A stretch of 63,867 nucleotides of DNA, counting the filler, from Guillardia theta CCMP2712 (Eukaryota; Protista; Cryptophyta): NCBI RefSeq assembly GCF_000315625.1. It is 3 parts of 3 records of this genome, joined end to end, with 100 filler letters (N's around TTAATTAATTAA, not from the genome) between each part and the next. Parts side by side here need not be neighbours in the genome. Positions count along the whole stretch, not along the records: positions 39,741 to 63,867 come from NW_005434371.1; 2 more parts are not named here. One strand, written 5' to 3'. The notes under the pieces were generated by a model that was not told where the DNA came from, did no database searches, and saw only the letters and a list, made by a program, of their open reading frames with translations. Both the position numbers and the translations under genes were made by a program. Shown here in pieces: positions 1-63,867 of this stretch (within the stretch, counting starts at the first letter, position 1; every line of letters starts with the position of its first letter).

Positions 1-1789
1 TGAGGTCTTGTCGAACGTTGGAGCATCCTAGTGGAAGCGAGTGAGTGAAGAAGAGGCAAGTCAGAGTTCTTGTGGGGAATGAGGAGAGGGGCTTGAGAGG
101 AGGAGGAGGAGGAGGAGGAGGAGGAGGAGGAGGAGGTGGTGGTGGTGGTGGTGGTGGTGGTGGAGGAGGAGGAGGAGGAGGAGGTGGTGGTGGTGGTGGT
201 GGAGGAGGAGGAGCAAAGGGTATGGGTGTACTTGATCTCCAGCGACATGAAGGCAGTGACAGACACATCGGACCAGGAGGTCTGCAGGAAGGCTAAGCAG
301 CTGCCGCAACCTCCTCTGTTCTCCTCTCCTCCCCTCTCTCACTTGTATCTAGACCCTCCACATTGATGCAGTCTTCCGGTAGATCGCAGCCGCTCTGCCA
401 TGGCAGCGTCAGGCTCCCACGTGAGGCGTCGAGCTGTTTGCCTGCCGCAGGGAGACAAGGAGGATTTCATCTGCTTCCTCGCGACTCATCGAGACCTGTA
501 CAGCTGTCAGACCAGCCTCCCCTGCCCCTTCCTTCTGATCCTGCCGCTGCTGCCGCTGCCGCTGCTGCTGCTGCTCTTCGCTACTGTGCATCTGCTCTGC
601 TGCCCTCTCCTGGAAAAGAATCTCTGGCATCCTGTCCTTCCCATGATCTGGTAAGATACATCTGACCTCCTTTCCTCCTCTCCTCCTCTCCTCCTCTCTC
701 CTGTCCTGCCCTGCCCTCTCCTCGCTCTCATTTCTGGTGACGTTCACATCAGGATCCGCACATCCGGTAGACCAGAGCCTGACACTGAGCGGCCGGGCCG
801 GGCCCGCCGGCCCGGGCCGCGTCACTACTTGCCAGTACACTGACCGTACGGAATGCCAGGCTGAGTGGCTGAGTGCCCGGCCGGACCTTTACTCAAAGTT
901 AAGTTAAAATCAGTACGAGGACAATCAGGAGAGTCGAGGAGGCTTGAGGCGAGTCTGACTGTGAAAGAAGGAGGACGAGCTCCGACTCTCTTTACAGAGC
1001 TCCGACTCCGGCCCGCCGGCCCGCCGGCCCGGTCACCGGGTCCGTATTCCCGGACGGTTACTAGTGACCTTGAACAGTCAAACATGTCAATCTTTTTTCT
1101 TGAGCAACCGCAGGGAGAAAATGATGGCGGAAGTTGGAAGAGGAGAGTAGAGGAGGACTAGAGTAGGAGAGTAGAGGAGGAGAGTAGAGGAGGACTAGAG
1201 TAGAGGAGGAGAGTAGAGGAGGAGAGTAGAGGAGGAGAGTAGAGGAGGAGAGTAGAGGAGGACTAGAGTAGAAGAGGAGAGTAGAGGAGGAGAGTAGAGG
1301 AGCCTGTAGAGGAGGAGAGTAGAGGAGGAGAGTAGAGGAGGACTAGAGGACTAGACTCAGAGTAGAGGAGGAGAGTTGCCAAGTTGAGGAGGACTAGAGT
1401 AGAGGAAGAGAGTAGATGAGGACTAAGACTCCTTTGTTTGACACCCTCCGAGAATCTGAGCACGAGAGGAGAGGAGCTGCGTTGGACTGCTGACGAAGTT
1501 TGCTAACTTACAGACACTAAGGAACCTTTTGAGAAGCCGAGGAATGAGCGTACTTACAGAGAGCTTGGCGGACAGAGAGAGGTCTGTTGAGAGAGGCGCT
1601 AGCCAGGGTCGTCATGCTCTCTTGGAGCAGGTGGATTGCGCATGCTCTCCATGTCAACAGCGTGACTACTCCTGGTCTACTCGGGTCAGTTCAGTCGCGC
1701 TGGGCTGACATCTTGACGCCTCTATGGCAGGATCGCAGCCTATCCGCAATACGAGAAGGCGCTCAAAGGAGGCTCGCGGAAGGAAGGTA

Positions 1790-1825
<36 letters not shown>

Positions 1826-1864
1826 CCTCCCTCCCTGCCTCCCTGCCTCCCTGCCTCCCTCCCC

Positions 1865-1909
<45 letters not shown>

Positions 1910-2600
1910 GTGGTGGTCTTCGTCTTTCTTCTTTTCACCTCCTCCCTCCAGGAAGGTTCTACTTCGACCCTCGAGTGTCGACGCAGAAAAGCGGTCCGTA
2001 TCCGGGGATAGATGGGGCGCCAGGTGAGGAGAGGAGAGGAGAGGAGAAGAGGAGGGGAGGGGAGGGGAGGGGAGGGGAGGGAAGAGGAGAGGAGAGGAGA
2101 GCAGAGGAGTGGAGAGGAGGAGCAGAGGAGGGGAGAGGAGAGGAGAGGAGAGGAGAGGAGAGGAGAGGAGAGGAGAGGAGAGGAGTGAGAGTGGGGAAGG
2201 AGATCAGTCTTGGTCGGTCACTACGAGAGTTTCAGATCTTAGCCTCCACAAGTATCCTGGCAGCGCAAAACAGTTTCGAAGCTACTCGGATATCAAGAAC
2301 GACAAGTCGTGACCTGCATCGCCCATACCAGCCATGCAAGTTTGACCTCCTCCTGCTGCAGAACCATGCACGTCCGACCCAAGAAGGGCCCTGTGGATCT
2401 CTTCATCCAGCCGGTGCTTGCTCTTTGCTTCTCCTCAGCCACAGCTGACTCTCCCTGCTCTGTAGAACACTGCCAGCCAGTACATCGGGTGGAAGGTTCT
2501 CGACTCTAGCCTGTCAGTGTAGCAGTTGGAGGCGTCAGTGTTGTTCGTTTGACCCCTTTGGTGACTTTAGATACGTGAAAGACATCTACGACCCCGTCAC
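1..2600 (-). CDS. Fragments of a multi-exon gene of unknown function (approximate extent, runs off window start)
   Basis: Short non-repetitive minus-strand segments, some with splice-like GT/AG flanks (e.g. ...GKQLDASRGSLTLPWQSGCDLPEDCINVEGLDT at ~343-452; AFLQTSWSDVSVTAFMSLEIKYTH at ~220-295), separated by microsatellite-rich introns. No domain recognised. Confidence 0.3.
886..916 (+). repeat. 31-bp sequence CCTTTACTCAAAGTTAAGTTAAAATCAGTAC, exact inverted copy of 3197-3227
   Basis: Direct comparison: reverse complement of 3197-3227 is identical. Confidence 0.95.
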
Positions 2601-3196
2601 TAACTACACCGGTGAACTCTCCCTTCTCCTTTCTCCCCAGCTCTCTACCCACAGCTCTCCTCCCTAGCTGCTGCTGTGCTGTTTCTGACGGTCCGACCGT
2701 ACGGTCTCGTTCTCAGGGCTGTACAAGCCCAAGATGGGATCGCGAGAGACGAAGTATGCTGAGAGTTTAATCCTCGGGCCAAGGGCGATCTAGGGGGCCG
2801 GGGGACCGTGACGTGACTGACTGATGCCACTCAAGATACTAAAAATCGATATCAGTGCGATCCTACTACAGTACGTCTGTCATCGCACCGTGGCCTACGC
2901 CCGGCCGTGCCGGACGCCGTTGCCGCGGGCCCGGTCACCGATGTCCGGTCGCTGCCAGTGCACGCGTACGGTCACCCGGGGGCCCGGTATTATTAGGCAG
3001 ACCACGGCGGCAGGGTGGGCCCGACGGCCCTCCGAGTACCGTGACGGTTCACGGTTTTCCCGGCGACGGCCGGGCCCCGGCGGTGCGACAGAGAGAGACT
3101 GAGAGAGCCGCTGAGCCGCCGGCCGGGCTTTTGAAAGACTCGTAGTAAAATTGAAACTCAAGTTGAAAAGGCAAGTTATAAAAGCAGTACTGAGGG

Positions 3197-4880
3197 GTAC
3201 TGATTTTAACTTAACTTTGAGTAAAGGGATTGACTACTGAGGACTATTCCGACCTTCAAGGTCTATTAGAGCACCCGCGATGATGGCAGCGTAGGACAGG
3301 GAGGCCTTGAGCTGACGGAAGATCCTGGACCGAATGCGTTTGCAAGTCGGATCACCTGAGACGTCTTGCGAGGCCGAGAGACCATCCAGCGCTGCCGTTT
3401 CCTTGTTCGCCGAGCGATCCGCCAGCCACCACAGAAAGCGCAATGCATCATCCTGCAAGAGTCCATCAGTGCTGGCGATGATGGGAAGAAAGCCCTTTGG
3501 CGGGACGTGCAGAGCATATGCATTACGGTGCCCTCGGATCTTCCTCTGTGCTGCTGCTTGCAGTTTACTCCGAGCCAGGTCCGGTATCCCATCATTGTCA
3601 AAAACATGTGACATGCTGAAGTCCAGGATTAACCCATGCCATCGGCCTGTAGTAGCCTGCAATTGCGGAAGTTCAAAATCCCCTACGTGATGATCGTCAG
3701 GGCCATGCTGGGAAATGTTCCGCCTGGTGCCGGGAACGCCTTGCACGTGGACGCGACATCTCACTCCTGAATCTTTGATGAGGGTACTGAGGGCGGCATT
3801 GCACTTCTCATGCGCATCCGTCCATAACGGGCTGCGGTGCCTGCAGGTTGCCATGTGTGTGGCCCCCCCAGGTGCGGGTTTTTCTCTTCTCGGCGCCGTT
3901 TGGCCTCGGGCCTGTGCGATCGGACCGCTACTACGGAAAGGTCGGAAGAGAGGGCACTGAATTAAAACCAACGATGGGAGGTACACGATGGGGGAGCTGG
4001 ATTGTTGTATCCATGCTCAGGATGCAAGCCTGATGTACCATCATCTTTGCGCGAATGAGTATTTAGAATCGGAAGGATACAACGCCTGTGAATGTTGGCA
4101 ACGTGGGGAAACAGCGATTTCCTCAATTTCTTAGGATAAGCTTGCATCCCTCGCAAGAAGTCATCTCGAGGGATCTGATCATGGCGCAATACGCTATGTG
4201 TTGATGTGCGAAACTGACAATTTTCAGGTCATCCCCACTATCTTCGTGGCTCTTTATGTTACATGGAACTTGTACAGTGATGGACTAACTCTTTCTCGAG
4301 AGCTCTTCCTTACGTCAATTGTAAAACGATTTCAAGTGCCACGGAATAGCACGACAACAATTTGGCCAGACCAATACATCAAGAATTTCGCCAAGTCACC
4401 TGATGATGACTTCATCAAACAGAAGCCGAGCTTCATACACTCTCTGCCCACTTGCAGAGATTTGTCATTTTTCGTGCTTTCTTCACGTTCTGCGCATGAG
4501 AGTGAACAATCCAACTCGTTTACTGCATCGTCAATCAAGATCTTGCAACCGTGCACTTGCTCAGATGTAACTCGTCGAGCTCGAACAGGAAACCTTCGTT
4601 CCGGACCAGGTCTCTTCATATGATCAACTTGCTGATCTCTCACCAAGATCATTCCATTTCTGCTTGTTTGTCGCAATGCAATGGCCATTATCGGCTGGCA
4701 AGCATCCGGGGGGTTGAATACCGCTGAGATCGAAAACGTTGTTGTTGTTGTTTTATGCTTCAGGGAACCCCATTCAGACACTTGTGGCCGCAGGGCGCAC
4801 TCTGCATGACATGCTGGTGCTATGACATTGAGAATCGTCGGGTTAGCGCGACACTCCAGGTCAAACAACCCAAGCAGAGA
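3197..4880 (-). mobile_element. Degenerate non-LTR retrotransposon 3' part with restriction-like endonuclease (CRE/R2-like)
   Basis: ORF 3234..3986(-) has HMATC (end of a CCHC knuckle), AHE, GD...LILD..SH, AAQRK and FLPIIASTDG, matching the RLE C-terminus of CRE/R2-type elements. Upstream frames (3962-4868) are broken and no RT domain is seen. A short 3' UTR ends in the 31-bp repeat. Confidence 0.6.
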
Positions 4881-5285
4881 GTGCGATGGATCGTGGTGAT
4901 GTACTAAGACTTAGAGCGGTGAACGAACCCAACCAGAATCATCTCCTCACTAGTATTCGTTATGTTGCTTTGACAAGACTAAAGGAGAAACGGCTCACGG
5001 TCGTCGCCTGCTTGCTCCCGTTGCAAGCTTCTTCGTTCCGAGTCCCCTCCCGCCCTTCCCCTCCCGATCTAGACTTCCTCTCCCTTGCAAGCTTCTTTGT
5101 TCCAAATGTCACCTCTCCCATCTTCTCTTCACCGGATCGATACGACACAGGCATTCGGAATATAAATACGTTCCTTCAATTTGTTCGGAGAGACATCATA
5201 ATGCCAATCAAATACAGAATACATGTAATCTGCAACTTTGTCGGATATCCATGAATCAGATGGCTGCCATGCAGATCGTATGGTA

Positions 5286-8200
5286 TCATTCCAAAGACAC
5301 CTCAATTCCACTGTCAAGTCTCCCCGTCGCCTCAGGTGCATTGCTTTCTGTCACAAGGCGCGCTGAACCGCAGAATGGTTCTGTTTTCAATCCAATCTCC
5401 ACTATGATTAGCACTCTTTTACGCGTACCCGTCTGAGCCTTGCCTCCCTCGTTACCGCGTTTCCTCCTCTTGAATTCTGGTTCGACAATTGACGGGACTG
5501 TGGCAAACCATTTTCTACCTGCCCTCAAATGCAAGACCAGCCATTCAGTGTTGGAGGTTCTTGGCACCACAAATCTTTTGCGAGCTTTTTTTGATAACGC
5601 CGATACCATGCACAGGTTGACATCCAGATCCTGTGACACTAGCCCTGAAAGGACGTCGAACAAGTATTTCGGGGCAAGAGGAGAGGATAAGTTCTTGAAC
5701 TCCGCTCCACCCTTCCACCTCTGCTTGTTTGCACAAGTCGGCCCTGCGAATGTGCCATCCCTGCCCTGTACATCTTTGTTACGTGTATAAAAGCCCAAGA
5801 TAGCGGACAGGGAATGATCCTGCTCGCTCTCCTTGACAGGGACAAGGTTGCTCACGCACGAGGTTAGCATCTCTGCAAAGATTTCCTTGTTTGGAATAGA
5901 AGCAAGAATACCGTTCACACTTCTCTCGTCTGTTATACCGCAATGAAAAGCGATTCGCTTCAGAAGGTTCTGAGGACGAGACCAGCTGCTGATCATCATG
6001 ACCACTGCCCCAAACGACTCCAGGAGATTCCCGTCTCGCTTCCACGCATCCAAACTCAGAGGATCATGTCCCAACGACTGATTCTTGTGAATCATCTGCA
6101 AGACCGCAAGCGCTGACTCATTAGAGAAAGGTCTCCCACCTCCTGCACAAACAGCTGTCGTTATGGGATCGAGCACTGCAGGAGGAAACCTCGAAGTTAT
6201 CTCGGAAAGCATGGTGCCTTCCATCCACGGATTCTCGTGCTTTATACTGACCTCCACGATTGATTCGTCACTGTCACGGGCTGGCGGATCCTCCATTTTC
6301 CATATATTCAGCTGAGCAAACCCCTGGGAGATATGCAGCTGAGAGACGGCTTCATGTGCAGCAATCTGAAACATGCAGTATTTTGACTCTACCCTCCAAT
6401 TCGGTTTGCGCGCCCTGACTGTATTATGGACCAATAATGATATCCGTCGGAGAACTACATGTGCTTCGGCGTTCATATATCGGGAGTCTTTCAGGACCTC
6501 AGTCACAAAAAGGTCGCAGATCATTGGATTGACGCAGTCCAGTAGCTTGGGTACCAGTGCCTCCCCGAAAATCCTGTTCAGGGCCTTTTGAGCTCTCTTT
6601 GACGGCAAGATATATGGAGGAAGAGAGCGATGTGTCAAGCAGAGCATTATTCGACCAGCCTCGCGACTGTGTTCAGACACTCGCGCATCCTGTACGAAAT
6701 TCATGACCAGAGTGTTGGTCCCCAACATGATGCAGTTGATTCCAGAGTTGGTCAATAACCTTTTCAAGAACACGAGCTTTGCGATTATTGAGAAAAAGCG
6801 AGCATCGTCTTTCCGAGGAGGAATCACCTCGTCCACAAGCACCCAACGCGTTTTCCACTCAGCTGCCTCTTCTATAGAAACGGGGGCGATGGTGGTCAAC
6901 TCATCCCACAGCCAGCCAAGGACTCCCAGCACATGCCACCTGCTTGGTTGTCCGGTGCTGAAATTGAAATTCAATGCGGTCAGAGGATCTGTTTTCTTCA
7001 TCGACCCGACATACTGCCTTGTCAAGATGCTAAGATCGCACTCTAATGCCTTGCTCATCAGTTGCGTGATCAACTGCAAGTTCTGGTAGATGGGTTGCAC
7101 TTGGTATGTCTGGTCCCCTTCTACAGGGTTGAAGAGAAACAAAATGCTGTCATCTACATTCCGAACAAAGTAATCGGCAGCGCAAAGAGACTTTCCACTC
7201 CCAGAGCAAGCTTCTACTAAGCAGACGTAAGTTTCCTTATCGTTTCGCGCTTTCATGACCAGTTTGTTGATTGGGTTCAAATCACTGAATTGCTTGCTTG
7301 GTTGTACCCATGATGATGTTGGCTTCCATCCTCCATCAAGGCTCTCTTTCAAGCCTTTCCTCAACTTCTTCGCCATTTGTTTTACGTTGACTTTAGCGGC
7401 CATTTTACACAGAACTGCACCAAACGCAGTCAGGGTATTCAACTCCGGGCCAGCATAAAGGCTCACCTGAAAGGAACTTGCCTGCGCCATCACACTGGTG
7501 TGAGATCAGAGCATACCTTGCAACCTCGAGCTCCCTGCTAAGTCGAGCAGCATCTTCCCCTGTTGCATTTCTGAGCAATTCACTCACAGTTGCCACAGAG
7601 AGATTGAGATTCGCCTCCGTCAAATTTCTTTTAGCATGCGCCAACTCCTCGTCGCCTTCAAACTTGGCTAGCTTAAGCTCATCTTTACTCAGCTGCACTT
7701 GTGCCTCCGCTGTCTTCTTGTCGTTGCCTTCAAACTTGGCTAGCTTAAGCTCCTCTTTACTCAGCTGCACTTGTGCCTCCGCAGTCTTCTTCTTGTTGCC
7801 TTCAAACTTGGCTAGCTTAAGCTCATCTTTACTCAGCTGCACTTGTGCCTCCGCTGTCTTCTTGTCGTCGCCTTCAAGCTCGGCTAGCTTAAGCTCATCT
7901 TTACTCAGCTGCACTTGTGCCTCCGCTGTCTTCTTCTTGTTGCCTTCAAGCTCGGCTAGCTTAAGCTCATCTTTACTCAGCCGCACTTGTGCCTCCGCTG
8001 TCTTCTTCTTGTCGTCTTCAAGCTCGGCTAGCCTAAGCTGCTCTTTTCTCAGCCGCACTTGTGCCTCCGCTGTCTTCTTCTTGTCGCCTTCAAGCTCGGC
8101 TAGCCTAAGCTGCTCTTTTCTCAGCCGCACTTGTGCCTCCGCTCTCTTCTTGTCGCCTTCAAGCTCACTGTCAGCTCCCTTGAGCACAGTCAGATCGTGC

Positions 8201-8346
8201 TCTGCCTCCCTCAGCCGGACTAGAGCCCGTGCCTTTTCAACATCGCCCGACTTGGCAAAGAACTCCTGCTGTGCCTGAGCGACTTTCGCAAGTGCCTGGG
8301 CAAGGTAGTCGGGACGGTTCGAGTCTCGGCCAGATCTTTGTTCCAT
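5286..8346 (-). CDS. Crinkler/RHS-like protein: 24-aa repeat/coiled-coil N-terminus + P-loop NTPase + C-terminal PD-(D/E)XK nuclease-like domain (~1005 aa if spliced)
   Basis: ORF 5286..7493 has a Walker A-like motif (EACSGSGKS), Walker B (VLVDE) and a C-terminal RDG...EFK motif. ORF 7405..8346 supplies the ATG and repeats. A 43-nt phase-0 intron GTTGCA...GCGCAG (7524-7482) joins them in frame. Confidence 0.7.
7650..8165 (-). repeat. 72-bp coding tandem repeat, ~7 copies (EG[D/N]KKKTAEAQV[R/Q]L[R/S]K..L.LA..)
   Basis: Period of 72 nt visible (e.g. TTCAAACTTGGCTAGCTTAAGCTC at 7657, 7729, 7801). Confidence 0.9.
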
Positions 8347-8354
8347 CTCTCAGA

Positions 8355-8767
8355 ACAACCAAGAAAGGCAGATCACAGTCTGACAACCAAGAAAGGCAGA
8401 TCACAGTCTGACAACCAAGAAAGACAGATCACAGTCTGACAACCAAGAAAGACAGATCACAGTCTGACAACCAAGAAAGACAGATCACAGTCTGGCAACC
8501 AAGAAAGACAGATCACAGTCTGACAACCAAGAAAGACAGATCACAGTCTGACAACCAAGAAAGACAGATCACAGTCTGACAACCAAGAAAGACAGATCAC
8601 AGTCTGGCAACCAAGAAAGACAGATCACAGTCTGACAACCAAGAAAGACAGATCACAGTCTGACAACCAAGAAAGGCAGATCACAGTCTGACAACCAAGA
8701 AAGACAGATCACAGTCTGACAACCAAGAAAGACAGATCACAGTCTGGCAACCAAGAAAGGCAGATCA
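8355..8767. repeat. 28-bp tandem array ACAACCAAGAAAG(A/G)CAGATCACAGTCTG, ~14.7 copies
   Basis: Near-perfect head-to-tail units without spacers, beginning 9 bp upstream of the ATG at 8346. Confidence 0.95.
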
Positions 8768-11195
8768 TTCTGCTTTATTTTATTAACTGAAAAAGATCAT
8801 AGTCTTGGGTTGAGTATAAACAGAGAAGTAGTGCTGCACCCCAGAATTTACCATGAGAGGATGGGGTAGTCTACTAACTAATTTGTAAAGCCTTCTTATT
8901 ATGGTACAATTTTATAAAACAATTTTAAAGCTTTTTTCATAAAATTTAAAACTTTTTTTTATAAATTCTTTAAAACTTTTTATAAAATTAAAAAGCATCC
9001 GCCATGAGCCTCCCTTGTTCGGGGCACGTCGCACCGCTCTGTACTGCCCTAACCATGACTCGCGAACAGCGAGCCCGCAGCAGCATGTGCAGACATCAGA
9101 TGTTCACCGAACATCATCATGGGAAATTCCTGAGGTGTAGAGATGATGATTCTTGAGGAGTGCTTCGTACCGTGTGTGAATCTCACGAAAAATCGTTTGG
9201 TAATCGAAGAGCATCAATAATACAAGTGAAAACCACCATCACAGGGATACATTGCAATCGAAACCGGAGCGTAAAATACCCTAAGCTATCTGCGATGCAT
9301 GACAGGGAAACTGAGTTGGAGTAGATAGACGGAGACTACACACAAGACGACAGGGAATCATCATCTGACGGTGACTGGAATGTTAAAAAAGCCGAACAGT
9401 CACCAGTGAGCTCAAGAACACATGTCTTCACGACGATGTCTGATAGGTTCGCAAGAAATACAGTGCATTTTAGCAGTGAGCTGCTCGATTGCTTGAAACC
9501 ACGATGATCCACAGCACTATCGAACGATAACAAGCAAGTCCAGTGGTTCGTGAAGGGTTCCTCATACGTTTTCAAGAATGTGTTGGAACGATGAAACATG
9601 TTGCAAATCACCAAGGTCTATGCCATTTGATCACATGATGCATCATGTAAATATTACTGGTGTGAACTTTTTCAGATTGTGTCTTCATCAATGAGCCGCT
9701 GCCAAGCAGATGATACGGTCACAGCAAACATGAGCACTTTGAAGATGCTGAAATTCCAGGCCATACAGCATTTATGATGTGGCCACATGTCACATTCTTC
9801 GTGGTTAACACAGATACAGCTTCGCCAGGCACAAGATGGAACGTCGTCAGGATGACAAGGAGGTCGCTTGTGCTTTTACCCTGATGATTGAAACGCTTAT
9901 AATAAAGATATGATAACCTGAATGTGTAATGCTGTTTATTGATTCACAGTGTTTGTGGTCCGTTTACAATCATCGAGTGCTTGCTCTGTTGAACAAGGCA
10001 CTCCTCTGTAGAGCCAAATGCGACAAGAACTCTACGGTTGCATGGTAGCATTGCGAACTGTCCAAACAAGGCAGGATTGATTCGAAGAACATCTCATTTA
10101 TTGATACTAAAATTCATCTGCACATTGTTTCATTTCTGATTAGGTTTCTGCAGCGTTGTGGAAATGTCATGATACAGGAAGAAGTTGCAGTGCAGAAAAA
10201 TCATCCAACGTCATGAAACATGGAAACGCAATGGTCAATGCACTTGATCATGGATATAGTGATTCATGATCAACTACGATTCTTTAAAGTCATCTATTCT
10301 GGCAGGTAGAGAAATCCTTTGTGCAACCGTCTTTTCATGCATCGTTGAACGGTTGAGTACATTTTAAAGGCTTTTCTCTATAGAAAAGTGAGGTGCATGA
10401 ATCCTGACCGTAAGACTAGAAAGAATTGAAAGTGAGTGATGACATGAGAACACATATCTAGACAGCAAGTCGTATAAGGTACAGCTGGATACAAATTTCT
10501 CACAAATCATGCATTCGAGCTCAACGTGCAACCTACGGCAATCTGAAAGAAGGGTCAATCAGAGTTGATTCTGTTCAATGGTGCATCCATTTTTAGTTGC
10601 TTACCTGTTCATGAAAATTTAATCTTGTCTTCAAAGAATATTTGCAAGTACACTCGCGGATTGTTTGAACCAAGGGTGCATATTCCAGTACACGATGGAT
10701 GATTCAAACCTTGGCCCAACCAGCAGAGTTGAGAAAGAAGCTCGATCATCTCTTACAGGTATGATATGAGATCTTCATCTCATTCCTATCTCAGTTGGGT
10801 TGGATTCGAAGTATCTCATTATCAAGGTTCATCCTCGCGAGTCAGGAAGGCACCATTTCATCGCCTCTTGCTCGTCCATGGAGAAGCTTGGGGAATGAGA
10901 AAAGGGGGCTACCCCCCACCCCGTATCGCAAAGTTTCAAACTGTTTCAAAGGTGGGTAGTTGAGGGTGCTCCACCCCCACCCCACCCCCAAACGATACTC
11001 AAACGGAGGGGTTCTCGGAAGTCGAAGTTCCGACCAGTTTGGCCCTCGTGACTCCGGGTGTCCAAGCAACCAAATTCAACTTGCAAATCACCCTACCCCT
11101 CTTTCAGTTTGGCCCTGCCGCCGGCCGGGCACAGCAACTTCCCGCGGCCGCCGGTTGTCACGGAACCGATTTTCAAGTTGACGGAGCGCATGCCA

Positions 11196-12013
11196 GCCGT
11201 GCCAGTCAGATAGCGCCGAGTTGACAAAGACTCTCCTGTAAACCAAGACGACCTTAAGTTACGTGGCAGGTGATGGATTGTATGCTGTAGCGAAGTAAAG
11301 AGCAGGTTGGTGATCGACTTGACTTCAAGGATCAGTAAGTATTTACGAAGTAGAATAGAGGAATAGAATAATGAATGAAGCTAGGTAAGGATAGAGTTTC
11401 GAGAGCCTGAGAGAGGATAAGGAAGGAGAGAAGGAGACAGAAGAGGAAGAGGAAGAGGGGGAAGGAGAGAGAAGAGGAAGAGAGAGTGTTCACCAGGGGT
11501 ACAGTCCACTCCATCCCATTGCAGCGAACAGTCGTAATAGAACGTTCGGCGACGATTCCATCGGACCGGAACCGTTCCAGTACAGTTACATTCTCTCACT
11601 GCCGTTTTCCGAAGTTCTGGCCAAGTCTGGGCTCTGATTGGGAGTCCTGGCAAGTCACTCAATCCTTCAGGGATAGGAAATTGGCCTACTACACCTGTTT
11701 AGTTAGATTCATGTGTTGATAAGGCCAAGAGGTTTTGTCATGAGGTCAAAGGATTTCTGATTAGCCTGCCATGATGATCAGTGTACAACAGTCTGTAGTG
11801 CAAGACTGTTGTTCGAAGTTCATGGCTTGGTTCTGTTCTGGTCTGGTTTCGTGTGCATTAAACTCGGTCTTGAGCAAAAACTGTCACAGTGTTGTCATTA
11901 AGGTCAATATGCCATGATACTGATGATCTGCATTACTTCAGGCCGTGCCAGTCAGATAGCGCCGAGTTAACAAAACTCTCCTGTAAACCAAGACGACCTT
12001 GTGACGTGGCAGG
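11196..12013. repeat. ~75-bp direct repeat pair (11196-11270 and 11942-12013)
   Basis: GCCGTGCCAGTCAGATAGCGCCGAGTT..CTCTCCTGTAAACCAAGACGACCTT..ACGTGGCAGG is present twice. Confidence 0.9.
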
Positions 12014-12189
12014 GCGGGAATGTAGCACACGTGACGAAGTAGCCGCCTTGCTGACTCTGAGAGGTGCTAGGATGATGAAACCTAGGCATGACTCAGTACA
12101 AGTCTGACAAACTTGTACTAGTGTAGTCCGTCAATCGGACACTGAATCGGAACATTGAATTCTGCCCTCGGAGTTTGCTATCATGAGTC

Positions 12190-12776
12190 AAGTTGGAATT
12201 AGTCCTTGAAATTTCTGTCCCACCCCAGGATGGGAGAAGAAAATGAGGCGGACTTGGTACTTGTTCACAAGGCATACAAAGGAAATGCAGGAGGGAAGGG
12301 GGGGGGGAGAGAGAGAGAGGAGGGAGAGGAGGGAGAGGAGGGGGAGAGAGAGGAGGATGAGCGAGAGAGGTTGAGGAAGGTGGGGCGAAGCGGGGAGGGA
12401 AGAAGAAGAAGCGACATATGACGCCTCCAACTGCAGGATGAAAGAAGAAACCAAGTGAGCAAAGTAGCTGGAGAAACGAGGCGATGCCGCATGACGATGT
12501 TGTTCTTGGAGTGAGTCACTTGTAGCATGCCTGCTGTTTGTAATGATTCTCCTGCTCCTACTCCTGCTCCTGTTCGTGGTCCTACTCCTGCTCCTTCTGC
12601 TCCTCCACTAGGTCATCGCAGCCATTGGCTCTCCCTTCGTCCTCTCCTTCGGTCTCCTCTTGTGGGAAAAGTGGACCGGGAGTGCTATCCTCCTCAACGC
12701 GGTGAGATGATGCTGGTGCTGGTGCTGGTGCTGGTGGTGGTGGTGGTGGTGGTGGTGGTGGTGGTGGTGGTGGTGG

Positions 12777-12807
<31 letters not shown>

Positions 12808-13622
12808 GGTCTTTGTCTCTGACTTGGCTCCTTTGGGGCAGGTCAAATGCTCCGTCGCTCTTGTCCTCTTCCTCTGCATCGTCCCTGCGAGGTTGGAGAT
12901 GTGGGAGAAGCTGGTGGGANNNNNNNNNNNNNNNNNNNNNNNNNNNNNNNNNNNNNNNNNNNNTTAATTAATTAANNNNNNNNNNNNNNNNNNNNNNNNN
13001 NNNNNNNNNNNNNNNNNNNACAACGAAGCTGCCAGGGACTACACGGTTGACTTCAACTGTCCATGTGATACGCACCCACTCGGACTTCGCTCGTCACCCA
13101 TTCCCAATCAAGCCTGTGAGGCTCCCTCCTTCTACAGAGGTTGGATAGGAGGTGGAAGAGGCGGAGGAGGAGGAGGAGGAGGAGGTGTTGGTGGTATGGA
13201 TTAGGGGCAGAATCAAAATTCTTACGAGTCACGACCGTGCGAGACGCTTGAGCTACGCGGAATGTTCCTTGGCTACAGTGAATCTGTAAGACAGGAACAG
13301 GGAGGAGGACAGGAGGTCAGGAGGGTGGGGGGAAGAGGAGGAGGAGCAAGATATAGGAGGTGGGGAAGGAAGAGGAAGGGGAAGGAAGGGGAAGGGGGAG
13401 GAGAGGGGGAGGAGGAGGAGAGGGGGAGGAGGAGGAAGGAGGAGGAGGAGGAGGGAGGAGGAGGAGGAGGCAGAAGGGGGTCTCACTCGGGTGCTCTCGA
13501 CATCTCCGTCCTAGTCTGCTGGATTCGCTCTAGGGAGATAACTTCTGTCCCCTCCGAGCACTTGCCACTCGTAAGGGTGGAAAAGACGAAAATGTTGGGA
13601 ATCTGAAAAACAAATCACTTAG

Positions 13623-13656
<34 letters not shown>

Positions 13657-15924
13657 TCTCACTGTCTACAATTTTCTACTTACCTCTTTCCCAATTTTCT
13701 CCTCCTCTCTCCATTCTCTCGACCTCTTTTCGACTCCTCTATCCTCTTCGCTGCCCTCAAATCCTCTACAACCTGTTCCCATGCTCATCCAGTCTTTCCT
13801 GCTGCTCGTGCTCCCCTCACTACCTTGAAGAACTGCGGAAGAAGATGACAAAAGTCTCCCATGCAGGGCTGACGGCCGATGCCGGGAAGACGCGATGTCG
13901 TTTCCCCATCCTCCTCCTGCAGCCGCCACTTGTCATGCAGATGAAAACGAAGGGAAGGAGAAGGACGAAATATGAAACAGAGCAACAAGGAGAGGGGAAG
14001 GGGAGAGATGGAGAGGGGGGGAGTTAGAAGAAACGAACCTGCTTTGCATCTACAGTGTGTATGTAGGGACATGCAATGAGGCTAGGATATACGTCAGAAG
14101 CTGGCAGCAGAGGAAGAGGAGAAGGAGGAGGAGGAGGAGGAGAGGGACGACAAGGAGGAGAGGGACGACGAGGAGGAGAGGGACAAGGAGGAGGAGAGGG
14201 CTGGGGGGGAGAGGAGGAGAGGGAGGAGGAGAGGAACTTGATTTCTGGCCACCTTGGATGCATCAAGCTGCTCCTGGAGTCGTCTACCTGGAAATACTGC
14301 GAGATATGAGAGGAGGAGGTGAGGGGAGAAATGAAGGCGGGCAGGGGGTGGGGGGTAATGGGACGTACCACTTCGCACTTGACAACACTCCTTCCCTCCT
14401 GTGGTGGACTCAGCAGTGAGAGGAAGAAGGAAGGAGCAAGGAGANNNNNNNNNNNNNNNNNNNNNNNNNNNNNNNNNNNNNNNNNNNNNNNNNNNNNNNN
14501 NNNNNNNNNNNNNNNNNNNNNNNNNNNNNNNNNNNNNNNNNNNNNNNNNNNNNNNNNNNNNNNNNNNNNNNNNNNNNNNNNNNNNNNNNNNNNNNNNNNN
14601 NNNNNNNNNNNNNNNNNNNNNNNNNNNNNNNNNNNNNNNNNNNNNNNNNNNNNNNNNNNNNNNNNNNNNNNNNNNNNNNNNNNNNNNNNNNNNNNNNNNN
14701 NNNNNNNNNNNNNNNNNNNNNNNNNNNNNNNNNNNNNNNNNNNNNNNNNNNNNNNNNNNNNNNNNNNNNNNNNNNNNNNNNNNNNNNNNNNNNNNNNNNN
14801 NNNNNNNNNNNNNNNNNNNNNNNNNNNNNNNNNNNNNNNNNNNNNNNNNNNNNNNNNNNNNNNNNNNNNNNNNNNNNNNNNNNNNNNNNNNNACTCGCCA
14901 TCTCCGCCTCCTTTCATCCTTCTAGTAACTGCACTATCGACCAACTCCACCCTCCTCCTCTCTTTTCCTTCTCATCCTTCACCCCCTTCACCCCCTTCTC
15001 CCCCTCCTCCTTCACCTCCTCCCCCTCCTCCTCCCCCTCCACAAATCCTCCTCCTCCTCCTCCTCCTCTCCACTCTCACCTCTCCGACTTGAGCTTGTAC
15101 CTTCCCTTCCCCTCCTCCTTCTTCGCGAGCTTGTCAAAAGCAGGAACGTGAAACTCCTGAGTCACTTCGGCCGAGTAGTTGCCAGACTTTGTCTCCCTAG
15201 AGAAGACACATTTGTACACCACTCCTGTGAATAGATACACAGATACACGTCAGGAACTCTTCTTCCAAGTTTCTATCTCCTCTCTCCTCTCTCCTCCCTT
15301 CTTCCTTCTTCTTCCCTCTTCCCCCGCCCACACACTTCATGCTCGTGATCGTGGTCGTGCTCCTCCCACCTCCTTCCTCTCCTCTCCACCTCCCCTCTCC
15401 CTCCCTCGTTCATCACTACCGGGCTCCATCCTCGAGGCGATCGCCTGCACCGCCACCACGTGCTTCAACCCGCTCTGCTGCTCCTTAGCCAGCGCGGTGA
15501 ACTCCGCATGCGACAGCGGGAGGAAGGAAACGTCGCTCCCCTCCCTGATCCACAGGAGCCCAAAGTTCACAACCTCCCTCCTCTTCCCGAACTTCAAGCT
15601 CTCCGGCAGCTTCTCCCAGCTGGCATGCAGGCAGCTCTCCATGGCCGCCCACACCTTCTCGGGCAGCTGGCGGGACATAAGGTGTCCATCCTCCTGGCGC
15701 GAGAAGAACCAGAGGGAAGGAGCACCGTCGTTGAAGAGGATGGTCTCGGGGACCGGGCAGAGGAAGAGCCCTTGCTTCTTGCTCCGTGGGATCTTCATCT
15801 CCTTGACAAGCTGAGTCCACTCAGAGGAATCGATGGTCCCACTGCCGTCCTTATCGAAAGCTTTCCTGCCCGAAGCCTTGTCAGATTGCCAATGTAACAA
15901 AAACATCATTGTTGTAGCCTCCTG

Positions 15925-15956
<32 letters not shown>

Positions 15957-16760
15957 TCTTCTCCTTCTCCATCAAATCCGCTCGCAAGCATGCTGACTCA
16001 CACGAAAGCCCAGAGGTCGTTCAAAGTGATGTCCTTGGGAATCCCGTTCATGCCGTAAAGACCGAACACCTGGCAAGGAGGCAGGAAGTCACCAGAGGAG
16101 CGAACAGGTGCTGGTGACTGCTGGTCAACTCACAAACTCCTTCAGAGTCAACGAGCCTCCTCGGTCCTTGTCCAGGCGATGGAACATGTCGATCGCTCGG
16201 TCCACACCCCTGCCGATGAAGAAGGTTGCCAGCTGTGGGCTTGCATCACAAACATGACCAAGGGGAGGAGGGCTGGGGCAGGGAGAGAGGGAGAGGGAGA
16301 GGGAGAGGGAGAGGGAGAGGGAGAGGGAGAGGGAGAGGGAGAGGGAGAGGGAGAGGGAGAGGGAGAGGGAGAGGGAGAGGGAGATGGGCAGGGAAAAGGA
16401 GAGATGAAAAGACAAGAGGACCAGGATGAGGGAGAGGAAGATGGGATCTCTCTACCTGCTGATCCTTCCTCTTCTTCCTATACCTCTTGTTCAGGTCCCA
16501 AATCTTTCCCAAGGCAACCAGTCAGCTGTTCACCCTTGACAGCAGCTCGTCCTCACCGTCTCAAAGATCCATGGGAAATCCCTGATGATCTGTCCCTCGT
16601 TCTCGTCGTCAGACATGCTGATCTCTCGTGCTGATCGCAGAAGCCTTCAAGGCTGTTCCATGGGTGCAGAGCCCTCCGGTCCCTCGGTTGTGCCAGCGAG
16701 TCAATCCTGATAACACAACAGCATGAGAGCCTATGGCTACTGTCCAGCACTGGCATCCCT
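12190..16760 (-). CDS. Multi-exon EF-hand calcium-binding protein (approximate limits, spans assembly gaps)
   Basis: Two canonical EF loops, DKDRGGSLTLKEF (~16135-16175) and DKDGSGTIDSSEW (~15816-15858). Further GT-AG-bounded exons continue downstream. Confidence 0.6.
12920..13019. other. Assembly gap with TTAATTAATTAA linker (also at 39641-39740); plain gaps at 14445-14892 and 60450-60549
   Basis: N-runs flank an identical 12-mer that places stop codons in all six frames. Confidence 0.95.
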
Positions 16761-18411
16761 TCAGGATTCACCAACATACACACTTGTTTCTACCGACAGA
16801 GTGAACCTGTCTCTGCTAATTCTCTTCTAGCCTCCCATTTTCCTCTTGTCCGGACCAGCCCAGTCTTTGCTGACCAGTCCGTTCCACCCGGCACTCCTCT
16901 TCAGCCTCCCCTTTTCAACTCAGCAGCTTCCTCCTCTCCTCCTCTCCTCCTCTCCTCCTCTCCTCTCCTCCTCTCCTCCTGTCCTCCTGTCCTCCTGTCC
17001 TCAGCCCTCCTGTCCTCCTGTCCTCCTGTCCTCCTGTCCTCCTGTCCTCCTGTCCTCCTGTCCTCCTGTCCTCCTGTCCTGTCCTCCTCTCCTCCTGTCC
17101 TCCTGTCCTCCTCTCCTTCTCTCCTCCTCTTGTCCTCGAGTCGTCCTCCTGTCCTCCTGTCCTCCTGTCCTCCTCTCCTGTCCTCCTCTTCCTCATGTTC
17201 GCCATGGTTTTTTGGCCGCACTCAGGTCCTCAACTGATCTCCGTCAAACTGATGGTACTGAGCGGGGATGTGGGTTTCATTGACGAAAGAGGGGGATGAG
17301 TTTGCATGGGTCTGAGAGGAGATGTGGTTTGGAAATCTAGAGCTTCCCTCATATAAAGGGGTACCTTAGTACAGGGTGGGTATATCTTGGTAAAAAGGAC
17401 GGGTGTGAGAGTATCGAGGGGTGTTTCCAAAACGGGTGGGGGTGGTTGACTTTCAAAACTATGAAAAAATGACGGTGAAGACATACCCACCCCCATTTCC
17501 GAATATCAGTACCCCACCCCCTAATTGTACAATTTTTCATTGGAGAGAGTCTGGGATTCAGGGGGTAGGGTATTTTATGTACCGGTCTTCAAATTCATCT
17601 AACGAAAATGACCACCCCTAAAAAAACAACCACCCCTTGAGACCTGAAAAGTACCCGTCCGTCTAACTTCAATATCTGCGGTAGTGCGTTAATACTACCC
17701 CCCAAGGGTTCTAAAAAGAGTGACCACCCCCATCATTTACCAGACACAAATAGACCACCCCTTGGGTAGATGTACTCCCCATGACCGTTCACTACCCATT
17801 TGTTTCCTCACAGCTGAAGGAAAATTGAGGGTGGGGTACTCTACCCCACCACCATTGGAAAACAGTCGATTTCATCGTTGCGTCATGCATGCGCAATGCA
17901 TGGTGGCGACAGGGGGAGGAGAACGAGGAGGACGAGGAGGACGGAGACGACGAGAGGCAGGAGAGAGATATCAGAGAGGTTGTACCGAAGGCATGGTCTT
18001 GGAGCTGGATGAAGCATCTGCCGTCGTTGCTCGACGAGAGCTTGTTTCACAGTGATCGGAGGGACAAGGAACTTTCTTGTCGCAAGGCAGAGGCGTGGAA
18101 TACCAGGGTTGCTTCAGTTGATTCAGAAGCATCGTAACACTGAGGACGAGGACACCTAACAAGCCGCTCACAAGACTGGGCTAAGGAACACGGAATCTAG
18201 GATTTGAAGGAAGGAAATATGGATATGGTACCATCTCACGGGTGGAAGGGAGCCTGAGCTGAACGGAAAAGACGAGACGAGAAGACATAGGAAGACAAGC
18301 AAGCAGCAGGAGAGGTCGCAGGGGCGTGGAGATTTGCATAGAAGTAGAGGAGAAGGCAAGAGTTGAACGAAGACGGGAGTGTACACAAGTCCTGTGTTGG
18401 TGTGTAGAAGG

Positions 18412-19748
18412 ATGCGACCAAGTCCGATCTCCTTCCGAGAGCTGAGGCTAGAGGAGGTGGTTGTGAGGAAGCACATCCACACGGCATGCCTGTTCCTCCT
18501 CGCTCTCGTGGCGGCAGGAACCATCCTTGTACACCTGCGCAGCGTGCTGATACCGTTCGTGCTCGCCATGGGCCTTTTCTACTCCCTGGTCCCGATCGTC
18601 GACATGCTCTCCGACCAGACTTGGCAGAGGACCCCCAGGGCGCGGAGTCCGCGCGCGCAGGGAGGGAAGGCTTTCTCGAAGAAGAAGGAGGGACTATCCG
18701 GCTACGATTCGGATGACTACAAGTACGGTAACGAAGGAGCAGGAGGAGCAGGAGCAGGAGCAGTAGGTGTAGTCCCTCCTATCGTTGTGGTCTCGGAGTC
18801 GATCTCCTCTCTCCTGCAGTGTCGGCTGCCCAGGCCCATGGCGGTGGTGGTAGCACTGATGTTCGCATGTGTGCTGATCGCTATGATACTAGTCGTAATC
18901 TTCTCGTCGGTGAATGAGCTAGCGGCGCATGCGGAGCGATACTCGGCGCGGGTGCGATCGATGGCGGACTGGGTGATCAGGTGGGGGAAACTGATGGGTA
19001 TGGACATCAGCAACCAGGGGATAGCAGAGAAGCTTCTGCACCACTCGGCGTTCCTGAGCGAGATGGTCGTGAAGAGCGTGAGCCTGGCAGTAGAGGAGAT
19101 GACGAATGGCTTCTTGATGCTGCTGTTCACCGTGTACCTGCTCCTCGGGTACGCGTCGAGCCCCCCGGATGAGAAGAGGGTGAGTGGAGTGAGGGCAGAG
19201 ATCGACATGCAGGTGAAGCGCTACATCGGGTTCAAGGTTCTCCTGTCGACCACCACCGGCATCGTCATCGGAATTTCCTTGCTGATCCTCAAAGTCGACC
19301 TGGCACTGGTGTTCGGCCTCCTGGCCGGGCTCCTCAACTTCATCCCCAACGTGGGAGGCGTGATCTCGACCCTCCTCCCGATGCCTGTGGTGATCTTCGA
19401 CCCCTCCAAGACCTGGCTCGACATCTTCCTTGCCTTCGCCATCCCCAGCTTCGTGCATGCCGTCACCGGCAACATTATCGAGCCGCGCGTGCTCGGGGGC
19501 GCGATGGACCTCCACCCGGTCGTGGTGCTGCTCTCGCTGATGCTGTGGGGGTCCTTGTGGGGGGTGGTCGGAATGATCCTCTCGGTCCCCATCACTGCAG
19601 TGATCAAGATCTGCTTGCAGAGCCTGGACCACCCGCTGCCTCGGGTGAGGAGAGGAAGAGGGAGGGGGAGGGAGAAGGGAAGGAGAGGGGAGGATAAGGG
19701 GTCGGGTGGTGGGGAGGAAGAGGGAGGGAAGGAAGGGGAAGGGTGTTG

Positions 19749-19803
<55 letters not shown>

Positions 19804-20459
19804 CTCGCGGTGATCCTTGCTTCCAGTTTCTTGCGGGGATGTTCGAGGGAAGGGTTGAATCGCCCGGGGAGCCAAGCTTCTCCTACTCTCAGATACCTTC
19901 GAGCTCGGTAGACTGCATGTCTTTGCTTTCTCTCCTTTCCTCCCCTGTTATTCCCTCTCCCCGCTTCCCCTTCCTCCTCTTCCCTCTAATCTTACTCCTT
20001 CGCTTCCAGGTCGAGCATGAGATGATCGAAGTGAACGTCGTTCCTGATGTTGCAAGAAGCCCGGAGGACATTGACGAGGTCCATTCCGTTCCTCCCTCCT
20101 CCTTGCTCCTCCTCCTCCTTGCTCCTCCTCCTCCTTGCTCCTACTCCTACTCCTACTCTACCATCATCTCCTCCTCCTCCATCATCTCCTACTGCCCCCC
20201 CCCGATCCCCAACCCATTCTCTTCCTGCTTCCTTCCTATCTTCCTGCTTGTCCTAATTCTGCTTCTCCTCCTCCGTCCTCGTACTTCCCTTCTGCGCATT
20301 CACCTGCCCCTTCCACCCTTCTTCCCCCTCCTTCCCCCACTTCTTTCCGCTACCTCTCTCCTCTCTTCCCCCTTGCTTCGTCCCTTCTCATCCCGTTTCT
20401 CGCAGAGCAAGAGTGACTTTTATCCGGCCGCCCGGCCAGTCACCTGCGATCTCTCGTGA
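18412..20459 (+). CDS. AI-2E family (PerM/TqsA-like) membrane transporter, multi-exon; possible extra 5' exon from ~17889
   Basis: Motifs LIPFVLA, LLNFIPNVGG.I, GNIIEPRVLG..MDLHPVVVLLSL.LWG.LWGVVGMILSVPITAVIKI. Donor at ~19645 followed by three short 3' exons ending TGA at 20459. Confidence 0.88.
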
Positions 20460-20815
20460 CCTCCTCTTATTCTTTCCCGTGCTGCCGACGATGTACATTA
20501 ACAGAAGAGATACGATAAGAACGCATAACGAACGTTTGTTTGAACAGTAATGAAGTCAAATTAAAAAGATTTGACGGGGAGGAGGAGGCAGAACAGGAAC
20601 CAGGACCGATCGCATGTTGTGAACAAGATGATCAGTGATGAGCACAACATATCAAGAAGACGATCAAGAATCTCAGGCGGTGTAGACGTGTCGGGACATG
20701 ACGCCATGCCAGTGTAAACTTTATGACCATCATTTCGTCTTCATGGCAAATTTGAAACTTTATTGATACATTTCACCATCACAGAAATTTAACACACCAA
20801 GAGTTTAGACAAACA

Positions 20816-23068
20816 TCAAGTCACGCCATTCTACAGAAACATGAGAAAATCCAGCCACCACCGCCGCCACCACCTTCTCCTCCTCCTCCTCCAACACCAC
20901 CACCACCACCACCTCCTCCTCCTCCTCCTCCATCACCACCACCACCACCACCACCACCACTTCACCATCCCTTCCCCCATCCTCTCTTGCACCTCCTACA
21001 CCTCCTGCACCCCCTTTCCTCTCATTCGATAGTTTTCTCCTTCTGCTCCCCGCTCACTTGAATCTGCGCGGACAGCAGGACAACCTCCTTTCCCTCGTGC
21101 GCGTTGAAGCTGATGGGTCGAGAGATGTTGAGGCAGGCGAAGGGAGGAAAGACGATCTCGTCCTCGTGCGGATACTGCGAGAGCCACTGCAACTGAGACA
21201 GGAGAGTCAGAAGCCACCATCGGTGAGGAGATGAGAGATGAGCGGGAGCATGAAGAGAGGCACAGGCAAGAGCTGTTGCAGGGGCAAGAGCAGGGCAACA
21301 TCCAGATCTCCTCCTCCTCTGCATCCCCCTCCGTCCTTCCTTCCTTGTGCCCCTCGTCCTTGTCCTCGTCCTCTCCTCGTCCTCCATCATACCTCTGCTC
21401 CGATGGTCCTGTCGTAGGAGCAGATCTCGAGGATGATGGGAAGGTGCGAGCTTCCATCCTCCCCCTCCTCTCCGGCCTTACCCGAGATGTTCTTCCACTC
21501 GCTGGAGGCAGAGATGAAGTTTGGCTCCATGTTGAGCAAGCTCCCCTCCAGGATGCGCTGTTGCAAGCTGCTGTCGTTGGCGTTGGGCTTGAGGCATCGG
21601 TAGAGCTTCTTGTTGGAGGGGATGCTATTGGAACTGGCGAGCTTGAGGATGCCTGAGGAGATGAGCTGGATGGTAGTCGGGAAGTCACCGCTGTAACTGG
21701 TGCGATCGTTGTCACCGATGGAGTTGAAATATTGCCTGCGGTCATGATGAGAAGTTTTCATATCGGTCGTCATCGTCAACGACAGCAGTGACAACGATAT
21801 CATCGTCATCCCCATCATAATCAGTAGCAGCAGCACTATCTCTATCATCATCACCACCACCACCACCATTAGCACCAGCGCCATCACAAGCAAGCAAGCA
21901 AGCGCCTCGGTCTTCACCTGATGCTCTCGTTGTACTTGACGTGCATGGGCCCCGTGTACAACCTTAGCCCAATCAACTCACCCTTGGTCAGCCGAGACCG
22001 CGAAAACACCTCCTGTTGCATGAGCTCTTCCAGCGACCTCCTGACCCTCCCCACGTGCTCCTCCTCCTGCTCCTCTCCCGGATACCTCACGCCTTCCTTG
22101 GGTCCCGTCACAAACTCCCACTCCATACGTGCGTTGGTCGGGGCATCCAGGCATCCACTGGTGATCGCCTCCAAAGCATCATGCTCTTTCCGCATCATAT
22201 CGATCTGCTCCTCCTCCTCCTCCTCGTTTCCCTTCTCCTCCGCGCTCAACCCCTTGCTGAACTCGATCTTCTTGATCGAAAAGGTGCAGGGCAGCTCGCT
22301 GGTGAACTTGGAGGAGGACGGTCCCTCCTGTGACCGCGAGCTCAAGTCCTTCATGTCCTCCAGTCCACTTTGCATCGCCGTCAATACATCATGATGCAGG
22401 TCCTGAAGGTGATAGGAGAGGTCGTCCGGGTGTGCGGCAAGGGCCTTGAGGGGGTTGTCTTGCAGCATCCTGCCGTCTTCGAGCAGCTTCTCTGCGATGA
22501 TGTCGTAGACGTCAAGGTCTGTGAACCAGCCCTTCAAGCACTCCTTGCACCTGTGCCGCAGCAGCTTCTGCTTCAAATCCTGTAGATCAAGCTCCCCCAC
22601 ATTCTGAAAGTCCATGATGCGGAAAATCTCCTGGCTCTCCTCAACGCTGAAATGGAACCCCAACTCCTTCAAGACGTCTGCCGCCTGCCCCTTCTCGAAG
22701 TATCTCGACCTCCTCCTCTCACACTCGGAGAAGATCTCATCAATCTTTGCCTTCGGGTAGGCAATTCCATTGAACCTTTGCAACATAATGCTAAGCACAT
22801 TGTTGGTCCTCCTCGTCCGGTGCAGCTTCAGTCCCGCCGATGGAGACACCTTGAACGAGACCGACTTCTTGAGCTTGCTGTCACATGATTTGCTCTTCTT
22901 CATAGATGTTCTCTGTGCCTCACTGTCTTGGTTCTTTCCACTGTCTTGGTCCTTTCCGTGCGCGGAGGATATTTTCTTCAGGTACTCGCTCTGCACCAAG
23001 AGCATCCCACGAAGCTTGTCTATAGTAGACATGATGAAACCGTGATTCTTTTTCCTCAACAATCCCAC
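20816..23068 (-). CDS. EF-hand + R-S-E-type mono-ADP-ribosyltransferase domain protein (multi-exon)
   Basis: EF-like DFQNVGELDLQDL. ART signature across exons: LRLYTGPM..KYN, TTI..ISSGILKL, KLYR, NFISAS, LSQYPHEDEIVFPP. Introns at 21917-21736 and 21392-21193. Confidence 0.8.
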
Positions 23069-25332
23069 AAGCGATCAGATTACTTCTAGATCTGCAACAA
23101 CCAGAAGTTAACCTCAACCATTCTTAATCATTCGACTATACGCGAATCGCTTCAGAGATCACCCAACTCAGACCTGGTACACTAGGAACAAGTTCACATG
23201 TTCCTCAATTTCATTTTCTTGCGTTTCTAATCTTGCGGATGCATTCTAGTAGCTTTAATGGTGCTCTATAAACTTGCCTCTTGTTGCCTTCCTGTACAAA
23301 TTTCCACGGTCCGCACTTGCGGGAAACTGAAAACTTAGATTCATCAATTGGAGCTTTTTCAAGGTATCCTGCTCATCGTCTCGATTTCAACCTCTCTCAT
23401 TGGATCAACTGGAAGCGTTCCATCTAAATACCATCTATGATTATGCTTCTCCTATTGAAATCCCCCTCTCCTGTACATCCTGCATTCCTTTCATGTCCTG
23501 CCGCTTCTCGGTTACCCTAAAGTCACTGCATGGTCGCGATAAATCCTTTCGTGACCCCACCCCCCTTTGCTCCTCTTCTTGGTGTTAAAAACGAGACCTC
23601 TTCATACCCTACCCCCTAGAAGGCTCAGATGTTATCTATGAGGTACCCCTGCCTTCATCGAGTTTCATGTACCCCTACCCCTCCTTCGGGAAGGTGTCCT
23701 CTTCGGGGAAGTCAAAAAAAAAAGGGTTTACTACACAATTAATAGGACTACCCCCACCCCCAAATCTCTGAGAAAGTACCCCTCTGTAAAGGATTAGCAC
23801 CATCGTATCTCCGCCTCAACAGATACAATAGTAGTACTTCTGCTTGTACCAGGAAAGTGATGAGCTATCTTTGAAAAATATTTTATGATACGTCTCTGGG
23901 ACCGATATAGGCAGAAGAAGTGTCCTCAATGTATTCCATATTCATATCTTGAGGGGGGCTCGAATTTCTTATGAGTTCTTTACCCTACCCACTATTTGAG
24001 GCAGTGAACAAGGGGTAATACCTTTCGTTCCCACCTACCCCATCTATCAGATGAAACTACCCACCCTTTCCTACTTTCAGACATCAATCTCCCCACCTTC
24101 CTTTCCCTCCTCAATTCCTTTTGAATGCAGGGGTAGTCTGAATGGTACTGTAGAAGGTCATAGCACAACATAGGAAATGGTAGTCCAAAGCTTAGATCAC
24201 CCCTTTTTCCTTGTGGATAGAAGGGGGTACTTTATCCATCCACTATCGATCGACGAAACTACCCTACCTGTCTCCGTCCCTTTTCCCACATTCACCCTAC
24301 CCTTTTTTGTAGTTTCGTCTGTACACCCCCACCCTCTCAATTCACAGCAACTCCAGTACCCCTTGTCTTCGACACTATCATTCTACCCCTACTTGTTCTA
24401 TTACCAATTACCCCTTGCAGGTACCCCTGCAATTTCAAACTACCCCTACCCCACTTCATAACAACCCCCAAGGTCGACTTTCAATGACACCTGTCCAGTT
24501 CCTACTACCCTACCCACATCTACCGAAGTCACAGGTAATCCACCCCCTTTTCCCCCATCTTTCTGCTATTCCTTTGAGCGAGTGGGTGGTCACCCCCACC
24601 GGCTGTACTTCTCTTTCATGAACTACCCCAATGAAATCCAACTGAGTACCCCTACCTCTTTCTACCTTGATACCCACCCTTTTACTACCCTACCCCCTAA
24701 ATTTCTCCATCTGCCCCACCCCTAGACCCCGCCGCGGCGCGAGCGCTTTGTCCTTCCCGTCCGCAATGGCGGCTGTGGATTAGGGGCACTCTGCCTTCAA
24801 TGCAGCTTCTGGAGCTGCTGTCATTCGTGCTCTGTCTTCTCCTTTCCTTCTCGATTTCTCTTGCATCGCTTCTTCTCTTCATTGGACTTCGTTTCTGCGT
24901 CCATGCCCCTCAGCATTTCGTGCCCCTCAGGCTGCATGCTCGCCTGTTTCTTAATGCTGACGAAAGCAGTAATCGCTTTCCCATCGCTCGCCATTCTTAT
25001 ATCGTGGCTTCCGTTTCATATCCATTTTGATTTGCGGATGACCTATCTTGATTGATTCTCTATCAAGACTCATTTGTTTCAGTGTGAAGTGTTGTATTGT
25101 GGCTTGGAATAGTGCAAATGATTGATTATTTTTCAGACATTATATGATACATCCCTTGTGCTACCTCTCTGATTTTTTTTGCTTTTCAGCTTCACCTGAC
25201 CTGGCCTTGGGCTGGTCGGAGATGGATGGAGTGGAGGTATAAGTTGGCGTAGGTGTTGCTGAAACTTTACTGCCCGATCCTGCATTCAGGAACGATCGGG
25301 CAGGGAGAAATCTTGGAGGGATTCAATAGTAT

Positions 25333-28300
25333 ATGGTGGTTAATTTTGGGCATGTAGTGTTTGCGCAAGTGCGACAACTAGTGTCTAATTTGAACAAGAA
25401 GAATTTCAAAGCAACCAGTGGGGAATTGAATCAGGTCTGTGGTCGACTCGAACACGTAAATCTGAATTGACTCAACGTGCCAGTTGTTGGAGGTATACGG
25501 TCACGACGTGCATGTGTTTCTCTTTCGTTCATTGATCAATCAGCTTGACCTTAAAAATGCGAAATCAATTACAGATCAAACGAAACTCCAGCTCCTGGCA
25601 CAGGAGCTGGGGACAGTTATGACGAAACCGAATTTCGCAAGTGTAATTTGTCAAGCATTTGAAGGAATTCATTTGACTGAAGAGCTCTGTAACAATTTGG
25701 CGAAGACTTTGAAGCTTACTTTTGCCCAACACCTTACGTTTGGCCTTGCGCTTTGTCAGTCTCAAGATCAATCTGTGCATCAAAAAGGTTTTGCATTTTC
25801 TTTTTTTCAATATAGCTGTTGACTGGGTTGGCAGGCACTCGAATTGTGCAGTCGAAGCTACCAGAGTGCACATTAACAAATTTGAAACTCTTGAATTCGG
25901 CTGTCTTGTCTACTCTGCTGGTAGTGATCGAGACTGAAAGCTCTTTCGTAGCGAAAGAGACTCAGGAGGTAGTTATGCAGGTGCAATGTTGTAGTTTAAT
26001 TGGTTGCTCATCAGGTTTTGAGTGCCATCAAGTCTATGAGTGTTCAGAAGGACACTGATCCCTCGCTGCTTCCAATTTTGAAAGGAGATCAAGAATCTGA
26101 TCGTATCGAACGAGACAGTGAAGAGCTGAACTCAACCATGCTTGATTCTATGCTTTCTACATCTGACACCGAGGTAATTTCATCAAGCCATATCAACCGA
26201 CTGACGTGCTATCAGCTCGCTGAGGTGATGAATGATGTCGGCTATTCGTCATGTACAAGTGTGGAAACTCTTGTAGAAATAATCTCAAATTGTACAAATG
26301 TGAACGAAGGCTCTGTCGCAAATGCCATCTGCATGATGGCGAAAACATTGAACGGTCTTCAAGACTCTGCACTGCCTGTCACTTCAGCCAAGATGGCCTC
26401 AGATGCTAGTGCGGACTCCGAGCAAGGAAAGGAAAATCCCTCAACATGGAATATTGAAGTCTTCACGGAGGGGGTGAGACAAGCAAACGTTGGCATCAAA
26501 TGGAACGATGTTTTCAAGTGCCTCGATACATCATTGTTGAATGGAGTAGATGATGATGGACTGAAATTCATATTTACGCTACATGATGTTGCTTGCAGGG
26601 TAAGCGTTTGATGTTTTGAGGTTCCATCGTTGATTGCTTTTGTTCAGGATACCTTTCCCATCGAGACCGTGTTGAAGCCTTGGCGAAACTCGAATGCACA
26701 ATTTCAACTTTTGAAATTCTTGATAAACGGTGGACCGGAAATTCACAAGGTTCTGGAGGCTGCTCCGAACAAGATCAAAGCTATTGAACTCAGTGACGGA
26801 AGTCGCATCTTTGATGCTGTATGGACCTCGATTGATCTTGTCGAGACACTGCTCCGTCTGTCGGAGTCGGAAGGTTACGAGAAGGTAGCACCATTGTTCA
26901 ATCGTCCCGTCATGTCCTGCAGTGAAGTTTTGATTTTCACTTTGGCACAGTGCAAGTAAGTGATGAGTGAGCATATTCCTGTGAAGTAGACTCATTGGTT
27001 GGTTGTACAGGTCAACTGGGGGTGCATTGTACAGCAGGCTTTTGTCACGATTGATAAGTCAGTTTATGGTACAGTCTTCATCGTACCGAAATGAGATGTT
27101 GAAGGCGCTTTGGACAACCAACAAGAATGCCTTCATTCATGGAATGGTGCATTTTTGCCGAAATTCAGATCAACAGGCAGCAGCCTTGCTGAGAATTCTA
27201 GAAGTGATTCAAGAATTGGGACTGCTCCTTGAAGTTTTGAACTCGAAGCAAGATAGACACTTTACCATAGACTTGGCTGTGCTAGCTGCGCAGAACACAG
27301 GGTTGCCGTTTGCAAACTGGGCTAGTAAGGCTGGCGAAGTCGGAGGCGATGAGTTTGCCCTTGCAGCTGTGTCATATTTGCGTTCAAGGGTGTATGGTGG
27401 AGATACAATGAATGCAAAACCGGGACCAAGTGTGCCCATGGAATATGCGTCAGCTTTGCTGCAGGTATATAATGCACTATCATGCACCGAGAGCGGAAAA
27501 TGATGCGATTTTGATAGGCTTTGCAAGCTGGTCATTTCGATACAGTTGCGACGTCCGAAATCCGGAGATTGGTTCAAGAATCACAGGGAAGAGCCGTGGG
27601 CAAACATGGTGGATCAGGCGGAGAAAGCAACAGTGGAACAGGCATTCTCTCACAAGCGGCGCAATCGCAAATGCCTGGCGAACAGGGACAGGCCCAAGGT
27701 CAACCTCAGGGGCAGGTAGAGCGATGTATATCCTCTGACTGGTAGCATCTCATGGGTGGTATAGGGACAACCAAGTGCACTGTTTGCACAAGACATTGAG
27801 GAAGAGGCCAATTCACACTTCCAAAGGATTTACACATCCGAGATGCAAATCGAAGGAGTTGTACAAATGCTCAAGGGATTTAAGGCGTCTTCTAATCAGG
27901 TAAATTCCGTTTGTTACAAGTGGCTCTACAAGTAACAATCATGCCAGCGGGAACAAGAGGTTTTTGCATGCATGATCCATAATCTGTTCGATGAATACCG
28001 GTGAAGTTTGGTTCGGGCCAGTCTTCGTGTGTGATATTTTGTTTACAGTTTCTTTCCACGTTACCCGGAAAGAGAGCTCTTGATCACGGGCAAATTGTTT
28101 GGATCTTTGATTCAACACCAGCTAGTGTCGTCCATTACTCTTGGGATTGCACTGCGATATGTGCTGGAAGCCTTGAGGAAGCCTCTTCGCAGCAACATGT
28201 TTAAGTTTGGAATGTGTGCGCTCGAACAGTTCAAGGCTCGATTGGTGGAGTGGCCACAGTATTGCCATCACATTCTCCAGATTGCACATATTCGGCAGAG

Positions 28301-31300
28301 CCACGAAGAGTTGATTGACTACATCCAGCGGGCACTCTCCTCATCAGGAGCGGCGAGACCCACCACACCTCATGAACAGGGTCCAGTGCCTTCATCGCAA
28401 GGGCTTACCAGCGGCACAGGGCAGCCACAAGTGTCGCAAGCTCCTTCGATTTCCAACACGCAACAGAGTGCGGCTGTGGCACCTAATGTCGTACCGGGAT
28501 CCATGAAGCAGGGCATGGATTTCTCTCAGGACTACCCTCAATCGACTCCTGTATCGGTGCCTTCAACCTCGAGCGTAACACAGGCTCAGGTCAATGCATA
28601 TGGTGCTTTCAATGATCAAACATCTGGAGGAAGCTCATTTGCTGGGTTTGTACAAGGATTCTCTCAGGAATCCAACCAGACAAATTTCGCAAACTTGCAG
28701 AACTTTGTCGCGGATATCAATTCTGGATCAAATTCTTCCCAGGAGGCAGCTCCGACGGTGGACATGCGGAGTGCCGCAGTACAAAATACTTTATCGGTTG
28801 TGTCAGGAGCTCATGCCTTCGGAGTGACTACCAACGTTGATGTTTTACTGCAAAGAGCAAACCCTGTCGTGCAACCTGATACGGCCCAGCAGGACAAGAT
28901 TCATTTCATTTTCAATAACTTGTCTAATACCAATTTGGAGCAAAAGGAAAAGGATCTGCTTGCAACTATCACGGATGCACACGTTCCATGGCTCCAACAG
29001 TATGTTGTTGTCAAAAGAGCTGCACAAGAATCCAATTATCTTTCTCTGTACTGTCAATTCGTGGACCGGCTTGACAAGAAGGTTTCCCAGTTTGTCAAAG
29101 GTGTAATACGCTGCACTATTGATAACATCAAAATTCTGTTGGGTGAAGACAAAGTTACTAGCAGTGTGTCGTTGAGAAGTCTTCTCAAGAACTTGGGCAG
29201 TTGGCTTGGCATGCTTACATTGCAGAAGAACAAGCCAATCTTGCAACGAGACCTGGATTTGAAGCAGCTTGTGATTGATGCATACGAAAAGGGCAGACTG
29301 ATAGCGGTCGTACCGTTCATTGCTAAAGTCCTCGAAAATGTGTCCAATTCTCGAATTTTCAAGCCTCCCAACCCATGGACGATGTTGATACTTGGTCTGC
29401 TAGCTGAAATCCATCCAATGACGGATTTAAAATTGAATGTCAAGTTCGAGGTTGAGGTGCTTTGCAAGAATTTGAACAAGGACTTGAAGGATATCAAACC
29501 GAGCTGTGTTCTGAAGAATCGTACGACGGTGAAAGAAGGCAACCCTGATTGGAATGTTCGCGGTGCGGACAGTGGTTTGGGATCAATCAAACCGTTACCC
29601 ACAGTTCCGGATCAGAGGTTACTGGCAGCTGCAGCAGGAATTTCAGCGGCCTCCTCTCAGGCAAATGTGGCAACATCGGGTGGGCAGGGAGCAGCACCAG
29701 GGGGCTCTAAGGATGATTTGAACTTGCAAGGTGTTCCGCAATCGGTTGATCAGTCAATCCAGAACCTGAATATATCAAATTACATCACAATCAACCCCAG
29801 CATTGCGATTTTCCAGCAGTATCCCAATCTCGTCTCGGCTGTCATCCAGGCTGTTACCCAGGCAATCAAGGAAATCGTTTCGCCAGTGGTTGATAGATCT
29901 GTAACTATCGCTTGCATCACGACAAGGGAACTGGTGTCCAAAGACTTCGCCCTCGAGCAAGATGAACAGCAACTCAAGGCGGCCGCACACATGATGGTTC
30001 AAAATCTGGCTGGAAGCTTGGCACTCGTTACCAGCAAAGAGCCCTTGAGGCATACCATGTGCAACCAGCTTCGAGCGATTCTTAACAAGACGAATTTGTT
30101 TGACTCTTCTCTGATCGAACAAGCTGCACAGCTAGTTGCAAATGACAACCTTGACCTTGGTTGCAATATTATCGAAAAGGCAGCTACTGAGAAGGCTGTG
30201 AGGGACATCGATGTCACTCTGGATCTTGCTCTTCTACATAGAAGGAAGCTAGGAACTCCGTTCCATGATGCGCTTGTACAAGTAAGTTTATCGCGCGGGT
30301 GTGTGTACATCAACTGAGAGATTGTTTTCACAGGTACAGCAGTGGCTGCCGATTCTTCCTGAGTCTCTCCGACCCAAGGCAGGACCTCACCAGAAGAGGG
30401 TCTATGAAGACTTCATGAGGCTTCCTCGAGATCGTGTGGCCCACCAAGCGGCTACCCAGCCAACCGCGACCGGCGCAACCGAGCCAAACTTGCGTGGATT
30501 TGCGGAAGGAGGCAACATGCCAATGCAGTCGAACCTTCCCGCATCTGGTATGCACATGCCTGTTCAGAATCAACAGACGGAGCATCTGAGGGTGGCACTC
30601 GACAAATGCATGGTCTGCTTGACCAAGGCAGAAGAAGTTGTAACTCGCAACCCGCAATTGGCAGCGACATCTCTGAATTCTCTACCTCAAGTGCACGAGA
30701 TTCAGCAACTGCTGATGCAATCGTTTGCTGTGATCACTCAGTCAGTTGTTCGCGAGGAAGTTGCTGTTGCCTATGGTCACAAGCTCTTTCGAAGAATTTA
30801 CGACAATAGCAAATTTGGCCGCTGTCAACTCGGAGTGGACTGGTTGTGTGCAGGATTGGTGCTGATTGGTGATGTCACCAAGCGACTGCCGAAAGAATTG
30901 ATGAATTGGCTTCTTCACGTTGACCCGGACACGAAGTTGAATCGTGAGCTCACTGTCACTTTGGTGCAGAACCGATTTTTGAATCTGAATTCTCCGGAAT
31001 ACGTCAAGGAAATGGTCAAAGCTATCGAGACCAGAGGATTAGCAGCAATGGACTGTGTTATGTACACAATTCAGCAGTGTTTGCTAGAGAAGAGAATCAT
31101 CAACACCTCGGATTGTGCGCGTTTGCTCGACGCGCTTACTAAACTGGCGCAATCGAATCGCAAACCTCCTGAGAGCTTGTTGAAACTTCTCGAAGATGCT
31201 CGGAATATTGCGCGAGGCATTCCTATCTTGCCTCAGGGGGCAGATGCGAAGGGGAAGAGCTACGATCCAAGAGTCGTTGCAGGCCTCTTGTCCGCATCGT

Positions 31301-33136
31301 GCAAGCCCAAGGATACTCAGGATCCTCCAGGTCTCCGAGATCAGATTTCTTACACTCTTGATCAGTGGGTGGTTACGATTCAGACGAATGACGAGAGGTC
31401 AGTGCTGCAGTCCATCACCTTGTTGCTTCAGCAGGGTTGGTTGAAAGGCGACGAAGTCACTGATCGCTTCTTCCGGATTTGTATCGAGATCTGTATCGAC
31501 AGGTGCACGGCTGCTCTCAGCGATCCTTCGATCCCTCCGAATGTGTCGTACAGTCAGCCAGATGCGTTGGCCAAGCTTGTTTTGGTCCTTGTGCGGTGCT
31601 ATGACGATTGGAGCCGATCGACGACGTTGTCGAAGAATGGAATGGTTAACAAATTCCTTGCGGCGTACGTACGCGTCTTGCACAATGCGCAAGCCGAAAG
31701 GAAGTATCAGTTGAACCAGAAACCTTTCCATCGTTTGTTCTTGAGACTTCTGCTCGAGTTGACCGAAGCGGTGAGTTGTTCGAGATGGTGTAGTTTTGTC
31801 GCTAATCATGCATGATAGATTGGGGACTCAATCGTATTTGCCTTGGCTGATGTTCTTCATGCTGTGCAACCAAGACTCGTGCCCAGCTTCAGCTTCTCGT
31901 GGTTGGAGCTTGCCTCGCACAAGAGCATGATGCCAAAGTTGCTCCAATCAAGCAACAAGAAGGGCTGGATGCCGTTCCAACGACTTCTCGTAGGACTCTT
32001 CAGGTCTTGATAAGCGATGCATGTTTACAATGTGTTGACTCGTGTGCTCGCAGGTACCTGGAGCCATACCTTCGCAGCGCAGAACTTCACGAACCTATCA
32101 AGGTTCTGTACAAGGGAACTCTCAGAGTGCTCCTTGTGCTCTTGCACGACTTCCCAGAGTTCCTCTGCGAATTCCATGCAAGCTTCTGTGACGTCATACC
32201 TCCTTCATGCATCCAGCTACGAAATCTGATCCTCTCGGCGTTTCCACGGAACATGACCCTGCCAGATCCTTTCACGCCCCAGCTGAAAGTCGACCTGTGA
32301 GTTCCTTGTATTACGATACGCTTCCCTTTCTCATGTTGGAATCTAGGTTGCCGGAGATTCACAAACCTCCCATCATTCTGTCGAACTTCACATCGATCCT
32401 CGCGCAGACTGGAAATCTCAAGTCAGATCTGGACAATTTCTTGAAAGGACGAGGCCGGGACAGCTTCCTGCAAGAGCTTCCGTTGACCCTCCTGTTGACT
32501 AGCCCAGTGGAGGCTGCGGCTGCAGGCACCAAGTACAACGTGCCGCTGATCAACTCGTTGGTGCTCTACGTGGCTGCTTCCGCGATCTCGCAGAATGGAT
32601 CAGTACAAGGAAAGACTCCAAGCATCGGAGGCGCAAGCCTCGAGCTCTTTGTCAAGCTCAGCCGCGACCTGGACACGGAAGGGAGATACCTGTTCTTCAA
32701 CGCGATTGCAAACCAGCTTCGATATCCCAATAGTCATACACACTACCTCAGTTGTGTCCTCCTCAACCTATTCCAAGCGTCGCAGGACAAGGAGATCGTT
32801 CGTGAGCAAGTGACCCGCGTCCTGATTGAGCGACTGATCGTGAACAAACCTCATCCTTGGGGTCTGCTGATCACCTTCATCGAGCTCATCAAGAACTCCA
32901 CCTACGACATCTGGCGACACGATTTTGTGCGATCGAGCAAGGAGATAGAGCAGTTGTGAGTGTTCCTCTTGATTCTGACACGTCTGGTCCTGATTCTTGT
33001 CTCCCGCAGGTTTCAGTCTGTTGCAAGGTTCTGCCTTCCGCAGCAAGGCGGGGGAAGTGGAGGCTCTCAAGGGACCAGCAACGCTCCTGGGCTCTCGGAC
33101 ATGCCGGCGCTCAGAGGCCAAGGGGCCTCTCAGTGA
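25333..33136 (+). CDS. CNOT1: CCR4-NOT complex subunit 1
   Basis: Start [26 protein letters not shown]. Hallmarks: [112 protein letters not shown]. Many ~45-55-nt introns. Confidence 0.97.
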
Positions 33137-33571
33137 TGCGTGACCCTCGTGTCATGCGAGTATGATCCATTCGTTTACTCGATCATCGCGGATTTCATGT
33201 CCTGCCGAGAGCGCCTGATTGGCCTACCAGCACTGACCTTGTGCTGGGGTTAACCCAGTGAGCCTTGTCGCTTCCGCCACGACACACTTCTGCTCAACAT
33301 TCTTTGGATATGCACGATGTGTAGATTATTCATTTGTACAGGGGCAGCGTTAAGGGGTAACACTTAATCTGGACTGTCTCGTGAGATTTCACAGCGCGCT
33401 TGATATGCAAGGCGGGGTTGGGACTCTCCGACCGCGAGGGATGAAATCTGAGCGATCAGCCTCAGGGCATGAGCACAGCGACGTGTGTGAAAGCAAAAGT
33501 TTGTCGTCTGGTGCTAGTGGCTCTGATTTAATAATTGTTGATAAACGAGGATTCTTCATAGACGTTAAGTC

Positions 33572-34318
33572 TCAGGGCCTGTTGGCGTTCTTGTGTGACT
33601 GAATGTTCTCTAGCGCCTGATAGAGCAGCGTCTCGACCTGAGAAGAAGAGCGAGTGAGCGCGAGGACGGGGAGTTAACGTGGCGGGGAAGAGAGGATGAG
33701 GGGAGGGGAGAAATCAAGATGTCAGGGGACAGGAAAACAGCACCTGCTTGATGGCGAAGTGAGCTGAAGATCCTGCGTTCTGCATGTCGATGATCTGCCA
33801 TGAGGAAATGAGGAACAGAACAAGGCAGGAGGAGGAGCGACGAGAACACGGTAGAGAGAGGGGAGCGCAGAGAACACGGTAGAGAGAGGGGAGCGAAGGA
33901 TGATCAAGACAAAGTGGTTGAGGTTGATGAGGGGGAGTACGGGAGGAGGGTTTATGAGGAAGGAGGAGACCTGTCGTCGAATGAAGTCTTCTGTGTCTTT
34001 GAAATCCTCCGAGTAGTCGGTGAGCATGTAGAACTCTGCTCCGACGTAGAGGCCCCCGACCGCAATCCGCTTGCTGCAGGAAGAATCAGAAGCTGAGACG
34101 AAGAGAAGAGGAGGGGCAGAGGAGGAGCAGAGGAGATGGAGAGAAGGGAAAGGGGGAGACTCATACCTGAACCAGCTTGCATCCACATTCCCGTCACCTG
34201 CCTGCACGCATGCGACGTCGCTTGTTCGAGCCAAAGTAGCAACGGCTCCTGTAAGCAGCAAGGTCAGCCAGCGGCGGCAAAGAGGAAGATGGGAGAAAGC
34301 AGGAGGAGGACGAGGAGA

Positions 34319-34375
<57 letters not shown>

Positions 34376-35122
34376 TGCAGACCAGGAAGGTTGCTGGGGA
34401 AGGCGAGGATAGCAATGGCCTGCGGCCAAGAGCTGACGTATGGAGCGAGTTTCACGAGGCGCATGAAGAGAATTTTTGTCAGGACGTCTGGATAGCTCAT
34501 AGTCTGTCGTCCATCGTCAAGTGGAGCAAAGACAAGTGGGAGCAGGAGTAGGGGGCCGGCCAGGGGCAGGGCAGCAGGATCAGGAGCAGCATGGTCAGGA
34601 GCAAGAGGAGCAGGCGGAGCTGGTGCGGGGGCCTCACCGACGTGTCCATAGCCCTCAGCTCTGTCAGCCACTCGGCATGGCATTTCTCCTGAAAGAACTC
34701 CACTAGCTCGACAGCTCCTCTGGTAGTACAAGTCACGCTGAGATGAACTGCTCCTCTTCACCTGGGGAAGATGCCATGGATGCTCGGAGACAGCCCCATC
34801 GACATGGCGGCGGTAGACAGCGCCTGCACGGTCCAGCCATGCTGGTGAACATTCTCAAGGGCGCACTCCAGGAGTTCCCTATGAGCAGGTCAAACGTGCT
34901 ACAGGGCAGGAGCAGGAGCGGGAGCGGGAGCAGGAGCAGGAGCGGTAGAGGGAGCAGGAGCGGTAGCGGTAGCAGGAGCGGGAGCAGGAGCAGGAGCAGG
35001 ACGACGGCGAGGACAAGGGCGAGGAGATAGAGAAGGTGGGATAGGCAGAGGAAGTAGGAGAAGATAAGTCTCACTGGCGAAGGCTTTGTTCATCGTCGTT
35101 GCTTCCATTCTGCTTGAAGGAC

Positions 35123-35154
<32 letters not shown>

Positions 35155-35475
35155 GGAGGAGGAGGAGGAAGTGTTGGTGGAAAGGCATCGATGATGGGCA
35201 CGAGACATGTGCGGTACATGAGGGACTAGAGGAGAGCATTGAGCGGTTCTGTGTGCCATCAACATCTTGACTGGCGCCTGTACAGGAGGAACGAGTGGAA
35301 TTGCGCCTCCCCTCCTGTCCGACTTTGCATTGGCTGCAAACTCCCACGACCTGCACATGTTCTTCTGCCAGGCTGTCGCACCATGGCGAGAAGATCTCGA
35401 TGTGTCTCTCACTCCCTTCATCGTCCTCGCTATCATGCTTCCCACGCTCGTTCCCCGCATCCTAGTCGTCATCAC
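33572..35475 (-). CDS. COQ9: Ubiquinone biosynthesis protein COQ9 (multi-exon)
   Basis: Exons encode HGWT..AL....G.SP..HGIFP, GAVELVEFF, LAPYVSSWPQAIAIL, AGD...DASWF, KR...GGLY..AEFYMLTDYSEDFKDTEDFIRR. Confidence 0.88.
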
Positions 35476-36711
35476 GCGTGTTTCCTGCTTGCGCTACCCC
35501 CTAGTAGTACCCCTCCATTGTAACCCCCACCAGTCATATCCCCCAACAGTACCCACCATCTTGACTTGATGTACTACCCCTTGACCTTCTTTGACCCTAG
35601 CGGTTCAACGTGTCCAACACACAAGACGAAAATCAACAATGACAAGTCTAGATCATCTCAGTGAAGGGCCTCCGGCCCGCCGCCGGGCTCCGACGGCCCG
35701 GCGAAAAAAAAAACCTGCATAAAAAAAAAGTTAAACGAGAAGAAATTCCCTTCTGTGTAAAGCTCTCTTGGGTGGGTAGGGTCACGAGGTCGAGACTTTT
35801 GGAGGAGGGGTAGGGTGGGTATGACATCGAGAAACCAGCAAGGGAAAAGGTCTGTAGGGGTGGGGTCAACTAAAGATAATTTCATGAGGAAAAGGGGGGT
35901 TATCATTCCTGTATTTAAAGGACTTTGGTGGTGGGTGGTGAATCGAATGAAATCGTAGGGTGGGGGTGGACCAAAAGGGTGCAACTTAGGGGTCAGGGGG
36001 TGGGTCTGCAAGGTGGCCAAACAATGCTGCGCTTGTTGTTTCAGGTAAACAGAGGAAGAGGAAGAGAGGAGGAGGAGAGGAGGAGGAGAAGATAAAGAGA
36101 AGACCAAGAAGATGAGAAGGAGAAGGCGAGGTTGAAGGAGAAGGAAAGAGAGGTAAGAGAAGAGGAAGAAGGAAATGTGGAAGGAGGATTAGGAGGGAAC
36201 GAGGAGAGGCAGAGGTGAAAAAGTAACAGGCTGAGGAGAGTGACAAGGAGAAAGTAAACGAGAATGTAATGGAGGAAAAGGAGAGAAGCATGAAGGAACA
36301 GCATCCTGGATTGGTTTCACTATGGTCATGGGACTGAAGAAGAGATATTTTGAGACATCTGTAAACATCCGCTGGAACGAAAATGAGTGTAGAAAGCTTA
36401 TTTGACCTTATGAATAGAGATGAGTAAGCAGCGGATTGTGTGAAATTGATGATAATGCTGCAAGTGTTTCGTATTGTCATCATGCTGTTCTGTTACAACC
36501 CAACATGTCAGTGTAATCATGGACAAACAATCCAAAAATATGACAATCATCACAAGGCTGAAGCAGCACTTCAACCTGTAAAAGTTTAATTTCTTTTTAC
36601 ATGTTTGAGTCTTAGGAGAAATCACTTGTATCAGCACCATGACAGAAGCACGAACGCTCCTCTCCTCTCCCCACTCGCTCCTCCCTGACATGTGCTTGAC
36701 AGGTTCGCCTG

Positions 36712-37170
36712 ATGCCGCGCATGGTGGGAAGCAGGAATACTTCAACGACACCGCCGGGAGCGAAGGAGGAGGACGAGGAGGAGAACATCTCTAGTATCAT
36801 CCGGGCAGACCTGAGCATCACCAAACCTCCTCCTGTCCCTCCAGGAGGAGACAAGGAGGAAACCGACGTCGGAGCAGCGGCAGCATTGATCCTCGCCCGC
36901 GGCATGTCGTTTGGCAACACCAAGGCACTGGACAGCATCTACCTGCATGAGTACTCGGCAAGGGGAGAGGAGACGCCTCCTCCTCCCCATGCTGGAGGGG
37001 AGCTGAAGGGAGCGAGGGAGGCGAAGAGGGAGGAAGTGGAGGAGGGCAAGTCGAGGATGTGTCCTCAAGAGCATGCGGATCGAGTCTCTGCCATCCTCCT
37101 CGCTCGCGGCGCCTCCTTCTGCCATGCACGGGCGCTGGATAGCATCTACCTGAAGGACGTCGGGGGATGA
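36712..37170 (+). CDS. Hypothetical protein with duplicated motif (ILARGMSFGNTKALDSIYL / LLARGASFCHARALDSIYL)
   Basis: 152-aa ORF preceded by an acceptor-like ACAG at ~36702, with an internal repeat conserved at protein level. Confidence 0.5.
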   Translation: MPRMVGSRNTSTTPPGAKEEDEEENISSIIRADLSITKPPPVPPGGDKEETDVGAAAALILARGMSFGNTKALDSIYLHEYSARGEETPPPPHAGGELKGAREAKREEVEEGKSRMCPQEHADRVSAILLARGASFCHARALDSIYLKDVGG

Positions 37171-38329
37171 AGAAAGTGCGGGGCTTGTTACCACTAATGA
37201 GCTGAGGAGGAGGAGGAGGAGGAGGAAGTGTGAGTTTAAAACTCATGCGGGGAGAGGTGACTTGATTCTTTTGTTTTGTTGATTTTTTTGGATTGCGGCT
37301 CACGGGACGCCATCCTCTTGTTTGCTAGTGCGTCTGATCTGTGAGGGACATGGAACAAGTTATGAGCCTCAGTCGTGATGACAAGAACTGATTGATGTGG
37401 AGGGACAGGATGAAAGGGAGAGGAAGAGGAGAAGAGGGAAGTTGTACAGGATTCTAGATCCTCCTTCTCTTCCTTCCTCTCATCCATTGACAGTGTCCTC
37501 TGTTTTACTTCTTTTTGTTTGAGGACGGGAAAGAATAAAAAGAGATCAAAGATAAAGTACAGGTGTCGACCCTCCACCATCATTATCACCATCATTGCTG
37601 GTTCGGATACAACTCCCAGTAGTTGTCGAAGCGAAAATCCTCCCTCATCGAGATTTCAGCTCCAGGGAGAACCTGCTCGCAGTCAGCAGCCACCAACACC
37701 TCCACCACCACCACCACCTCCTCCCCCTCCTCCTCTTCCCCTCCTCCTCCTCCTCCTCCTCATCTTCCTCCTACTCTATACCGCACCCCAAGGCTCCCTC
37801 TCTCAATCTTAATTTCAGAAATACGGGAAAAAAGGAAGGAAGAGCGAGCACTAGGAGAAAGGAAAGGAGCCGCAGAGGAGGAGGGAGAGTACAGAGAGGA
37901 GTGGAGGATGAAGTGCAGCACAGAAAGTCGCATTTACCTCAGCTTCCTCTTGCACGTCAGGCGAGATGAGAGAATGGCGGAGGACGAAGAAGATAACGAG
38001 GGCGATGAAGGACAAGGAGGAGAGGAGGAGGAAGCAGATTACTCCAGTCTGCCGCACATTCAGAGGAGGGTCAGAGCGAGATTGGAGGAGCAGAGGAAGA
38101 GAAAGAGGAAGTGGATGAGTGGAGCACGTGTATAAGGATCAGGATGCAGAAGTAGAAGGAATACATTGAAGGGAAGGGAAGCAGCGGCAGGGGAGGAGCA
38201 AGGAGCAAGAAGCAGCAGAAGCAGGAGGACGAGAAGAAAGCAGGACGAGGTGGAGGTGAAGGAAGGGAGGAAGGGAGGAAGGGAGGAGGGAAGAAGGGAG
38301 GGAGGGAGGAGGAGCAGCAGCAGCAGGAT

Positions 38330-39640
38330 GTGGACGTATATCGATGGTTGATGGTGGACCGACCGGATCGAGATCAATCGCGAGGATCAGCGCGAGAGGT
38401 CCGAGAGCTCGAGCAGGCAGCCTTGTCATGCTCCAGAAGAGCTGCGGCGACGTCAGCAAATGTAGACCTGCTTCACCCTTCCCTCCTCCTCTTCTCTCCT
38501 CCTCCTCCTCCTCTTCCCTCCCTCCCTCCCTCCCTCCTCTCCCTCCCTCCCTTCCCTTCCCTTCTACCTGCAGCCAGACCAGCTCGCCGTCCTCGGAGTA
38601 GACCTTGACGATGGCAGCAGAGACGATATCGTTGGCGATTTCAGAGAGAGGAAAGAAGCCGAAGCAAGAGAGGCAGCAGCCAAAGGTGAAAGAGAGAGCG
38701 TCCATCCTGGCATGGTGTGAGAGGGAGAGAGAGAGGAGGGAGAGGGAGAGGGTAAGGAGACGAGGAAGGAGGAAGGAGAAGAGAGGAGGGAAGGCAAGAG
38801 CGAAGAAGGGGAGAAAGAAGTAGATAAGTAGGAGTAAGTGGAGAGGGGAGGCAGAGACTAGGACGATAAGAGAAGGAGAGGGAGACAGCGAAGGGGGGGG
38901 GGGGGGGTGCAAGAGAACAGGACGAAACAGACAAGGGCGGGGGAAGGAGGAGAAGCAGCTGACCTTCCTCTCCATGGGAAGCAGAAGGAGAAACCGAGGA
39001 GGACGAGGAAGACACTGAGGAATATGAGAGAGCGCAAGGGCTGCAAAACTGTCAGGTCACGTAGAGAGCGAATGGAGGAGGAAGAGGAGCAGGAGCAGAA
39101 GCAGCAGTAGCAGCAGCAGGTGGAGGAGGTGGAGGACGAGCAGGAGCTCACCTGCATCTTCTTGAGCGGATCGAACACAGCTATTCCTATAACTCCACAT
39201 ACAAGATTCCCCTGTAACCGAGTTATCTCCTGCCTCCCCCCCTCCCTCCCCCCCCCCACCCCTCCCCACCCCACCCTCATCTCCCGCTTCTTCCCTCCCT
39301 CCCTCCCTCCCTCCCTCCCTCCCTCCCTCACCCATGATGAAGATGGCAATGGCGTCGCAGCTCCAGTCGTTCCAAACTCGAAGGAGAGGAGGAACAATGG
39401 ATTCTATGCTCACCTGAAAGCTGCTGAGTAGCAGAAGAGAGAAGCGAAGATGTTCAAGAGAGATCCAGGGGAGGGGAGAGGAGGGGAGAGGGAGAGGTAG
39501 GGAGCGAGAAGGATGAGGAGGAGGAGAAGGGGTGGATACTCACGAGCGTCATCTGCGCGAGGAATTCGAGGGCCACGCAGGCAGCAAGGGGGTAAAAATA
39601 CTTGAGAGACTTCGGGCTGAGATGCGCGAGAGGAACCCGC
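38330..39640 (-). CDS. Exons of a membrane protein, possibly HPP-family-like
   Basis: Hydrophobic exons such as GNLVCGVIGIAVFDPLKK, LFWSMTRLPARALGPLALILAI and YFYPLAACVALEFLAQ. Family assignment is weak. Confidence 0.3.
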
Positions 39641-39740
39641 NNNNNNNNNNNNNNNNNNNNNNNNNNNNNNNNNNNNNNNNNNNNTTAATTAATTAANNNN
39701 NNNNNNNNNNNNNNNNNNNNNNNNNNNNNNNNNNNNNNNN

Positions 39741-41649
39741 TTTAAATAGAAGGGTGAGGACAAGCCCTGCTTCCTTTTGTGCTGCAGCATGTGGGTGAGA
39801 GAGTACAAGAGGAGAGGAGAGGAGAGGAGAGGGGAGGAGAGGAGAGGAGAGGAGAGGAGAGGATGGGTTTGGGGAGGAGAGGAGAGGAGAGGATGGGTTT
39901 GGAGAGGAGAGGAGAGGAGAGGAGAGGAGAGGAGAGGAGAGGAGAGGAGAGGAGATCAGGAGAGGGCAGCAAGAGGAGAGGAGGAAGGAGTGAAACATGG
40001 GATTGCACTTCTGCTCTCCTCATCAAATTTCTCTCATCTCACAGGTTGCATCTTCCGCTGAGCATGACGTAGACGGCGTCGGGGACCTCGTCTTGTCTGA
40101 ATAGGAAGTCGCCCTCAGTCTGCAAGGACGACGCGCAGTGATATCAGCAAGGGCGAGCATGACGGGAGGGAAAAGCCTGTCCTTCACCTTAGTCGTCAAT
40201 ACGGCAACGCTTGCAAGCTCCTGCGTCTGCGCCTCCGAGAAAGACTGGAAGAACTTGAACTTGCGAACGATGGAGAGAAGCTTCTCGATCCTGTCATGGA
40301 GGTTCGTAGACTCGAGGCTCTTCATCAACTGGAACTCGTTGGGCGCTATGTTGGTCTTGCCCACCACCTGACGGGCTCAAGTCATGAGACGGTAAGGCGA
40401 CAGAGACACGAGAGAACTGACGGAGATCGCTGCTGCCTTGTGAACAGCCTTGGAGACCTGAGACGAGTGACGTCATGACACGTCGGTCAGCTACCGCCAC
40501 CTCCCTTACTTTCTTCCGAAGTTTCGACTGATGGTGGTTCAGAAGGTAATCCCACTTTGGCAGCTTCAACTCTTCCTTGTCTTCTTTGCTCGCTTCAGCC
40601 GAATCATCCTTCTTCTTCCTTCCCAGCGCCACTGCCGCAAACACCTTCATCGCAACCCTCGCCATGTTTCCTTTCTTCGCCAGCTGAGGAGCTGCATCTT
40701 GCTTTCCGTCTTGCTCCTCGCGTGCATTAGCATGTAGGCGATTGGTCAGGTCCCGAAGAGAAGGTTTGTTCAAGACGCGCTGACTGCCGTGCGATGCGAC
40801 GAGAGATTTCTGACTGCTGTTGTTCCCCAGCACTTCAGACCTCAACTCATCTTTCTGCATCGCCGAATGTCTGACAAGACCCGTCAGATCCGCTATCAAC
40901 TTCGTCTTCCTCAACAAGGGCGCCCAGTATGCCCCGTGGTGGTGTCGAGGGGAGAGCTGTCGCTCAGGGGTGGGAGGAGAGACGACGGTAAGGGTCCCTT
41001 GAGGAACGTGGAGGTCCGATGTCTGTCGACGTAGAGCATGCCTGCGAGGGGACGTCTTGGTTTCCTTTCCTTCCTCGCCGTCGGGGTCCGTCACCTCAAC
41101 GCTATGAGAGGAGGGGTGGCTGGAGAAGAGCTGAGGGAGCGAGTTGGACTGCAAGGAGAAATCTTTGATGTTGACGTTACGACGAGGGGAGATCTTGAAG
41201 TTCTTGCTGGAGTTGAGGAAGGGGCCCTCAGTAGGGTTGGAGGAGGAGGAGGCGGCTGGCTTCAGGAGGGACAAGCGCGAGCGATGGACTTGGGCTTGGT
41301 CCTCATGATGAGCCAGGAGGGAGAAGTGGTGGGGTCGACCTTGAGACTGAGTAGAGAAGCTTCGCTCGGTCTCAAGTGGGGATGCGAGGGAGGATGCGAG
41401 GGGGGATGCGAGGGGGGTTGCTGGTGGGGAGCGTCGGAGACGGAGGGAGCAAGGGGAGGAGAGGAGAAGGCAAGTGGGGAGCGACGAGGAAGCAAGTGGG
41501 GGAGGCGAAGGGGGGTGCTGGTGGAGAGCGTCAGAGACGGAGGGAGCAAGGGGAGAAGACGAGGAAGCAGGATCAAGAGAGGAGGAAGGAAGAAGAGTCG
41601 GAGAGTGAGGGGACGGTAGCTCGGCAGCGAACGTCGCCATGGTTGGCAA
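39741..41649 (-). CDS. Cyclic-nucleotide-binding domain protein (3' end in gap)
   Basis: KFKFFQSFSEAQTQELASV followed by an exon reading EGDFLFRQDEVPDAVYVMLSGRC (cNMP beta-roll start). Long disordered N-terminal exon. Confidence 0.7.
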
Positions 41650-41784
41650 CGGATGTCAAAAGCCCACCCCCCACCCCCTGACAGTAGTGTGATAATCAAA
41701 TGTATCTGAGGGGAGGGGGTGGATGAGGTGCAGGATTGCTACATTTGCGACTTTCAATGACCAGAGCAAGAAACTGAGAAAGTA

Positions 41785-41868
41785 AGAGCGATGAGGTGAG
41801 ATGATGAGAGCGATGAGGTGAGATGATGAGAGCGATGAGGTGAGATGATGAGAGCGATGAGGTCAGAT
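41785..41868. repeat. 22-bp tandem repeat AGAGCGATGAGGTGAGATGATG, ~3.7 copies
   Basis: Seen directly in the sequence. Confidence 0.85.
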
Positions 41869-42171
41869 TGATCGCGGAGATGAGCACCTAGCCCGAACAG
41901 GTCGCCTTGGCAAGAACAGACCCGCTCTTCTTAACATTGAACGAAGTTTCGGGTACAATGTTGAGCTCCAAGTGATTTATACGAGAGAGTTGACAGTGGA
42001 GGGGAGGGGAAAGGACTGGGCAGGGCAGGAAAGATGGGGGTTGGACGTGGAGAGGGGTTCAGAGGAGAGGAGAGGAGGAGAGATGGAGTTTAGAGATGAT
42101 GGAGGCGGAGGGAAGAAGTAACTTCAAGCATTGTTTTGCAACATCAATGCTATCACCATCAAATGATGAAA

Positions 42172-43521
42172 TCAATCAAATCCACCTGGCCAGGCTCTGC
42201 TGCCTGCAGGGAGCATTACGTCTTGCCCTGCATACAGTCCCCGGTCGCGATCCCCCCTGCCCCCATGTAGCTGCGCAAGGACGTCGCTGGATTTCGTTTT
42301 CCTCACTTTTGCCGCATCCTCCTCTGCCTTGCGACGTATCGAGGCGACCTCCTCCTCAGCCCTGCGCATGATCTCCGCTACCTCCCGCTCCTGGGAGTCC
42401 ACCTCGCGAGCAGCAAACTGGTTCTTGACGTCATCGGGGGAGTACACCATCTCGATGTCAAACTTTCGGTCAGGGTCGTCGTTGATCCTGTCAGGCAGGG
42501 CAGCCGAAACCTGTTGGATCACTGCGCTCAGGTCTGCCAGGCCCATCGGGCCCCCGGGGTTCCCGTACATGACGACCCTGGGGCGTTTGGCCGTGACGCC
42601 CTTCCCTTTCAGGGGTCTGCCAGGCTTTGGGTCAGGATGATCGTGGGAGCAGGTAAGCACAAACACGCTCGTCCCGAACCCTGACCCTGATACGTTCAAC
42701 AAGTTTGTTCTGGCTTTCAGTGAGATCGCTTGTAAGAATAACTTGCCCGCTCGCTTCCTGTACGTCGCAGCCCTTCCCCTGCAGTCAGAGCTGGATTCCA
42801 AGGATACCTCTCCCGCGCCCCCCCTCGCTGTGCAGGTTCTGTCCTATCGGTCGAGCTTTGACCATCGTTGTCCTGCTCCAAGTCTTTGCCGCGTTTCCTT
42901 TTACCCCTGATGGAAAACCTCTGCACTATCTCCAACTGCTCTTCTCTCGTCAGCTCCATGAAATCGTCAACGCTCTTCCCCGTCTCGTTGACCCACTTCT
43001 CGGGGCATTGTCTTCTGTTCACACGACGACCTTGACGTTTGAGACTGACCAGCTCACTGTCTGTGCCCTCCATGTTTCCCATCATTGAGAAGTTTCTCAT
43101 GGAGTCATCCACCTTCTGTAAGGACATGATCGATGATGATGATGCTGATGATCTCTCTCTCCCCTCCTCCCTACCTCCCTCCCTCTCTTTCCCTCTCCCT
43201 CTCCCTCTCCCTCTCCCTCTCCCTCTCTCTCTCTCTCCCTCTCTCTCTACGTCTCCCTCTATCTGCTCCCGTTGTCTCCCCTCCTCCCTAGCGTCTTGTC
43301 TCTTCTCCTCACTTTCCTTCCGCGTAAAACAAAAAAAAAAGGTTTGGTCTCGCCCAAGACGAGCTAGTCCTGATCCTTGTTCCCCTGCTTGTCGCGCATG
43401 GTGCCGCTCGTGTGGTTGGACTGACGGTGTTGGCTGCCTCTTCTTTCTGTGTGGTCTCTTGTTGCATGAGGCGGACTTGTTGGTTTACTCTTTCCTTCCT
43501 AGCTTGCTCCTGTTTGTCCAC
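42172..43521 (-). pseudogene. Frameshifted hypothetical gene (ORFs 43309-43521, 42717-43127, 42172-42801)
   Basis: Consecutive or overlapping protein-like ORFs on the same strand, with frame changes near homopolymers (~42817-42824, 43331-43340). Confidence 0.35.
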
Positions 43522-43914
43522 TCAAGTGATTAAACATAACTATTTTTCTCATTTTTCTTATTCTACTACTGATGGTCCTCGTGATAGATCAGTGAATGGA
43601 CTGACTGACTCAGCACAAGACTGACGTGTGTGCTTGTCATGGCTGAGTGATGCTTAGTGGGACTTGTTGTGTAGTTTGTTGATGTATCGAAGTAAATAAG
43701 TATACACGAGCCGCACATACAGCAAACATGAAAAATTCACAAAAATTCACATGGACCCAGTCATCGCTTCAGATTCATGATACCATATCCTGAGACGTGA
43801 TGTTGTGCAAAACATCAACTTACATGCCCGAATCCTTTGAATGCATGCAGCAATTCGGCTTTGAATTACAAAACTCATGGTAGGGCAGCAAACAGGCAGG
43901 GCAGACTTGGCTGT

Positions 43915-44646
43915 TCAAATTTCATCCACGTTCAGCTCACACTGCTCGTACCACTTGAGCCAGTTGCGATCTTTCGCGTCAAACGGCGTCCAGAGGCAGG
44001 GCCAAGAACCTGACATGCTGCTGGACTCTGACTCCTCCACGCCCTGCTCTGAAGCCTCCGACTCACTCCCAGCAGAAACTACTCGATGCGATCGCTGCTG
44101 CTCGAAGGAGGCTGCAGGTGAGTCAAAGACTAGTATGCTCTCAGTCAAACCAGAGATCTCATCCTCTGACTCCGCATCGTCCACACTGCCACAAGCTTCT
44201 TCTGATGCAGTAGTCATTGGTTGTTTAACGAACGGTTCGTTCTCATTCCAAGAGCTCGCGCGGCTCTGCTGTGCATCCATGGGGTTGGGCTCAGGGGCTT
44301 CTGCTACAGGGGTCACTTGTGGAGGCGGGTCAGCAAGTGTCTCAGAGGGGTTGAGAGCCCAGCGGCTGTATGGCCATCGCCTGATACCGAACTTGCGACA
44401 TGCAAGCTTGAGGCTGGTGACCGACATGCCCTGGACAGGAAGTGAGCGGTTGAAGCCTTCCTCCTACAACTCTCATGCTGACAAGAGCGAAATCAAGAGA
44501 TATCTCACCAAGCGTCTTGCTGCCATCTCCTGGGGAAGGTGGAACAGGGCCTGGAGGGTAGGAAGGGAGATGCTGACTGGGGGAGGAGGGGTGGAGCAGT
44601 CGCCGCGAGGGCGCGGAGAAACAAGAACATGAGCGGAAGAGTTCAT
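43915..44646 (-). CDS. RWP-RK domain transcription factor (2 exons)
   Basis: ATG at 44646. ISLPTLQALFHLPQEMAARRL | GTGAG..CAG | GMSVTSLKLACRKFGIRRWPY is a complete RWP-RK motif. Confidence 0.9.
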
Positions 44647-45219
44647 GAACCTGGACAGTCAGACGACAAGGGGAGCAGGAGGCGAGGGCGATGGCCGAGG
44701 TCTGCCGGTGAAGGAATGGAGGGGTAGGGAGGGAGGTGCAACGGCTTTCCATTAGACCTCATTTCATACAACGATTGCCTGTTGCTTCCATCGAAAAGAC
44801 CTCTGTTGGATGGGAGATGCACCGTGGCAGCCACACCGAATACGGCGGAACTTGTCGGAAGCCATAAGTCCCTAATCATTGAAGTGCCACTCAAACTCGG
44901 CCGGGACCCACTTGGGCCGTGGAATCGATCTGGGGAGGTAGAGGCACGGGAGCACAAAAAGGTACAAGTGCAGGCTGCTCGTCGGAGTTGGTCAAGGCGG
45001 AAGCCAACAAGGTTCAGATGTCCTTTGAGTTGCTCGCTGTGCGCAGGCCTGCTTCCCGAGCCCTCCCTGCTGCATATATACCCCACTACCCCCCGAGGTT
45101 GCTGTCACAGGAAGGAACAAGCAGGAGCTCAAGCAGCGAGCAGACGACGACTGACCTTGTATATGCTGGTTGTCGCGGTCCAAGGTCGAGATCGCGGAAA
45201 CCAAAACGAAGCATTCATT

Positions 45220-46533
45220 TCAGAACAACTCATACGTGTTATACACAGATGCTTTGATCACAGTCTTTTTGGGCTGAGGTCTTGCGGGAGGGGCTGGGAG
45301 GATGTTGGGGATGGATGTCTGCCACCATAGCTTGAAGTGTGCGATGTTGGTCTCCACCTCGCTCGGACGAAAGTCGCTGAGCTTCAGGGTGACCCTGTCG
45401 TTGTCCAGTGCGGTGTATGGGTTGCCCAACGGGATGGAGACATAGCCGTCATCTCCGGAGTCCCAGAGCTTTGGAGAGAAAGGAGCCCTGAGCATGCGAC
45501 TGGGCTCCGACAGTGACGGGTCTATCAAGAACCCCGTCTTCCTGCACTCCAGCTCGATGCAAGCATAGGCAATAGAGATCTTGACATACTCAGGGGTCTT
45601 GAACATGCTTTTGGTCTGGAACCACGACACCCTCTCCTGCATGGTCTCAATCCACTCGTGTACCTCTGCGATGGTGGTCATTGCCGATACCGGTGCGAAC
45701 AGGTTGAGCACATACTTTCGTGCTATCCCATGCACAAAGCAGCAGAGCTGGTGGAGGACACTCTTGATTGGCCCGTATTGCGAGAGCCAATGAGGGTGAG
45801 TGTTGCAAGCCTGAATGAAGTAGGGCTCGATCCTCTGGTACCATACCCTGTTCCAGTACGGTATCCAGACAACCTCTCCTGCATCTGTGAGGACATCATC
45901 CTGCCACTTGTAATCTTGAGAATGCAGCGAGATGTAGGTGTTGGACACCGTGCGGGAGCTGAGGATGGGCACCGGTGCGACGGACTTGTAGATGGAGGAG
46001 CGGATGTTGGTCTCCGTGTCTCTCTGCCACTCCTCTGCCGAGGAGCTCCAATAGAGTTGCTTGAAGGCAAAGTAGATGTGCCATCCCTTGCCGCTGCAGC
46101 ACACCATGATCTGATTGATGTCCTTGGTCGACTCGCGGACAAAGTTGGTGTACACCCCCTGGCAGATCTGGCTGATCATGAGGAGGTGGACGAGAGGGTC
46201 CAGCGTCACGGTGTCAATGTCCATCACGAGCATCCTGTTGCATGGATGGTAGGTTTGATTGGTGCCGGTCACTGGGATGTTGAGCTCGGCCCCGAGGTGC
46301 AGAGAGCAGATGTCATTCTTCCTTATGAAGTCATAGAGGTCCGAGACCGGGTCCCGACGGATGGGCTTGCCCTTGAAGGTGGACATCTTGAACGCCATGA
46401 TGTCTGCATGCTTGAGGCCCTGGAAGGGGAAGAAGATCTTGGCTATCATATCGAAGATGCCTCTTTCCTGGAGGTAATGGAAGAGAGTACGCACACCCTG
46501 TCTGCCACGTGCTGACACCTGTGTGGGACACAT
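45220..46533 (-). CDS. Archaeo-eukaryotic primase (AEP/PriS-like), intronless, copy 1
   Basis: 437 aa. Motif I LVMDID, motif II CSGKGWHIY, motif III IDPSLSEPSRMLRAPFS. TATAAAG lies ~32-38 bp upstream. Confidence 0.85.
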   Translation of the reverse strand: MCPTQVSARGRQGVRTLFHYLQERGIFDMIAKIFFPFQGLKHADIMAFKMSTFKGKPIRRDPVSDLYDFIRKNDICSLHLGAELNIPVTGTNQTYHPCNRMLVMDIDTVTLDPLVHLLMISQICQGVYTNFVRESTKDINQIMVCCSGKGWHIYFAFKQLYWSSSAEEWQRDTETNIRSSIYKSVAPVPILSSRTVSNTYISLHSQDYKWQDDVLTDAGEVVWIPYWNRVWYQRIEPYFIQACNTHPHWLSQYGPIKSVLHQLCCFVHGIARKYVLNLFAPVSAMTTIAEVHEWIETMQERVSWFQTKSMFKTPEYVKISIAYACIELECRKTGFLIDPSLSEPSRMLRAPFSPKLWDSGDDGYVSIPLGNPYTALDNDRVTLKLSDFRPSEVETNIAHFKLWWQTSIPNILPAPPARPQPKKTVIKASVYNTYELF

Positions 46534-46593
46534 GGAGATGGCAAGGGGGTCATGATGAGGGAGGCTTTATAGCAACCCTCCCCTAGTCCCGAA

Positions 46594-46664
46594 ATGTGCT
46601 GGAACTGTGCTTGAATTGTGCTGAAACATTTCTAGCACAATTCAGACACAGTTCCTGGCGACAT
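46594..46664. repeat. ~70-nt imperfect hairpin in the palindrome spacer; its 3' arm (46644-46664) is also a perfect 21-bp inverted repeat of 46802-46822
   Basis: ATGTGCTGGAACTGTGCTTGAATTGTGCT-gaaacatttct-AGCACAATTCAGACACAGTTCCTGGCGACAT; ATGTCGCCAGGAACTGTGTCT at 46802. Confidence 0.9.
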
Positions 46665-46823
46665 ACTACCGAAGCCCCTACCCCCACCTCCTACCCTAGG
46701 CCCAACCACCCTCGCCTCCCCCGTAGTCAGCTAGGAAACGGAGGCTGCTCTCACAGGCTCGCCTCAAAGATGGAGCTGAGAAGACTCCAGAACTTTCCGG
46801 GATGTCGCCAGGAACTGTGTCTA

Positions 46824-46830
46824 TATAAAG
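46824..46830 (+). promoter_or_regulatory. TATA-like box TATAAAG upstream of primase copy 2 (mirror at 46565-46571 on minus strand)
   Basis: Present in both arms at the same distance from the ATG, and it marks the inner end of the inverted repeat. Confidence 0.5.
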
Positions 46831-46861
46831 TCTCCCTCATCATGACCCCCTTGCCATCTCC

Positions 46862-48175
46862 ATGTGTCCCACACAGGTGTCAGCACGTGGCAGACAGGGT
46901 GTGCGTACTCTCTTCCATTACCTCCAGGAAAGAGGCATCTTCGATATGATAGCCAAGATCTTCTTCCCCTTCCAGGGCCTCAAGCATGCAGACATCATGG
47001 CGTTCAAGATGTCCACCTTCAAGGGCAAGCCCATCCGTCGGGACCCGGTCTCGGACCTCTATGACTTCATAAGGAAGAATGACATCTGCTCTCTGCACCT
47101 CGGGGCCGAGCTCAACATCCCAGTGACCGGCACCAATCAAACCTACCATCCATGCAACAGGATGCTCGTGATGGACATTGACACCGTGATGCTGGACCCT
47201 CTCGTCCACCTCCTCATGATCAGCCAGATCTGCCAGGGGGTGTACACCAACTTTGTCCGCGAGTCGACCAAGGACATCAATCAGATCATGGTGTGCTGCA
47301 GCGGCAAGGGATGGCACATCTACTTTGCCTTCAAGCAGCTCTATTGGAGCTCCTCGGCAGAGGAGTGGCAGAGAGACACGGAGACCAACATCCGCTCCTC
47401 CATCTACAAGTCCGTCGCACCGGTGCCCATCCTCAGCTCCCGCACGGTGTCCAACACCTACATCTCGCTGCATTCTCAAGATTCCAAGTGGCAGGATGAT
47501 GTCCTCACAGATGCAGGAGAGGTTGTCTGGATACCGTACTGGAACAGGGTATGGTACCAGAGGATCGAGCCCTACTTCATTCAGGCTTGCAACACTCACC
47601 CTCATTGGCTCTCGCAATACGGGCCAATCAAGAGTGTCCTCCACCAGCTCTGCTGCTTTGTGCATGGGATAGCACGAAAGTATGTGCTCAACCTGTTCGC
47701 ACCGGTATCGGCAATGACCACCATCGCAGAGGTACACGAGTGGATTGAGACCATGCAGGAGAGGGTGTCGTGGTTCCAGACCAAAAGCATGTTCAAGACC
47801 CCTGAGTATGTCAAGATCTCTATTGCCTATGCTTGCATCGAGCTGGAGTGCAGGAAGACGGGGTTCTTGATAGACCCGTCACTGTCGGAGCCCAGTCGCA
47901 TGCTCAGGGCTCCTTTCTCTCCAAAGCTCTGGGACTCCGGAGATGACGGCTATGTCTCCATCCCGTTGGGCAACCCATACACCGCACTGGACAACGACAG
48001 GGTCACCCTGAAGCTCAGCGACTTTCGTCCGAGCGAGGTTGAGACCAACATCGCACACTTCAAGCTATGGTGGCAGACATCCATCCCCAACATCCTCCCA
48101 GCCCCTCCCGCAAGACCTCAGCCCAAAAAGACTGTGATCAAAGCATCTGTGTATAACACGTATGAGTTGTTCTGA
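46862..48175 (+). CDS. Archaeo-eukaryotic primase (AEP/PriS-like), intronless, copy 2
   Basis: 437 aa. Differs from copy 1 at two residues (DTVT/DTVM; QDY/QDS) plus a few silent changes. Confidence 0.85.
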   Translation: MCPTQVSARGRQGVRTLFHYLQERGIFDMIAKIFFPFQGLKHADIMAFKMSTFKGKPIRRDPVSDLYDFIRKNDICSLHLGAELNIPVTGTNQTYHPCNRMLVMDIDTVMLDPLVHLLMISQICQGVYTNFVRESTKDINQIMVCCSGKGWHIYFAFKQLYWSSSAEEWQRDTETNIRSSIYKSVAPVPILSSRTVSNTYISLHSQDSKWQDDVLTDAGEVVWIPYWNRVWYQRIEPYFIQACNTHPHWLSQYGPIKSVLHQLCCFVHGIARKYVLNLFAPVSAMTTIAEVHEWIETMQERVSWFQTKSMFKTPEYVKISIAYACIELECRKTGFLIDPSLSEPSRMLRAPFSPKLWDSGDDGYVSIPLGNPYTALDNDRVTLKLSDFRPSEVETNIAHFKLWWQTSIPNILPAPPARPQPKKTVIKASVYNTYELF

Positions 48176-49083
48176 AATGAATGCTTCGTTTTGGTTTCCG
48201 CGATCTCGACCTTGGACCGCGACAACCAGCATATACAAGGTCAGTCGTCGTCTGCTCGCTGCTTGAGCTCCTGCCTCCTCTTGCCCCCCGTCTCTCCTGT
48301 CTCTCCTGTCCTGCCTCCTCTTGACCCTCTCTCCTGTGACTCCTGTCCTGCCCGATCCCTTCCCTTGTTCCTTCCTGTTGTCGGGGCTCCAACCGAAGCC
48401 CCCACCCCCACCCCCTGTCCTAGCCCACCCCACAACCCTCGCCTCCCCCGCAGCCAGCTAGGAAACGGAGGCTGCTGTCACAGGCTCGCCTCAGAGAGGG
48501 AGCTGACGGCAACCTCGGGGGGTAGTGGGGTATATATGCAGCAGGGAGGGCTCGGGAAGCAGGCCTGCGCACAGCGAGCAACTCAAAGGACATCTGAACC
48601 TTGTTGGCTTCCGCCTTGACCAACTCCGACGAGCAGCCTGCACTTGTACCTTTTTGTGCTCCCGTGCCTCTACCTCCCCAGATCGATTCCACCCAGACCC
48701 AGCGCTCAGGCTAGAGGCTCGCAGGCCCGAGGGGACACGGGCGGAACGTGGGCCCCGGCCGAGTTTGAGTCCGATCACTGATTAGGGACTTATGCAACAG
48801 AGGTCTTTTCGATGGAAGCAACAGGCAATCGTTCTATGAAACTTGAGGTCTCCCTACCCCTCCATTCCTTCTCCGGCAGACCTCGGCCATCGCCCTCGCC
48901 TCCTGCTCCCCTTGTCGTCTGAGAAACCTTTTAGTCAACAGATCAGTCAGTAGTGATTTTCAACACCCTTTCGGAAAATTGTCTTTTTTTTTCCACGCGA
49001 CCCCCACCCCCACCTCAATCTGACCCCTCCTTCTCCCTGTTGGGGCACAGTAACTACGGGGGTACCTTTCGCGGCTCTTGACA

Positions 49084-49407
49084 ATGCACAACATCCTCGT
49101 TCCTTCCTCCTTCGCCGTCCTCCTTGGCGGCGCCGCCTTCAACGCTGCTGGATACAACAGCGGTCCCGGTGTCTACGAGTGGAAGGCTGGAGGAAGCGGA
49201 GACAAGGCCTTCTGCAAGGCCAACATGAGCGGGTCCCCCAACGACGAGATCTTCTGGGAGTACCCTGTCTGCAGGAGGTACAGCACAAACTTCAGCGAGT
49301 GGGACGACCTGGACTCAAGCATCTTCAACTTCAAGTCAATCACTACGCCTGTCGACCCCAGCTACGTCGACGACTGGCTCTACAATGTCGGAAACGGCAT
49401 CTACTAG
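49084..49407 (+). CDS. Small hypothetical protein
   Basis: Intact ORF with strong C/G third-position bias: MHNILVPSSFAVLLGG...VDDWLYNVGNGIY. Confidence 0.6.
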   Translation: MHNILVPSSFAVLLGGAAFNAAGYNSGPGVYEWKAGGSGDKAFCKANMSGSPNDEIFWEYPVCRRYSTNFSEWDDLDSSIFNFKSITTPVDPSYVDDWLYNVGNGIY

Positions 49408-49534
49408 TTCACCACTGCGTCCTGAGCTCTCCGAGGAGGAAGGGTGTTGTACTTGTTTCTGTTCCTAACAAACTTGGCTTCACCCTTCTTGATCATCTCC
49501 CCTGTCGCTCTCTGTCTCTGTCTCTGTCTCTGTC

Positions 49535-49579
<45 letters not shown>

Positions 49580-50240
49580 ACTGCAACCTGTAGCTGTCAG
49601 ACATCAAGTCCCTCTAGCTCAGGGCGACATCAACTTCATTGTCCTGCACATCGTACGTGGTACTTGGATAGTTGTAGGCTACATCAACTGAAGGACAGCA
49701 ATCCTTGTGAGGAGACGAGCAGATGGAGTATGCCTCCGAGCCCGTGAGCTGGCGATTTCGAGCCTGCAGAGCTTCGAAAGTATACAGTTGAGTCAGGGCT
49801 GTCAGTGTGATTCATTCACGGGAGTAGATTGATGGAGGAGGTTTCTCTCTCGCAGCAGTTTCGAGAACTTCTTACTTCATTGGGAGCATCATCGTATCGT
49901 GCGCCAGGTGACCGTACGAATCCCAACGCTACATGGTTATGGGATCAGGTCCATTTGAGTGGAGCTGTGCACTTACGGTGCGCACCCCGTCTGACATGAC
50001 GGTCACGGTAGCCGCAAGTGCAAGCGGGTCAACGGGGGAGAGGGGGAGGAGGGGGGAAACGCGACGTGCGACAGGCTTGACCCTGGCGGTCGGGGAGGAC
50101 CAAGAAGGCTGATGATGAGTTTGCCATCACTCAGCATTTTGTCAATCTCGTTGACGAGCAGGTGTTTGATGCTTGTGTGCCCTTAGAATCATCGCTCTAG
50201 GATTACATACCGGCGATCCCTCCGTCCTTGAAACGCGTAG

Positions 50241-50383
50241 GAAAAGTTACCAGCACAAGTTTTTGGTAGTGATGCCTAGATTGTGCTGATAACTTTTCAA
50301 ATATCGTGTGATAGATAGATTGTACTGAAAATTTTCCAGCACAATTCGAGTGATAGCTAGATTGTGCTGTAAATGTTTTAGAG
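50241..50383. repeat. Iteron-like cluster: three 20-bp GTGAT..[C/A]TAGATTGT[G/A]CTG units plus an 18-bp inverted repeat
   Basis: Units at 50269, 50308 and 50350. GAAAAGTTACCAGCACAA (50241-50258) is inverted to TTGTGCTGATAACTTTTC (50281-50298). Confidence 0.8.
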
Positions 50384-51156
50384 TGACGGCTGAGGGGGGA
50401 CTATATGAATGAACCTCTTTCGCAAACTCGACCCAAGGCACGCAGATGACAGACGCCTTTGAAAACTTTTGAAGGCATGATCATCTGAACAGCAAGGATG
50501 TTGACATAGGACGGGAGTTGCATCAAGTGTGTTGCTGGAAAACAGGCGCCATGCACGGTTGAATGACCTTGCCAATTGGTGTACGGAGGGGGAATGCAAA
50601 GATTTGGATAAAGATATACGTCGGGAGCTCTACTTCATTCACATTGAGAAGATTATCTATTGCCGGCTGTATGGATCAACGGAGGAGCTCGAGACTGCTC
50701 TCACTGTGGCACGTAAGTATGCTCGCATCTATGCAGGTGTTGACAAACTGGACCTAGACATGCTCATGTGTCTCTTTCCCGATGCTCATGTAGGATACTG
50801 AGTTTCTCGTTCCATCAAGGGTTTGCGTCTTCCAAGCACGAGACAGCCTCTCGCGTCCGGGCCCCCGGGGCCGGGCTGATCGCCGTCCAAGTGCAGCAGG
50901 ATCACCAACTCAAGTACCAACCGATCTCAACCTCCCCGCTCTAGCCATGGAAGTGCAATCCATGATCGACGCGGAGCACGCGTCCATATTCCCTTCATGC
51001 GCCTCTCATCGCAAATGGACATCTCCACCGTCTAGACCTGCCCAGGACACGCCGACGGCCCTCTGCTTCCCTAGTCAGTTGCCCCTTGCCAGCGCTACCA
51101 TGCGACCCCTGCAAGGCAGTCATCCAGCTACACTGCTTCATCATGTCCGCACCTGA

Positions 51157-51996
51157 TCAGCTCCTTGCCTGCTTGTACCTGCTGCTCCCTCCCCCGCATC
51201 CCTTGCATACCGATCGCTGCTGTCCGTGCTCGCATATGCTGCTGCCCCCGCATCCCTTGCATTTCGATCGGACCCGCCCGTGCTCGCATATGCTCCCGCC
51301 CCCGCAGTCCTTGCATTGCGATCGGACCCGCCCGTGCTCGCATATGCTGCTGCCCCCGCATCCCTTGCATACCGACCGGACCCGCCCGTGCTCGCATATG
51401 CTGCTGCCCCCGCATCCCTTGCACCTCGATCGCTCTCGCCCGTGCTCGCATATGCTGCTGCCCCCGCATCCCTTGCATACCGACCGGACCCGCCCGTGCT
51501 CGCATATGCTCCCGCCCCCGCATCCCTTGCATACCGATCGCTGCTGTCCGTGCTCGCATATGCTGCTGCCCCCGCATCCCTTGCACCTCGACCGGACCCG
51601 CCCGTGCTCGCATATGCTGCTGCCCCCGCATCCCTTGCATACCGACCGGACCCGCCCGTGCTCGCATATGCTCCCGCCCCCGCATCCCTTGCATACCGAT
51701 CGCTGCCGCCCGTGCTCGCATATGCTGCTGCCCCCGCATCCCTTGCACCTCGACCGGACCCGCCCGTGCTCGCATATGCTGCTGCCCCCGCATCCCTTGC
51801 ATACCGACCGGACCCGCCCGTGCTCGCATACACCCCTTCCTTTCCTTCTCTTCTCTATGTCTCCATCGACCATACCTTCCTCTTCTCGTTCCTCTCTCGT
51901 CTTGCCTGATCCCTCCAGCCTCCTCCTCTTGCTCGACCTGCCGCTGCCGTCTACCGTCATGGCTTTCCACCTGTGCTCAGACTTCATCCCCCTCAT
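51157..51996 (-). CDS. Cys/His-rich repeat protein, 12 x 18-aa CEHG.xRSxCK.CGG.SI zinc-finger-like repeats
   Basis: 54-bp tandem coding repeat with invariant C-x-H-x6-C-x2-C spacing. Confidence 0.75.
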   Translation of the reverse strand: MRGMKSEHRWKAMTVDGSGRSSKRRRLEGSGKTREEREEEGMVDGDIEKRRKGRGVCEHGRVRSVCKGCGGSSICEHGRVRSRCKGCGGSSICEHGRQRSVCKGCGGGSICEHGRVRSVCKGCGGSSICEHGRVRSRCKGCGGSSICEHGQQRSVCKGCGGGSICEHGRVRSVCKGCGGSSICEHGRERSRCKGCGGSSICEHGRVRSVCKGCGGSSICEHGRVRSQCKDCGGGSICEHGRVRSKCKGCGGSSICEHGQQRSVCKGCGGGSSRYKQARS

Positions 51997-52122
51997 ACGC
52001 CATCCTCGGTCAATGAATGAGCGGGGACGAGGGGGCCCTCCCTGAAGGGTCGTGCATGCTCAGCGAGCTGGCGGCTTTCAAGGAGAAGGAGAAGGGGAGG
52101 AGCGTCAGACAGGCGGTGAGAC

Positions 52123-52313
52123 CTGCAGCCGCTCTTACCTCGATGCCATGTCATGCTGACCTGCAGCCGCCGCTCTTACCTTGATGCCATGTCATGCTGG
52201 CCTGCAGCCGCTCTTACCTTGATGCCATGTCATGCTGGCCTGCAGCCGCTCTTACCTTGATGCCATGTCATGCTGACCTGTAGCCGCTCTTACCTCGATG
52301 CCATGTCATGCTG
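52123..52313. repeat. 38-bp tandem repeat CTGCAGCCGCTCTTACCT(C/T)GATGCCATGTCATGCTG(A/G)C, 5 copies
   Basis: Seen directly in the sequence; no spacers. Confidence 0.9.
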
Positions 52314-53161
52314 GCGAGTTGTAACGCGTTTCTGCAGAACGATTGCTGGTACTCGGGGATTGGAGGACTAGCAGAATTCTTTTAAGAGACCTCTCCGAGG
52401 CTCAATCACAGCTTCAAGGTGAGCCCCCTTACCGCCCAAGTGATCCAACTTTTTGACTTCTTGTGAAGAAGATGATCAATCGTCTCTTTCCTGGAGCTCA
52501 ACGAACGCAAATGCTCTGATCTTTTCCTGACTGGTCCGTCGAGCTCTGTGCAAGTCGTTGATGTCTGATTTTTTAAAATCCCAGGATGTATCCAGAAAAG
52601 CATAAGAGCTTCATTCAGCAGGTAGATGTTGTTGCAAGGGAATATGCTTGGTTTGCTTACCATCATCAAGGTGGAGAATGGCGATTACTCAGGATCTACC
52701 GGCGACTCGTCAACCGATCCAGAGACATCAAAAGATTCTTGTGTTTCTGCACCCGTTGTCTTTCTTTAAGCTTGGACGCTTTGAAGATCATCTCAATCAG
52801 AGCTTCTCTCCTTGGTTTTGACGTTGCCGTCGATTACTCCGAATGATTGTGTCTAGGGAAAGTGCTTGTCCGTTTTTGCATCCTGTTCACGTGAGATGGA
52901 GTTATATCGACATGACGAGAATAATAAATCCTCTATGACAAAGCTTGATACTTGATGATTTCTCTCGACAGAGACAGAATTTCTCATGAGAAGCCTGAGG
53001 CAGTCGCCTTCATGCTGTACTCCTCATCATACCTCCTCTATTGCTGTGACCGTGACCGGGTGGCACATCGGGCCCGCCGGCCATCGGACTCCCGGTCATC
53101 GGATAAAAAGCTTACGGTCATCAGTATCGTCAGGGATACGTTGAGTCGCCCAGTACCAGGC

Positions 53162-54237
53162 ATGGCTGGCAGGCGCCTGTTGCACGTTGGGCTCCTGATC
53201 GCTGCCATAGAGACATGCAGGGGCTGGTCAGCACCGCAGCCTCTCAGAGCTCACGCTGGATCCCCTCCTCGTCACCGATGCCTCCTCCCTCGCGTCTCCA
53301 TGTCAACAGAGCCGAACAGCAACCTGGCTCTCGACCGACGATCACTGCTGGCGCTTGGGATCTCACTTGCTTTCCTGCCTGGAAAGCTGCAAGCTGCCAT
53401 CCCCTCGCAGGAAGAATACAACGTGGGAAGCGGAACAGTGGTCAGAGCCAAACAATCAAACAGGGAGGTTAGGAAGGAATTCAAAGCCCCACCTGCTTCA
53501 AAGGAAGAGGCCGTGGAAACGCTGAAGGATGCAGAACGCCTGGTCGATTCTCTGAGCGAGTATGCAAAGAACATGGCATGGGATGATGTAGGACTGGATT
53601 GTCTGTAGAATTCTTTGATTGACGGCCTCACAGATTCGGGCAGAAATGCTGACTGCACCCCTTGCAAACCAGAAGTTCTCAAAGCCTGACAGACCAGCCA
53701 TCTTGTTCTTGTCTTTCTTCGGGTAAGAAATGTCTGGCGATCGAACCTGCACCTCATCTCATGATACCATTTCAGCTTCAAGTCGGAGAAGGAGTTGATG
53801 ACGGTCATGAAAATCGACAAGAAAGCAGCCACTAGGATCGAGAAACTAAGGTCTTGTGCTACCCCAGGTTGATTCACTCGTGTGAATTTCTCTACAGGAA
53901 GGATGCTTCTCTTACCTTGATGGAGCTCGCTGAATTTGCATTCACAAATCGTGTTGTATTCTTTAATGAGGAGGACAAGAGGTGATTGTTGGCACTCACA
54001 TGCCATGTGACCCTCCCTCTGAGCTCGCAATGTCTCGAGGGACGTTTGATCGCAAAGGACTAATTCATTGATAGGACTGTAGCTGAACTTTCTGAAAAGA
54101 ACTTGCAAGTCGATCTCGACGAGGCTCTCCGACTCATTCAAGATTCGAAGGTGAGATGTTCATCAGCAACCTATCTGTCTCACACGCTTCGTCAGGAGCG
54201 AATCCAAGAAATCATTCAATCTCTTTCTGCTGCTTAA
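53162..54237 (+). CDS. Probable plastid thylakoid-lumen protein (PsbQ-like?), multi-exon
   Basis: Signal peptide MAGRRLLHVGLLIAAIETCRG|W, Ser/Pro/Arg-rich transit region, then twin-arginine DRRSLLALG..LQA. Helical mature part with short introns. Confidence 0.55.
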
Positions 54238-54329
54238 TTTTTACACGTTGAGGGATGAAGAACTTAATATTCAAGTGAGATTCTGCACGGCGAAATAACC
54301 ATTCATAAGAGCTACAGCAACAAACGTTA

Positions 54330-55039
54330 GTTAGGCTTTCTTGACCTCTCGTAGCGTCTAACCTGCGAATCGTCTTGAAGGCTCGCTATCCAAACATCGT
54401 TGGGCATTCTGTCGCTCTTGTAGCTTATATTGGATAAATTTACATGGTCGTCAAACGGACTCGCGTCCTTTGTTGCTGATGGAGTGATCAGCGTCAACAG
54501 CATGCCAGGAAAGCGAGAGGAGATTTACCTACTATGCGACTTACTCCATTACTTCTTGGACTGTAATATTGTTGTTGTGAACTTCTCCTCCTCAACAACA
54601 TCACTTCGTTCAATAAGTTACAGGTTTCCTGGTCGAGCTTCTCATATGCTATATCGAAAGGCAGCTTTCCAGCTTTGTTGACGCAGTGTACACTTGCGCC
54701 GTGGGTTAACAGGTGTTTCACACATTCCTTTGACCCTTGTGAACACGCCTTGTGCAGAGCCGTGTTTCCGTATTCATCTGCAGCGTTGAACCATCACTGC
54801 CACTGCCAGAGAGCTACTTGCATCTCAGTCTTACCTGCCCAATTCAGGTCCAGCAGTTCGTCGCGGTCCAGGAGCAGGCAATGAAGAGTTTTCGAGTCTC
54901 CAGCAGCGGCAGCTCTGTGCAAGGAGAAGCAGACTTTCCTTCGCTTCGTCTCTTCCTCTGTCATGCTCGAAGTCTCTCTCTGCATCGACCCGCCGCCGCC
55001 ACCACCACCACCACACGAACTCGGACAAGCATTGCCCAT
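54330..55039 (-). CDS. Ankyrin-repeat protein (multi-exon, 3' limit approximate)
   Basis: LHRAAAAGD..TLHCLL and DEYGNTALHKACSQGSKECVKHLLTHGASVHCVNKAGKLPFDIA. Confidence 0.8.
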
Positions 55040-55629
55040 TCCGATCCGTGTCCTGCTACGTAGGGTGGGGTAGTATATTTTATATTCAGATACGGGTATT
55101 TGTTATGTATCATTAGGTGGTAGGGGTACTTTAAGTACCGGTAGTACATCGGAGTATGTCATGTTTTTTACTAAACAATTTTACTCATCACAGGTTTAGT
55201 CAACAGTTCAGGTGTATGGTAGCGTCGGGGGTAGTGGCATGATAAAATGGGGGTAGCCTTCAAGGGGGGTGGTGACGGTACCCCTTCAGATGCATCTGGC
55301 ATGGCGCCCCAGCCAAGAGCAGAGGAAAGAGCAGATCAGATGCGAGATGAGCGAGAAACGACGAGCATGGAAGGGAGGAGTATCAGGAGCAAGATGGATA
55401 GCGCTAGCAATAATGAGATCGAGAGCAGTAACAAGAGCGATAGGGGAAGCAAACTCTAGAGCCATGTGAAAGAAGAGCACAAGAGTTTGTTTTGGGAACA
55501 AAGAATCACGAGGTGGGATAGAGAGCAAGAGCTGGAGGTGAAACGAGGAGGACAGGGAGGAGAACAGTGACAAGCTTCGAGAGATGATGCAAGTCTGAAA
55601 CATTTTGGCAGGGATTTCTTTCCCCCGAG

Positions 55630-58056
55630 ATGAGCAGCAACGAGCATCCTGCTCTGAAGGATATTCCCTTCCTCGATGTCGAGAACGTGGAGCGATACCT
55701 GCGGAGAAGTGAAGTAGGGGACTACCTCGTGTACCGTGCGAAAGAAGATGCCCCGATGGCAGGCGGCAAGTTTCTGCCCATCTGTGTCTCCTATGTGGAC
55801 GACAGTTATCGGCACCTACACAACAAGATCTTCATGTGCTTGAACGGAGCAGACAACTGGGCCTCCATGGACGGGTGGTTGACGATTCATCCCGAGCCAT
55901 GGTCCGTGCAAGACCCGTCGGAATTGCTACTAGGGAATCAGATTTATCCCGAGCTAGCCACGCTTGCAGATGTCCTGCCGGAGCTAGTCCGACGCATCGA
56001 CTTGTCCGTTGCACCCAAGGCAGAGCAGCAAGTAGCCATCGCAAGCGAGCCCAGGGAGAGAGCAGCCGATGTTCTTGATCTTGCTGTGCCGGATGTTGAG
56101 ACTGAGGTGGAGTGGATGGGCAGCCCAGACGATCAGGCGTTCTTTGAGCTGTTGAAGTTGTTCAAGTTCTCGCTGTCGACCTCCATATTGGCGATCGCAT
56201 CGAGGTATGGAGGTGAGATTCCAGGGCTGATGCGCATACAAATCTCTCACAAGAGACTGCGGAGCATGATTGAAGAGGCTGCTAACCGAGAGATCGCCGT
56301 CAACTTTCCGGGAAGCTACCTCGAGCCCGAGTCCCAGTGTGTCGTCATCTGGCTTGTCTGTACGGAACTCACCGGACAGAAGTTCCTGCAGGCTTCTGTC
56401 GGCACCCAGCTTCGCAAATTTCTCACGATTGCCGAGGAGTTCGAGGTGAACGCGCAGGGTAAGATCAAGATATCATCTGCAGCAGCGCACATCATGGCAG
56501 CAGCTAGGCTGATAGGAAAGTCGCTGCTAGAGACTGTCAACACGTTCCCCCTGTGCTGTGCTCAAATCCTCTTCACCATTGACAGGACTGTGATGAAGAA
56601 GATCGGGTCAAAGGAGGTGGAGAAAGTGTCAACATTCTTGTTCGAGCGATTCGTCCTTGAAGCTATTCTCACTCCTGCCGTTTTTGGGATTTCAAAGGCG
56701 GACATATCTGACGTGCAGAAGCAAGCGTTGGATGCCCTGTACAAGCTCCTCAAGTTGTCCTCTAAAGCCAAAGATCCTCCGTCCATGACTGAATTCCGCG
56801 CCCTCGATTCTGTCATGCCTGCTGTGCCCGAGTGTCGAGAGATGCTGCGGAGCTTCTACCAGTCTGTGATCAGCATAGGATCCCCAGGGGCTCGCGTTCT
56901 TCCTGTATCCTCCTCCAATGGAGGGGTTCGCTTCAGCAGCATCGACGTTGACGTCCTCCTCAAGTTTCTGCGGGAGCACTACGTGGAGACCTTTGACGCG
57001 ATCTCCTATATCGAGTCGCAGGCAGAGGCGACTGAGATCTGCTCCAGGCTGCAGCCCATGCTCTTCAAGCCCTCCGAGAAGGTTCCGGAGCTCCCGATCG
57101 GCAAGACGGTGGAGGCTCCGCACCCTGTCGACCTGACCAACGCTGCGTTCCTCGGAGAGATCGCCGTTGGCGACGTGCGAGTCGGCGACATTAGAAACGA
57201 GGAGACGCTCGGTCCTGCCATTCGCCGTGCGCTCGAGAGATCTGTAGAGCGTCCGGAAGCGGGAGCGGGAGCGGGAGCGGGAGCAGGAGCAGGAGCAGGA
57301 GCAGGAGTGTCGAACGAGATGGAGAAGGCTGGTGTGGGTCTGATCTTCCGCAAAGACAACTACGGACTCTTCCACGTGCTCACCATCGCGCAGGACGGGC
57401 CGGCGGATCGCAGTGGAGTGGTGGAGGTGGGAGACATCCTGGTGGAAGTGAACGGGAGCGAAGTGGTTGGCATGAGCCTGAGCCAGCTCAAGTCGCTGAT
57501 CCTCGGGCCTGCCGGGTCGCCGGTGAAGCTAGTCTTCGAGAGGCCACAGAGCTCGTCGCTGTTCCGGTTCGAGCTCTGCCTCTTCCGCGGGAACTTCCGG
57601 GGGTCAGACTCGAAGTCCATCGGGTTCCCCATCCACCTGCAGAAGGCGAACCAGGAGAGCAGAATCTGGCACGAGATGTCCAGGGTGTTCGCGGAGATCG
57701 AAGAGCTGCAGCAGAGGAGGTCGCGAGCTGAGAAGGCGTTCCATGCTGCCGAGCAGCTCCGACAGCAGCAGGAGGCGGCGGCCGTGGACTCAGAGGAGAG
57801 GTGCGACAGGATGCGCAAGGATATTGCGGTGCTGGAGGAGAAGCTGGCGCAGATCCAGGGGGAGAGGAAGGAGCTTCAGGTTTCTATCGCCAAGGAGAAC
57901 CTCCTGCTCGAGAAGCGCAAGTCTGGCCTGTCTCTTCCCTCCTTCTCGAGGCGGGACAGCAACAGCGAGAAGGCGATCTCTAGCCAGGAGGAGAAAGGGG
58001 AGGAGGGGCTGCAGTTGCCGGACTCCATCCAAGTCCCTTCCTGCCAGCAGCAGTGA
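55630..58056 (+). CDS. 808-aa protein with PDZ domain, RasGAP-like central region, SH2-like N-terminus and C-terminal coiled coil
   Basis: PDZ: GVGLIF...DGPADRSG.VEVGDILVEVNG....G.SL..L..LILGPAGSPVKL. RasGAP-like: FLFERFVLEAILTPAVFGI. SH2-like: YLRRSEVGDYLVYR...VSY...H..I. Confidence 0.75.
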   Translation: MSSNEHPALKDIPFLDVENVERYLRRSEVGDYLVYRAKEDAPMAGGKFLPICVSYVDDSYRHLHNKIFMCLNGADNWASMDGWLTIHPEPWSVQDPSELLLGNQIYPELATLADVLPELVRRIDLSVAPKAEQQVAIASEPRERAADVLDLAVPDVETEVEWMGSPDDQAFFELLKLFKFSLSTSILAIASRYGGEIPGLMRIQISHKRLRSMIEEAANREIAVNFPGSYLEPESQCVVIWLVCTELTGQKFLQASVGTQLRKFLTIAEEFEVNAQGKIKISSAAAHIMAAARLIGKSLLETVNTFPLCCAQILFTIDRTVMKKIGSKEVEKVSTFLFERFVLEAILTPAVFGISKADISDVQKQALDALYKLLKLSSKAKDPPSMTEFRALDSVMPAVPECREMLRSFYQSVISIGSPGARVLPVSSSNGGVRFSSIDVDVLLKFLREHYVETFDAISYIESQAEATEICSRLQPMLFKPSEKVPELPIGKTVEAPHPVDLTNAAFLGEIAVGDVRVGDIRNEETLGPAIRRALERSVERPEAGAGAGAGAGAGAGAGVSNEMEKAGVGLIFRKDNYGLFHVLTIAQDGPADRSGVVEVGDILVEVNGSEVVGMSLSQLKSLILGPAGSPVKLVFERPQSSSLFRFELCLFRGNFRGSDSKSIGFPIHLQKANQESRIWHEMSRVFAEIEELQQRRSRAEKAFHAAEQLRQQQEAAAVDSEERCDRMRKDIAVLEEKLAQIQGERKELQVSIAKENLLLEKRKSGLSLPSFSRRDSNSEKAISSQEEKGEEGLQLPDSIQVPSCQQQ

Positions 58057-58173
58057 AGCTGGGAGACCCTCTCCTGATGATAGAGAGCTAGAGGAGAAGC
58101 AGGGCGGAGAGAGGAGGAGGAGGGGGAGCTGTAAACTAAGCGCAGCTGCTGGGAGTAGACGAGAGCTTTGCTT

Positions 58174-63783
<5,610 letters not shown>

Positions 63784-63796
63784 TCCATCATCATCA

Positions 63797-63849
<53 letters not shown>

Positions 63850-63867
63850 ATCATCATCGTCATCATC

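What the first reader, a model, noticed from the sequence alone, without database searches (positions are those of the whole stretch)
44659..48922. Palindromic element with two head-to-head, intronless AEP primase genes: candidate new fold-back mobile element or hairpin replicon junction
Seen: two 437-aa ORFs diverge from a ~250-bp spacer inside a ~4.3-kb imperfect palindrome. They differ at only two amino acids and a few silent sites, and each has TATAAAG at the same distance upstream. The outer arms are related but rearranged by indels. Established: DxD, SGxGxH and D..R..R.P.S are the three AEP catalytic motifs, and divergent AEPs occur in DNA viruses and mobile elements. Inference: the gene has no introns in a genome full of them and lacks the housekeeping PRIM1 look. 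No transposase, integrase or capsid gene is visible, so this may be a primase-only element propagated by fold-back or template-switch replication, or an integrated head-to-head junction of a hairpin-ended replicon.
Basis: partly seen in the sequence, partly recalled or inferred. Interest (0 to 1): 0.9.

Follow-up and report, generated by a model that had tools for sequence, protein, structure and literature searches.

The report
Inverted duplicate of divergent primase gene
A cryptophyte alga (Guillardia theta) carries two almost identical, head-to-head copies of a very divergent primase-like gene; this looks like a young local inverted duplication of a lineage-specific gene, not a new mobile element.

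Summary
Window 44659-48922 is a 4.26-kb imperfect palindrome. Its two intact 437-aa ORFs differ at 2 residues and each has TATAAAG 38 bp before the ATG.

The piece is the whole of Guillardia theta CCMP2712 nuclear scaffold JH993267.1.

No sequence library recognises the protein (Pfam, NCBIfam, PHROGs, PDB sequences). A confident AlphaFold model (pLDDT 87) matches the catalytic primase subunit PriS/PRIM1 over its full length (Foldseek E 5e-10, 12-13% identity). The DxD, SGxGxH and D...LR motifs are invariant in all 14 relatives. It is therefore a PriS-type AEP, but not the housekeeping PRIM1.

The family is tiny: 12 clusters among 1.84 billion proteins. Members come from Guillardia, Hanusia transcripts and a few unassigned contigs.

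The mobile-element and hairpin-junction readings find no support:
- Only one locus carries copies at 90% identity or more.
- There is no target-site duplication.
- The centre (137 bp) is not palindromic.
- Host genes abut the structure.
- The partner genes that accompany this primase at every other locus are absent here.

Best reading: a recent inverted duplication (dS 0.007), or one kept uniform by gene conversion.

Side lead: other family members sit in repeated blocks of ORFan genes that may derive from a virus.

The parts
44659..46571 (-). Left arm of the palindrome (gene, about 560 bp downstream of it, 38 bp upstream)
45220..46533 (-). Left copy of the PriS-like AEP gene: 437 aa, intact, intronless
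46565..46571 (-). TATAAAG 38 bp before the left ATG
46572..46643 (.). 72-bp insertion specific to the left arm; with its flank it forms a 55-nt imperfect hairpin (46601-46655)
46644..46664 (.). 21-nt segment perfectly complementary to 46802-46822 (inner continuation of the arms)
46665..46801 (.). Unique, non-palindromic, C-rich centre (137 bp). 46668-46779 recurs in direct orientation at 48392-48506 (87%)
46802..46822 (.). Partner of the 21-nt inner inverted repeat
46824..46830 (+). TATAAAG 38 bp before the right ATG
46824..48922 (+). Right arm of the palindrome
46862..48175 (+). Right copy of the PriS-like AEP gene: 437 aa, intact, intronless. This copy was modelled with AlphaFold2
48275..48503 (.). 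229-bp insertion specific to the right arm (13 bp in the left arm): a 37-bp tandem repeat (48269-48352) plus a copy of the central sequence (48392-48506)
43915..44646 (-). Neighbouring host gene, not part of the palindrome: an RWP-RK domain split over two exons, with a candidate ATG 13 bp from the left edge

Best explanation
The structure is a real, local inverted duplication in the nuclear genome of Guillardia theta. It is either young or kept uniform by arm-to-arm gene conversion. About 2 kb was copied head-to-head: one intronless gene, roughly 560 bp downstream of it, and its TATA box. This gives two divergently transcribed, near-identical genes on either side of a short unique centre. The gene encodes a catalytically intact, stand-alone, highly divergent PriS-type archaeo-eukaryotic primase. 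It belongs to a small family so far seen only in cryptophytes. Shown: the anatomy, the fold, the conserved catalytic residues, the narrow distribution, purifying selection on a paralogue pair, and the lack of mobile-element hallmarks. Inferred: (1) origin by a replication or repair template switch (fold-back type), followed by small insertions and a tandem-repeat expansion in the non-coding parts; (2) both copies are expressed from their own TATA boxes, doubling dosage; (3) the enzyme primes or extends DNA independently of the Pol-alpha primase. The family's ultimate origin is possibly a large DNA virus or other selfish element, because elsewhere it sits in repeated ORFan gene blocks.
For: Source and context: the piece equals G. 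theta scaffold JH993267.1. Nearby genes look like host genes: PDZ/RasGAP, RWP-RK and Ank. GC content across the palindrome matches the flanks.
Protein: the AlphaFold2 model has pLDDT 87.4 and pTM 0.88. The 41 Foldseek hits with E<=0.001 are all eukaryotic or archaeal PriS (best E 5e-10, about 440 aligned columns, TM 0.5-0.6), while LigD-pol and poxvirus D5 AEP domains reach only E~1e-2. D105, D107, G150, H152, D338, L348, R349 and K355 are invariant in 14 sequences that share 18-57% identity apart from two near-identical pairs (88% and 95%). One member gives weak PriS hits in two libraries (Pfam E 0.027; TIGR00335 E 0.004).
Selection: dN/dS is 0.17 between the L003 and L004 paralogues. Four family members occur in the Hanusia phi transcriptome set.
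Palindrome: the arms differ by 5 of 1451 positions (dS 0.007), yet they also differ by several indels (72 bp; 229 vs 13 bp; 30 vs 8 bp; 107 vs 99 bp). The centre is unique. These features do not fit one sequence read twice.
Copy number: the 90% cluster holds only these two proteins on one contig. HMMs of the usual partner families B-F find nothing on the scaffold.
Against: No read-level data were available, so an assembly artefact is not excluded. Expression of these two copies is not shown; no transcript of this subtype was found. The whole G. theta genome could not be searched at the DNA level, so unannotated extra copies of the palindrome remain possible. Every other family member lies in a recurrent multi-gene neighbourhood, which hints at a selfish or viral past that the plain duplication reading does not explain. 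The proposed template-switch origin is inference only.
Confidence: 0.6

Rival explanations
1. Assembly artefact: a single-copy gene, or two alleles, was joined head-to-head in the Sanger scaffold.
For: The scaffold is short (24 kb), rich in repeats and contains a gap. The assembly holds near-duplicate blocks on different scaffolds that could be haplotigs. The exact protein was seen on one contig only.
Against: A fold-back chimera would be symmetric through its centre, but here 137 bp are unique. The arms differ by 5 substitutions and at least four indels, including 229 vs 13 bp. The other duplicate blocks in this assembly differ by 1-7%, against 0.3% between the core arms.
Confidence: 0.12
2. 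The palindrome is a piece of a selfish replicon: a fold-back element that carries only a primase, or the integrated inverted-terminal or head-to-head junction region of a hairpin-ended (virus-like) linear DNA.
For: The primase is divergent, intronless and lineage-specific. Its relatives sit in multi-copy blocks of closely packed ORFan genes that also hold a very divergent TBP-like gene and a DcpS-like gene. G. theta is listed among assemblies with mirusvirus-like capsid genes (PMC10827195), and it carries polinton-like viruses (PMC12220804). BFVD fold hits include viral PriS-like primases.
Against: There is no second locus at 90% identity or more. No target-site duplication is present. The arms are not built of subrepeats. 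The centre is not palindromic and is GC-rich. No partner or virion-like gene lies on the scaffold, and host genes abut it. No relatives were found in IMG/VR or JGI metagenome contigs by pattern scans. A type-2 block is collinear, host flank included, in a related species.
Confidence: 0.12
3. The gene is the host's ordinary PRIM1 orthologue, locally duplicated.
For: The best fold matches are human and yeast Pri1.
Against: The window protein and all but one of the 11 relatives scanned give no DNA_primase_S or TIGR00335 hit; P0004 alone gives sub-threshold ones. Identity to Pri1 is 12-13%. No conserved Cys/His cluster corresponds to the PriS zinc knuckle. G. theta has at least 6 diverged paralogues. 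The family is absent outside cryptophyte-like sources in 1.84 billion proteins.
Confidence: 0.02

Closest known systems
Eukaryotic/archaeal primase catalytic subunit PriS (PRIM1/Pri1; Pfam DNA_primase_S, TIGR00335)
   Same: Full-length fold match (Foldseek E 5e-10, TM 0.5-0.6). The DxD, SGxGxH and D...LR motifs sit on the expected strands.
   Different: Only 12-13% identity, and below every sequence-model threshold. No conserved zinc-knuckle cysteines. Multi-copy and restricted to one lineage. No PriL-like partner identified.
Viral PriS-like primases (baculovirus LEF-1; adomavirus EO2-4/EO3 proteins)
   Same: Divergent PriS-type AEPs encoded outside the cellular replisome. They match the model in BFVD at E 1e-8 to 5e-4.
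   Different: The match is weaker than to cellular PriS. They come from animal viruses and often form part of much longer proteins. No sequence-level relation was found.
AEP-superfamily-3-helicase fusions of polinton-like viruses already described in G. theta (PMC12220804)
   Same: An AEP domain encoded in cryptophyte nuclear DNA, of non-housekeeping type.
   Different: The window protein has no helicase domain. It belongs to the PriS clade rather than the D5-like clade (D5 AEP domains reach only E~2e-2). No capsid, ATPase or integrase gene lies nearby.
Gene-bearing genomic palindromes kept uniform by arm-to-arm gene conversion (for example primate Y-chromosome palindromes; from my own knowledge)
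   Same: Arms more than 99% identical, a unique spacer, intact gene pairs.
   Different: The scale is 2-kb arms rather than tens of kb to Mb. Gene conversion is not demonstrated here.
Foldback transposons, and concatemer junctions of hairpin-ended viral genomes (from my own knowledge)
   Same: Long inverted arms around a short centre.
   Different: No target-site duplication, no subrepeat-built termini, a single locus, a non-palindromic centre, and no other element genes.

Membership tests
AEP superfamily, PriS clade | Motif I DxD (metal ligands) | tested here: met
   D105 and D107 are invariant in 14 of 14 sequences and lie on strand 102-107 of the model.
AEP superfamily, PriS clade | Motif II sGxGxH | tested here: met
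   G150 and H152 are invariant and W151 nearly so. They lie on the hairpin 142-155.
AEP superfamily, PriS clade | Motif III acidic residue plus downstream basic residues that bind the nucleotide | tested here: met
   D338, L348, R349 and K355 are invariant; S353 is nearly invariant.
AEP superfamily, PriS clade | PriS-type fold over the full length | tested here: met
   The 41 PDB hits with E<=0.001 are all PriS (best E 5e-10, probability 1.00, about 440 columns). Other AEP clades reach only E>=1e-2.
AEP superfamily, PriS clade | Recognition by the curated sequence models (PF01896, TIGR00335) | tested here: not met
   No hit for the window protein. Only sub-threshold hits for relative P0004.
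AEP superfamily, PriS clade | Zinc-knuckle Cys/His cluster of cellular PriS | tested here: not met
   Only C145, C325, H79 and H152 are conserved; there is no four-ligand cluster. The positional equivalence was not checked on coordinates.
AEP superfamily, PriS clade | Primer synthesis activity; partnership with a PriL-like subunit | not testable with these tools
   No biochemical data. The conserved neighbours B-F have no recognisable domains.
Housekeeping PRIM1 orthologue | Clear sequence orthology to PRIM1, single copy | tested here: not met
   12-13% identity, no Pfam hit, and at least 6 paralogues in G. theta.
Foldback-type transposon | Many copies sharing the same ends; target-site duplication; termini built of subrepeats | tested here: not met
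   One locus among annotated proteins. No duplication at 44659/48922. The arms are unique sequence plus a gene. A genome-wide DNA search was not possible.
Head-to-head junction of a hairpin-ended replicon | Symmetry through the axis; further replicon genes in the arms | tested here: not met
   A 137-bp asymmetric centre. The arms end after 2 kb next to host genes.
Polinton-like virus / virophage insertion | Capsid genes, packaging ATPase, integrase, primase-helicase or protein-primed polymerase, terminal repeats | tested here: not met
   None of these domains was found on the scaffold. Divergent capsid proteins would escape Pfam.
Endogenous mirusvirus-like element | HK97-type capsid, triplex, portal and terminase genes near the gene | not tested
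   This is only a literature lead for the assembly as a whole.

The most novel reading that the evidence does not exclude
The PriS-like primase, its recurrent ORFan partners (families B-F), the very divergent TBP-like gene and the DcpS-like gene together mark an undescribed lineage of endogenous large DNA virus or other multi-gene selfish element of cryptophytes. It might be related to the mirusvirus-like signals reported for this assembly. On this reading the window's palindrome is a surviving piece of that element's inverted terminal or junction region, or a primase gene captured from it.
Probability: 0.1. Interest if true: 0.75.

Novelty: new variant of a known kind. Interest (0 to 1): 0.42.

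Why it matters
The result adds a structurally clear but sequence-invisible branch to the PriS side of the AEP superfamily. The branch is confined so far to cryptophyte algae and has expanded to several paralogues under purifying selection. This raises the question of what a second, stand-alone primase does in these cells. It also raises the question of whether the gene came from a large DNA virus, because most members sit in repeated blocks of unknown genes. The palindrome itself is a small, clean example of a gene-bearing inverted duplication. It is not evidence for a new class of mobile element.

Tried and rejected
- Sequence searches with the 437-aa protein found nothing: Pfam, PHROGs, NCBIfam and PDB sequences. 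A 14-sequence profile against PDB gave only chance hits.
- The first AlphaFold run, with 2 sequences, was useless (pLDDT 35). The 14-sequence run worked.
- The indexed protein search with the family profile added no members.
- Pattern scans of IMG/VR and JGI metagenome contigs found no relatives of the primase and none of families C and F or of two of F's metagenomic relatives. Two scans failed for lack of conserved stretches.
A profile HMM of the primase family (A2) together with those of B-E found none of the five in the Tara contig.
- Pfam on 35 neighbouring ORFs gave almost only blanks.
- A test for a shared TATA-like promoter in block genes was inconclusive: 16 of 34 against 6 of 27 controls, with a motif chosen after looking.
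- Literature searches for the gene names and the SRA run ids found nothing.
- Not done for lack of a query or collection: a search for the canonical G. theta PRIM1, a profile-profile comparison with a PriS alignment, and a DNA search of the whole G. theta genome.
Full report
**What is there**

Window 44659-48922 is an imperfect palindrome.
- The core arms, 45110-46571 and 46824-48285, are 1462 nt and 99% complementary. An ungapped comparison shows 5 mismatches in 1451 positions.
- Three outer segments continue the symmetry at 96-99%: 44919-45107 / 48504-48692, 44762-44811 / 48792-48841, and 44659-44731 / 48850-48922. Indels separate them.
- Each arm holds an intact 437-aa ORF, 45220-46533 on the minus strand and 46862-48175 on the plus strand. 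The two are 435/437 identical, with 2 synonymous and 2 non-synonymous differences (dS 0.007).
- TATAAAG lies 38 bp before each ATG.
- The 252-bp 'spacer' is not all unique. A perfect 21-nt inverted repeat (46644-46664 / 46802-46822) continues the arms, and the left arm has a 72-bp insertion that forms a small hairpin. Only 46665-46801 (137 bp, C-rich) is unique.
- Part of that centre (46668-46779) recurs in direct orientation at 48392-48506. This sits inside a 229-bp insertion specific to the right arm, which also holds a 37-bp tandem repeat.

**Where it comes from**

The exact protein is encoded on Guillardia theta CCMP2712 scaffold JH993267.1 (24127 bp, GCA_000315625.1), which is the whole piece.

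The surroundings look like host DNA:
- A spliced RWP-RK gene has its domain split over two ORFs, and its candidate ATG at 44646 is 13 bp from the left edge.
- An 808-aa PDZ/RasGAP gene and an ankyrin fragment lie further along.
- GC content across the palindrome (0.55) does not stand out.
- About half of the genes called on this scaffold and around the paralogues are also intronless, so the lack of introns says little.

**What the protein is**

Sequence libraries do not recognise it. Pfam, PHROGs, NCBIfam and PDB sequences all gave nothing.

An exhaustive HMMER search of 1.84 billion cluster representatives found only 12 clusters. They come from:
- G. theta paralogues;
- four Hanusia phi transcriptome sequences;
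- a few contigs from unassigned sequencing runs.

With 14 of these sequences as the alignment, AlphaFold2 gave a confident model (pLDDT 87.4, pTM 0.88).

Foldseek against the PDB returned 41 hits at E<=0.001. All are the catalytic primase subunit PriS from human, yeast, Xenopus, Tetrahymena or Pyrococcus. The best has E 5e-10, about 440 aligned columns, TM 0.5-0.6 and 12-13% identity. Other AEP clades (the LigD polymerase domain, poxvirus D5) reach only E~1e-2.

In BFVD the matches are viral PriS-like primases (adomavirus EO2-4/EO3, baculovirus LEF-1), and they are weaker.

D105, D107, G150, H152, D338, L348, R349 and K355 are invariant across sequences that mostly share only 18-57% identity. 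They lie on the strands expected for AEP motifs I-III. One relative gives sub-threshold PriS hits in two independent libraries.

No conserved Cys/His cluster corresponds to the PriS zinc knuckle.

Conclusion: this is a PriS-type AEP with an intact active site, but it is not the housekeeping PRIM1. I could not search for the canonical G. theta PRIM1 because no tool supplies a query by name.

**The family and its neighbourhood**

The family splits into two groups.
- The window copies and P0002 (57% identical, on scaffold JH993205.1) form one group, together with P0003, P0004 and P0013.
- The second group holds P0005 and P0015 (G. theta), the Hanusia sequences, and P0007, P0009 and P0012.

The 628-aa model of P0002 looks like a fusion of a 436-aa primase ORF with the next gene.

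At every locus other than the window, the primase has neighbours drawn from the same five ORFan families, in varying order and with very short intergenic spaces:
- B: about 200 aa, with several hydrophobic segments.
- C and D: about 185 aa each.
- E: about 220 aa, with 7 invariant cysteines.
- F: about 300 aa.

None of these has a Pfam or PDB-sequence match. HMMs of B-F find nothing on the window's scaffold, so the palindrome carries the primase alone.

The type-2 primase lies in a block of about 20 kb that occurs on at least three G. theta scaffolds at 93-99% identity, with mosaic relationships.
- The block also holds a DcpS-like gene and a very divergent TBP-like gene, which scores only about 94 bits against solved TBPs.
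- The two primase copies compared give dN/dS 0.17.
- A metagenome contig from a related organism (82-89% DNA identity) is collinear with the block, including the Tcp11 host gene at its flank. The block is therefore an old, conserved resident of the genome.

Family F has more than 90 relatives in marine metagenomes. In gene-dense Tara contigs of up to 110 kb it again follows a DcpS-like gene. The organism or virus behind those contigs is unknown.

A preprint lists this G. theta assembly among those with mirusvirus-like capsid genes (PMC10827195). Another reports TBP as a mirusvirus core gene (10.1101/2021.12.27.474232).

This is a lead for a viral origin of the family, not a result. I had no structure jobs left to fold the ORFans, and pattern scans of IMG/VR found no relatives.

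**Is the palindrome a mobile element, a hairpin junction or an artefact?**

Against a fold-back element:
- The 90% cluster holds only the two proteins of this locus, on one contig.
- The sequences just outside 44659 and 48922 share no target-site duplication.
- The arms are made of a gene plus unique sequence, not subrepeats.
- The non-coding parts have no copies in about 150 kb of other G. theta loci fetched here.

Against a head-to-head junction of a hairpin-ended replicon:
- The axis is not symmetric (137 unique bases).
- The centre is GC-rich.
- Symmetry stops after 2 kb, directly next to a host gene.

Against a simple assembly artefact:
- A fold-back chimera, or two alleles joined head-to-head, would be symmetric to the centre.
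- The arms differ by several indels (72 bp, 229 vs 13 bp, 30 vs 8 bp, 107 vs 99 bp) as well as by substitutions.

Read-level data are still needed to settle the artefact question.

**Most likely mechanism**

A local inverted duplication placed two copies of the gene head-to-head. It probably arose from a template switch or fold-back event during replication or break repair (inferred).

The low and even substitution divergence (about 0.5% across coding and non-coding segments), combined with several indels, fits one of two histories. Either the event was recent and was followed by repeat expansion and small insertions, or arm-to-arm gene conversion is ongoing. The data do not separate these.

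Each copy keeps its own TATA box 38 bp before the ATG, and the two are transcribed away from the short centre. Expression is inferred, not shown.

The enzyme has an intact active site and its paralogues are under purifying selection. It most likely acts as a stand-alone primase or primase-polymerase outside the Pol-alpha primase complex. Its substrate is unknown.

**Comparison, novelty and score**

It works like PriS, and by fold and motifs it belongs to the PriS clade. It fails the curated sequence models and lacks the conserved zinc-ligand pattern, so I file it as a new, divergent variant of a known kind.

It differs from the AEP-helicase fusions of the polinton-like viruses already known in G. 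theta (PMC12220804). I found no paper that mentions these genes.

The palindrome itself is ordinary genome architecture. Interest is moderate (0.42). The interest lies in the unrecognised primase family and its possibly virus-derived gene blocks, not in a new class of mobile element.

The profile HMMs made in scripts served only as search profiles. I fetched no animal, human or crop virus. None of the genes described is broken, so there are no breaks to count.

Noticed in passing
L003 3700-21416; L004 3200-22554 with L011 1-11400; L012 5677-18270; L013: G. theta holds at least three copies, 93-99% alike with mosaic relationships, of a block of about 20 kb. The block consists of tightly packed, mostly intronless ORFan genes and includes a type-2 PriS-like gene, families B, C, D and F, a DcpS-like gene and a very divergent TBP-like gene. 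A related organism's metagenome contig (L010) is collinear with it, including the Tcp11 host flank.
   Followed up: partly
L014-L016 9123-11047 (Tara Oceans contigs up to 110 kb, GC 41%): Family F (about 300 aa, no known domain) has more than 90 relatives in marine metagenomes. In these gene-dense ORFan contigs it again directly follows a DcpS_C gene, as in the G. theta block. The source organism or virus is unknown, and no primase-family member lies within the 21 kb read.
   Followed up: partly
L001 3873-6322: The 628-aa annotated protein GUITHDRAFT_148779 (P0002) looks like a fusion. It appears to join a 436-aa primase ORF (3873-5183) to the neighbouring family-B membrane-like ORF (5029-5745).
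   Followed up: partly
L001 12379-16322 and L005 1-9843: Giant genes lie next to primase loci in two organisms (a 4512-aa model in L001; an ORF of at least 3257 aa in L005, called as 4273 aa). They share 72% identity over the 81 residues that overlap in the fetched DNA. No Pfam domain was found in the L005 ORF.
   Followed up: no
window 46601-46655 and 50277-50373: The 72-bp insertion in the left arm, with its flank, forms a 55-nt hairpin. Its core motif recurs (86% over 29 nt) in a 42-bp tandem array about 3.6 kb away. This may be a small repeated hairpin motif.
   Followed up: no
window 51183-51830: An array of 54-bp units (about 12 copies, 87% matches; higher-order period 162 bp) lies inside long ORFs on both strands, under a called 238-aa gene.
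   Followed up: no
window 60993-61243; 60450-60549; 39808-39955 and 59899-60032: A perfect (GCT) run of about 84 copies, a 100-N scaffold gap, and AGAGG pentamer arrays near one scaffold end and again next to the gap.
   Followed up: no
L007 42-1013: A 323-aa ORF beside a primase-family gene gives a near-threshold Glyco_transf_25 hit (E 9e-5).
   Followed up: no
upstream regions of genes in L001-L011 and the window: A TATA-like box 22-48 bp before the ATG occurs in 16 of 34 primase-block genes, including the window copies, against 6 of 27 other genes. The motif was chosen after looking, so this is only a hint of short leaders and a shared promoter type.
   Followed up: partly
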